A stretch of 49,252 bases of DNA from a virus (taxonomy: Duplodnaviria > Caudoviricetes): positions 1-49,252 of IMG/VR virus record IMGVR_UViG_3300020414_002994, one strand, 5' to 3'. A model generated the notes under the pieces. It saw only the letters and a list, made by a program, of their open reading frames with translations. It had not been told where the DNA came from and did not search any database. Made by a program: the position numbers and the translations under genes. This document shows, piece after piece, positions 1 to 49,252 of this stretch; the stretch's first letter is position 1, and each line of letters begins with the position of its first letter.

Positions 1-1134
1 TCTCAAGATACGGTTTTTAGAGCAATTGAAAACTCTAGAGTGGATAAGACAGAAACACCTTTTAGAATGGAACTTATGCACGCACCTAAAAGATTTGTGA
101 CAATCCGAAGTATTAATACAGGAAAAACAACTTTAAGGTTTGGGTCAGGCAACGAAGACAGTTTTGATGAAGACGTAATTCCTGATCCTAGTGAGCATGC
201 AATTAGACTTTTCGGTGACAGAAAAACATTTTCAAATGTCACTATTGATCCGAACAGTTTCTTAACGACACAAACCCTAGGTATATCTCCTAAAAATACA
301 ACTTTGACAATTACATATCGTTGTGGTGGAGGTGTTAATCATAATGTATCAGCAGGAGCAATCAATTCTATCAACACGTTGATAACTAATTTTCAGACAA
401 GTACACCTCCATCAACAGAATCTTCAGTTAGGGCGTCTCTTCAGGTAATAAATTTAAAAAATGCAACCGGCGGAGAAGACGAACCGTCCCTAGAGGAAAT
501 GAGGCAAATTGCGATCTTTAATAGAAGTTCACAAAATAGAATCGTGACACGTGAAGACTTGATTGCCAGAATCTACTCCATGCCGGCAAAATTTGGGCGT
601 GTTTTTAGAGCATCTGTTTCAGATAATCCTAGAAATCCGCAAGCAGCACAACTTCATATCATATCAAGAAGCAGTAAAAACAAGCTTACAATATCTTCAG
701 ACACGCTTAAACAAAATTTAGCAAAGTACCTTAACGATTTTAGAATAGTATCTGACTCGATTGATATCATGGATTCAATCATTGTAAATATCGGTATCGA
801 TTTTAGCGTAACAGTTGAAAAAGGTTATCGACAAGACATAGTTCTATCTTCACTCAATGAGAAAATAAAAGAATTGACAAAAATACAGAATCAACAGATT
901 AATAAACCTATAATCATCAGCGAAATTGAAAATATCATTTTAAACACACCGGGTGTTGTAAGTTTGTTAAGTTTAAATATTTTAGGAAGATCAGGAATAG
1001 AAAACGGTAATGCATACAATAATTATAAATTTAACGTTTTACAGCACCTTGACAGAGGCATGCTGTTTCCCCCTATAGGTGGAATATTTGAGATAAAATA
1101 TCCAAACGATGATATTATGGGAAGGGCAGTTTAA
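1..1134 (+). CDS. Baseplate wedge subunit, T4 gp6 / baseplate-J-like (5'-partial)
   Basis: Frame is open from base 1 (SQDTVFRAIENSRV...), so the gene starts upstream of the window. Motifs 'LTITYRCGGG', 'ATGGEDEPSLEEMR', 'QNRIVTREDL' and 'IENIILNTPGV' are typical of gp6/baseplate-J proteins. Confidence 0.8.
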   Translation, partial: SQDTVFRAIENSRVDKTETPFRMELMHAPKRFVTIRSINTGKTTLRFGSGNEDSFDEDVIPDPSEHAIRLFGDRKTFSNVTIDPNSFLTTQTLGISPKNTTLTITYRCGGGVNHNVSAGAINSINTLITNFQTSTPPSTESSVRASLQVINLKNATGGEDEPSLEEMRQIAIFNRSSQNRIVTREDLIARIYSMPAKFGRVFRASVSDNPRNPQAAQLHIISRSSKNKLTISSDTLKQNLAKYLNDFRIVSDSIDIMDSIIVNIGIDFSVTVEKGYRQDIVLSSLNEKIKELTKIQNQQINKPIIISEIENIILNTPGVVSLLSLNILGRSGIENGNAYNNYKFNVLQHLDRGMLFPPIGGIFEIKYPNDDIMGRAV

Positions 1135-2660
1135 TGCAAAGAATCTTATCAGCCTCTAAAGACACATATATAACTAATAAAATTATAAACAATAAATTCA
1201 GAGCAACTGACGCTAATGTTGGTAATGCGGGTACTCTTGATCTATTTAAGCTCTATAAAGAGAATACAATTTCAGGTGAAGAAAACCCTATTGAAAATTC
1301 CCGATTGCTAATAAAATTCCCAATCATGGAAATAAAATCCATGGATGAAGATGGATTAATAGACGTTAATGATCCAAGCTTTAAATGTACATTAAACTTA
1401 CACGATGTGTACGGAGGCCAAACAACCCCAAGAAATTTCAAGGCAATTCTTTTTCCTTTAGCACAAAGTTTCACAGAGGGAATAGGACTCAATGTTGTTT
1501 CTTTTTCTGATTTAGATGCAACAAACTACATAACAGCATCAATTGTTAACGGTCAGCCAGTTACATGGAATGAACCAGGAGCCATGGCATCAGGAAGCTT
1601 AGGTGATTCTAATATTGATGTAATTGTAAGCGGTTCATTAGCAGGTCCGAGTGGAACGTCAACTGTCTCGCTATCGCCATACCAAGAATTCATAACAGGT
1701 GAAGAAGATTTAAAATTAGACATAACGACTATAGTCTCTGGGACAGTTAGCGGACAGATTCCCAATCATGGATTTTTGATCGGTCTGTCGGGAAGTTACG
1801 AAAAAAATGATAAAACTTATTTTGTAAAAAGATTCGCATCAAGAAATGTCCAAGTTGCATCGTTAAGACCTAAATTAAAAATGCAATTTGACGACACTAT
1901 ACAAGATAGTCATAGTGACATGATATTTAATGTTTCATCATCATTGTACTTGAGAAATTATCATCAGGGTAATTTGGAAAATATCTTATCAGGAAGTTCT
2001 GCGACACAATTAACCGGTGCGAATTGCATGATATTGAAATTGGAAAGTGGAAGCTTTAAAAGGACTTATGACGTATCACAAGCTTTGCGAGGTCGACACA
2101 GAATACGAGGGGTTTATTCTTCTTCATTAGCAGTTTCTAGCTTTGAAAACGAATTATATAAGCAAGCTAATTTGACAGGATCAATCAAATTTAATGAAAT
2201 ATGGACCAATGCTGCAGAAACAGTAACATATTTATCTTCATCAATAACATTTAAAAAAGAAGGAAGAAGTAAGTCTAATTTACAAAATCAAAATAATCTA
2301 CTTGTAACCGTACTAAATGCCAATGAAGAATATCGACAAGGAGAAATTGTAAATATTCGTGTATTTGCTGAGAATAGAGACAGAGACATTGTTTTTGTTA
2401 GATCACCATATGAAAAGAAAAGTCAAATATTCAAAGAAATGTTTTATAGAATCCGCGATGTTAACGATGGAAAAATTATAATTGACTTTGATAAGACAAA
2501 TAACTCTACAAAATTATCAACAGACGAAGATGGCATGTTTTTTCAATTTTACACTGATTCTTTAGTTAGAGGCCGTGTGTATTCTTTTGACTTTTTAATT
2601 AGGCGAAACGGAGCAGACACAGTTATTAAAGATGCAGCATCGAAGTTTAGGATAGTATAG
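1134..2660 (+). CDS. Putative virion structural (baseplate-associated) protein, 508 aa
   Basis: Long ORF coupled to the wedge gene by a TAATG overlap. Beta-rich, S/T/G-rich. N-terminus 'ASKDTYI...SRLLIKF' resembles DNRLRE-like beta-sandwich domains (tentative). Confidence 0.65.
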   Translation: MQRILSASKDTYITNKIINNKFRATDANVGNAGTLDLFKLYKENTISGEENPIENSRLLIKFPIMEIKSMDEDGLIDVNDPSFKCTLNLHDVYGGQTTPRNFKAILFPLAQSFTEGIGLNVVSFSDLDATNYITASIVNGQPVTWNEPGAMASGSLGDSNIDVIVSGSLAGPSGTSTVSLSPYQEFITGEEDLKLDITTIVSGTVSGQIPNHGFLIGLSGSYEKNDKTYFVKRFASRNVQVASLRPKLKMQFDDTIQDSHSDMIFNVSSSLYLRNYHQGNLENILSGSSATQLTGANCMILKLESGSFKRTYDVSQALRGRHRIRGVYSSSLAVSSFENELYKQANLTGSIKFNEIWTNAAETVTYLSSSITFKKEGRSKSNLQNQNNLLVTVLNANEEYRQGEIVNIRVFAENRDRDIVFVRSPYEKKSQIFKEMFYRIRDVNDGKIIIDFDKTNNSTKLSTDEDGMFFQFYTDSLVRGRVYSFDFLIRRNGADTVIKDAASKFRIV

Positions 2661-2661
2661 T

Positions 2662-5600
2662 ATGTCAAAAAGTTTATTGCAGAGACAGCAAGGAAGGTTA
2701 TTTGAACCTAAGTTTACAAGGCAGAATAAACAGTCTTCTAATTACCTTAATAGTCAATTCGAATTTAAAGATAATGAATACTTTAATAATACAAACATTG
2801 AAAGTAGTTCTTCTTTTAGATACGGCAACACAGAAGGATTAGTTTCAACACAACAGTTAAGAGTAGATTACTCTAAATATGAAAATCATACTTTTTTTCA
2901 CTCTGCTGTTGCAAATGTAAACGAAGCTTTTGATAAGATCGTTAACTTTTATCCATTTGAAAAAAGTAGAAAATTAATTGAGAAATACGAAGATGACCTC
3001 ACAGGTTTTGAAAAGTATGTCCTAGATAAATTCCCAAAGAATGTTGGATATCTTAACTTTTCCGGAACAGTTGTGGGTGAATCTTTAAATAACGGAACTC
3101 AAATAAATGTTAAAGACCGGTCTGGCGCTTCAATTAAATCAATATCTGATACACCAACAGGTTCACCTGTATTAGATCCTAATAATTCTCCATTTTGTCT
3201 GGAGATGTTTTTAAAAGTGCCGACACAGTCTAATGACAATCAAATAGTTGTACAAAAGTTTGGAAGTTTGGCAAATAATTTTACAATTGCTCTTTCTGAA
3301 TCAAATTCATCGACAAGTTGTGAATTACACTTTTTTATAACATCCGGGTCTAGTCATAACATAGTATCCGGTTCTCTAAAAAAAGGGTCATTTAGTCACG
3401 TGCATGCAATGTTTGATCCCTTCAACGACAGGCGAGTTAAGCTGATAATTGATGACAATATCTACTCTTCGAGTTTGCAAACTTCTTTTGGCAAGCTTAA
3501 TTATAACGCTGCTGATATGACGATAGGTGTGGGCCAGACTGCTCGTGTAGGTGCTAGTCTGTTTACAAATAAGCAAACATTTTCCGGTTCGATAGATGAC
3601 TTGAGGTATTTTCACAATATCTTTCCAGTGAAAGACATAAAACAGAGAAAAATTAAAAGCTATTATTCAGGAGAGAATGATCATCTCAAACTTTATTACC
3701 GCTTCAATGAACCACATGGTGCGCACAGCGGCAATAACATCCTTTTTGATGCATCCGGAAACTCTTTACATTCAAAAATAGATAATTTTTCATCTGATTT
3801 AAGATTAACTGGATCTGATAATCCTGTTTTGTCAGAAAATATTAATCGCAACCCAATTTTATTTCCGACATTTAGTGACGTAATAAGTCTAAACACAAGA
3901 CTTTTGACAACGGCCTCCTTATATGACGAATATAACCCAAACTTAATAACAAAGCTAATACCACAGCATTACTTTCAAGAAGGTACAAATTTTAGAGATT
4001 ATAGTCAGGAATTAGAAAGAATGGAAAATAACTTTTCCACGTTTTCATCAAATAATCCCGGACAAAGTAAATCAGAAATACCTGGAGTTCAACTTCTAAT
4101 AAAACTTTTGCTTAGTTATGCTAAGTTTTTTGATGAATTGAAACTTTATATAGACGCTGTATCAAGTTATCGTTACACGATGTATGAAGATTATGACACA
4201 ACACCTGATCCATTTTTGGTCAGAAAAGCAAAACTACATAATATAAAATTACCTGCGATGTTTTCATATAGTGACATTGATCAGGTGTTAGAAGGGGTAA
4301 ATTTAAACAAGCTAGGGGGTTTGTCAGCGCTTAACTTGAATCAAATACAGAATTTAATTTGGCGAAGAATAATTACAGATGCGCCTAGGATGAATCAATC
4401 AAGAGGAACTGCTAGGTCAATTAAGAGCATATTTAGAAATGCAGGAATAGAACCTGATAATATCTTAACCTTTAGAGAGTATGGCGGCTCAAAAGAAAAG
4501 TCTTTAGACGCGTCAAGAGAAATGACCAGAGATGTTTACAGATTTTTAAGCTTCACTGGATCTATTAATAATTCGACAACTAATTTGACATATCAGGGTC
4601 ACCCAAAAGATTCAGAAATACCTTATCTTAAAAGCAAGTTTCTTTCAGGCTCGCGGGTCCAGATTGGAGCTCCTGAAGCGAGCGGTCAGTTTGTTAACAA
4701 GACCAGAAGCAACCCACATGGAATTAGCAATAACAAGAATGACGGACTTTACACGTCAGGAAGTTTTACTTACGAAGGTTTATATTCATGGCCAAACGGT
4801 TATAGGACTGCAGAAAGTTTAGCAAGAATGCATGTAACAGGAACTTCAGCCCCGTCTAGTGCAGAGGCTTGCGTTGTTAATTTGGTTGGTACTGACTCAT
4901 CTTTAAATTTGTACTTAAGAGACAATCCCGGAACTAGTTCGACTGTTAAGCGTCTTTTTCTGACAGGTGTAAACGTTTTTGATAAAGATATATGGTACAT
5001 TTCTTTTGGAAAAGAAAATCAACACGATTTAGAAACCACAGGAACTAGTTCTTATTTTTTAAGAGCATCTAAGCAGCTAAATGGTGAATTAATAACGCAA
5101 CACTACACAGCTTCAATATTTGAAGATGCGCCAGATACAGTATTTAAAAATATAAGTCAATATAACACATCTGGAAGTTTTCTTGTGATAGGGAGTCAGT
5201 CTCTTCAGTCACCAGGATCATCTAGGTTTTTAAACGACAGTACTTTAACTGAAGAGAATGTGCACGCAACTAGCTTTCATGGTATTCTTACAAACCTCAA
5301 GTATTATTCAAAAAATACAACCAGAGAAGAATATATCAACAGATCAAAAAATTATGATAGTTTTGGCGTGAAAGATCCGAGAAAAAATTATAATTTCACT
5401 AATCTTACAACCGGTTCGTATGAAAGAATTATTTTCCACACAGACGGTAAGCAGAAAACCACTGGATCGGATGGTACCGGTAATTATCGGCTTTTTGACT
5501 TAAGTCAAAATAATATCCACATCGACGGTAAAAATTTTAAATCAAATTTTGATGTCATTAAAAATAAACGAGTAAATTTCGAAATACTTTCAGATAAATT

Positions 5601-6153
5601 TGACTTAAATTATACAAGAGACAAAGTTAGAATCCGGTCTTTCCAAGAAGCTGAAAATATAGAACAGTCTTATTTTTCAACAATTGCACCTGTCTCAGAA
5701 GTATTACCTAGTGAAGAGAGTATGGACGATAACAGGTTATCATTGGACATGTCTGTCATGCAAGGATTGAATAAAAATATCCTAAGAATGTTTAATGATT
5801 TTACCGCCCTAGAAGATTCTATAGGAAAACCTAACTTCATTTTTGATGAGACTTATCAAGACCTTCGTTACTTGAGAGAAATATATTTTAATAACGTTCT
5901 GGAGGAGTTAAATCTTCTTAAATATAGATCACTTTTTAAATGGATAGATAACTCATTTACAGACGTAATATACTCTCTTATTCCTAAGACAACAAATTTT
6001 CTAGGAATTAATTTCATATACGAGTCTAATGTTTTAGAGAGAAATAGATTTAGATATCTCTATGATGATATATACATGTTTGCAAACCAGAGAGATCATC
6101 ACAGGGCTGAGCTACTCTTATCTTTATTTGAAGGGCGTATAAAGAGGCACTAA
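2662..6153 (+). CDS. LamG/concanavalin-A-like domain baseplate protein (possible gp7 / P2 gpI-like wedge), 1163 aa
   Basis: LamG signatures 'FCLEMFLK...FSHVHAMFD...TFSGSIDDLRYF' plus a second degenerate copy ('FTYEGLYSW...WYISFG...FHGILTNLKYY'). 'SRGTARSIKSIFRNAGI' resembles the KGT..(S/G)I motif of gpI/gp7-like wedge proteins. Confidence 0.65.
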   Translation: MSKSLLQRQQGRLFEPKFTRQNKQSSNYLNSQFEFKDNEYFNNTNIESSSSFRYGNTEGLVSTQQLRVDYSKYENHTFFHSAVANVNEAFDKIVNFYPFEKSRKLIEKYEDDLTGFEKYVLDKFPKNVGYLNFSGTVVGESLNNGTQINVKDRSGASIKSISDTPTGSPVLDPNNSPFCLEMFLKVPTQSNDNQIVVQKFGSLANNFTIALSESNSSTSCELHFFITSGSSHNIVSGSLKKGSFSHVHAMFDPFNDRRVKLIIDDNIYSSSLQTSFGKLNYNAADMTIGVGQTARVGASLFTNKQTFSGSIDDLRYFHNIFPVKDIKQRKIKSYYSGENDHLKLYYRFNEPHGAHSGNNILFDASGNSLHSKIDNFSSDLRLTGSDNPVLSENINRNPILFPTFSDVISLNTRLLTTASLYDEYNPNLITKLIPQHYFQEGTNFRDYSQELERMENNFSTFSSNNPGQSKSEIPGVQLLIKLLLSYAKFFDELKLYIDAVSSYRYTMYEDYDTTPDPFLVRKAKLHNIKLPAMFSYSDIDQVLEGVNLNKLGGLSALNLNQIQNLIWRRIITDAPRMNQSRGTARSIKSIFRNAGIEPDNILTFREYGGSKEKSLDASREMTRDVYRFLSFTGSINNSTTNLTYQGHPKDSEIPYLKSKFLSGSRVQIGAPEASGQFVNKTRSNPHGISNNKNDGLYTSGSFTYEGLYSWPNGYRTAESLARMHVTGTSAPSSAEACVVNLVGTDSSLNLYLRDNPGTSSTVKRLFLTGVNVFDKDIWYISFGKENQHDLETTGTSSYFLRASKQLNGELITQHYTASIFEDAPDTVFKNISQYNTSGSFLVIGSQSLQSPGSSRFLNDSTLTEENVHATSFHGILTNLKYYSKNTTREEYINRSKNYDSFGVKDPRKNYNFTNLTTGSYERIIFHTDGKQKTTGSDGTGNYRLFDLSQNNIHIDGKNFKSNFDVIKNKRVNFEILSDKFDLNYTRDKVRIRSFQEAENIEQSYFSTIAPVSEVLPSEESMDDNRLSLDMSVMQGLNKNILRMFNDFTALEDSIGKPNFIFDETYQDLRYLREIYFNNVLEELNLLKYRSLFKWIDNSFTDVIYSLIPKTTNFLGINFIYESNVLERNRFRYLYDDIYMFANQRDHHRAELLLSLFEGRIKRH

Positions 6154-7280
6154 TGAATTTTAATGATTATTATTACAGGCAACACTTTGAAGATCGGGCT
6201 GGTACACATTTCCCAGATTATCTTGTATACACTGGAAGCATTTACTCAGACGGGCACTATGTTACTGCTTCTCTACCTATCAGTGCTTCAACACCTGCAA
6301 CGCAAAGATTAGGTAACGCTGTAATACAAGGTGTCCAGCCGATTAATAAAGTCTATGAAAATACTGGAGTGGGTGGAACAAGGGTAGGACCGGTCACCAT
6401 GTTTGACAGTCTAGAGACAACCAACGATATTAGCATAAGAACGCTGGATGCACATCGAGTCGGTAGAAATATAAAGATATACGACCATTGGGCATCACCA
6501 ATTTTTAGACCTATACTTAGAATCTCGCCGGAAGGATTTTTGGAAGAAGAGGGCAGCGCTATTATAAATCACTATGCTTCTCTAAATATGTACGGTTTCG
6601 GCCTCAATTACAAAACTAAAGACGAAAATTATAAGTTCATACCTTTCACAGATTTTAGTCAGATCGAACCTAAAAGACTAGTTGAGATCGGTGGTGTTTT
6701 GAACCTTGCTTACCCGTTTGTCTACGAAAATGACAAGAACTTAGAGCATTATGTTGACCCATCTCACCCAGGTAATGATGGTTCTGTAGATGTATTTGAG
6801 ACGCGATTGTATGCAACTACACTTTCACCAGCTGATATCAGAATATTTGGTTTTAAGAGTAACTTGCAAGGTGGTGGAATTGAATCGATACGAAAAGGTA
6901 CTAGTCAGATAGTAAGTCGATATTCGACAAGAAAAAATAATAATGAATTATTTTTAGATTCACAAGAGACAGAGTTTAATAGTTTCACTTTTCCATCCAT
7001 AGGGTCAGCAGGAAGTAGTGGATATGCATTCCCCTTGCCGGGATTTGTTGATGCTGAGAAAGCATCCCTTTCTCCATTTGATGAAAGCTATGATCCGATT
7101 GGTCAGAGCTACACCTTTGTGAGCAATAACGTGGCAAGTACAAAAAGTTTTTTGACATCTTCTAGAAATAGAATAAGTGAGCTAGGAACTAGGTTTAAGT
7201 CAGCAACAAACGGATTAATATTTGGAGAAAGCAACGTGCTAGGTACAGACTCTATTGCGTTTGGAGGTTTAAAAAAGTAA
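6153..7280 (+). CDS. Hypothetical protein in structural block, 375 aa
   Basis: Long ORF with TAATG overlaps at both ends. No motif recognised. Confidence 0.7.
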   Translation: MNFNDYYYRQHFEDRAGTHFPDYLVYTGSIYSDGHYVTASLPISASTPATQRLGNAVIQGVQPINKVYENTGVGGTRVGPVTMFDSLETTNDISIRTLDAHRVGRNIKIYDHWASPIFRPILRISPEGFLEEEGSAIINHYASLNMYGFGLNYKTKDENYKFIPFTDFSQIEPKRLVEIGGVLNLAYPFVYENDKNLEHYVDPSHPGNDGSVDVFETRLYATTLSPADIRIFGFKSNLQGGGIESIRKGTSQIVSRYSTRKNNNELFLDSQETEFNSFTFPSIGSAGSSGYAFPLPGFVDAEKASLSPFDESYDPIGQSYTFVSNNVASTKSFLTSSRNRISELGTRFKSATNGLIFGESNVLGTDSIAFGGLKK

Positions 7281-10200
7281 TGCCAAAAATATTTTTAACA
7301 GGAAGTCAAAGCTACAAGACAGGATCAGGCTATCTCAATAACCCAGCTAGAGTTTTAATTAGAACATCTGATAATAACACTGCAGAGTATCCCACAATAC
7401 ACAGGATGAACAGGAAAACAACTTCCGGTATATTACCTAATATAACATTTGATGATACCAGGACAGTTAAATTTGGGAACAGAATAAAGGACGAATTCGA
7501 AATAAAAGAAATAGATGTTTTTAATAAACATGTTGACCTTAATAAATGGGTAAGGACTATAGGGGTAAATGTAGTAAGGGAAAACGATCCTCAAGATGAT
7601 TTTTCTGAGACAAAAGGTGCTGTTGTTTTCGGTGGAAAAGGTGATTCAGAAGGTAGATGGCTCAAGACAAAAAAGTCTGTAACAAACCCAACATTGATTT
7701 TTAAATTATTAAGAGGGCCTTACAATGACGATGCATCATCTAGAACCCTAGGTTTAAGTCAGGGTGCTTTTAACGATGTTCTTAAAATTCAGATCAGCAC
7801 CACCGGTACATCTAACTGGGTCACATTACCGATAAAGACGTTTTATATAGGGCACGGGGCAAGTGAAGATTTTATAAGGGATCAGGGGTTTAGTCCGGGC
7901 ACATTTTTATTCAATGCTGGGGTGGACTTAGAAGGGCAGCAGACAATCACACAAGAAAATCGTCCGGCGATAAATGTAAAAATAGGTCCGGCAGCTTTTT
8001 CCTCATTAGGATTCACCGGTGCTTTCTATATAAGGTTTATACAAGCCAAAGCCAATATCAGCAATAACGATAGAAAGGTGTGGGCTTTAGATGAAGTAGA
8101 CATTATTTCTAGAGAAGAGACTGTAACTTACCCTAAGCTAAATAAAAATGCAACAGCTGACATATTTCATGCCAGTCAATCATTTGCATCTCCAAACCAC
8201 CTCGGAGGTCTGACGACTACAGCTGCATCAATCTCCGGGATAACTGATAGTGAATATCAAATCATAGCCAACAACAAAGTACAGAGACACACGCCATTCA
8301 ACGAAGATTCTATTGTCAACTATACCAATAATAGATTTTACAATGAAGGTACGAGCCCAAATATAACACCAGGATTTAACAGTGGTTTGTTGAACAAGAC
8401 AAAGTTCAAGATAACACTGTCATCCAGTCAAGATACTCAAATAGGATTGGTTCATCCCCCACCTCAAAATACAACTACGTCGTATCAAAACATGATGTGT
8501 TATTTTAATTTTATTGAAAAAAAGTGGGATCACGGTGCACTGCAAGGTCCTAGAAGGTATAATCAAAACATAGATGATCTGTTGGTATCTTCTTCTATAG
8601 GTTTTGGAAGTCTAAACCCAGTAGGACAGTCAAGTACTACACAACTTAACTCACCAACCCGATACCCTAACTTTAAATACAACGGTGACTTTTTTGTAGG
8701 ATCTAGTGTAAGACCTACTAATGCTTTTGGTTTTCCTTCTCATGCAAAATTTGCACCACAGACAGGATCTGGCCAGGTAATTAAAGCTTCACAACTAGGA
8801 ATTACAAAGCCATTCTTGCTAGAAAAAGTTAAAGTGACTTTTGATGCATCAATGCAATTCTCAGATATTGAAGACGGTTCACCAACATTTCAGGCCTACC
8901 AATTAGAAGGTTCAAAATGGTCCGGATCAAGTTTTTCTTTCTTTCAGTTGAAAAATTCTGAAATATTCATACCTACTTTCTTTATACTTCGAAATTTTAA
9001 TGACGCGTCAAATTATACTTACGATGTGCAATTTCTTGAAGATAGTGCTAGCGCACCTATAGAAGAGCTATCACTGGGCATTACTATTCCGGAAAGCCGA
9101 CATATCGTTGATCGATCTTCCGGGACGGCCGATACATTTAATGATAATGTTGTGACCGGTCGGGAGTTAATAACATATGGGCAATTTACAGTTTATAGGT
9201 CTGGTAGTGCTACCAATTCAACTTTTATTAATGTACCGAATGACACCACAAACTACACTTTACTTGATGCCCCTTTCAGTGATTCCATATTGGAAAGTTT
9301 AGAGAGAGATGCAAAAATTTTAGAAATAACATCTAGTATTAATAATCTAGATTTGAACAAGTTTAAAATGGAGTTCCCCTGCAGGAACACCATAATCTCG
9401 AAAGAGATATTTTCAATGTTTGAAATGGGTAAGTCTGGAACAGACTATACTATATTTTTAGATTCGGGGGGAGGTAGACAGCCACAAACTTTAAATAGTT
9501 TGTCTAGAAATATTGGTAGTTCATTTCATCCTCGACTTGATACATTTTCATCAACAGAGATTAATGTTGCAACCACCACAGTCGCTAAGAATAAAACTTT
9601 TAAAAACACCACCTTAGATCGTTATGACCGGTCTTCACCGTATCTAATAATGCCTGAAGATGAGCTTATATTCGGATGGCAATACCCGTTACCTAGACAA
9701 GCCCAATGGGGTGTATCTAGTGGTGACGACGAGTTTGATGAAATTAGTATGACGTTGAAGGGGGTGACTGATATAGAATTTTTCGGATCTCAAATAAAAG
9801 ATGGTAGAGAGTTTCACGAAGGTCTTAATCAAAATTTAACGTCGAACGCTGTTTATGAGGTCATTGGCAATGAACCAGTGATTGATCAGTGGCAAGTTGC
9901 AACACGAGGTGAGATGACAGGTAGTTTTATAGATTCTTTTGCATTTGCATATAATCCTGGGTCTCCTTCCTACTTCCTACCTGGCAGGACGTTATTTCCA
10001 AAATTAAACCAGTTAACAAGGGCAGCTTTACCCTTGCAGGGCCTAGGATCTGATTGGCAAAAGCTTGCAACTCAAACTGCGTACGATCCTGAAGCTAGAA
10101 TTAATGCAATTTCTAACTCCGGTTATGACATAGGACATAAAAATAATTTTAGTATTGTGGGTGATACTTCTGGGCTAACCACATTCAACACTTTCAAACC

Positions 10201-10726
10201 CGGGTTATCTAGATTCAATAATATGACTGACATGACTAGATTTTTCAAGGATGCCAACAACAATAATTTCAACAGAGACTTTTACGCTACATTGAGTTAT
10301 GGTTCTACACAGAATTTTCTTGATTTATTTTCTGGTGCCACTCCTGCAGTAATTTGCGGGGGAGGTTTTCCCAAGTACTATTTTGACAAGAATAATTATG
10401 GTCAAATTTCAAACTTTATTAGACAGGGTCACGACGGTCGATTCAATGTTGTCAAGGGCAGTGATTCTACTAGAACAGGTAATAATGTCTTTGATCCTCC
10501 TGTAACAACACAATTTGTAACATCAGAATATGATAATGATAATCTTAACTTTAGAGTTTTCAAGACAATTACACCTGATGATATTAATGGGACACACGTA
10601 CGTAATTTTCAGAGCTCTAATATCAATCTATACAGTACTTCTTCTTTGCCTTTTTTCGATAATGGTACCGCAATAAATAGAACGTACGGAGCTATAGAAG
10701 TAATTGGAATAGTTGGTCTATCATAG
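7280..10726 (+). CDS. Large putative virion protein with an N-proximal jelly-roll (reelin/MAM-like) domain, 1148 aa
   Basis: Long ORF with TAATG-coupled start. Segment 'AVVFGG..GRWLKT...LKIQISTTGTSNW...FYIRFIQ...VWALDEVDI' resembles reelin-repeat/adhesin jelly-rolls. Confidence 0.6.
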   Translation: MPKIFLTGSQSYKTGSGYLNNPARVLIRTSDNNTAEYPTIHRMNRKTTSGILPNITFDDTRTVKFGNRIKDEFEIKEIDVFNKHVDLNKWVRTIGVNVVRENDPQDDFSETKGAVVFGGKGDSEGRWLKTKKSVTNPTLIFKLLRGPYNDDASSRTLGLSQGAFNDVLKIQISTTGTSNWVTLPIKTFYIGHGASEDFIRDQGFSPGTFLFNAGVDLEGQQTITQENRPAINVKIGPAAFSSLGFTGAFYIRFIQAKANISNNDRKVWALDEVDIISREETVTYPKLNKNATADIFHASQSFASPNHLGGLTTTAASISGITDSEYQIIANNKVQRHTPFNEDSIVNYTNNRFYNEGTSPNITPGFNSGLLNKTKFKITLSSSQDTQIGLVHPPPQNTTTSYQNMMCYFNFIEKKWDHGALQGPRRYNQNIDDLLVSSSIGFGSLNPVGQSSTTQLNSPTRYPNFKYNGDFFVGSSVRPTNAFGFPSHAKFAPQTGSGQVIKASQLGITKPFLLEKVKVTFDASMQFSDIEDGSPTFQAYQLEGSKWSGSSFSFFQLKNSEIFIPTFFILRNFNDASNYTYDVQFLEDSASAPIEELSLGITIPESRHIVDRSSGTADTFNDNVVTGRELITYGQFTVYRSGSATNSTFINVPNDTTNYTLLDAPFSDSILESLERDAKILEITSSINNLDLNKFKMEFPCRNTIISKEIFSMFEMGKSGTDYTIFLDSGGGRQPQTLNSLSRNIGSSFHPRLDTFSSTEINVATTTVAKNKTFKNTTLDRYDRSSPYLIMPEDELIFGWQYPLPRQAQWGVSSGDDEFDEISMTLKGVTDIEFFGSQIKDGREFHEGLNQNLTSNAVYEVIGNEPVIDQWQVATRGEMTGSFIDSFAFAYNPGSPSYFLPGRTLFPKLNQLTRAALPLQGLGSDWQKLATQTAYDPEARINAISNSGYDIGHKNNFSIVGDTSGLTTFNTFKPGLSRFNNMTDMTRFFKDANNNNFNRDFYATLSYGSTQNFLDLFSGATPAVICGGGFPKYYFDKNNYGQISNFIRQGHDGRFNVVKGSDSTRTGNNVFDPPVTTQFVTSEYDNDNLNFRVFKTITPDDINGTHVRNFQSSNINLYSTSSLPFFDNGTAINRTYGAIEVIGIVGLS

Positions 10727-10734
10727 GAGTTATT

Positions 10735-11892
10735 TTGTCTAAAAACAGAGTATTAAATAAGAAAGTAAGTGAAGTTAAAAAAGTTGATAAATACAAGATC
10801 GTTGATAGAGAAGACAACATTAGGGAAATTGTATTTCCCCACACAGTCAGGGTGGGTTTAACAAACAATATATTTAGTGCAAAAATTCTAGGATCAATTC
10901 AAAAATTGTCAGATGGCAGTACAGACTTCATACAAGCTGGTTCTAACGTAACTGTCACTAACAATGACGACGGATCAATCACAATTGCAGCTTCAGGCGG
11001 AGGTGGTGGCGGAGGCATGACTAGTTTCACCGTTAGAGACCCGTCTGGAAACACTAGTACAATTACTAATGCTGATACGCTAAACTTTGTCAACACGTCT
11101 AATGAGACAACAGTCGCTGTGAGCGGAGATTACGTAACAATTGGTTTGGCAGCAACCTCAGTCTCAGCAGGATCTTATACAAATGCAGACATTACTGTAG
11201 ATGCTAATGGTAGAATTACTGCTGCGTCAAATGGATCAGGAGGAGGTATAACAGTTCAGGATGAAGGTTCATCTTTATCAACTTCGGCGACAGCTTTAAA
11301 CTTTGTCGGTACTGGTATTGCTGCGTCAGGCACCGGCGCTACAAAAACAATAACTGTCAATAAGGCAACTGTCACTAACCATACACAACCTTTCTGGCTT
11401 AACGCTTTACCCACAGGAGATCCTACCCCTGTTTTTCACGGGCGGTGGTATGACGGTAATTTAGGTCAATTTGACCCTGAGCAAACTGCTGCAAACTATG
11501 TTTGGAAATACTTTCCTTACGGTGGTGAATTTAAAAAAGTTTATGGTGTAGGCGATGGCGTAGGTAATGCTTCAACAAGTAATCCGTTTACACAGAACGC
11601 TGTCTTTGCTATTCATAAGTGGTCAAATGATTTTATTACAGGTTTGTCTGGTAATGCTGCCGTCCGCCCAGCTATTTTTCACGTAACGGCTTCTCCCGGT
11701 CATACTTACGCAGAAGAATCCGGGACTTATTACCATCGTTCAACTTATAACTTTAATTTAGGGGGCGGAACCGGAAGCCCGACAATTAGTAGTGGCGATT
11801 TAATCTGTATAACATTTAAAGGTGAAGGTACACAAAGAGATGGTTTCCAAAGAGCTAGTTTTTTTGTTGAATGGGAAGAGAATATTAGTTAA
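10735..11892 (+). CDS. Short tail-fibre / appendage-like protein, 385 aa
   Basis: TTG start with AGGAG 5 nt upstream. Fibre-type segments 'AGSYTNADITVDANGRITAASNG' and 'ITVQDEGSSL...LNFVG', poly-Gly hinges, and a distinct C-terminal aromatic-rich domain. Confidence 0.65.
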   Translation: MSKNRVLNKKVSEVKKVDKYKIVDREDNIREIVFPHTVRVGLTNNIFSAKILGSIQKLSDGSTDFIQAGSNVTVTNNDDGSITIAASGGGGGGGMTSFTVRDPSGNTSTITNADTLNFVNTSNETTVAVSGDYVTIGLAATSVSAGSYTNADITVDANGRITAASNGSGGGITVQDEGSSLSTSATALNFVGTGIAASGTGATKTITVNKATVTNHTQPFWLNALPTGDPTPVFHGRWYDGNLGQFDPEQTAANYVWKYFPYGGEFKKVYGVGDGVGNASTSNPFTQNAVFAIHKWSNDFITGLSGNAAVRPAIFHVTASPGHTYAEESGTYYHRSTYNFNLGGGTGSPTISSGDLICITFKGEGTQRDGFQRASFFVEWEENIS

Positions 11893-11908
11893 CAGGATAT
11901 ATAATAAT

Positions 11909-12976
11909 ATGGGCATTTTAGATAAAAAGACAAGATTTATTGATTTAGTAGTCACTCAGGAAGGAAAGCGTCAGATAGCAGAGGGTAAACTAAGAGCAGA
12001 ATTTGCTTCACTCTCAGACTGTAATACTTACTATAAGAAGGGCGAAGAAGAAGAATATAGTTCTAGAATATATTTTGAGGTTATGGAGCGCCCAGAAAAT
12101 TCAATTGTTTTAGAGAAAGATGATAGTGGTCAAATTATAAATCTACATATGTCCCCAACAGGATCGATTGTTGGCAATAATATTTTTGAAAAAGATCAAT
12201 CAAAAGCACTTAGGTTGTCTTTAGGGGTTGCAACCGGTAGCGACTTTGACATCAGAATGAAAAGCGTTTTAGACACTTCGCTTAGACATTTTAAGCAAAA
12301 TTATTTTATAGGGACTTATGACAATCTAGGGAATCACAAATTCGAGTTGGATAAAAATAGAATTGAGTTTGTGATAAATAATTCTCAACCATTTGGCGGC
12401 AGCCCTTACAAGGAAATAATTAACGTTAATGATGCTGAACCTTTCTTTTTAGACGCAAAATTAGCGCATCTACCTAATTTTCAATTTTTACCCCCAGTAA
12501 ACCAAAAAAACAATCAACAGATAGGCACCTATAAAGATATTAGAAGTACAAATAGAGAAACGTGGGAAGACATAAACGTTCTACTTAAGTCAAATCAAAT
12601 AGATGAAAAACCAGGAAGTCTAGGTGAAAATAATTTAATATCAAAAAATAGAAAAGATGTCGAGTATAAGAGCGAAAAGCTTTTTAGAAGAACCAAGGCA
12701 GGTAATAAACTTCCTGTTGTAGAAACATACCCGAGACAAGTAGAAACAATAAAGTTTCCTAAAACGTCGAACGACAATAACATAATATTACAAGTATACG
12801 AAGACAACATTGGTCCTGAGATGAATAAGCTCGATGTGATCGATGCTGGTGTTTTTTATGACTATGAGGACTACATGGGTAGACACGAAAAGAGAGTCTT
12901 TTATGTGGGCAAAGTTTATTACGATGATCTTAAGATGCCCACATTTGTTAATATTTTTACAATTGTGATGGATTAA
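11909..12976 (+). CDS. Putative baseplate/tail structural protein; N-terminus paralogous to 22443-23147
   Basis: Start moved from 11822 to ATG 11909. This removes the overlap with the upstream gene and gives 'MGILDKKTRFIDLVVTQEGKRQIA', which aligns with 'MGFLDHSTNNIIVDAVLTDAGRRALA'. Confidence 0.65.
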   Translation: MGILDKKTRFIDLVVTQEGKRQIAEGKLRAEFASLSDCNTYYKKGEEEEYSSRIYFEVMERPENSIVLEKDDSGQIINLHMSPTGSIVGNNIFEKDQSKALRLSLGVATGSDFDIRMKSVLDTSLRHFKQNYFIGTYDNLGNHKFELDKNRIEFVINNSQPFGGSPYKEIINVNDAEPFFLDAKLAHLPNFQFLPPVNQKNNQQIGTYKDIRSTNRETWEDINVLLKSNQIDEKPGSLGENNLISKNRKDVEYKSEKLFRRTKAGNKLPVVETYPRQVETIKFPKTSNDNNIILQVYEDNIGPEMNKLDVIDAGVFYDYEDYMGRHEKRVFYVGKVYYDDLKMPTFVNIFTIVMD

Positions 12977-12978
12977 AA

Positions 12979-15753
12979 ATGTACTTGAGAAACAATACAG
13001 CAAAAAGAAAAAAAATTTTAAAAATCGACGAGGATAATTTAACTCCGAGGCTTTTAAAATATGTTGAACACACGAATAGAGAGGGCGTTTCTGACGTCAT
13101 GCTTGACTTAAAACTATACTGTAAAGTTGATGCATCAGCTAGATCAGATAATAAATCAAATTTAAGTGCTAGTCAAATTGCTGAAAAAATAGACCTGCGC
13201 CTGTCTTCAAAAGGTATTAGTTATTACAGAAAATTAGGTGCGCTTTCTAAAAAATCTGATTTTGTAAGGGAACAAAAACAAAAACAAACATTGCCCTTCA
13301 GTTCAGCTAAGAATAGAACTAGCAATACCCAACCTGTGGGTCAGCCAGGTGTCTTAAGTTCAAACATTAATCAAGCTACCGGTCCCATTCCTGTAGCAAC
13401 CCAGTTAAATTTTAGTCAAGTCAATTCTGTTGTCGACAATTATGTCCAGTTTAAACAAAAAAATACTGCTCAAATACTAAAAGACAGTCGTTATGTGGGC
13501 TTTGTCGACTTTTCTAACAATCTAGAAGATGGAAAATTACAGAAAAAATTAATTATTAGTCATGACGATAGAGAAATAGAACAAAATACTAGCACTAGAC
13601 ATGTCTTAGCAAAAAATTCTTTTAAAAATATATACAATCGCTTAATTGAGGGAGGAATCGATCCTGCTTTTTTATTTGAAGACGACTTTGGAAAAAAGTC
13701 TTACCTTGAGCAAGTAAAAGGACTGACTGGTAAAATTAAAGCACGCGGTAAAAAAGATAAGTTTTTAATCAACGCTGTACCCTTAATAGATAGTATTAGT
13801 TCTCAGATTGGGAATGACAATTCTAACTTAAGAATTGAAACAATTGTTGATGACAACAATAAAACAATATTAAGCTTAAATATTAAAATAAGTCTAAGCA
13901 AACTTCAAGCAATCGGTGAAAAAATTTATGTTTTAATGTTTTGCAAAAGTAAAGATGGTGTTTATTTAGAATCAAATGATTACTTCTTTAGAGTGCAAGA
14001 CATACTAGATCAGATAGAGTATAACGTTATTGATTATAACATTAAAAGCACAAGATTAAACACCGGTGTTTCTTTACTATCACTAAAAGGTAAAAACAAA
14101 TACGGTAAAGTAGATGTGAATGTGCTAGCAAAAAAAATTAAAAGATCTACACCTTTTGAGCTGACAACTTACAAAAGCTATGAAAATGTTAAATTGTTAC
14201 CAAATCAAAGAAAAGTAGTAAGGGATGGAAGCGTTGACAATAGAAATAAACATACACCCCGTAATTTTAAACCGTCAGAAACAATATTTTATAGGACAAC
14301 GTTGAACTTTAATGATAAAAATTATCAAAATTTTAAATCTGCGTCTGATAAAGGGCGGTTTAAAGAAGAAAATGTACCATATTGCACAATCCATGCTAGA
14401 ACTAGTAAAGATGGTCAAAGTGTTCTAATTAGTTATGAAAACATATCTGAAAACATTGTGGGAATCAGACCTAGAAAATATCGTTTTTCTGGCAGTGTGA
14501 AGGGTGAAATGTTACCAATCTTTGCAAAAGTTGAAGCCGGCTTTCCTAAAAAATTAGAAGAATTTATAAATACAAGAGGAACTCTTTCTTCTTTTTCTAT
14601 AAATGATTATGATGTCTATAGAACTAAAAATTATATGTATGTTGCTGAATGCATGATGAAAAATGGCGAAACTAAATTAGCAGCTGCATATTTCATTCAC
14701 AATTTCAAAGAAAGGGATGGATCAGTTTTAATCGATAACATAAAGATAAATTCATCAAAACCCATCATTGATAGTTCAGAATTTGACTTTAACGATAGAA
14801 GAAATATTAAAAGAACAGTAACGCTCGAGTTTAAAATACGAAAAATTGAAAATGAGATAGACAAAATTCTCCAAAATCTTTTTGGAGATCTGTTTGAAAT
14901 TTTTAAAGAAGACTTGCAAAAAATAAAAGATCTGCAGGGGTTAGTATATTCAGTCGAAATAATTAGAATCAATAAGTCTACAGGTGAAAATGAAACTATT
15001 GGTAAGGTAACTGCAGATAAAGATGGTGATTGTCTATTTAGAGACATGAATAATCCTGCCCTTGCTGATGTAACTTATGTTTTATCGCCAAGGGTATCAC
15101 CTGCAAAATCTTTAATTAGCAATGTCAATGAAACTATATCAAAAATGGGAAAAAAGACAATATTTCAAAATCTTAATTACGTCACTGCCAACAATGTTAA
15201 AAATTACAATGATCGTGATAATCTAATCTGGTCAGCTGTTGGAAATAAGTTTGGAAGAAGAAATGTCTTTTTGAAGAGTCTAATTGAACGACCAGGTTTT
15301 ATTTTAGATAAAAATAATTTCGATGTATTTTTAAACACTGAAACTGGAGACATTGAGTATGTTGACTTGGATGATGCTGTCGTAACAACAAATAAAAAAA
15401 TAATTATAGCAAATGACAGTATTAGTGAAATACCATTTGTGTCTGAAAGGTCTTTGATTAATTCTAGAAAGAATACAATCCAAAAAAGGTACTTTGATTT
15501 AAGCTTCACAGTGATGAACGATTTCTTTGTTGATTTTTACGCAATATTTATAAAAGAAGTTAACAATGTATACTTAGATGGAGTAATGCACAGTAAAGAC
15601 TCTTTAAGTAGGGACAACATGTATTCTTATCTTGTTGAACACAACGGAAGCTTTGGTCAAATTGAATATTACGCGGTGCCTTTCTTTAAGGATGGAACAA
15701 TTTCTGCGCCAATACTAGTAACTGCGCAAATAATCAATTCAGAAATTAGTTAA
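12979..15753 (+). CDS. Large hypothetical protein, 924 aa (possible Ig/FN3-like beta-sandwiches)
   Basis: Long ORF 2 nt after the upstream stop. Alternating beta-strand patterns in the C-terminal half. Function not recognised. Confidence 0.6.
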   Translation: MYLRNNTAKRKKILKIDEDNLTPRLLKYVEHTNREGVSDVMLDLKLYCKVDASARSDNKSNLSASQIAEKIDLRLSSKGISYYRKLGALSKKSDFVREQKQKQTLPFSSAKNRTSNTQPVGQPGVLSSNINQATGPIPVATQLNFSQVNSVVDNYVQFKQKNTAQILKDSRYVGFVDFSNNLEDGKLQKKLIISHDDREIEQNTSTRHVLAKNSFKNIYNRLIEGGIDPAFLFEDDFGKKSYLEQVKGLTGKIKARGKKDKFLINAVPLIDSISSQIGNDNSNLRIETIVDDNNKTILSLNIKISLSKLQAIGEKIYVLMFCKSKDGVYLESNDYFFRVQDILDQIEYNVIDYNIKSTRLNTGVSLLSLKGKNKYGKVDVNVLAKKIKRSTPFELTTYKSYENVKLLPNQRKVVRDGSVDNRNKHTPRNFKPSETIFYRTTLNFNDKNYQNFKSASDKGRFKEENVPYCTIHARTSKDGQSVLISYENISENIVGIRPRKYRFSGSVKGEMLPIFAKVEAGFPKKLEEFINTRGTLSSFSINDYDVYRTKNYMYVAECMMKNGETKLAAAYFIHNFKERDGSVLIDNIKINSSKPIIDSSEFDFNDRRNIKRTVTLEFKIRKIENEIDKILQNLFGDLFEIFKEDLQKIKDLQGLVYSVEIIRINKSTGENETIGKVTADKDGDCLFRDMNNPALADVTYVLSPRVSPAKSLISNVNETISKMGKKTIFQNLNYVTANNVKNYNDRDNLIWSAVGNKFGRRNVFLKSLIERPGFILDKNNFDVFLNTETGDIEYVDLDDAVVTTNKKIIIANDSISEIPFVSERSLINSRKNTIQKRYFDLSFTVMNDFFVDFYAIFIKEVNNVYLDGVMHSKDSLSRDNMYSYLVEHNGSFGQIEYYAVPFFKDGTISAPILVTAQIINSEIS

Positions 15754-15765
15754 TAAGAGAAAAAA

Positions 15766-18700
15766 ATGTCAAGTAATCGTAATATTAATTTATCAACCAG
15801 ATCAACTCCTTTTAATTTTCCTGGAGCAGCTGGTGCCTTAATCAACAGCTTAAGAAATGACCAAAGTCAATCCGGGCTCAATTCAGGTGTTTCAGAGTCT
15901 GCACAGGAAGCTTTTACTACGCCGGGTAATACAAAAAAGTATATAAGGCTTCAGAGTAAAGGTCTCAATAATCTTAGGTCTGAGATTATTGCTATAAGTG
16001 AATTTATTCCTGTGACAACGGGAAACAAAGACGAAGAAACAGCAAAAATTACAAAAGAGATAGGCGGTTCTACATTAACTGTGACGAACGTGGCAAGACT
16101 AATTGAGCTGCACAGACAACTTAGAGAATATACTTTAACAGCTGCTGATTTAATATTTAAAAAAATATATCCAGATCTGCACACAGAAGGTTTTCTAACA
16201 TGGTTGAAGAATGGAGTATTTGTTGTATTTGACAGACTGGCAGCCGGAAACATTAATGATACAATTAATAATGTCATTGATTACTTTTTAAATGAAGATG
16301 GATCATCAACGTCAAAAAAGGAATATAGAGATATCATAGAAAGCAATAAGACCAACACTTTCTTTTTAGCACTCATTGAATATTTTATATACAGTAAACT
16401 AGTAACAACAATTATTGATTTTGCTGCGCGCCTGGCAACAATTGATAAAGAATTAGGAAAATACTGGGAAGTCCCAAGTTTTGGCAAGCTAAAAGAGTAT
16501 AGTCCTGACACTGCATTTGAATTTGGAAGCGCAAAACTTAACGATCTTTTTGATGTTGTTGAGGAAACAAAACTTAACGACGCTGATATATCAAAATCTT
16601 TATTAGGTTACTCTAGAACGCCCGATAATTCAGCCACAGATTCTTTTATGGCAGCAGTTGGACAGCTACTCAATGTTTTAACTTTTAGGGACTCTGCATC
16701 TGTCTTAGAAACTTTAAAAAATGCAAATGATGGAAAGCTAGAAATATCTCCTGGTACAATTAGAATAGGCGTTGAAGCTGACTTGGCCAACATGATAGCT
16801 AAGTTAAAAAATATCTCCCTGACCGGTTTTATAACTAATTTAGGAAACAACACTGAACAAGAAAGAACAGGTATTCTAGCAGGTGCATATAATCCGGACG
16901 AACAGCTAACTGGTGATAATTTTTATGAAATATTTAAACACACAAAAAAAGCAAACGGTGATAGAATAGAAAGCGTCTCAGAGGGTGCTAAAGAACTTTT
17001 GGCTGCCTTGAGCTATGATATTGTTAGTTTTTATATTTCTAGGATTGGAGGAGTCTTAGAGGGAGTTCTAGAAAATACATCAGAACAAATAACACAACTT
17101 GACTTAGGTTACTCTATATCAGATTCTTTGCATAAGTATCAAGACAATGGTTATGTCCGCTATAGTCCTGAAACTGCGGATTTAGGAACAAATGTTTATT
17201 TTGATTATTTTGAAAAAAACTTTGGAATATCTAGAAGTTTACTAGATATATCTGATTTCGCAGGAAATGCAGTCCCAATCAATATTGAAACAGCTGGAGA
17301 AATTTTACCTTCACTAGTGCTACCTAATACTGTTTCTAATAGTGAAGGTTTTGGTAATTTTACGCGTTTGACTGCAGGCTATAGAAAAGGTCAATTTGAA
17401 AAATTAAATGTTGATACAAACATTACAGAGATTCAAAACGTCAACTATACTCCACTAGAAAATAACGAAGCACGTGCTAGGAATGTCATCACGTCTGATG
17501 ATACGTCAGGTGCTATTAATGGTGTTGAGTATTTTATTCAAAGTAAGGTTGACAGTATCGATGTTAGTGAAAATAGAATTGTTGGTATCGAGTCTAACGA
17601 GTTAGTTGATTTTTCTAACGAATACAAGGGATTTAGTAATAATCTTGCAGAAGACATTTTAACATTATATCCTGATAATGATATTGCAAGATTCTATCAA
17701 GAAGAATACGCGCCTTCTGGTCCTGGAAGCCACAAATTGACACCTCTAGGGCGCGTAAGCGCCACAAATATAATGAGTTCAATTTTTAAAGGTCTTGAGA
17801 ATGACCTACAATCTGTGATTGATAACGGTGTAGACGATAATTCAACTTTAATACCTCTACTAGCTGTATTATTAAACGATCACGGGTCTAATAATAAAAA
17901 TATGAATGTATTCTTAAGTTCAGCATGGGGTGTTATCGGTCAAGGGTCAGACACTTCTAGCTCGGAAGATAGAAGCAAAACAATAGGTTCATTCATAGAA
18001 TATTATACAGAGAGATCAGTAGAGACTTTTTTTAAAACTCTAGGATTAACGCCGAGAGAAGCCGGCAGTGATGCAAAAAGAACATTTGCAGGAGGTTCTG
18101 AAGTTGAATATAGATTACTACTGGGTGATAAAACTGCAGGAACAGGTAACTTATTTCACAGTGAAGACATAAAAGGTAAATTTAATGGCGGTAAGAATGT
18201 TAACAAAATATCAGACAATAATAACAAAGATGGCGAGATAATTGATTTAATCATGAACGCCAAAAAAGTAGATAATGTCTTTGACAAAGCTTTCGGCGGA
18301 GGAACCGGCAACAACTTAAGTAAAGTAGTAAGCGGTAACGAAATTAATTCTAACTATGGTATGTCTAGACTTTTTAAAGAGACTTACAAGTCTGCTAATA
18401 ACAGAAACGATGAAATCACAGATTATTTAAAAACTGCAACAACTACTGGCGGTGTTGTACCGTCTAAATTGATGAATAGCTTTTCTTACAAATATGTTCA
18501 AGGAGGCAGACTTAAGTCAAAAGGCAGGAGTTATTATGATCAAGGCGGTCAGGGTATGGCACCCACAGAACTAGGACAAGCTACAAACCCCAACACAAAT
18601 AACGGTGAGTTGATAAATTTTAGCGGCCATCACGCACATTTAATTGCATATCACTGGTCTAGAACACTTCTGAAAAAGACTTTACAAATATTAGCCAAGA

Positions 18701-20349
18701 CAAATAGTGATGGTCAGTTAACTCTAAGAATATATGCGGACCAGATTAAAGGTACAATAGACGGTTTACGAAGAGCAAGACGGTCACCTCTAGTATATTC
18801 TGATACAATTTCTGAGAGTTACAAAAAAGCATACAACATCGCTCACAACTACGGTGAAGACACGCTTCAAAAGATTAAAGTAAGAGAACAATTTATTAGA
18901 GATCTATCAGTAATTTTTTCAGCCCATAGTGACGGTTTGAAATTTGCAGCAGATAAAGTTAATAATGTATTGGCAGGTAAAAATGCAGATGGTACTTTAT
19001 CACCTGAGAACGAATTGGCAATGAGTGTTTTGAGATCAAATGGGGTTTTTGGCGATTTTGTCACACTTAATAGTGAGTACTCAGCTGGGGAAATTGAAAG
19101 AGCTAAGTCTTCTTTATTTACAATCAAAGAAGATTCAACCCTGATGAAAAGCGAAAAATATTTACTTACCAAAACTAATTTGATGCAAAAAGTTTTGTCA
19201 GAGGAGGGTTATGGTTTTTTGCAAAATGAAACCTTTGGCAATAAGTCTATAATAAATGTAGGGATTACAAATTCAATGTTGTCAACAATGCAGAACATTG
19301 CTTTTAGAGAAACACAAGATACTAATTATTTAGATTCACCTTATGTCTGTATATCAGTGTTCAAGAAAGACCATTTTAATCCTAGCTTTAAATTTTATCC
19401 TAAGAATTACATATTTGACACATCAGCTAACATTCTTGATTATAATGACAGCCGTTCCGGATATACACGCCCGGGATTCAGTGATCAGAATCTAAGTAAT
19501 CATTTAAAAAACTATGTCGAGACTGAAAACATGGAAAATCTTTTGAGATCATTAGAAATAACACGTTACGTCTTAAATGACAGTGGAAAGTTAACCAAGA
19601 TAGTTAAAAAGGGATACAAGAGCAATTCAGGAAGTACAGGTGACGGTGTTGCCTCTAAAGATATATTAATTAATCACTTACATGATTATGTACTTAAGGC
19701 CTACTTAAAACTAACAACGGGTGTGGATATTAATGAAAATAATTTTCTTCTTAAAGCCGACCCTGTCGATTATCAAAAAATAAAGTCGACTAATTATCTA
19801 GGTGACGATTTAATTAAAACTTACGAAGAGGTCTTAGGTGAAGTCAAGAAAATTTATCCTAGGATTGATACTGACGACAGTTTGAGGAGCGAAGTTTTTA
19901 GACTAGTATCCATTATTAAGCAGTCCGCACCTTTTTCTTTTGTGAACCGCTTTAATCAGATAATCACACCAAATAGTTTTGATAAAGTATATTCAATCTT
20001 TGTTAATGAAAAAGATTTTGTTCTTGAATCTCCGGTTGTTAATGAAAGTAGCTTCTTTAAATCGAAGCCTCATTTTGGAATAAACGCAAAGCTCTCAAAA
20101 CCCCACGTTGATGAAAGGTATGTGACTCCTGAAAATAAAAACTACGTCAGGTCTTTAGAGGCGAATTGTCCTGAAGTATATAATTATTATGTGAAAGTAT
20201 CTTTATTACCCGCAGGGTTTATTCCGGGGGCAGATATTGAAAAAACGCCAAATCAATCACCCACAGGAGTCACACCCGGAGGAGTGTATGCTGATAAGCA
20301 ATTTTCATCTTCATCAGCAAAAATATCAACCGGTTACAAACTATTTTAG
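15766..20349 (+). CDS. Very large hypothetical protein, 1527 aa
   Basis: Uninterrupted 4.6 kb ORF in the structural block. No catalytic motif recognised. Confidence 0.7.
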   Translation: MSSNRNINLSTRSTPFNFPGAAGALINSLRNDQSQSGLNSGVSESAQEAFTTPGNTKKYIRLQSKGLNNLRSEIIAISEFIPVTTGNKDEETAKITKEIGGSTLTVTNVARLIELHRQLREYTLTAADLIFKKIYPDLHTEGFLTWLKNGVFVVFDRLAAGNINDTINNVIDYFLNEDGSSTSKKEYRDIIESNKTNTFFLALIEYFIYSKLVTTIIDFAARLATIDKELGKYWEVPSFGKLKEYSPDTAFEFGSAKLNDLFDVVEETKLNDADISKSLLGYSRTPDNSATDSFMAAVGQLLNVLTFRDSASVLETLKNANDGKLEISPGTIRIGVEADLANMIAKLKNISLTGFITNLGNNTEQERTGILAGAYNPDEQLTGDNFYEIFKHTKKANGDRIESVSEGAKELLAALSYDIVSFYISRIGGVLEGVLENTSEQITQLDLGYSISDSLHKYQDNGYVRYSPETADLGTNVYFDYFEKNFGISRSLLDISDFAGNAVPINIETAGEILPSLVLPNTVSNSEGFGNFTRLTAGYRKGQFEKLNVDTNITEIQNVNYTPLENNEARARNVITSDDTSGAINGVEYFIQSKVDSIDVSENRIVGIESNELVDFSNEYKGFSNNLAEDILTLYPDNDIARFYQEEYAPSGPGSHKLTPLGRVSATNIMSSIFKGLENDLQSVIDNGVDDNSTLIPLLAVLLNDHGSNNKNMNVFLSSAWGVIGQGSDTSSSEDRSKTIGSFIEYYTERSVETFFKTLGLTPREAGSDAKRTFAGGSEVEYRLLLGDKTAGTGNLFHSEDIKGKFNGGKNVNKISDNNNKDGEIIDLIMNAKKVDNVFDKAFGGGTGNNLSKVVSGNEINSNYGMSRLFKETYKSANNRNDEITDYLKTATTTGGVVPSKLMNSFSYKYVQGGRLKSKGRSYYDQGGQGMAPTELGQATNPNTNNGELINFSGHHAHLIAYHWSRTLLKKTLQILAKTNSDGQLTLRIYADQIKGTIDGLRRARRSPLVYSDTISESYKKAYNIAHNYGEDTLQKIKVREQFIRDLSVIFSAHSDGLKFAADKVNNVLAGKNADGTLSPENELAMSVLRSNGVFGDFVTLNSEYSAGEIERAKSSLFTIKEDSTLMKSEKYLLTKTNLMQKVLSEEGYGFLQNETFGNKSIINVGITNSMLSTMQNIAFRETQDTNYLDSPYVCISVFKKDHFNPSFKFYPKNYIFDTSANILDYNDSRSGYTRPGFSDQNLSNHLKNYVETENMENLLRSLEITRYVLNDSGKLTKIVKKGYKSNSGSTGDGVASKDILINHLHDYVLKAYLKLTTGVDINENNFLLKADPVDYQKIKSTNYLGDDLIKTYEEVLGEVKKIYPRIDTDDSLRSEVFRLVSIIKQSAPFSFVNRFNQIITPNSFDKVYSIFVNEKDFVLESPVVNESSFFKSKPHFGINAKLSKPHVDERYVTPENKNYVRSLEANCPEVYNYYVKVSLLPAGFIPGADIEKTPNQSPTGVTPGGVYADKQFSSSSAKISTGYKLF

Positions 20350-20362
20350 TTAGGAGTCTTAA

Positions 20363-22381
20363 ATGTCATCAGTAGAGTTATCGTTAAAAAAAGCAGGTTT
20401 GAGCAACGTAAATAACAAAGCAAGAGAAACTTTTAGTTCTAAGCCTGCAAATAAAATTAATATTCCTGAGATAAAAAACCTAAAGTGCTCTTTTGTCTAT
20501 AATTACTTTACAAGAGACGAAAGAGTACGCCCGGATAGTTTGGACTCGCGAGATAGAATATTAAAGCTAGACTCTTCTAATACAGATGAAATATTTTACA
20601 GGACTGTGAATGATAAACTAGCGAGATATGTAAAAATTGAATTCCTACCCCCCAACATTTCAAGCGATTTTTATGATATAGACATAAATATCAATTCACT
20701 CAATGTCAATATCGATCAAATAGTAAATAAAATAATTGTAGAAGGATCGACTCCTAACACGATATTTACTGGGACTGAAATAATAGACACAGGGAAAGAA
20801 AATAAGTTATATACAATGCTAAACGGATCTTTGTTTTTTATTGACGTTCCCGTAGAAAGAGAATCAAACCTAGGAGCGATATCCAAACTCTATGATGTCT
20901 TAGAAGAAAAAGGCGGACTTAAGGGTCAGGATAAGAAAATACTCAGAGAATCTTTTAAAAATATTATATCAGATGGTTATAGACTTTCTAGTACAGATGT
21001 ATCTCCCGAAATTGCCAAAACTGCTAATGACCCACTAGGTAAACAGTCTTTCTCAATTCAATTTAACAACTTGTTAATGTCTGAAGTAGTTGAATCAGCG
21101 ACAAGAATACCCGATACAGTTTTTCAGGATGAATTGAGATCTTTAAGAGAATTTTCAAGAGAAGTGCGCTCAGGGATATTGGGCCCGGGTAACATACCAC
21201 CTGCTCACACTTTTAGAGAAGCAGACTACGATTTAGAAGTTGATGCAGTTTCAGTTACAGCATTGCCAAGCACTAATTTAGATGAAAAAGAAATAAGTCA
21301 ATTGTACCCAGGATATCCTGAAATTAAATTTGTAGGTTACCTTGTAGAAAAATATGAAGTACTTCCTGATGAATCAACTGAATTTATTGGCAGGCGTTAT
21401 ATTAGCGGTCATAATTCATATTTCTCCATTGATTCAGAGGTAAGGTACGGTGGTGCTTATTTTTACAAGATAAGAACAGTGTGCAGAGTCAAGTTTATTG
21501 GAAATATTGACAATGAAGATGCTTCATTAAATCAACTTGGAATTGTAACAGCATTTATGGCATCGGAAGGTGTAATTAGTAATGTCTATTGTGAAGAAAT
21601 TATACCTCCACCAGCACCTAATGTCTTGAAGGCTAAATTTGATTTTGAAACGCTATTGCCTAAACTTTATTGGCAATTACCTGCAAACAAACAAAGGGAT
21701 ATAAAAAGATTTCAAATATTTAAAAGAATGACAGTTGAAGAGCCGTTCAAGCTTTTGAAAGAGTACAACTTTGATAATAGCGACATCAAAAGTGTGTCTT
21801 CAGAAATCATTCCTGACGAAGATATAATTTACATGAGACAACCAAAGACTTCTTTTATAGATCTGACTCACAAAGAAGGTGAGAAGCCAATTTATACGAT
21901 AGCATGCGTCGACGCTCATGGTATGACGTCAAATTATGGCCCACAGATAAAAGTTGAAAGAGACTTTTTGACAAACAAAGTTAAGCAAACTATTATCAGT
22001 AGAAAAGGAGCACCTAAACCGTATCCAAATCTTTACTTAAACGTTGATACTTTTCAAGACGCTATAAAGACAAGTAACTATGATAGAATGAGAATAATTT
22101 TCGATCCTGAGTATTATGATGTAGTATACAGTACGTTTGCGTCAGGAAAAGATAAAAAGTACAACATAACAACTGAAAAAACATTAAATTTTTTAGCAAT
22201 TGATCCAGATAAGTATAGATATAAGTTTCATTTTATAAACATAGATAATCAAAAAGATCAAACACTTGATGTGAAAGTTTTCTCGAAAGCATCACCTGCA
22301 GGTGTAGGCGAAGACGTGTTTAACGTCTCAGCTGCTAAGTTTTCAAAAAATAATGTAAGTTTCCAATACGGAGTAGAATAA
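20363..22381 (+). CDS. Fibronectin type III-like domain protein, 672 aa
   Basis: AGGAG RBS. FN3-like patterns 'GYLVEK...IDSEVRYGGAYFYKIRTV' and 'PPPAPNVL...LYWQLP...FQIFKR...FIDLT...YTIACVDAHGMTSNY'. Confidence 0.6.
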   Translation: MSSVELSLKKAGLSNVNNKARETFSSKPANKINIPEIKNLKCSFVYNYFTRDERVRPDSLDSRDRILKLDSSNTDEIFYRTVNDKLARYVKIEFLPPNISSDFYDIDININSLNVNIDQIVNKIIVEGSTPNTIFTGTEIIDTGKENKLYTMLNGSLFFIDVPVERESNLGAISKLYDVLEEKGGLKGQDKKILRESFKNIISDGYRLSSTDVSPEIAKTANDPLGKQSFSIQFNNLLMSEVVESATRIPDTVFQDELRSLREFSREVRSGILGPGNIPPAHTFREADYDLEVDAVSVTALPSTNLDEKEISQLYPGYPEIKFVGYLVEKYEVLPDESTEFIGRRYISGHNSYFSIDSEVRYGGAYFYKIRTVCRVKFIGNIDNEDASLNQLGIVTAFMASEGVISNVYCEEIIPPPAPNVLKAKFDFETLLPKLYWQLPANKQRDIKRFQIFKRMTVEEPFKLLKEYNFDNSDIKSVSSEIIPDEDIIYMRQPKTSFIDLTHKEGEKPIYTIACVDAHGMTSNYGPQIKVERDFLTNKVKQTIISRKGAPKPYPNLYLNVDTFQDAIKTSNYDRMRIIFDPEYYDVVYSTFASGKDKKYNITTEKTLNFLAIDPDKYRYKFHFINIDNQKDQTLDVKVFSKASPAGVGEDVFNVSAAKFSKNNVSFQYGVE

Positions 22382-22442
22382 AAAATTTACTGATAAACTT
22401 TTTAACAGTATATTTATTTAATAAGAATTACGGAGAAATAAG

Positions 22443-23147
22443 ATGGGTTTTTTAGATCATAGTACAAACAATATTATTGTGGATGCTGTATTGACTGACG
22501 CTGGTCGAAGAGCGTTAGCTAGAAATGATGGTTCTTTTCAAATTGCCATGTTTGCCTTAGGTGATGATGAAGTTGATTATGGCATCATTTCTAAGTTTGG
22601 TAGAAATGTTGGAAAAGAAAAAATTGAAAAAAATACACCAATTATTGAGGCATTAACTGCCGGGAGTCTGGCGTTAAAAAATAAACTTGTGACAATTGAC
22701 AATGAGTATGTTACCCATTTCCCGGCAATGACAATTAAGGCAGACTCTGACAGCACTGACAATGTCACAACATTCTCTAGAGCAGCTAACGGGATAAAGA
22801 CAAGAAATATATTGATTGACGTCCAGCCGGCGGCGGGTACACCTGAAATAGATCCACAATTGGTTGATAGTGCGTTTAGAATAGAAATGAACCACATTTT
22901 CTTGCAAATAGATAACGATCAACCGGATATTATTTATACAGATAATATTGCTGTATATGAAAGAGATGCGGTAGCTGGCAAGCTAAATATAGCAGCAACT
23001 TCCAACTTTAATATGTCGATAAAAGGAATTACAGACACTACTTTTAACATTTATTCATCAGGCAACTTTATTAAAACTTTTGTCAAAGTCACAGGCTTAA
23101 ATTCAGGCTTGTCAAAAACTTTTGAAGTAAGAATAAACAATAATTAA
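22443..23147 (+). CDS. Putative baseplate / tail-fibre-anchor structural protein, 234 aa
   Basis: GGAG RBS. N-terminal 'DAVLTDAGRRALA...FALGDDEVDY' resembles the LTxxGxxxLA start of fibre-anchor (DUF3751-like) domains. Confidence 0.6.
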   Translation: MGFLDHSTNNIIVDAVLTDAGRRALARNDGSFQIAMFALGDDEVDYGIISKFGRNVGKEKIEKNTPIIEALTAGSLALKNKLVTIDNEYVTHFPAMTIKADSDSTDNVTTFSRAANGIKTRNILIDVQPAAGTPEIDPQLVDSAFRIEMNHIFLQIDNDQPDIIYTDNIAVYERDAVAGKLNIAATSNFNMSIKGITDTTFNIYSSGNFIKTFVKVTGLNSGLSKTFEVRINNN

Positions 23148-23162
23148 TTTTAAAGGAAAAAA

Positions 23163-24365
23163 ATGAGTACATTTACAACTATAACCAGCGATGACATTAA
23201 AACAACAACATCTGTCCTTAATCAACTAGTTGATTTTGTTGAAGAAGATATATCCGGATCAAACACGCGTAAAAAATTTCAAGTCTTTGTTACTAGCTCT
23301 GCCACAAACGCAGTTACTTCATCTTTGTTTCACACTGTCTATGATCAAAACTTCGCCTTGCAAACAGCAAATGAATTATTTGATATGACCGTTGGTCTTT
23401 TTGAATCTTCAGCAACTGTTACAGGTTCACAAGGAAGTGTTACACAAGATAGCAATGGAAAGCTTTTATTCCCGTCTCAGTCATTAATGATGAGAGAAAA
23501 AATAAATATATACAAGCAGCATGCACAACTTCTTTTAGGTAATGCTGATTCAAGATTTACTGCACCTTTTACACAAGAAACAGTCACTGCTAACAATAAC
23601 GTTGATGAGGCTTTATTTATTAACTTCAAAAGACTTTTTGTGAGGGATGGAATAAAAAGAGAAACTTTTGCCATTAAAATGTTCCAAAGTTCTTCAAATG
23701 GACACGCAACAGATGCACACCCCAAAAATATAACAATCTCTACAGTTAATACAGCATCCGGTTCAGCAATCTTTACTGACGTGGGTTCATCCACTAGCAT
23801 TGAAAGATCATCTACAGGTGGTGATGTAGGTAATATTGTGAATGCTTCGAACACTAACGAAACAGTCGGTTTAATGTTCTATCAGCAAGGAATTGCTGTT
23901 TTTGATATGAAAAAAGTATTTCACGGATCGCAAATAATGACTGGCTCGGTTAAGTCAGTTGGAGCCAAAAGTACAACTCCTGTGTCAGGAGCATTTATTC
24001 CTCATTTTGTTGTATCTTCTTCTATTGATGATATTGTTGATCATATTGCTGAAACAAGATTTGGGAATGGTTCAAATACGACAATAACTTTTCAAAATAA
24101 TACAAAAATTAACTCGACGCTTTATTTCTGCCGAGCTACAGCAGATGAATATAATTACTCATCTAATCCATCTTACACAGATGCACAAGGTAGAATAAGA
24201 GTCATCGGAACAGGGCAAGAAGGTTTAGATAAGTCTTTTGCATTTGTAACAACAGTTGGGCTTTACGATGCCAACGAAGAATTACTAGCCGTTGCAAAAC
24301 TCAGTCGACCGGTAGAGAAAAATGATGAAAAAGATATGACATTCAGAGTCCGTCTAGACTTCTAA
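23163..24365 (+). CDS. Putative baseplate structural protein, 400 aa
   Basis: AAGGA RBS. C-terminal 'FVTTVGLYDANEELLAVAKLSRPVEK...FRVRLDF' resembles the C-terminal half of fibre-anchor/baseplate domains. Paralogous to 24374-26698. Confidence 0.6.
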   Translation: MSTFTTITSDDIKTTTSVLNQLVDFVEEDISGSNTRKKFQVFVTSSATNAVTSSLFHTVYDQNFALQTANELFDMTVGLFESSATVTGSQGSVTQDSNGKLLFPSQSLMMREKINIYKQHAQLLLGNADSRFTAPFTQETVTANNNVDEALFINFKRLFVRDGIKRETFAIKMFQSSSNGHATDAHPKNITISTVNTASGSAIFTDVGSSTSIERSSTGGDVGNIVNASNTNETVGLMFYQQGIAVFDMKKVFHGSQIMTGSVKSVGAKSTTPVSGAFIPHFVVSSSIDDIVDHIAETRFGNGSNTTITFQNNTKINSTLYFCRATADEYNYSSNPSYTDAQGRIRVIGTGQEGLDKSFAFVTTVGLYDANEELLAVAKLSRPVEKNDEKDMTFRVRLDF

Positions 24366-24373
24366 GGAAAAAA

Positions 24374-26698
24374 ATGTCATTTATTAAAATAGACAACAAT
24401 AATTTTGAGCACGTTTCACTTAATGTAAAACCTAGTGTGTCTTTTATTTCTTCTTCTGTGGGAGGTAGTGTATCAGGATCTTCTTATGTTGCACCTGTTA
24501 GATCTAAATGCTTGAAAGAAATTTACCCAAACACAAATGACCCAGAAGTAAAAGTAAATAGCCCGGACGTCGCTTTAACAACCCTTCAAAGCAATACAAT
24601 GTCTTACGGGTTGGCTAATTCATATTTGTCTAGTGTCAATAATGCCAACAAGATAGAAAAGTTTACAAAAGTAATCGATATCTTTAGAATCGATCAACCT
24701 ATAGACTTCAATAAGAATAAAGTTGTAAAGAACGTTGTTAAAAATGTGATGATGAAAAGTCACCAACACCGGTACGATAATTGCAATTTTTCATACTCAA
24801 ATTATAACACTCTTAATTTTTTTACTTCAGCTACAATACCTACCGGATCAGCACTAATATATCCCAATAAAGAAGTTGGTGGGAAAGGTGTTTACGATCT
24901 GCCTCCTGAGTTTAGTGTAAACTTCTGGATTAATCCCAGGTATTCAGAGAAAGATGTATACCATGCCGGTACAATACTACATATGTCTTCGTCAATAGCC
25001 ATATCAATAGTTTCCGGATCAGATAGAGATAAATTTAATGAAATTAACAACTTTAAAATTTTAGTACAACTTAGCCAGAGTGCAGATACGCCTCCATCTA
25101 GTGTTTCTTTAAATAATCTGTCAACTAACTATCCAAATGACTTGATTTTTACATCATCACATTTTTTGACAAAAAACAATTGGCACCATGTTTGCGTTCA
25201 GTGGGGTGAAAAATATAATAACTCTTACGGATCGATAATTATTGATGAAAAAGAGTCTAGTTTTTATGTGCCTTCTTCTTCAGTGTCAGCAAATGCTAAC
25301 AATACAGCAGCGGGTATAGTTGTAGGTAATTTTTATGACGGAACTGTTAACAATCTGACTTATCTTTTAAATAGTGATATTGCTACGCAACAAGGTTTCA
25401 CTTCAATGATACCGGTGGGAGCATTACCTGTAGGCTTCCCTGTCAACAGAAGCAATACTTTTTCTCACCCACTACAAGCGGAAATTCATGAGCTAAAAAT
25501 ATACAATAAAACTTTAAACACAAAAAGTAATGTAGAATCAGAGTTTCAAATTCAGAAAAGAAAAGGGCCATCTAATTTTAATAATTTGATATTTTATGTT
25601 CCTCCCTTCTTTTATCCGGAAACAACAACAAGGGAAGTACTTAATACACCTTTCCAAAATATAACGAGTACAACTGATGATCCAATCAACGTTGGCTTTT
25701 CTTTTGGCCTAAATGGCAAATTAATCAACTTAGAAAATTTTACGCGTGAGTTTGTTGTGGGACAACAACCTAGACTTCTAGGACTTTTTCCAGAAATTAT
25801 AACATCGACGACACAGAACACAACAGTAGATGAGTTCATATATAACACCGGTTCTCATAAAAAAAGAAATATGACCATACTTCCCAATGACAACGGTTTA
25901 TTTAGTCCAAGTTATTATGCTTTAAGCTCATCACCAATGTCACAAAGTGCAAAATTCTTCTCTTCTGGAGACAACACACTAGGCGCTGCTGATTATGAAA
26001 TTATTTCTTTGGAAACATTAATACCTACTGCATCTTTGTTTCCGGGGTTAACTCAAGCAACCGGTTCAATATTCACACAAATCTTATCACAAAGCGCAAA
26101 TAATCCTGGTGTAAATAAAGGTCAAACGTTAACGATTGCGCAAAGAACCAAAGATGTCAGTAGTAATGAAGTAACAATTTTTGATATATCTAATCTTTAC
26201 TACGGTAACAGAATTCATCCGGGAAGTTTCACCCTTTATGAAAAAGACTTAACCGGTTCAGATGGTAAAATTAAAATAACGCTTAAAGACAATAAGCGTG
26301 GATCTCTTTATAGAGCAGATAGTTTAACTAAGCATGCAGAATGGAACAATGTAGGAACGATACTTTATGATGAAGGTATCGCGATGATAAAGTCACCACA
26401 TTTGTTATACTTTAACAGAGATGAGACAAACGTTTCTTTTAAGGGTGAGCAAAACATTCATACAATGATCTTAAATGTTCCTGCGTATAGAGAATTATTT
26501 ACGTCCTCTTCTAATCCTACGTGGGTGTCACTGCCTCCTAATAATGGAGTCAATGATGAAAATTTAAATAGTTTGTACATAACCACTGTTAACATTCATG
26601 ATGATAACTTTAATATTATAATGAAAGCAAACTTTGCTCAGCCAATTATGAAGACTGAGGAAGATGAATTTATTATAAGACTAAAAGAGGATTTTTAA
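24374..26698 (+). CDS. LamG-domain structural protein, 774 aa; C-terminus paralogous to 23163-24365
   Basis: LamG pattern 'FSVNFWINP...NNWHHVCVQW...IHELKIYNK'. C-terminal 'SSNPTW...YITTVNIHD...IMKANFAQPIMK...IIRLKEDF'. Confidence 0.65.
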   Translation: MSFIKIDNNNFEHVSLNVKPSVSFISSSVGGSVSGSSYVAPVRSKCLKEIYPNTNDPEVKVNSPDVALTTLQSNTMSYGLANSYLSSVNNANKIEKFTKVIDIFRIDQPIDFNKNKVVKNVVKNVMMKSHQHRYDNCNFSYSNYNTLNFFTSATIPTGSALIYPNKEVGGKGVYDLPPEFSVNFWINPRYSEKDVYHAGTILHMSSSIAISIVSGSDRDKFNEINNFKILVQLSQSADTPPSSVSLNNLSTNYPNDLIFTSSHFLTKNNWHHVCVQWGEKYNNSYGSIIIDEKESSFYVPSSSVSANANNTAAGIVVGNFYDGTVNNLTYLLNSDIATQQGFTSMIPVGALPVGFPVNRSNTFSHPLQAEIHELKIYNKTLNTKSNVESEFQIQKRKGPSNFNNLIFYVPPFFYPETTTREVLNTPFQNITSTTDDPINVGFSFGLNGKLINLENFTREFVVGQQPRLLGLFPEIITSTTQNTTVDEFIYNTGSHKKRNMTILPNDNGLFSPSYYALSSSPMSQSAKFFSSGDNTLGAADYEIISLETLIPTASLFPGLTQATGSIFTQILSQSANNPGVNKGQTLTIAQRTKDVSSNEVTIFDISNLYYGNRIHPGSFTLYEKDLTGSDGKIKITLKDNKRGSLYRADSLTKHAEWNNVGTILYDEGIAMIKSPHLLYFNRDETNVSFKGEQNIHTMILNVPAYRELFTSSSNPTWVSLPPNNGVNDENLNSLYITTVNIHDDNFNIIMKANFAQPIMKTEEDEFIIRLKEDF

Positions 26699-27237
26699 TG
26701 TTATTATCACTAGATATATCAACTAGCTGTACAGGATATTGTATTTTTAATGATCAGAATGAATTAGAATTAATGAGTTACATTGATTTGAAGAAACATA
26801 AAGACTTTTATGAAAAAGCTAAAGAAATTAAACGTGTAATGTCTAGAATTAATGAGGATTACGAAATTAAATATATAGCTGTTGAAGAAAATTTACAAGC
26901 ATTTAGACCCGGTTTGTCTTCTGCCAAGACACTAATGACATTAGCCCAATTTAATGGAACAGTTAGATGGATCTGTCATGAAATTTTTGGACTTAAGTCT
27001 GAAGCTATTAATGTTAATACAGCAAGAAAATCAGTTAATCTAAAGATTGATAAAAAAGATAAGTCTAAAACAACAAAAGAAAAAGTATTAGAGTGGGTAA
27101 TGAATGACAATCCTGAGCTAACATGGCCTACAAAAGTTCTTAAATCTGGTAGAAACAGAGGACAAGTGAGAAAACTTGATGCGTGTTACGACATGGCGGA
27201 TGCATATGTAATTGGTAGATCTTTTTTGATTTCTTAG
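26698..27237 (+). CDS. RuvC-like Holliday junction resolvase
   Basis: RNase H-fold acidic motifs 'LSLDISTSCTG', 'IAVEE' and 'DMADAYVIG'. TAATG-coupled start. Confidence 0.85.
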   Translation: MLLSLDISTSCTGYCIFNDQNELELMSYIDLKKHKDFYEKAKEIKRVMSRINEDYEIKYIAVEENLQAFRPGLSSAKTLMTLAQFNGTVRWICHEIFGLKSEAINVNTARKSVNLKIDKKDKSKTTKEKVLEWVMNDNPELTWPTKVLKSGRNRGQVRKLDACYDMADAYVIGRSFLIS

Positions 27238-27269
27238 ATATGTATAGACATCGACGAGGTATTTAAAAA

Positions 27270-28154
27270 ATGAAAATATCAAAACATCAACTTTATAAGA
27301 TTGTAAATCAATATCTAAACGAAGAAAAAAAACCAGTTGAGCAATCATACCCGGAAGAATTAGATCGATTAGTAAAAGTTTTTTCTGAAAATTCCGCTAG
27401 CCGACATGAAATAGTAGACGCAGCATATGATGCAGGTATTTTAGAAGGCGAAGCAATCAGCATAATTGACAGTTTAGAATATTACCTAAATAGCGGGAAA
27501 AATGCACCAACAGATAAAAAAAATCTAGAGATTGCAAAAGATTTAATTAGATACATGTGCAGAATATATGATGTCCCTGAAGATAGAAAATATCAAATTA
27601 TGAGCGCTTGGGAAAATTTTGGGCGCCACATCGTAAACCCGGCTTCACCTTTTGTAGCTGTCACACTACCATTTGGTATAATTGGAGTTAGTTTTTACAT
27701 GTTTTTAGCATTTGAGGCTGCCTGGGTTACAAATAGAGACTTATATTATAAACTCGCGGAATTTGATAAACATCTAATGCATATTTTAACATTAGGAGCA
27801 ACTTCCAATTTCGCTGAAAGTTTTTTAAGTCTTTGCAAACAAAATGCAGATAAATTAATTTTATATTCAACGCAAATGTACATTAAGCCTACGTCCCCAT
27901 TGAAAAAATCTTTCACCCACAAAAATGTAGTCTATAATCTGGACGGTAAAGAATCATCTATAACCGAAGCCAAAAATAATCTTAAAAGTGTAATTTATGA
28001 TATCAGTTTTGAATCAGCAAAGAAAACAATTATTAAGACAGCCAAAGATGTTCTATCCCAAGACCCAGGAGCATTACATAAAAAAGAAAGAGAATCAATT
28101 GAAAAAAGTGGCGGGACAACGGCAGCTAAATTTAATGTATTGGATAACTTGTAG
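27270..28154 (+). CDS. Hypothetical protein with shared N-terminal helix motif and one hydrophobic segment, 294 aa
   Basis: GAGGT RBS. N-terminus MKISKHQLYKIVNQYLNE. Hydrophobic stretch PFVAVTLPFGIIGVSFYMFLAF. Confidence 0.7.
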   Translation: MKISKHQLYKIVNQYLNEEKKPVEQSYPEELDRLVKVFSENSASRHEIVDAAYDAGILEGEAISIIDSLEYYLNSGKNAPTDKKNLEIAKDLIRYMCRIYDVPEDRKYQIMSAWENFGRHIVNPASPFVAVTLPFGIIGVSFYMFLAFEAAWVTNRDLYYKLAEFDKHLMHILTLGATSNFAESFLSLCKQNADKLILYSTQMYIKPTSPLKKSFTHKNVVYNLDGKESSITEAKNNLKSVIYDISFESAKKTIIKTAKDVLSQDPGALHKKERESIEKSGGTTAAKFNVLDNL

Positions 28155-28193
28155 TTTATCACATATGTATAATCAACATTAGGAGTTTAGATC

Positions 28194-28574
28194 ATGAAAA
28201 TTACAAGAAGACAATTAAGACGTTTAATAAACGAAGTAGTTGCAGGTGAAAGTGGAAATCGAACAGAATTTTCATCTGATGAGTGTGCCATGGCATTAGG
28301 CATCATAGACGATTATAGAGCAAATGCACTGGTCGTAGACTTACCACAAGACGGACTAGATTTCAAAGAAAAGCTAATTAACTGTGTTTTGACAAATAAA
28401 GGCTTAACACCCCAAGATCTGTCAGCAGAAGAAACACAAATGATGAATATGTGCTTAGACGATATTGGTAGCTCAAAACAAGACATGCTAGATTATGCTC
28501 ACCATGGTCGCAATATTGCAAAATATGGAACTGAGTCGGGGGAAAAATCGGCAATGCTCCTAAAACGAAAATAA
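28194..28574 (+). CDS. Hypothetical protein with shared N-terminal helix motif, 126 aa
   Basis: AGGAG RBS. N-terminus MKITRRQLRRLINE. Confidence 0.75.
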   Translation: MKITRRQLRRLINEVVAGESGNRTEFSSDECAMALGIIDDYRANALVVDLPQDGLDFKEKLINCVLTNKGLTPQDLSAEETQMMNMCLDDIGSSKQDMLDYAHHGRNIAKYGTESGEKSAMLLKRK

Positions 28575-28582
28575 CTTAAATT

Positions 28583-28610
28583 TATAAATTAAAGAGTTGT
28601 GGTATACAAT
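28583..28610 (+). promoter_or_regulatory. Putative sigma70-type promoter of the primase gene (degenerate copy of the cassette promoter)
   Basis: TATAAA-N16-TACAAT has the same 16-nt spacing as the four TGTAAC-N16-TATAAT promoters. ATG follows 6 nt after the -10 box. Confidence 0.45.
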
Positions 28611-28616
28611 TCCAAT

Positions 28617-29582
28617 ATGGAAATTGTTACAAAGCAGCAAAAAATTGATTTATTAGAGTCGGCCTTCGGCGAAAGTTTATTGTCAAACAGCGGAAAAAAT
28701 ATTTCTGTAGTATGTCCTGTATGTAAATCAAACAGCAGGAAGTCTAAAAAGAAAAAACTCTCAATCTGTCTGGACAAAGGTATATATCACTGCTGGGTCT
28801 GTGAAGCTAAGGGTAGAAACATAGCCAGTTTTGCAAACAAGTTTTCAAGTATTAGCAAGAATACTTTTACTGAATTGACCATTACTTTTAATTTAGAAGG
28901 ATTAGAGAACGAAATTAAAGAAGAAAAGGTAATTAAACTCCCTGATGACTTCTCTTTGCTGTGTTTTGACGATAGCAGACAAGCAAAGATCGCAAAGCGT
29001 TATCTGCACAAACGAGGTTGTACACCAGATGATTTAATTAAGTACAAAATAGGAATAAGTAACGATCCGGACTACATTAACAGAATTATAATTCCTTCAT
29101 TTTGCGAGAATATGAAGTTAAATTTTTTCTTATCACGCTCATATGATGAAAAAACGATTAGAAAGTATAAAAATTGCGATGCACAGAAAACAAAAATTAT
29201 ATTTAATGAGTATCTTATAGACTGGTCAATGCCTGTAACAGTAGTAGAAGGAGTTTTTGATGCAATTAAAGCAGGTGTCAATTCAATTCCTGTTTTAGGT
29301 AGTTGGATCGATGAAAACCACTACATTTTCCAAAAAATTGTACAAAATAAGACCCCTGTTGTACTTGGTATGGATCCGGATGCAATTGAAAAAACTATGA
29401 AAATAGCAAAAAATCTCGTTTCTTTCGGAAATGATGTAAAAATATGCAATCATACCGACACTGACTTCGGAGCAATGACAAAAGAAGAGGTAAAATATTA
29501 CATACAAAACGCCAAGAAATATGAATTATCTGATCGAATTACATATTTAATAAAGAATATTAGTTCAGGATCGATATTTTAG
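28617..29582 (+). CDS. DnaG-type DNA primase (Zn-binding domain + TOPRIM)
   Basis: 'CPVC...YHCWVC' Zn ribbon, 'RIIIPS', and TOPRIM motifs 'VVEGVFDA' and 'GMDPDA'. ATG 28617 preferred over GTG 28599. Confidence 0.88.
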   Translation: MEIVTKQQKIDLLESAFGESLLSNSGKNISVVCPVCKSNSRKSKKKKLSICLDKGIYHCWVCEAKGRNIASFANKFSSISKNTFTELTITFNLEGLENEIKEEKVIKLPDDFSLLCFDDSRQAKIAKRYLHKRGCTPDDLIKYKIGISNDPDYINRIIIPSFCENMKLNFFLSRSYDEKTIRKYKNCDAQKTKIIFNEYLIDWSMPVTVVEGVFDAIKAGVNSIPVLGSWIDENHYIFQKIVQNKTPVVLGMDPDAIEKTMKIAKNLVSFGNDVKICNHTDTDFGAMTKEEVKYYIQNAKKYELSDRITYLIKNISSGSIF

Positions 29583-29590
29583 GAGATATA

Positions 29591-30337
29591 ATGAGCAAAC
29601 TATCAAAAAGAATGATTAGGCGTTTAATTATGCAAGAAATGGCAAAAATGGTTGATGAAGATAAAATTATACCACACAGTGATGCACATCGTAAATTTGA
29701 CATTCCAAGCTCAGGAAGAAAAAATTCTGGTTACCCGGGTTCTATAGCCGGTGATTATGGTGGCGGTCAAGTAGGAACATGTGAGCAATGTGGTGGGATG
29801 TCATACGAAGGACAATGTCTGGAATGTGACACTTGTGGTTGTTCTGAAGGAAACTGCGCAGAAGGAGACTGTGGTACCATGGAAGAGGACATGATGTCCT
29901 TGAATGAGGGTAACTGCGGTTGCGGAGGCTCTGTTAACTACGATGATGACGGATCTGATTATTCAACAGATTCAATGCTGGCCAACCACCCGTTAGGTGA
30001 TTATAGTAATTTAAATAATACGAACATAACTCCAAACCAAGCATTTTCTGCAGGTTATGAAGTTTCTGATTTTGATGATGAAGTTTACGGACTAGGTGCC
30101 ACGTCAATGCATATAGACTTTCCTCGTCACGGTGAAGTCCACAAACATAAACATAATAATTACATGGCAAAACCCTCTCTTTACAAGGTTGCGAAATACT
30201 CACAAAAACTTTTACAAATGATTCCGGATGGTTATGAATTAGATGATTGGCAAAGAACAAAAATTGCCCAGATATCTGATGACATATCTGAAGTATATCA
30301 TTCTTTAGACTATGACTTTTATGACGATGAGTGTTAA
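29591..30337 (+). CDS. Hypothetical protein: shared N-terminal helix motif, Cys-rich segment, helical C-terminal domain, 248 aa
   Basis: AGGAG RBS. N-terminus MSKLSKRMIRRLIMQE. 10 Cys in 48 aa, a His cluster, and C-terminal 'LDDWQRTKIAQISDDISEVYHSLDY'. Confidence 0.75.
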   Translation: MSKLSKRMIRRLIMQEMAKMVDEDKIIPHSDAHRKFDIPSSGRKNSGYPGSIAGDYGGGQVGTCEQCGGMSYEGQCLECDTCGCSEGNCAEGDCGTMEEDMMSLNEGNCGCGGSVNYDDDGSDYSTDSMLANHPLGDYSNLNNTNITPNQAFSAGYEVSDFDDEVYGLGATSMHIDFPRHGEVHKHKHNNYMAKPSLYKVAKYSQKLLQMIPDGYELDDWQRTKIAQISDDISEVYHSLDYDFYDDEC

Positions 30338-31605
30338 TGAGATCTTTATTAAATCTATTTCCAGAAACAAGACAAGATATTGATAAAAATCACGCAGACA
30401 GAATGTCCAGAAGATATAGATATCTTCCTCATGACTGTGTTGATAGATTGCCAGTTTTGCAATATCCTGCAGAAAACACAGCTGAATTCATGTCTGACAT
30501 AAAAGAAGTAATTAGATGTCACAATCACCCATGCATGAATACAAAATTTCTTAAAAGTGCGGATAATTCTGTTGAAGATGTATTTAAAGATTTTTGCAAA
30601 GAAAACGGTTTCAACAACATAGACTGGAAAAAAATTAAAGATGCAATCCATGACGTCGATAGTATTGTTTTAAAACTAAAATACAAAAATGGAAGGCCTC
30701 GACCTATCCATTATTTACAAGATGTAGACGACAGCCTTGAAGTTAAGTACAAAAAATCACCTAGCTTCCCATCAGGCCATACAGCTATAGCTTATTTTAT
30801 ATGTGATATAGTTTCAAAAGCAATACCTGAGTTAAAACAAGACCTACAAACACTTGCTTCTTTGATAGGTCAATCAAGAATTGAAAATGCTGTGCACTAT
30901 CCAACAGATATTGAATATGGTAGACTGATAGGTGAAACTTTAGCTGATATATTCAACAATGAAAAATCGAGTAATATCGATAAACAACTCTCTAAAAAGC
31001 ATTATAAAAAATTTGGTGATAAACTCACGACAAAAAATAAGAACTATAAAGACACATGTCACGACTTAGCTTATTTCTTAAAAAGGACGTCAGAGATTGA
31101 AAATTTTCATGTCGACTATGACGAATGCTTCGAAGCGGCTAAATACCTTATGATGGGTGTACCACCGAAAAACATAACTAGTTGTCCACATATTAACTCA
31201 CAAATAGACGGTCTTGTGATGGCAAATAGGTTAGGAAGGATAGATAATAATCACAAGGTCTGCCATATACATAAATGTTTTAATAAAAACATATTAGAAA
31301 AGGGTGCACCTGGAGAGTTTAGAAATTTCTCTCATAGATCTCCATCCGGATGCCAGTATCCTGAACCATACGATCTTAATCAAAAACTAAGAAATAGTCA
31401 CCAACACCACAATCATCCATGGTTACGCCACGTTCTTTATGAATATGTGCATCCTTTTTGTGATGGAAACGGCAGATCCGGAAGAATAATACTGGCTTCA
31501 GATTGTGATTTTGATTTTGCAAGAGTCAATGATATGATTGGTGAAGATTATATAGATAATATAGTTGCTTATATGCTGCCTGATAAACTTAATAAACTTT
31601 TGTAA
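30337..31605 (+). CDS. PAP2/haloperoxidase-superfamily phosphatase fused to a Fic (AMPylase-family) domain
   Basis: PAP2 motifs K-x6-RP (KYKNGRPRP), PSGH and SR-x5-H-x3-D (SRIENAVHYPTD). Fic motif HPFCDGNGRSGR, upstream 'IHK...PGEFR', and inhibitory-type TSEIEN. ATG 30337 overlaps the upstream TAA (TAATG). Confidence 0.88.
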   Translation: MRSLLNLFPETRQDIDKNHADRMSRRYRYLPHDCVDRLPVLQYPAENTAEFMSDIKEVIRCHNHPCMNTKFLKSADNSVEDVFKDFCKENGFNNIDWKKIKDAIHDVDSIVLKLKYKNGRPRPIHYLQDVDDSLEVKYKKSPSFPSGHTAIAYFICDIVSKAIPELKQDLQTLASLIGQSRIENAVHYPTDIEYGRLIGETLADIFNNEKSSNIDKQLSKKHYKKFGDKLTTKNKNYKDTCHDLAYFLKRTSEIENFHVDYDECFEAAKYLMMGVPPKNITSCPHINSQIDGLVMANRLGRIDNNHKVCHIHKCFNKNILEKGAPGEFRNFSHRSPSGCQYPEPYDLNQKLRNSHQHHNHPWLRHVLYEYVHPFCDGNGRSGRIILASDCDFDFARVNDMIGEDYIDNIVAYMLPDKLNKLL

Positions 31606-31608
31606 AAG

Positions 31609-31636
31609 TGTAACTGCACATACTACCATATATAAT
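31609..31636 (+). promoter_or_regulatory. Cassette promoter 1 (TGTAAC-N16-TATAAT)
   Basis: AAAAG TGTAAC tgcacatactaccata TATAAT, then CAACC (31646) and an AGGAGG RBS. Confidence 0.75.
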
Positions 31637-31666
31637 AGTATTGTCCAACCAATTTAGGAGGTAGTT

Positions 31667-32185
31667 TTGGCAAAGTTAAATAGACAACAGTTAAATGCTA
31701 TAAAAGAAAAAGTTCGCCAACAAAAAGCTGAAGCAGCACAACAAAAGCAGATTGAAGAGCTTAAGCTTAAAGAAAGCGGCAATACACAAGATCAAGAAGA
31801 TACAACACCAAAGACTTTGAAGGATGTTAAAGCTCTTTTAGAAAAACAAAAGCAAGAAGCAGCACAGTCAGGTCAACCTCACCAAACTCAAAAGCAAAAG
31901 CTTAAAAAGATTAAAAAAGAAGTAAAAGGTAAGATACCAAAAACCAGGCGTCGACAGATGAAATGGAGCTGTGGTATCGGAGACTTAGTTATACTTCCTG
32001 GTCGCCTTTACGGTGCAAGTGAAGACCTATACGGCATAATTGTTAAAGAGTCAATTGATAATCGTGGAATTCCCGATTATACCGGTTCAAGAGTAGTTAC
32101 AGATAACACGCAATATCAAATACTTACCACCGGTGGATTTAGATGGATATATGCCAAAGGTCTTAAGAAAATTGAAGTTGACTAA
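31667..32185 (+). CDS. Hypothetical protein, K/Q-rich helical N-terminus and possible SH3/KOW-like C-terminus, 172 aa
   Basis: TTG start with AGGAGG RBS and its own promoter. 'GIGDLVIL...YGIIVK' resembles small SH3-like barrels (tentative). Confidence 0.7.
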   Translation: MAKLNRQQLNAIKEKVRQQKAEAAQQKQIEELKLKESGNTQDQEDTTPKTLKDVKALLEKQKQEAAQSGQPHQTQKQKLKKIKKEVKGKIPKTRRRQMKWSCGIGDLVILPGRLYGASEDLYGIIVKESIDNRGIPDYTGSRVVTDNTQYQILTTGGFRWIYAKGLKKIEVD

Positions 32186-32188
32186 AAA

Positions 32189-32216
32189 TGTAACCACACT
32201 AACTATTGTATATAAT
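32189..32216 (+). promoter_or_regulatory. Cassette promoter 2 (TGTAAC-N16-TATAAT)
   Basis: AAAAA TGTAAC cacactaactattgta TATAAT, then CAACC (32224) and GGAG. Confidence 0.75.
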
Positions 32217-32240
32217 ATAATCACAACCATTGGAGAAAAT

Positions 32241-32684
32241 ATGAGTAACGCATCACTTAACAAACCTAGGTTTATTGGAAGACCACATAATGAAAACTTA
32301 TACTACCACCTCAAAAGCCGCGGCTGGAATATGACTCTACATAGAGGTCGTGAATCCTTTATCCGAAACGGTAAATACGATAGAAGCGCTAAATCTAATG
32401 ACGGCCTGTTTAAAGGAAGTGACGGAAAATATTATTACTGTTCATTCCAAGAACATCTTAAAGACGATGGATCTTTTCACTTCTTTCAGTATTCTATACA
32501 AAAAAAGTCTAGAACCACCAGTAATTATAAAGTTCTAATGGCAGGTACTTTAACGGCAGACAAATATGAACCTTTACCACCTGGCTGGCCTGAAGACCCA
32601 AATTTTGTGCACGATGCAACACCTAAAATGGTTGATGAAAAAGTCAGTGAAATTAAGTCTTTAATAAAAAGTGTAACAGCATAA
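32241..32684 (+). CDS. Hypothetical protein, 147 aa
   Basis: Start moved from 32133 to ATG 32241, which lies downstream of promoter 2 and a GGAG RBS. Confidence 0.75.
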   Translation: MSNASLNKPRFIGRPHNENLYYHLKSRGWNMTLHRGRESFIRNGKYDRSAKSNDGLFKGSDGKYYYCSFQEHLKDDGSFHFFQYSIQKKSRTTSNYKVLMAGTLTADKYEPLPPGWPEDPNFVHDATPKMVDEKVSEIKSLIKSVTA

Positions 32685-32699
32685 TCATTATTGTATAAT
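32672..32699 (+). promoter_or_regulatory. Cassette promoter 3 (TGTAAC-N16-TATAAT)
   Basis: AAAAAG TGTAAC agcataatcattattg TATAAT, then CAACC (32707) and AGGAG. The -35 box lies in the last codons of the upstream gene. Confidence 0.75.
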
Positions 32700-32730
32700 A
32701 TAACCACAACCTAATCATCCAGGAGATATA

Positions 32731-33795
32731 ATGGATATCAAAACCTTCGTAAAAGTAGTATCAAACCTTCCACCAGAAATTTCAGTATTAGTAAAAGGAC
32801 CAACCGGTATTGGTAAATCACATATCTTTCACCAGATTGGTAAAGAAATCGGACTAGAAGTATTGGATCGCCGCCTTTCATATATGACTGAAGGTGACCT
32901 TATTGGCCTTCCAGAATTGGTCGATGGCACAACAAGATTTGCACCAGTTAACTGGTTTATTGAAGCTTGTAATGAACCACGTGTTTTATTCTTCGATGAG
33001 CTTAACCGTGCAACCTTAGAAGTGCAACAATGTGCTTTCCAAATTGTATTGGACCGCGAGCTTAACGGTCACAAGCTTCATCCAGAAACTCGTGTCTATG
33101 CAGCAGTTAATGAAGGTAGTGACTACCAAGTTACTGAAATGGACCCTGCTCTTCTTCGTCGTTTCTGGTCTATTGACTTAGAACCAACAACTGAAGATTG
33201 GTTAGAATGGGCAGAAACCATTGGTAATATTGATCCACTCACTATTGATTTTATTAAGAAGTACCCTGCTCGACTTCGTCATACAGGTACATTCGAACCA
33301 GGCACAGTGTACCCAAATCCTGCATCATGGGCTCGTTTTGACAAGGCACTCAAACATGCAAATCTAGACCCATCTAACAAGTGTGGTGATGATTATGACA
33401 GTCTTATCTTCTCTATTGGTTTGGGGTTTATTGGCGAAGCTGGTACAATTGCATTTAGTGACTATGTCCAAAACCATGCTCAAAAATTTGGTGCAAAGGA
33501 CTTGCTTAATCGATATCATGACGGCAAGAACGGCGTAAAGTCTAAAATAGATAAGTTGACAAATGACAAAAAGAATGACCTTTTAAGTGTCACAATTACC
33601 TATCTAAAAAATAATGATGTGACAATCCCGCAAGCAAAAAGAGCTTCTGGCTTCATTGACAGTTGTTCAGATGAAATGCTAGTTAATTTTATGAACTTAC
33701 TAATGGAAACAAAACACCTTGACAATATTAAAAAATTCCACAAGTTTCTTGGTAGTAAGGTTGTTAAAGTTGTTAATGCAGCAAATAATGTCTAA
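32731..33795 (+). CDS. MoxR-like (AAA_5-type) AAA+ ATPase
   Basis: Walker A GPTGIGKS, 'GDLIGLP', Walker B VLFFDELNRA, sensor-1 'AAVN', Arg finger 'MDPALLRRF'. Confidence 0.9.
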   Translation: MDIKTFVKVVSNLPPEISVLVKGPTGIGKSHIFHQIGKEIGLEVLDRRLSYMTEGDLIGLPELVDGTTRFAPVNWFIEACNEPRVLFFDELNRATLEVQQCAFQIVLDRELNGHKLHPETRVYAAVNEGSDYQVTEMDPALLRRFWSIDLEPTTEDWLEWAETIGNIDPLTIDFIKKYPARLRHTGTFEPGTVYPNPASWARFDKALKHANLDPSNKCGDDYDSLIFSIGLGFIGEAGTIAFSDYVQNHAQKFGAKDLLNRYHDGKNGVKSKIDKLTNDKKNDLLSVTITYLKNNDVTIPQAKRASGFIDSCSDEMLVNFMNLLMETKHLDNIKKFHKFLGSKVVKVVNAANNV

Positions 33796-33797
33796 AA

Positions 33798-33825
33798 TGT
33801 AACCTAGGCCAAAGTATTATATAAT
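33798..33825 (+). promoter_or_regulatory. Cassette promoter 4 (TGTAAC-N16-TATAAT)
   Basis: AAAA TGTAAC ctaggccaaagtatta TATAAT, then CAACC (33831) and AGGAGGT. Confidence 0.75.
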
Positions 33826-33847
33826 ATAAACAACCACAGGAGGTTAT

Positions 33848-35182
33848 ATGATAGAAATAGCTGATACACAAACAAAAGAAGAATTAACTGATGAAAGATT
33901 TAAGAAGATTATGCTTAAGTTCTTGTTGAACGAGCCATTCTTTTCAGATATCATGAGTCATATTCGACGCCAAAAAACCTATGCCATTCCAACAGCTGGT
34001 GTTTCATGTGCTGGTGGTGATTTTACCCTACACTGGAACCCAGACTTTGTTGGTAAATTAACTACAAAAAAGGTATTTGGGTTACTCAAACATGAGTGTT
34101 ACCACCTTATATACCAGCACGTTTCCGGTAGAAAGCAAAACCCACACCTTATGTGGAATATTGCAACCGACTTAGCCATCAATTCCACAATACCACTTGA
34201 TGAATTACCAGAAGGTGGTTTAGTTCCCGGGCAAGCAACAAAATTTCCAGCTGATTACACACCATCACCTTCTCAAGTTAAAATGAGTGATTTTATCAAA
34301 TCAATGCCGCTTAATAAGTCATCTGAATGGTATATGGAAAGAATCATGAATGATGAAGAAATACAAGAAGCTATTCAAGAAGCAATGGGGTCCGGAGAGG
34401 GTGAAGGATCTTGTGAGAATGGTTTTGGTGAAGGGAGCGGAAACGGAAGCGGTGACTGCAAACCATCAGCTGGTAACGGTAGACCTGGCCAGGGTTTTGA
34501 TCATCACTTTGATGAAGAATTATCTGATGCTGAAAAAGCCATGGCTGATGCTAAAATCAAAGAAATAGTCAAAAAAGCAGCTAAAAGAGCTTCGAAAAAC
34601 CGTTCTTGGGGTTCAGTTGGTGCTAGCATGCAAGGTGAAATACAGGCAATGTTCTCAGATGAAATTGACTGGCGCAACGTATTAAGGTACTTCTGTGGTT
34701 CTAAACAAAAAGCAAATCGATCTAGAACCTTTAAACGAATCAACAAGAAGTACCCATACATTCACCCTGGTCGAAAAACAAGCTATACATCAAATATTGC
34801 TGTTTATATCGATCAGTCTGGTTCCGTTGGTGATCATGAACTGCAACTACTGTTCAATACTCTTAATGAACTGGCAAAGCGTGTAACATTTACCATCTAT
34901 CACTTCGATACATCAGTTGATGAAGCTAGCGAGTTTGTTTGGAAAAAGAACAAAACCGTTCGTAAGGCATATCGCACTCGAGGTGGAGGCACATGTTTTA
35001 ATTGTGTTGAGGATCACTTTAGGAAGAATATTGCTAAATATGACGGCTATATTATTATGACTGATGGATATGCACCTAAACCAAAACCTTGTAAATCTAA
35101 AAGATGTTGGGTTATAATACCAGGGTGCGAACCACAATTTCAAGTTGACAAAAAAGATACCAAAGTGGTAATGAAAGAATAA
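33848..35182 (+). CDS. Zincin-like metallopeptidase + vWA domain protein (DUF2201-like)
   Basis: HExxH 'LKHECYHLIYQH', 'WNIATDLAIN', Gly-rich linker, MIDAS 'IDQSGSV', 'GGGT' and 'IMTDG'. Confidence 0.88.
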   Translation: MIEIADTQTKEELTDERFKKIMLKFLLNEPFFSDIMSHIRRQKTYAIPTAGVSCAGGDFTLHWNPDFVGKLTTKKVFGLLKHECYHLIYQHVSGRKQNPHLMWNIATDLAINSTIPLDELPEGGLVPGQATKFPADYTPSPSQVKMSDFIKSMPLNKSSEWYMERIMNDEEIQEAIQEAMGSGEGEGSCENGFGEGSGNGSGDCKPSAGNGRPGQGFDHHFDEELSDAEKAMADAKIKEIVKKAAKRASKNRSWGSVGASMQGEIQAMFSDEIDWRNVLRYFCGSKQKANRSRTFKRINKKYPYIHPGRKTSYTSNIAVYIDQSGSVGDHELQLLFNTLNELAKRVTFTIYHFDTSVDEASEFVWKKNKTVRKAYRTRGGGTCFNCVEDHFRKNIAKYDGYIIMTDGYAPKPKPCKSKRCWVIIPGCEPQFQVDKKDTKVVMKE

Positions 35183-35192
35183 GGACTCCAAT

Positions 35193-38100
35193 ATGAAAAT
35201 ACTTCACATAGCTGATATCCACTGGCGAGGCTTGTCTCGCCATCAAGAATACGTTTTAGCCTTCAAAGACCTATTTAGGCAAGCTGAAGAGCTGCAACCT
35301 GATATTATCTATGTAGGTGGTGATATTGTACATTCTAAGACCCAAGGTATATCCCCAGAGTTAATACAAAACTTGTGCTGGTGGTTTAATGGCCTAGCTA
35401 AAATAGCACCAACACATGTCATTCTCGGGAACCACGACGGCCTTATACTTAATAGAGACAGACAAGATGCAATTACACCCATAATTGAGGCATTAGACAA
35501 CCCTAGGATACACCTGTACAAAAAGTCAGGTACTTATGAGTTTGCTCCAGGGTTTGAATGGTGTGTGTTATCTTGTTTTGATGAAGAAAACTTCTTTAAA
35601 GCTAAACCTACCAAAGACAATATTAGTATCGCTTTGTATCATGGTGCTGTAAGAGGTAGTCTCACCGATGTGGACTGGCAGCTTGAAGGCGAGTCCACAT
35701 TGGATCTCTTTAAATCATATGACTTTGCAATGTTAGGTGATATTCATAAGCGACAATTCTTAAATAAGAAAGAAACGATAGCCTATAGTGGATCGACAAT
35801 TCAGCAGAATTTTGGTGAAGACAACGAAAAAGGCTTTTTGTTGTGGGACATTAAGGACGCTGATACTTTTACATGTCAATTTTATCCTGTTGAAAACAGA
35901 TATCACTTTGTAACTGTTGACTGGCAAGGTACTGTACAAAGAACTTACAATAAATGCAAAGAATACCCTAATCTTTCTAGATTTAGAATACGTGCTGACA
36001 ATTATATTAGTCAGGCAGATGCAAGAAGACTCCAAAAAATATTGACAAAACAAAAAGCAGCTTCAGAAGTTGTATTTAAGGTCGAGTCTAAATTTGATTC
36101 TGACACGATACAGACGAGATCAGGTAAGACGATGTCTATCGATTTAAGGAGTCCTGATAAACATAAAGAACTGATTAGGGAGTACTACAAAAGCAATAAT
36201 CTAACTGACGCTGATCTATCTAAACTAGATGACCTGGTTGATAGAAGCCTTTCTGAAATAGCACAATCTGACAGAGATCTTAGGAATGTTAGATGGTCCA
36301 TAAACAGTCTAAAATTTGACAACTGTTTTTCTTACAAAGACGGTAATTACATCAATTTTGAGAACATGCCGGGCATTACAGGTATTTTTGGTAGAAACGC
36401 TAGGGGTAAATCTTCGATCATTGGTACTATTGCATATGCTCTCTTTAACACGTCTGATAGAGGTGCTATAAAGAATATTCATCTAATTAATACCAGAAAA
36501 AATCACTGCAAGGCAGAATTAGATATCTCCATTAATAATGTTCCGTACCGAATTATTAGGCAGACAGTTAAAAAGCAGACAAAAAAGAATGTTTGGGCAC
36601 CAACAACCCTTAAGTTCTACCGACTTGATAAGAGCGGTGATGTAATTGAAGACTTAACTGAAGAACAAAGACGAGAAACTGAAAAGATCATTAGGGGTAT
36701 GATTGGATCATCTGAAGAATTCTTAATGACTTCTTTATCTTCGCAAGGCGATATGAACAACTTTATCAAAGAAAAAGCCTCAGCTAGAAAAGCAATCCTA
36801 GCTAATTTTCTAGACTTGACCGTATTCGACGGAATGAATGAATTTTCAAAGAAAGAATCAGCTGCGCTCAAACAACAAGCTCAGACCTTAAACAAAGGTG
36901 ACTGGAATAAGCAGATAAATATCAAAGCTGCTTCTATTAAAAACATTGAAGCGTTGATATCTGAGGAAGAATCAAAACTGACATTACTTAAAGAAGACTA
37001 TGAGGCGTATGTAAAAGATTTACACTCAAACGTTAAACATGACTACATAACACAATTACAAGTATCAGTTGCACAGTCAAAGTGGAAGAACAGTCTGAAG
37101 TCTTTAGAAGATATAACACTGACAAGAGATAAACTTAAAGATGAAATATTTGAAACAGATCAAAAAATATCAAAAGTAGACTTGTTTTTAAGTAATATTA
37201 ATCCTGATGAAATTAGAGAAAAAAGAGACGCACAAAAAGAGATTGAAAACCTTTTATCTTCGATGCAAAGTGACCTTAAGTACGAGAGAAAAGAGCTTTC
37301 TTTTATTGAAAAGTCTGTAGAAAAACTTAAAGAAGTACCTTGCGGTGATCAGTTTCCTAAATGTAAGTTTATAAAAGAGTCCCATTCAAATAAAAGAAAA
37401 CTAGAAAAACAGCGAGATAAGGTGACAGCGCTTAAGGTAAAAGTTGACGATCTAAAATCTGCATTTCGAAAGCTTGGAAGAAAAAATTACAGCGAAGAAT
37501 TGGACAAATACAACGCAATTCTCCAAAGAAAATCAGAATTGGTGACATCAATATCTTCTATTAAAATTAAAATTAAAGGCCATGAAAAAGATATCGACAA
37601 TTTAAAGCCAAAAATTACTAGCTTGGAAAAAGAGTATTTAGACTTAAAAGAAAGATTTGACAATCAAGATACAGACGACGCTCATACCTTGATTGAAAGA
37701 AGGATTAAACAAACAAACGAGCTAATTGAAAGTTCAGACAATAATAGAACTAGTCTTATTACAAAGCTAGCAAAAGAAAAAGCTGAAAAAAGCGTTTTGA
37801 CAAAACAGAAAAGAGAGTATGAAAAAATTAGCAAGTCTTTAAGAATATATGATCTTTTTTCACAAGCGACTTCAAATAAAGGCATACCGGTACAAATTAT
37901 ACATGCCATGTTGCCACAGATAAACGCAGAGATATCTAAAATTCTTAAAGGGGTTGTCGGGTTTACAGTTGATTTAGAAGCAGACTTAGATAGTAATACA
38001 ATGGATATATTTATTAACTATGGGGACAGCAAGCGTATAATTGAACTAGGATCAGGAATGGAAAAAATGATGGCATCTTTAGCTATACGAGTCGCATTAA

Positions 38101-38324
38101 TTAATGTATCATCTCTCCCTAAGACAAATATGTTAATGATTGATGAAGGATTTGGTGCGCTGGATGAAACAAACTTAGAAGCATGCGGAAAACTACTGCA
38201 GTCACTTAAGAAGTGGTTTAAGAATATTATTGTTATATCACATATTGATGAAATTAAAGACATTGTCGACAATAATATTGACATTTTAAGAAAAGGAGTC
38301 GACTCATATGTCTACCAGCCGTAA
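35193..38324 (+). CDS. Fused Mre11/SbcD nuclease - Rad50/SbcC ATPase (T4 gp47-gp46 equivalent), 1043 aa
   Basis: Metallophosphoesterase motifs 'ADIH', 'GGDIVH', 'GNHD' and 'LGDIH'. Then Walker A 'GRNARGKSS', Q-loop 'SQG', coiled coil, signature 'GSGMEK', Walker B/D-loop 'MIDEGFGALD' and H-loop 'ISH'. Confidence 0.92.
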   Translation: MKILHIADIHWRGLSRHQEYVLAFKDLFRQAEELQPDIIYVGGDIVHSKTQGISPELIQNLCWWFNGLAKIAPTHVILGNHDGLILNRDRQDAITPIIEALDNPRIHLYKKSGTYEFAPGFEWCVLSCFDEENFFKAKPTKDNISIALYHGAVRGSLTDVDWQLEGESTLDLFKSYDFAMLGDIHKRQFLNKKETIAYSGSTIQQNFGEDNEKGFLLWDIKDADTFTCQFYPVENRYHFVTVDWQGTVQRTYNKCKEYPNLSRFRIRADNYISQADARRLQKILTKQKAASEVVFKVESKFDSDTIQTRSGKTMSIDLRSPDKHKELIREYYKSNNLTDADLSKLDDLVDRSLSEIAQSDRDLRNVRWSINSLKFDNCFSYKDGNYINFENMPGITGIFGRNARGKSSIIGTIAYALFNTSDRGAIKNIHLINTRKNHCKAELDISINNVPYRIIRQTVKKQTKKNVWAPTTLKFYRLDKSGDVIEDLTEEQRRETEKIIRGMIGSSEEFLMTSLSSQGDMNNFIKEKASARKAILANFLDLTVFDGMNEFSKKESAALKQQAQTLNKGDWNKQINIKAASIKNIEALISEEESKLTLLKEDYEAYVKDLHSNVKHDYITQLQVSVAQSKWKNSLKSLEDITLTRDKLKDEIFETDQKISKVDLFLSNINPDEIREKRDAQKEIENLLSSMQSDLKYERKELSFIEKSVEKLKEVPCGDQFPKCKFIKESHSNKRKLEKQRDKVTALKVKVDDLKSAFRKLGRKNYSEELDKYNAILQRKSELVTSISSIKIKIKGHEKDIDNLKPKITSLEKEYLDLKERFDNQDTDDAHTLIERRIKQTNELIESSDNNRTSLITKLAKEKAEKSVLTKQKREYEKISKSLRIYDLFSQATSNKGIPVQIIHAMLPQINAEISKILKGVVGFTVDLEADLDSNTMDIFINYGDSKRIIELGSGMEKMMASLAIRVALINVSSLPKTNMLMIDEGFGALDETNLEACGKLLQSLKKWFKNIIVISHIDEIKDIVDNNIDILRKGVDSYVYQP

Positions 38325-38568
38325 AATCAAAGTTATTGGAGAAGTAAAAAAAGAAAATTTTTACTGCACAGTCTGTGATTATCCGCTTATTACAAAAAAA
38401 GACTTTGAGTCTAACGAATTGTATGAGTGCTGCAATGAATGCTTCTTACAATTCGCTGAGTCTAGAAGAAAAGAGTGGAAAAATGGGTGGAGACCAAATA
38501 AAACTGATGTTAGAAGTTATATATCTATAAGAAGAAAACTTTATAGAAAAAATAGTAAGGAGAAATAA
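38308..38568 (+). CDS. Small putative zinc-finger protein, 86 aa
   Basis: 'CTVC...CCNEC' and an AGGAG RBS inside the upstream gene. Overlaps it by 17 nt. Confidence 0.7.
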   Translation: MSTSRKIKVIGEVKKENFYCTVCDYPLITKKDFESNELYECCNECFLQFAESRRKEWKNGWRPNKTDVRSYISIRRKLYRKNSKEK

Positions 38569-38569
38569 T

Positions 38570-38989
38570 ATGTCACTTAGCTTCGAAGAAGTAAATACTT
38601 TAGGAAATTTAATTAATGATACATTTGGAAAAAGCTCAACCACAAGCCCTTATCCGTCTAGATTAGGTAAATATGATGAATCAACTGTTGCAACAAAATC
38701 GTCTTTACAAGGAGACCAACTGTGTGTGACGTCATTGTGTATCAAGAATTTAGGCCCGCACGGTTATCAACACCAAGTAATATCTGACACCGAAGGGGAG
38801 CTAGACCAAAGAATAAATAAATACATGTCTGAATTAAAAAAAGATTTTAAAAAGAAAGAGAACGCTGGACGTGCTTTAAAGACAAAAGAAGATAAAAACA
38901 AAAGATCTACAGATGTTCAGATGATTAATCACTATGCAGAGACACGTCAAGCTTACATTTTTAGAAGAGCTTATTTCGAGGTCAGTTAA
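38570..38989 (+). CDS. Hypothetical protein immediately upstream of TerL, 139 aa
   Basis: AAGGAG RBS. Its stop overlaps the TerL start (TAATG). Confidence 0.75.
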   Translation: MSLSFEEVNTLGNLINDTFGKSSTTSPYPSRLGKYDESTVATKSSLQGDQLCVTSLCIKNLGPHGYQHQVISDTEGELDQRINKYMSELKKDFKKKENAGRALKTKEDKNKRSTDVQMINHYAETRQAYIFRRAYFEVS

Positions 38990-40614
38990 TGGCTAAAATC
39001 ACCAAAAAAGCGCAAATTGCTGAGATCATTAAGTGTGGTAAAGATCCTAATTATTTCTTCAAAAGTTATGTAAAGATACAACACCCTACAAGAGGGCTTA
39101 TTCCTTTTGAAATGTTTCCATTTCAAGAAGAATGTGTAGAGGACTTTAATGAACACAGATTCAATATTGTTCTTAAGTCTAGACAACTTGGCCTTTCTAC
39201 ACTAGTTGCTGCTTACTCTGTTTGGATGGCCATTTTTAAAAAAGAGAAAAATATTCTTATTATCGCAACTAAACTTAAAGTTGCACAAAACTTTATTATC
39301 AAAGTCAAGACCATGATTAAGTCTTTACCAAAGTGGCTTCTTCTACCTGACATTGTTTCAAACAATAAACAAGAGATAATGTTTAGTCACGGATCCCAAA
39401 TCAAAGCCATCCCAACCTCAGAAGACGCCGGTCGATCTGAGGCTCTCTCTTTATTAATTGTTGATGAGGCTGCTTTTGTAAGAAATTTTGACACAATTTG
39501 GACTGGTATATATCCTACGATTTCTACCGGGGGTAATGTTATTATCTTGTCTACACCAAACGGAGTCGGTGGTCAATATCATAAATTATACACAGAAGCT
39601 GAAGCGGGTGTTAATGAATTCAACCCTATAAAGATAATGTGGGATGCTCACCCAGAAAGAGGAGAAGATTGGTTTGCTAGAACAACAGCAAACATGTCAA
39701 AAAGACAGATCGCACAAGAATACCTTTGTGATTTTGCAATATCTGGTGAAACGTATTTAGACACAGTTACAATTGAGTGGCTTGGAAGTATTATTACACC
39801 TCCAAAGATGAGAGAAGGCCCAGATAACAACGTGTGGATCTGGAAGCAGCCACTAACAGAAAACGAATACGTAATCTCGGCTGACGTTGCAAGAGGTGAT
39901 GCTAAAGACTATTCTACTTTTCACATAATAGACGTATCTAATTCTGAAGTAGTTGCTGAGTATAAGGGAAAAATTAGACCGGATAAATTTGCCGAGCTCA
40001 TTAATGAATACGGAATGAAGTACAACAAAGCTTTGGTCTGTCCGGAAAATAACAGCTATGGGTATGCAACAATCCTCAAGCTTCAAGAATTAAACTACCC
40101 TAGACTTTACTATAGAAGACGAAAAGGTGTTTATATCGGGGGCTATGTACCTCAACAAACACCAGATGTAGCTGGATTCAATACTAACGGCAAGACTAGA
40201 GGGACTATATTGACAAAACTCGAAGAAGTTTTAAGAAATAAGCAACTTGCTGTATACTCTAGTAGGTTCTACGAGGAATTAAAAGTGTTTGCAGTCAATT
40301 CTAATGGGAAAGCATCAGCGAGAAGAGGTTACAACGACGATCTAGTCATGAGTTTAGCAATCGGAACTTGGCTTTTTGATGCATCATCTGATTATAGTAA
40401 AAATACAAAAGCTCTGAACGACGCGATGCTTAGTGCAATGAGTAGAAAAGCAACGCCATACAGTGACACCCCTGAAGCTGCGACAACACCGGTTAATATC
40501 TTCTCTAGAGGAAGTATAAGTAATCAAAATAGAGAATCTGGGCCAAAAAGTAATGAGTACTCTACGACAGCAAAAAACAGAATAAATATTAAAGATAACA
40601 GTTGGTTATTATAG
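38989..40614 (+). CDS. Terminase large subunit (T4 gp17-like)
   Basis: 'KCGKDPNYF', Q-motif 'FPFQ', Walker A 'KSRQLGLST', Walker B 'LIVDEAAF', coupling motif 'STPNG', and nuclease residues 'ISADVARG..D' and 'DDLVMS'. Confidence 0.95.
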   Translation: MAKITKKAQIAEIIKCGKDPNYFFKSYVKIQHPTRGLIPFEMFPFQEECVEDFNEHRFNIVLKSRQLGLSTLVAAYSVWMAIFKKEKNILIIATKLKVAQNFIIKVKTMIKSLPKWLLLPDIVSNNKQEIMFSHGSQIKAIPTSEDAGRSEALSLLIVDEAAFVRNFDTIWTGIYPTISTGGNVIILSTPNGVGGQYHKLYTEAEAGVNEFNPIKIMWDAHPERGEDWFARTTANMSKRQIAQEYLCDFAISGETYLDTVTIEWLGSIITPPKMREGPDNNVWIWKQPLTENEYVISADVARGDAKDYSTFHIIDVSNSEVVAEYKGKIRPDKFAELINEYGMKYNKALVCPENNSYGYATILKLQELNYPRLYYRRRKGVYIGGYVPQQTPDVAGFNTNGKTRGTILTKLEEVLRNKQLAVYSSRFYEELKVFAVNSNGKASARRGYNDDLVMSLAIGTWLFDASSDYSKNTKALNDAMLSAMSRKATPYSDTPEAATTPVNIFSRGSISNQNRESGPKSNEYSTTAKNRINIKDNSWLL

Positions 40615-40623
40615 AGGTAATAA

Positions 40624-42576
40624 ATGGCACAAAATAATTCAAGAAATCTTTTTCAAAGGTTGACCAGGCTCTTTAGAAGCGGCCCGGTTGTTAAAAGAAG
40701 TGTACTTAAAGATAACGATAAGGGTTATACAGCTTCTGCTTTTGAATCATTTAGGAAAAATCAATCACAAGTTTACAGCAACGCAATGTCTGCTTACGGA
40801 ACTTATGATAGAATGGCGCGCTACTCTGATTTTTCGGAAATGGAATACACACCAGAAATTGCTAGTGCACTTGACATATACTCAGAAGAGTCAGTATCTG
40901 CTGATGAGAGCGGTAAAACTTTGCACATATATTCTGATAATTCAAAAATACAGCAGCTCTTAAAAGAGTTGTTTTATGACACTCTTAACGTAGAATTTAA
41001 CATGTCATCTTGGGTTAGAAACTTAGTAAAGTACGGTGATTGTTTTCTCTTTAATGACGTTCACCCTAAACACGGCGTGATAAATGCGTATCCCTTACCA
41101 ATATCAGAAATTGAGCGAGAAGAAGGTTTTGATCCTAATGATCCAATGGCAGTTCGCTTTAGATGGGTGACTCAAGGAAATCAAGTTTTAGAAAACTGGC
41201 AAGTCTCTCATATGCGTCTACTTGGGAACGATGCTTTTTTACCGTACGGATCGTCTGTTCTTGAACCTGCCAGAAGAATCTGGCGTCAGATGATTTTATT
41301 AGAAGACGCAATGTTAGTTCATAGAATTGTAAGGGCTCCGGATAGGAGAGTTTTCTATATTGACGTAGGTAATGTCCCACCTGAAGAAGTTGCAAATTAT
41401 ATGGAACAGGCACAGTCTTCTTTAAAAAGATCATCTATTGTTGACAAGTCTAATGGTCGAGTAGATTTAAGATATAACCCACTCTCAATTGATGAGGATT
41501 ATTTTATACCTGTTCGTGGTGGAGACAGTGGGACAAAAATAGACAGTGTGACCGGTCAGACAATCGCAGGTGAGACAAACGACGTCGAGTATATTCAGAA
41601 AAAACTTTTTGCAGCACTTAAAATTCCTAAAGCTTATTTAGGCTACGATGAAGGTTTAGGTGCAAAGGCGACACTTTCTCAAGAAGACATCAGATTTAGT
41701 AGGACAATTGCCAGAATACAGAGGACCATACTCTCAGAAATGAACAAGATCGCAATCGTGCATCTTTATTGCAATGGTTACTCGTCAGAAGACTTGTTAG
41801 ATTTTAAATTGATGCTGTCAAATCCTTCCACGATAGCACAACAACAAAAACTAGAACTTTACAATACTAAATTCACGACAGCAGGTACCGCGCTTCAAAC
41901 TGCTGGTTTAGTTGATAGAACTTGGGTCCAAAAAAATATTTTAAGACTCACAGATGATGAAATTAAGTCTATCCAAAAAGGTATGAAACAAGATAAAGTT
42001 ACTGATTTAGAGATAGAAGCAACGCAGTTATCAGCTCCAGACGGTCCTGAAAATCCTGCTGCAGGGTTACCACAGTTTGATGGTGGTAATGTAGAGTTAG
42101 GCGCCGGCGGAGGAATTGATCTGGGCGCTTTATCTGAACAGCAGTCTATTAATGACGAAGAATACCCAATCAAAGTACAGAAACTCATTGAACTGAGCTT
42201 AGATGAGTTAGATGAAAAATCCAAAATAAAAAAAGATCGGCGCGGTGAAAATAAAAACTCATTTGCAACAGGTACAAACAATTCTATGAAAGTTAGAAAA
42301 AGAGATGATCCTGCTAATGCTGGTATGGATGAATTAGAATATGAGTTAAATTCAGTTATAAAGCCGGAAAAGCCACCAAATGCTAAAGACTTGCTAGAAG
42401 AAGATGCATTTAACATCGATGACTTTCTTAATAAGCAAATATCAGTTAATGCAAAAATGAATGATAGAATTAAATCGACTTTACAACGTTTTGATAATAC
42501 TTATGGTAAACAAGTAAATACCAATATAATTATTTCTGAGAATAATTCTTCAGGAGAGGATGATAATGAAACATAA
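40624..42576 (+). CDS. Portal protein (T4 gp20-like) with long C-terminal extension, 650 aa
   Basis: 'PEIASALD', 'LLEDAMLVHRIVRAPDRRVFYIDVGNVP', 'EDYFIPVRG' and 'DVEYIQKKLFAALKIP' are gp20 signatures. Confidence 0.95.
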   Translation: MAQNNSRNLFQRLTRLFRSGPVVKRSVLKDNDKGYTASAFESFRKNQSQVYSNAMSAYGTYDRMARYSDFSEMEYTPEIASALDIYSEESVSADESGKTLHIYSDNSKIQQLLKELFYDTLNVEFNMSSWVRNLVKYGDCFLFNDVHPKHGVINAYPLPISEIEREEGFDPNDPMAVRFRWVTQGNQVLENWQVSHMRLLGNDAFLPYGSSVLEPARRIWRQMILLEDAMLVHRIVRAPDRRVFYIDVGNVPPEEVANYMEQAQSSLKRSSIVDKSNGRVDLRYNPLSIDEDYFIPVRGGDSGTKIDSVTGQTIAGETNDVEYIQKKLFAALKIPKAYLGYDEGLGAKATLSQEDIRFSRTIARIQRTILSEMNKIAIVHLYCNGYSSEDLLDFKLMLSNPSTIAQQQKLELYNTKFTTAGTALQTAGLVDRTWVQKNILRLTDDEIKSIQKGMKQDKVTDLEIEATQLSAPDGPENPAAGLPQFDGGNVELGAGGGIDLGALSEQQSINDEEYPIKVQKLIELSLDELDEKSKIKKDRRGENKNSFATGTNNSMKVRKRDDPANAGMDELEYELNSVIKPEKPPNAKDLLEEDAFNIDDFLNKQISVNAKMNDRIKSTLQRFDNTYGKQVNTNIIISENNSSGEDDNET

Positions 42577-43399
42577 CAAAAAAAGAAACGTAGGAATAAT
42601 ATACGAGCTTTTATTGAAGAATATTACTTCAAACTTGTTAGAAGGCAATAAAAAAGAAGCCAAGATAACAACAAAAATTATTGAAAAGCACTTTAGAAAG
42701 GGTACAGAACTGTATAAAGAATTCAGACTTTTTAATGCATTGTCAAAATCTCATGTGTCTAACACCCACGTTGTTGCTTCTATTCTTAATGAGGCAAAAG
42801 CAGCTAGCAGAAACCTTAATGAAAAAAAGTTAGAGAAAGAAAAATCTAATCTCTTGAAAGACATAAACTATAAAATCAATGATAAAGATTTCTATTACAA
42901 TAATATTCCAGACTATAGAGACCTAGGTCTAGTACAGTTAACTTTAAATGAGTGGCGAAAGAAAGATAGGGACATAAAAAAATTAGTTGATTTAGAAACA
43001 AGGTTAGGCGAACTATTGTTAAAAGAAAAATCTAGTAAAATAGACAGTCAGATCACGATGGAACACAGTGACAGACTAGTCTTGAAATTAATGACGGAAA
43101 AATTTAACAAAGAATACGGTCAGCAATTAAGCAATGATCAAAAAACAATCATAGAACATTACATTTTCAATCAAAAAAATCCAAGACAATTAGTAGAATT
43201 CTTTAAAAACAAAAAGAATCAAACACTGACTGCTTTAGAAGAATTTGAAGATAGAACAGATAACAAACACCTTTTATCGAAGCTAGATAATGTCAAAAAT
43301 AAAATAATTAGCTTGAATGAAAATAATGTCAATGATGAAAATATTGTGAAGTTTTTAACTTTAACAAAATTAATTAGTGAAATTAAAAAGGAGATTTAA
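42566..43399 (+). CDS. Hypothetical helical protein of the head module (MKHNKKRN start)
   Basis: Long ORF between portal and protease with a GGAGAGG RBS. ATG 42566 or 42560 are both possible starts. Confidence 0.75.
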   Translation: MKHNKKRNVGIIYELLLKNITSNLLEGNKKEAKITTKIIEKHFRKGTELYKEFRLFNALSKSHVSNTHVVASILNEAKAASRNLNEKKLEKEKSNLLKDINYKINDKDFYYNNIPDYRDLGLVQLTLNEWRKKDRDIKKLVDLETRLGELLLKEKSSKIDSQITMEHSDRLVLKLMTEKFNKEYGQQLSNDQKTIIEHYIFNQKNPRQLVEFFKNKKNQTLTALEEFEDRTDNKHLLSKLDNVKNKIISLNENNVNDENIVKFLTLTKLISEIKKEI

Positions 43400-44005
43400 A
43401 TGCCTGTAGATCAACTTAGCGTATTGAGAGAATGGACACCCATTCAGTGTTCAAAACAAATGATTAAAGAGTCACGAGAAAAATACGGCGGAAAAATTAT
43501 GCTATCCGGTATCATTCAAAGAGCAGACACATTAAATCAGAATGGTAGAGTTTACCCTAGAGCAATATTAGAGCGAGAAATAATGAATTATCAAAAATTA
43601 ATTCAAGAAAACAGAGCTCTAGGTGAGTGTGATCATCCTGATTCTTCTGTTATTGAACTTAAAAATGCATCCCATATTGTTAGAGAAGCTTATATGCAGG
43701 GCAACGACGTATACGGAAGAATAGAAATATTAGACACGCCTAGCGGTAAAATTATTCAGTCGTTGATAGAGAGCGGTGTAACTTTAGGAATTAGTTCACG
43801 AGGTGTAGGTTCAACTGTTGCCAAGGGTGGAAATCAATATGTGCAAGAAGATTTTCAGTTAATATGCTTTGATATGGTATCTGAACCTAGTACACCTGGA
43901 GCTTTTATGTTAAAAGAACATCGTGTTTTAAGAAAAGATTTGGACAAATTTTTTAACCAGACAGATAAAATAGATAGAATGTTTAACGACATATTGAGGT
44001 GGTGA
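43400..44005 (+). CDS. Prohead core protease (T4 gp21-like)
   Basis: 'NQNGRVYP', catalytic-type 'LGECDHP', 'SHIV', 'TPSGKI', 'GISSRGVGS' and 'FDMVSEPS'. Confidence 0.95.
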   Translation: MPVDQLSVLREWTPIQCSKQMIKESREKYGGKIMLSGIIQRADTLNQNGRVYPRAILEREIMNYQKLIQENRALGECDHPDSSVIELKNASHIVREAYMQGNDVYGRIEILDTPSGKIIQSLIESGVTLGISSRGVGSTVAKGGNQYVQEDFQLICFDMVSEPSTPGAFMLKEHRVLRKDLDKFFNQTDKIDRMFNDILRW

Positions 44006-44535
44006 TGAACAAAAAATTAAAAAGTAGAAACGTGATAAAAAGTCTTGTAAAAGAATGCTTGATAGAAATCTTGGCAGAAGGCCTGATCGGTAATAAACAG
44101 GCAACTGTTAGCGAAGCTAGAGAAATGAAAGGATCTTTGTACGAAGCAAACGAACGCTTAATAAAAGAAGAAAGAATTGACATGAATTCATCCACAGCAA
44201 AATCTCAACAATCATCTTCTAGAAGAAAATCTTACTTAGACAGTATCACAACAGGTGTTGACAAGGTGCGTAAAGAAAACGTTGCTAGTAACGCAATCAA
44301 AGAAAGAGTGAGTAGTTTAACAGACGACCCTATCATGGCAAACATTTTTGAAGATACAGCGATGACAACTCTGGTGGAGCAAAAACAAAACGGTAGGTCA
44401 ACGGGCCCTTCTGTATCCACGCAAGGAGATAAGGCAGCTAAGGTGGTTGATCAGTCACTCCCTGAGGATCTTTTTGGAGAATCAGCATCAAAATGGGCAA
44501 ATCTCGCTTTTGCGCCATCAATTAGAAAAAGTTAG
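44005..44535 (+). CDS. Hypothetical head-module protein
   Basis: TGATG overlap with the protease stop and a GAGGTG RBS. N-terminal helix 'IKSLVKECLIEILAEG'. Confidence 0.75.
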   Translation: MNKKLKSRNVIKSLVKECLIEILAEGLIGNKQATVSEAREMKGSLYEANERLIKEERIDMNSSTAKSQQSSSRRKSYLDSITTGVDKVRKENVASNAIKERVSSLTDDPIMANIFEDTAMTTLVEQKQNGRSTGPSVSTQGDKAAKVVDQSLPEDLFGESASKWANLAFAPSIRKS

Positions 44536-44582
44536 TTAAATATTTTTTTTCTTAATATTTATTAGTAAGCCGGGAGGAAATT

Positions 44583-44819
44583 TTGAGAAATGTAAAGAAA
44601 CTTACGCCTGATATTATTAAGCAGATAATAGCAGAAGAAAAAGAAAACGTTAAAGAATTTTTAACAAAAAAAATGTTGAAGGAAAATACTAAGCTTTTAA
44701 ACCAGTTAAGACTTTTAAAGAAGGTCAATAGTATTACGCCAAAAAGCCTTAAAGAAGAAAAAGATTTAAATACTCTTAAATTAAAATTAATTAAAAATAT
44801 TAAGAAAGGAAAGAAGTAA
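44583..44819 (+). CDS. Small basic helical protein with shared N-terminal motif, 78 aa
   Basis: TTG start with GGAGG RBS. Sequence 'KKLTPDIIKQIIAEE'. Its stop overlaps the next start. Confidence 0.7.
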   Translation: MRNVKKLTPDIIKQIIAEEKENVKEFLTKKMLKENTKLLNQLRLLKKVNSITPKSLKEEKDLNTLKLKLIKNIKKGKK

Positions 44820-45331
44820 TGCCTGAACAAAGACAGACAATTTTAAGTACAGCAACACCGCCAAATAAACCAAAGGGTGCAAGAAGAGATCAAAATATTA
44901 GAGCGTCTTTTCCATCTTCGCCTATCTATAATGGTGAATTGTCTGACGAAGAAAGAAAAAAAGCTTTCCAAGAATTAGTAATGACAGGTATTGTTTTAAA
45001 CGGAAAAGGTATTAATTCATATGACAGAGATTTTAAAGGAAATCCGCAGAACCCAGTTCCTAATTTAGAAGAAGTAGAAACAGGTGGTGGAGGTCTTCCG
45101 GCTTCACCATACGTTCCTAATCTTGCTTCACCCGGACCGGGCAGTGTAAATGCTGCGGATCAACCTGTTTACAATGGTGAATTACCGGATCCGGAATTAA
45201 ATGTTGAATTTGGAAGCGGTATGGGCGGTTTAGTTTCACCTCACGAAACGTCACCTAAAATAGCCAATCAGTCAGTTTTAAGAAATTACATATCAGGTCG
45301 ATCTTACAAGGGATCAGATGGCAAAGCGTAG
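44819..45331 (+). CDS. Pro/Gly-rich hypothetical protein, 170 aa
   Basis: TAATG-coupled ORF in the head module, likely largely disordered. Confidence 0.7.
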   Translation: MPEQRQTILSTATPPNKPKGARRDQNIRASFPSSPIYNGELSDEERKKAFQELVMTGIVLNGKGINSYDRDFKGNPQNPVPNLEEVETGGGGLPASPYVPNLASPGPGSVNAADQPVYNGELPDPELNVEFGSGMGGLVSPHETSPKIANQSVLRNYISGRSYKGSDGKA

Positions 45332-45923
45332 TAATTTATACGAAATATATTTCGGTCCAGCAGATTCAAAACTAGGGCACGGCTATGGGCAAATAAAAAA
45401 TGGACCATTAGGATCTCCGCGCATTATAGGTAGTAATTTTGGTATATACGATGAACCTGACCCTGTGCAATTAGAAGAGGACGAAGTAGAAGAAGTTGAT
45501 AAAGCACTGATAACGAAAGTAGACGGTAATATCCCCATGAAGGATCCGGGTGATGTAGCTAATCGGTTGAGTAGTTATACAGGCGCGTATACTAATTTAT
45601 CAGAATTTAGTGATCATACGACAACAGCAATGAAGGGTTCTAGTCCAAACCTTACATACAGAGGATCCCGAGGGCAAAAAGTTGCAAAGACATCGATGTC
45701 ATCAACAACCTACCCTAGACTTTATACTAGACCAAGAGTGGACATGTACGGGACGTATTATGGGACTTCTAGGGCGCCATTACCTCGTCATAACGAAGAT
45801 GATAACAATCCTATCTTTAGTTTAAACGATATTATTGCCAGCCATGAAAGAGCAATGATCAAGCACAACAACAGAGTTAAGAAACTTATTAATGAGATAA
45901 ATTATAATTTTTATGATATTTAA
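45318..45923 (+). CDS. Hypothetical protein, 201 aa
   Basis: Fills the gap before the scaffold gene, with a 14-nt overlap with the upstream gene. Confidence 0.7.
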   Translation: MAKRSNLYEIYFGPADSKLGHGYGQIKNGPLGSPRIIGSNFGIYDEPDPVQLEEDEVEEVDKALITKVDGNIPMKDPGDVANRLSSYTGAYTNLSEFSDHTTTAMKGSSPNLTYRGSRGQKVAKTSMSSTTYPRLYTRPRVDMYGTYYGTSRAPLPRHNEDDNNPIFSLNDIIASHERAMIKHNNRVKKLINEINYNFYDI

Positions 45924-45963
45924 GAAGTATCGTAATAATTAAATGCATACAGAGGTTTATTTT

Positions 45964-47463
45964 ATGAGTAAATTATTTGAAGAAGCAATCGCAGATGCCA
46001 AAAAACTCAAAGAGGTCGCTGAAGAGAACGCTAAGAAAGCAATTCTCGAATCAGTTACCCCTCAAATTAGAGAATTTATTGAAGAGCAACTGCTTGAAAA
46101 TAATCATGATGATATTGAAGACGTAAAAGAGGACATTGAAGATCTCAATGAAGAAGTTTATCTTGACGAAAGCGCTTTGTCGTCTTTAATTAATTTAATT
46201 GGTGAAGAAAATTTAGATTCTCTAAATGAGTCTAAGTCAAAAGAAGCACTTTTCAGTGCTGTAAAAGGAGCAGTTGCATCGATGGATGATGACCAGCGAG
46301 ATCAACTGTTAAATTTATCACACAGGCTTGATGAGAGTGCTGACAAATTATCTAGCAAGAAAGGAGAGACGATGTCTAGAAAATATTATGAAGTTGACCT
46401 TAGAACATTAAGGGAAGCTATCGACAAGGAAGAAAAAAACGAATACATGGAAGAATACGATGAGGCTGCCATGGAAGAAGAAAAGTTAGACAATGAACTC
46501 AAAGAACTTTACGAAGAGTTTAGCTTTCTTCTTGAGCAAGATGAAGAAGAGGCAGGTGACGAAGCCGACGAAGAAGGTGTTGAGTCTGATCTTCCTCCAA
46601 TGGACGACCTTCCTCCTATGGATGATGCTCCTGCAGGTGGCGGCGATATGATATCTAAAGCAGATCTCGAAGGCGCTTTAGCAGAACTGGCACAAGAATT
46701 CGATCTAGATCTTAGTGATGATTTAGGATTTGGTGGTGCTGAAGGTGGTGATCTTCCTCCGATGGATGACATGCCTCCAATGGAAGACATGGGTGACTTA
46801 ATGGGAGACGAAGACGAAGGAGCAGAGCAACTTGATGAAGTATTTAATGTTGATCCACGTGTTCTCCGCCAAGAAATCAACAGAATTAAGCGTCTAGTAC
46901 GTGAAGGAAAAATGGATCATCATTTTGGTGGCAAAGGTGGCGGCAAAGCCGGCGTCGATGGATCATTTGGTGGTAAAGGTAAAGGAAAGGCCGGCGTTAG
47001 AGGTGCTTTCGGTGGAGGAAGTGAAGGTAAAGATGCTTTCACAACACCGCCACAACTTAACAAACTTAACGAGGCCTTGCGCCAGCTGAGACGTCAAAAT
47101 CGAGCTCAGTCAGAGAAACTGAATAAATACAGAGGGGCTGTTAATTCTCTTCGTGAACAGTTGGAAGATCTCAATTTATTTAATGCAAAGCTTTTGTATG
47201 TTAACAAATTGTTGCAAAACAAAAGCCTCAACGAAAGTCAGAAAAAGTCTGTTATCAAGGCTTTGGATGAAGCACAATCATTACAAGAAGCAAAATCTTT
47301 GTATTCTTCATTAACTGAAACGTTCAGACGTAGCTCAGATAAAGGTACGCTTACAGAATCTAGAATTCTTGGAAGTTCATCTCGTCCAACTACATCTGCT
47401 CAGTCAAACGCAACATCTTCTAACAATGAGTTAAGTAGATGGCAACGTTTGGCCGGTTTATAA
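45964..47463 (+). CDS. Prohead core / scaffolding protein
   Basis: Directly precedes the major capsid gene. Highly acidic coiled-coil with many (L/I)-x-E motifs and C-terminal 'RWQRLAGL'. GAGGT RBS supports ATG 45964. Confidence 0.8.
   Translation: MSKLFEEAIADAKKLKEVAEENAKKAILESVTPQIREFIEEQLLENNHDDIEDVKEDIEDLNEEVYLDESALSSLINLIGEENLDSLNESKSKEALFSAVKGAVASMDDDQRDQLLNLSHRLDESADKLSSKKGETMSRKYYEVDLRTLREAIDKEEKNEYMEEYDEAAMEEEKLDNELKELYEEFSFLLEQDEEEAGDEADEEGVESDLPPMDDLPPMDDAPAGGGDMISKADLEGALAELAQEFDLDLSDDLGFGGAEGGDLPPMDDMPPMEDMGDLMGDEDEGAEQLDEVFNVDPRVLRQEINRIKRLVREGKMDHHFGGKGGGKAGVDGSFGGKGKGKAGVRGAFGGGSEGKDAFTTPPQLNKLNEALRQLRRQNRAQSEKLNKYRGAVNSLREQLEDLNLFNAKLLYVNKLLQNKSLNESQKKSVIKALDEAQSLQEAKSLYSSLTETFRRSSDKGTLTESRILGSSSRPTTSAQSNATSSNNELSRWQRLAGL
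46588..46788 (+). repeat. Two blocks of 18-nt coding repeats (D-L/M-P-P-M-D/E) in the scaffold gene
   Basis: gatcttcctccaatggac-gaccttcctcctatggat (46588) and gatcttcctccgatggat-gacatgcctccaatggaa (46750). Confidence 0.85.
46924..47031 (+). repeat. 42-nt coding tandem repeat (FGGKGxGKAGVxGx, about 2.5 copies) in the scaffold gene
   Basis: FGGKGGGKAGVDGS / FGGKGKGKAGVRGA / FGGGSEGK. Confidence 0.8.
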
Positions 47464-47495
47464 AATAAATAAGACTACTTTCACAGGAGAAAAAA

Positions 47496-49252
47496 ATGAG
47501 TCGTACATTTACTTTAAATAACTTAACAGAAGGAATTCGCGATCGTCACGTCGGTCAAGAAGCCTCTCGTATTCAAGAAAAGTGGACCCGCACAGGTCTT
47601 CTTCGTGGCCTTGAAGGTCATAACCGTGAGAACATGGCACGCTTAATGGAAAACCAAGCAGCCCAAGTTCTTCGCGAAGCAAACACATTGGGCACTGCTG
47701 GCAGTGACGCTGGCCGCGTTGATGGATTTTCAAACATCGCTTTCCCAATCGTTCGTCGTGTATTCGGTGGTTTGGTTGCTAATGAATTAGTATCTATTCA
47801 ACCTATGTCTCTTCCAAGTGGACTTTTGTTCTACTTAGATTACACTTACGGATCTGATGTTGGTGGTGATGCCACTGCTTCTAATAACTCTTTATCAGCA
47901 ACTGGTGGATCAACTTACAAGCAAGGTCAATCTATTTACAACAACCCAGCCGGTGCAAGCGTTAGAACTGGTTCAGATGCTACTGGTGGTCAATACGACC
48001 TTGTAGGAACTTCTTACTCTAAAGTTCACTCTAACAAAGCATTCGCTTCAACTGGTGACGCATTGAATGGTGCTATGGGTACAGCTGCTACTCAAACTTT
48101 TACTGCTGCAGCTAACTTAGGTACAGCTGGTGCCGATGGTAAATTACTCCAATTCGACCCACAGATCACTAAGGAAATTGATGACGGTACTAACACCTAT
48201 CAGGTTCTTTTCATCTCTGCATCACTATTACAAGACAGTGCTAATAGAAGAGTAGATCCTACGTTGATTAAAGAAGTAGCACTCTATTCAGAAAATGGAG
48301 TTGCCGGTAACGGTCCAGGTAATTTAGGTACATTAACTGTTCCTGGCGCTGCTATTCAAGGTGGTAATAATATTTGGAACGTCAGACGTCTTAACGAATT
48401 AGGTACTCTGGTTCACGATTCCGCAGGTACAGTTTTTACTCCAGATCCATTTGCAAACGTTGCATCAGCCGGTACTGTTATTAAGACAATTGTTCAGGGT
48501 ACAGCTTCAACAATGGTGGGTATTAGTACTGCATTGAACCTGTCAGCATCTTTCCCAGTTTCTGACGCATTGGTTGAGACTGGTGACACTGATACCGGTT
48601 CTGTTTTGGTAGTTCCTTCATTTGAATCAGACTTTGGAACTACTCCAACACCAGTAATTCCTGAGATCGACATCAAGATCGAGTCTATCGCTGTTACAGC
48701 TACAACTCGTAAGTTAAGAGCTCGCTGGTCTCCAGAACTCGCTCAAGACTTAAATGCTTACCACTCAATGGATGCTGAAGTTGAATTAACTCAAATCCTT
48801 TCTGAGCAAATTGCATTGGAAATCGATCGTGAAATTCTTAATGACCTCTTGGTTCAAGCAAAAGGTGCTAACTTCTTCTGGTCACGTGCTCCTGGTAAGT
48901 TTGTGAACAAGAGAACTGGTGCACACGTATCTGCTACACTTGGTCCTGTATTTACTGGTACAGTTCGTGAATGGTATGAGACTCTTGTTGAAACCATTAT
49001 CGATGTTGCTAATGAGATTCACAGAAAGACTCTTCGTGGTTCTGCTAACTTTATCGTGGTTTCACCTGAAGTTGCAACAATCTTCGAAGCTTCTGTACTT
49101 TACAAGCCTTCTATCAAGATTGATGGTCAAGGTCAAGCAGCATTCTCTGGTATTGGTGCTGAGGCTATCGGATCTCTCTCTAACAGATTTACTGTTTACA
49201 AAGATCCTTACTTCCCACGCAACAAGATCCTTGTAGGATACAAAGGTGGTTC
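47496..49252 (+). CDS. Major capsid protein (T4 gp23-like), 3'-partial; missing from the ORF track
   Basis: AGGAG RBS and ATG 47496. My translation reads MSRTFTLNNLTEG...LMENQA...FPIVRRVFGGLVANELVSIQPMSLPSGLLFYLDY...IPEIDIKIESIAVTATTRKLRARWSPELAQDLNAYHSMDAEVELTQILSEQIALEIDREI...KDPYFPRNKILVGYKG, with no stop before the window end. Confidence 0.96.
   Translation, partial: MSRTFTLNNLTEGIRDRHVGQEASRIQEKWTRTGLLRGLEGHNRENMARLMENQAAQVLREANTLGTAGSDAGRVDGFSNIAFPIVRRVFGGLVANELVSIQPMSLPSGLLFYLDYTYGSDVGGDATASNNSLSATGGSTYKQGQSIYNNPAGASVRTGSDATGGQYDLVGTSYSKVHSNKAFASTGDALNGAMGTAATQTFTAAANLGTAGADGKLLQFDPQITKEIDDGTNTYQVLFISASLLQDSANRRVDPTLIKEVALYSENGVAGNGPGNLGTLTVPGAAIQGGNNIWNVRRLNELGTLVHDSAGTVFTPDPFANVASAGTVIKTIVQGTASTMVGISTALNLSASFPVSDALVETGDTDTGSVLVVPSFESDFGTTPTPVIPEIDIKIESIAVTATTRKLRARWSPELAQDLNAYHSMDAEVELTQILSEQIALEIDREILNDLLVQAKGANFFWSRAPGKFVNKRTGAHVSATLGPVFTGTVREWYETLVETIIDVANEIHRKTLRGSANFIVVSPEVATIFEASVLYKPSIKIDGQGQAAFSGIGAEAIGSLSNRFTVYKDPYFPRNKILVGYKGG

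Follow-up and report, generated by a model that had tools for sequence, protein, structure and literature searches.

A PAP2 phosphatase fused to a Fic domain in a clade of large marine phages

A gene encoding a PAP2 phosphatase joined to a Fic domain was found to be a stable, orthologous and virus-restricted gene of one clade of large, uncultured marine phages. The architecture is real and conserved, is built of two known enzymes and is apparently undescribed. It was analyzed in a stretch of 49,252 nucleotides (hereafter the window) from the record IMGVR_UViG_3300020414_002994, which is a virus record about 20% complete; the features discussed below are listed in Table 1. The family set comprised 262 proteins (the 120 examined among 196 homologues, plus 142 more distant proteins), at least 130 of which were full-length PAP2-Fic fusions. 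In all 24 fused IMG/VR loci, corresponding to about 20 distinct ones, and in L248, the primase is followed by one gene, the fusion, and then a MoxR/vWA or SbcCD block. Since the gene order is the same at all fused loci, we regard the fusion as a stable orthologous gene of a single clade.

The window encodes a Gp23 capsid protein, a Gp20 portal, an S77 protease (43400-44005), a terminase, baseplate proteins and a fused SbcCD gene, and was thus assigned to a large T4-like phage. It is best represented in sequencing runs of marine metagenomes, and related records reach 202 kb (70% complete) and 237 kb (77% complete). The closest GenBank matches of the terminase (Flavobacterium and Microcystis phages) were only 42-43% identical, too distant to assign a host. 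The first-pass annotation had considered the fusion a phage gene, and this is upheld; it has a fixed place two genes after the primase in T4-like phages. With regard to phage catalogues, the fusion is carried by 25 IMG/VR contigs and by no GenBank phage, where we retrieved seven weak PAP2-only matches, none covering 80%. Two PAP2+Fic clusters (54 and 156 members) were found in the ESM Atlas, viral in every member with a taxon record. A scan of 30 of the 64 GTDB parts detected no cellular fusion, and the best 80 of 454 matches there were essentially to the PAP2 half only. A scan of 1 of 64 metagenome parts returned generic Fic proteins among the 80 matches listed, and a single-protein scan of viral contigs gave 14 pattern matches and no relatives. 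Other features of the window were also recorded: a chain of 1043 aa at positions 35193-38324 that unites an Mre11-like nuclease with a Rad50-like ATPase and is conserved in the clade; a pair formed by a MoxR-type AAA ATPase and a DUF2201 metallopeptidase-vWA protein, preceded by early-type promoter motifs (32731-35182) and absent from L175, L179, L180, L182 and L183; and a Gp23-type capsid protein with a large insertion (47496-49250; about 650 aa in relatives).

All motifs that the first-pass annotation had located were recovered at the same positions of the ORF, and by their residues both active sites are intact, as it had judged. Both domains passed the curated Pfam cut-offs (PAP2, residues 112-203, E 8.8e-14; Fic, residues 307-386, E 3.9e-6), and the AlphaFold2 model of the fusion had a pLDDT of 93 and a pTM of 0.88. 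The earlier impression that the protein lacks a transmembrane segment was borne out by hydropathy, since no membrane or signal segment was evident in the fusion (maximum over 19 residues, 0.96) and 1.6 was exceeded in none of 130 family members. We also considered whether the join could be an assembly artefact. One contig (X4) covers positions 30694-31929 with 0 differences and a second one (X10), from another study and year, covers positions 30217-31280 with 19 differences; each crosses the domain junction in one piece. Because contigs of two independent runs bridge the junction, the fusion is not a chimera, and a chimeric join or lost stop codon is ruled out by these assemblies together with 130 full-length homologues. 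Among the X10 variants listed, 22 of the 27 inside the ORF were synonymous. The contigs of an RNA run (X16) over the fusion gene were few and of low depth and could be DNA, so they were not taken as evidence of expression. A by-eye likeness of the inter-domain linker to a fossil tag or cleavage site was not supported, as a profile made from five tags did not single out the linker; an L/I-x-E site is not conserved there either (43 of 130 linkers versus a 44% background).

Table 1. Features of the PAP2-Fic fusion gene and its surroundings (positions in the window)
Feature	Position	Strand	Basis or remark
ATATTTA late-promoter-like motif (putative function)	29543..29549	+	within primase 3' end, upstream of two-gene unit
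Upstream tagged gene, 248 aa	29591..30337	+	stop overlaps fusion start; likely co-transcribed
PAP2-Fic fusion gene, 422 aa	30337..31605	+	start codon ATG 30337
N-terminal peptide, residues 1-11, candidate capsid-targeting and prohead-protease site	30337..30369	+	family pattern
Class A acid-phosphatase-like PAP2 domain, soluble, residues 38-207	30448..30957	+	structure match and motifs
PAP2 motif 1, K115-x6-R122-P123	30679-30705
PAP2 motif 2, PSGH, residues 145-148	30769-30780
PAP2 motif 3, S180-R181-x5-H187-x3-D191	30874-30909
Inter-domain linker with basic helix, residues 208-236	30958..31044	+	AlphaFold2 model
Class II Fic domain, residues 237-422	31045..31602	+	structure and profile matches
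Inhibitory helix motif T251-x3-E255 (TSEIEN, residues 251-256)	31087..31104	+	aligns with CdFic S31/E35 and FICD motif
Fic signature HPFxDGNGRxxR, residues 372-383	31450..31485	+	intact in 118/130
GTGTAA-N-TATAAT sigma70-like (early-type) promoter motif	31610..31636	+	just past fusion; marks next unit

The N-terminal half carries the motifs KX6RP, PSGH and SRX5HX3D of the PAP2 superfamily, and none of the 130 fusions has lost any of the ten catalytic-motif residues; KX6RP-PSGH-SRX5HX3D is also the motif described for class A acid phosphatases in passages of PMC12356135. The predicted model of this half aligned with the class A acid phosphatases 8yc1 and 1eoi at a VIA-align Z of 19.7 (rmsd 2.4-2.8, 185-192 residues aligned), and enzymes of this class filled the top 13 rows of the structure ranking (Z 17-19.7) and also matched in size. 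Bacterial vanadium haloperoxidases scored lower (Z 16.1), membrane PAP2 enzymes likewise ranked behind the phosphatases, and the Foldseek and sequence matches were phosphatases. The modelled fold points to a class A acid phosphatase more than to a haloperoxidase, so that of the PAP2/haloperoxidase identity first proposed the three motifs stand and the fold favours the phosphatase side. A vanadium-dependent haloperoxidase in place of a phosphatase would share these motifs, aligns at a Z of about 16 and would suit the marine source, yet the higher scores, the better size match and the phosphatase-only matches make it very improbable. The NCBIfam PhoC equivalog scored below its cut-off (27.1 bits versus 430). 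Class A non-specific acid phosphatases are exported enzymes with a signal peptide; none was found in the fusion N-terminus, where the hydropathy maximum is -0.98.

By published definitions, and on the basis of both motifs and model, the C-terminal half is classified as an auto-inhibited class II Fic. These definitions, in passages of PMC3667792, consist of an HxFx(D/E)GNGRxxR signature and an N-terminal (S/T)xxxE(G/N) inhibitory helix, and the assignment follows because the fusion has both, its signature reading HPFCDGNGRSGR. The predicted model of this half aligned with CdFic (4x2d; Z 15.2, rmsd 3.5, 180 residues aligned) and also with FICD. A profile of the half matched CdFic at E 2.3e-12 and placed T/S251 and E255 on S31 and E35 of CdFic and on the inhibitory motif of FICD, which upholds the first-pass reading of a class II Fic with an inhibitory Glu. 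The more exact claim that TSEIEN is an (S/T)xxxE(G/N) motif held in part: T/S251 (107/112) and E255 (106/112) are conserved, N256 is found in only 25 of 112. This Glu is described as required for deAMPylation in FICD (in passages of PMC8097203) and in Fic-1-AntF (PMC13327609). Models of the defence protein SoFic did not fit the domain in full, as the PADLOC match covered profile positions 63-208 of 361 only and the NCBIfam score of 19.6 bits was below the cut-off of 550. Five fusions (P0060, P0065, P0069, P0073 and P0032) have an intact Fic signature and no inhibitory Glu, and may be uninhibited enzymes or a step towards decay.

The two active sites have decayed unequally. The Fic signature is intact in 118 of 130 full-length fusions and the PAP2 residues in all 130; homologues are not always separate genes, and degenerate motifs, another sign that the first-pass annotation had named against the fusion, were found in the Fic half of 12 of 130. 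Glu255 was retained in 113 of the 118 Fic-intact members versus 3 of the 12 Fic-dead ones. In the distant set, 12 of the 25 full-length representatives of 50% clusters were Fic-dead by hand count, a sample enriched in fast-evolving dead forms. A quick tree was built from the PAP2 half (74 fusion rows without near-copies plus 7 stand-alone PAP2; 37 of 78 branches open), and on it the Fic-dead state required 6 changes, 4 of them forced by starred branches. These changes were read as losses, since the Fic site is intact both in stand-alone Fic relatives and in the fusions that branch deepest. Judged from motif residues on this tree, Fic catalysis has been lost independently at least four times. 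Five of the Fic-dead genes sit at the same primase-side locus.

The first-pass annotation had proposed that the two enzymes may form one device which adds and removes a mark or clears PPi. In such a coupled reaction, the phosphatase would serve the Fic by clearing PPi or released AMP or by reversing the mark. Both sites are intact in 118 of 130 fusions, and the arrangement of the domains was predicted with a pTM of 0.88 in the fusion under study versus 0.64 in a Fic-dead orthologue, from one model each. A part of the Fic also aligned at the C-terminal segment of class A phosphatases (to residue ~310), an alignment that did not recur in a further comparison. Set against this, every one of the 12 Fic-dead members has a fully conserved PAP2, which argues that the phosphatase is independent of Fic catalysis, and each domain is also found alone or with unrelated partners in related viruses. 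Moreover, histidine phosphatases act on monoesters, whereas an AMPylated protein carries a phosphodiester. Coupling is accordingly weakened by the 12 Fic-dead fusions, the at least four changes and the PAP2 site kept in 130 of 130, and we consider it unlikely. As the Fic site decayed repeatedly and the phosphatase never did, obligate coupling of the two enzymes seems unlikely, and this pattern of residues indicates that they probably act independently.

What the Fic half contributes can be judged from both kinds of member. H372, R380, R383, E255, H333, Y341 and Y405 are 85-100% conserved in Fic-intact members and jointly lost in dead ones; since these are the catalytic, inhibitory and flap residues, Fic catalysis seems to be under selection in most lineages. 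The dead domains keep their core residues and a length of 148-187 residues, a Fic-dead orthologue was still modelled as a Fic fold (pLDDT 93, Z about 13), and the Fic-dead pair L174/L178 shows purifying selection (pN 0.075 versus pS 0.52). As far as sequences and model go, the Fic fold keeps some value even when catalytically dead. The retained length, core, fold and selection would also fit a Fic that acts mainly as a non-catalytic adaptor or stabiliser placing the phosphatase on its target, with AMP transfer secondary. That role is quite doubtful, because most members are intact and conserve the catalytic, inhibitory and flap residues, and the dead forms have lost them jointly, so that a target dock is not what the latter keep.

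Related viruses also encode each domain by itself or joined to other partners. The fusion-partner scan covered 5 Fic and 24 PAP2 long relatives and one short protein. One PAP2 relative (P0168) is fused to a portal, two others to Nudix and one to a tagged HD domain (P0210; RelA/SpoT-like Pfam HD_4, below cut-off); P0205, P0223, P0247 and P0165 have between them Nudix + PAP2, topoisomerase IB + PAP2, and a poly(A)-polymerase/CCA head + Fic. Among Fic relatives without PAP2, stand-alone or otherwise fused, 11 of 19 start with the tag pattern described below, and a WxxILK tag of another virus group heads 35 of the 52 viral PAP2 ORFs that stand alone. This second tag was found in 226 of 744 ORFs of those loci versus 26 of 6693 background windows. 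Across L186-L237 roughly one plus-strand ORF in three starts with it, among them most of the stand-alone PAP2 genes located close to terminase and portal; in the loci viewed, terminase and portal themselves were without it. A P0160-like protein (L253:3042-6074) combines a leucine-rich-variant repeat with Fic and lies between the prohead protease and scaffold/capsid genes. A search for shorter (split) forms gave 59 matches, the close ones mostly on short contigs; P0148 consists of the N-terminal peptide and Fic only, and both P0148 and P0144 are each on a single contig of about 1 kb.

The fusion starts with a short peptide of conserved design. Positions 4, 7 and 8 are hydrophobic in 122/122, 121/122 and 122/122 family rows with an N-terminus, Glu10 is present in 77 of 122, and Phe is found at 8-9 in 115 of 122; the distance from Met1 is fixed and an indel-rich spacer follows. 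A strict tag pattern matched 76 of 130 fusion N-termini versus 6.7% of internal windows. In the T4 capsid-targeting sequence, targeting depends on residues 4 and 7 and processing on residues 8 and 10 (passages of PMC9026906), and gp21 cleaves after L/I-x-E (passages of PMC9026906 and PMC3012670). The spacing of the fusion decapeptide (4, 7, 8, 10) equals these key positions. In the window, L/I-x-E reaches its highest density in the ORFs of the scaffold, the head module and the protease, and a generic tag pattern is found in 8 of 36 ORFs. In 4 of 5 records the exact N-terminal form of the fusion turned up a single time per genome, always in the fusion itself. It is not the common tag of these phages, which is of the MKITRRQLR type and gave 6-17 DNA-level matches per related record (control, 0). 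A tag of the MKITRRQLRRLINE type was seen on unrelated genes of the window (27270-28154, 28194-28574, 29591-30337, 44005-44535 and 44583-44819) and, in arrays, in the related records G001-G004. In G002, association of the tag with late promoters was not significant (p = 0.23), and among 27 tag-bearing proteins of the 29 analyzed with Pfam only an L,D-transpeptidase passed a cut-off. The same record encodes a chaperonin (L322:12627-14225), a sigma70 factor (L322:15213-15959) and the tagged L,D-transpeptidase-like protein (L323:6837-7826).

The transcription context was also analyzed. The A of the fusion start codon is the last base of the TAA stop of the upstream gene, and across loci the fusion start overlaps or closely trails this stop. 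ATATTTA was found at most 70 nt before a start in 4 cases versus 0.82 expected (actual spacing, 27-48 nt), in front of a structural-block gene, the gene upstream of the fusion, a head-module gene and the scaffold; the motif was chosen after viewing the sequences, and the late class rests on these four genes. Tyr-Leu codons of the primase spell TATTTA in 21 of 24 loci versus 0.26 expected from codon use, these loci being related and the silent sites between those compared largely saturated. GTGTAA-N-TATAAT follows the fusion in 21 of 24 loci. Given ATATTTA upstream, the gene overlap and GTGTAA-N-TATAAT behind, the fusion is likely the last gene of a putative late unit. In the upstream gene itself, a tag is followed by a variable middle part, where CxxCG pairs and repeated hydrophobic-x-EG motifs occur, and then by a C-terminal domain that is conserved; the gene had no Pfam, PHROG, NCBIfam or PADLOC match. 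Three loci are without TATTTA, and in two of them, L172 and L177, this gene is shortened to 77-79 aa.

The late-like motif, the decapeptide and the tagged, portal-fused and head-module relatives suggest, by analogy with T4, that the fusion protein may be virion cargo; the first-pass annotation had mentioned neither the late setting nor the N-terminus that resembles a capsid-targeting sequence. Our preferred reading, held tentatively and with slightly less than even confidence, is that of a late-made, head-packed and injected fusion with a phosphatase core and an accessory, independent Fic. Transcription would start from the ATATTTA motif together with the upstream tagged gene, the protein would be loaded into the prohead via its N-terminal peptide and trimmed after Glu10 by the phage S77 protease, and both domains would stay in one chain. 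After injection, the phosphatase would hydrolyse soluble phosphomonoesters, most likely of nucleotide type, as hinted by the Nudix and HD partners of PAP2 relatives, and might possibly destroy a nucleotide signal, as the first-pass annotation had suggested. A host protein would gain or lose AMP through the Fic whenever the Glu255 helix permits; where that target is not needed, its catalytic residues would decay and the fold be kept.

On the other hand, the gene adjoins the primase region, outside the head module, which counts against packaging. The protein could instead be an unpackaged late or middle cytoplasmic enzyme for phosphate scavenging, nucleotide pools or assembly control, its peptide being a structural helix. 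The uniqueness of the N-terminal form to the fusion gene in each genome, the helical state of residues 4-7 in the fusion model and the non-significant association in G002 would all agree with this. However, the peptide is of low confidence in two models (pLDDT 67 and 48), lies at a fixed distance from Met1 before the indel-rich spacer, and also heads the Fic-only P0148 (on one short contig), and relatives of both domains repeatedly come with tags or head-module links. An unpackaged enzyme is for these reasons well short of even odds, though the likeliest of the alternatives, and we retain the injected phosphatase-Fic protein as the working interpretation.

Known injected activities include ADP-ribosylation by T4 Alt and nuclease inhibition by IPI. 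If the fusion is packaged, AMP transfer or removal and a broad phosphatase would join them. A more specific role, to which we assign a low likelihood, is that an injected Glu255 Fic deAMPylase reverses host Fic-type abortive-infection toxins such as SoFic and the phosphatase destroys nucleotide signals or released AMP; SoFic defence acts by AMPylation during infection, according to passages of PMC12249575. If true, it would be the first anti-defence deAMPylase of a phage, and its retention or loss would follow the host arsenal. The protein is soluble and well modelled, and some of its natural orthologues have a dead Fic or lack the inhibitory Glu, so that what a class II Fic does during phage infection can be tested directly. 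It should also be considered that both folds are well known and that their pairing seems to be just one cargo fusion among many.

In agreement with the first-pass annotation, to which no description of this architecture was known, the literature searched (most subscription papers fall outside it) contained no report of a PAP2-Fic fusion or of a virion-borne phage Fic. The words Fic, PAP2 and phosphatase are absent from the main text of PMC5512222 as available, and PAP2 from that of PMC7824862, PMC4454073 and PMC11706807. The phage polyvalent proteins described in PMC5512222 (Iyer et al. 2017) likewise have several enzyme domains per chain and a proposed injection, and the portal fusions among the relatives add to this likeness; here, in contrast, a fixed two-domain form occupies a fixed locus. 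With T4 IPI-III and Alt, the fusion shares T4-type head genes (Gp23, Gp20, S77 protease) and a 10-residue peptide with the same key positions, and with Alt also an enzyme as likely cargo, but the enzymes differ and no sequence homology was shown. The PAP2 half has the fold (Z 19.7), the motif triplet and the all-helical soluble body of the class A phosphatases PhoN and PhoC, from which it differs in its identity of about 20%, the lack of a signal or membrane segment, the fusion to Fic and its viral origin. Likewise, the Fic half shares the signature, the inhibitory helix with aligned Glu, the flap region and the fold (Z 15.2) with CdFic, FICD/HYPE and SoFic. Unlike them, it is compact, without TPR or the SoFic C-terminal domain, has a variable G/N after the Glu, and is phosphatase-fused, phage-encoded and, by its residues, catalytically dead in several lineages.
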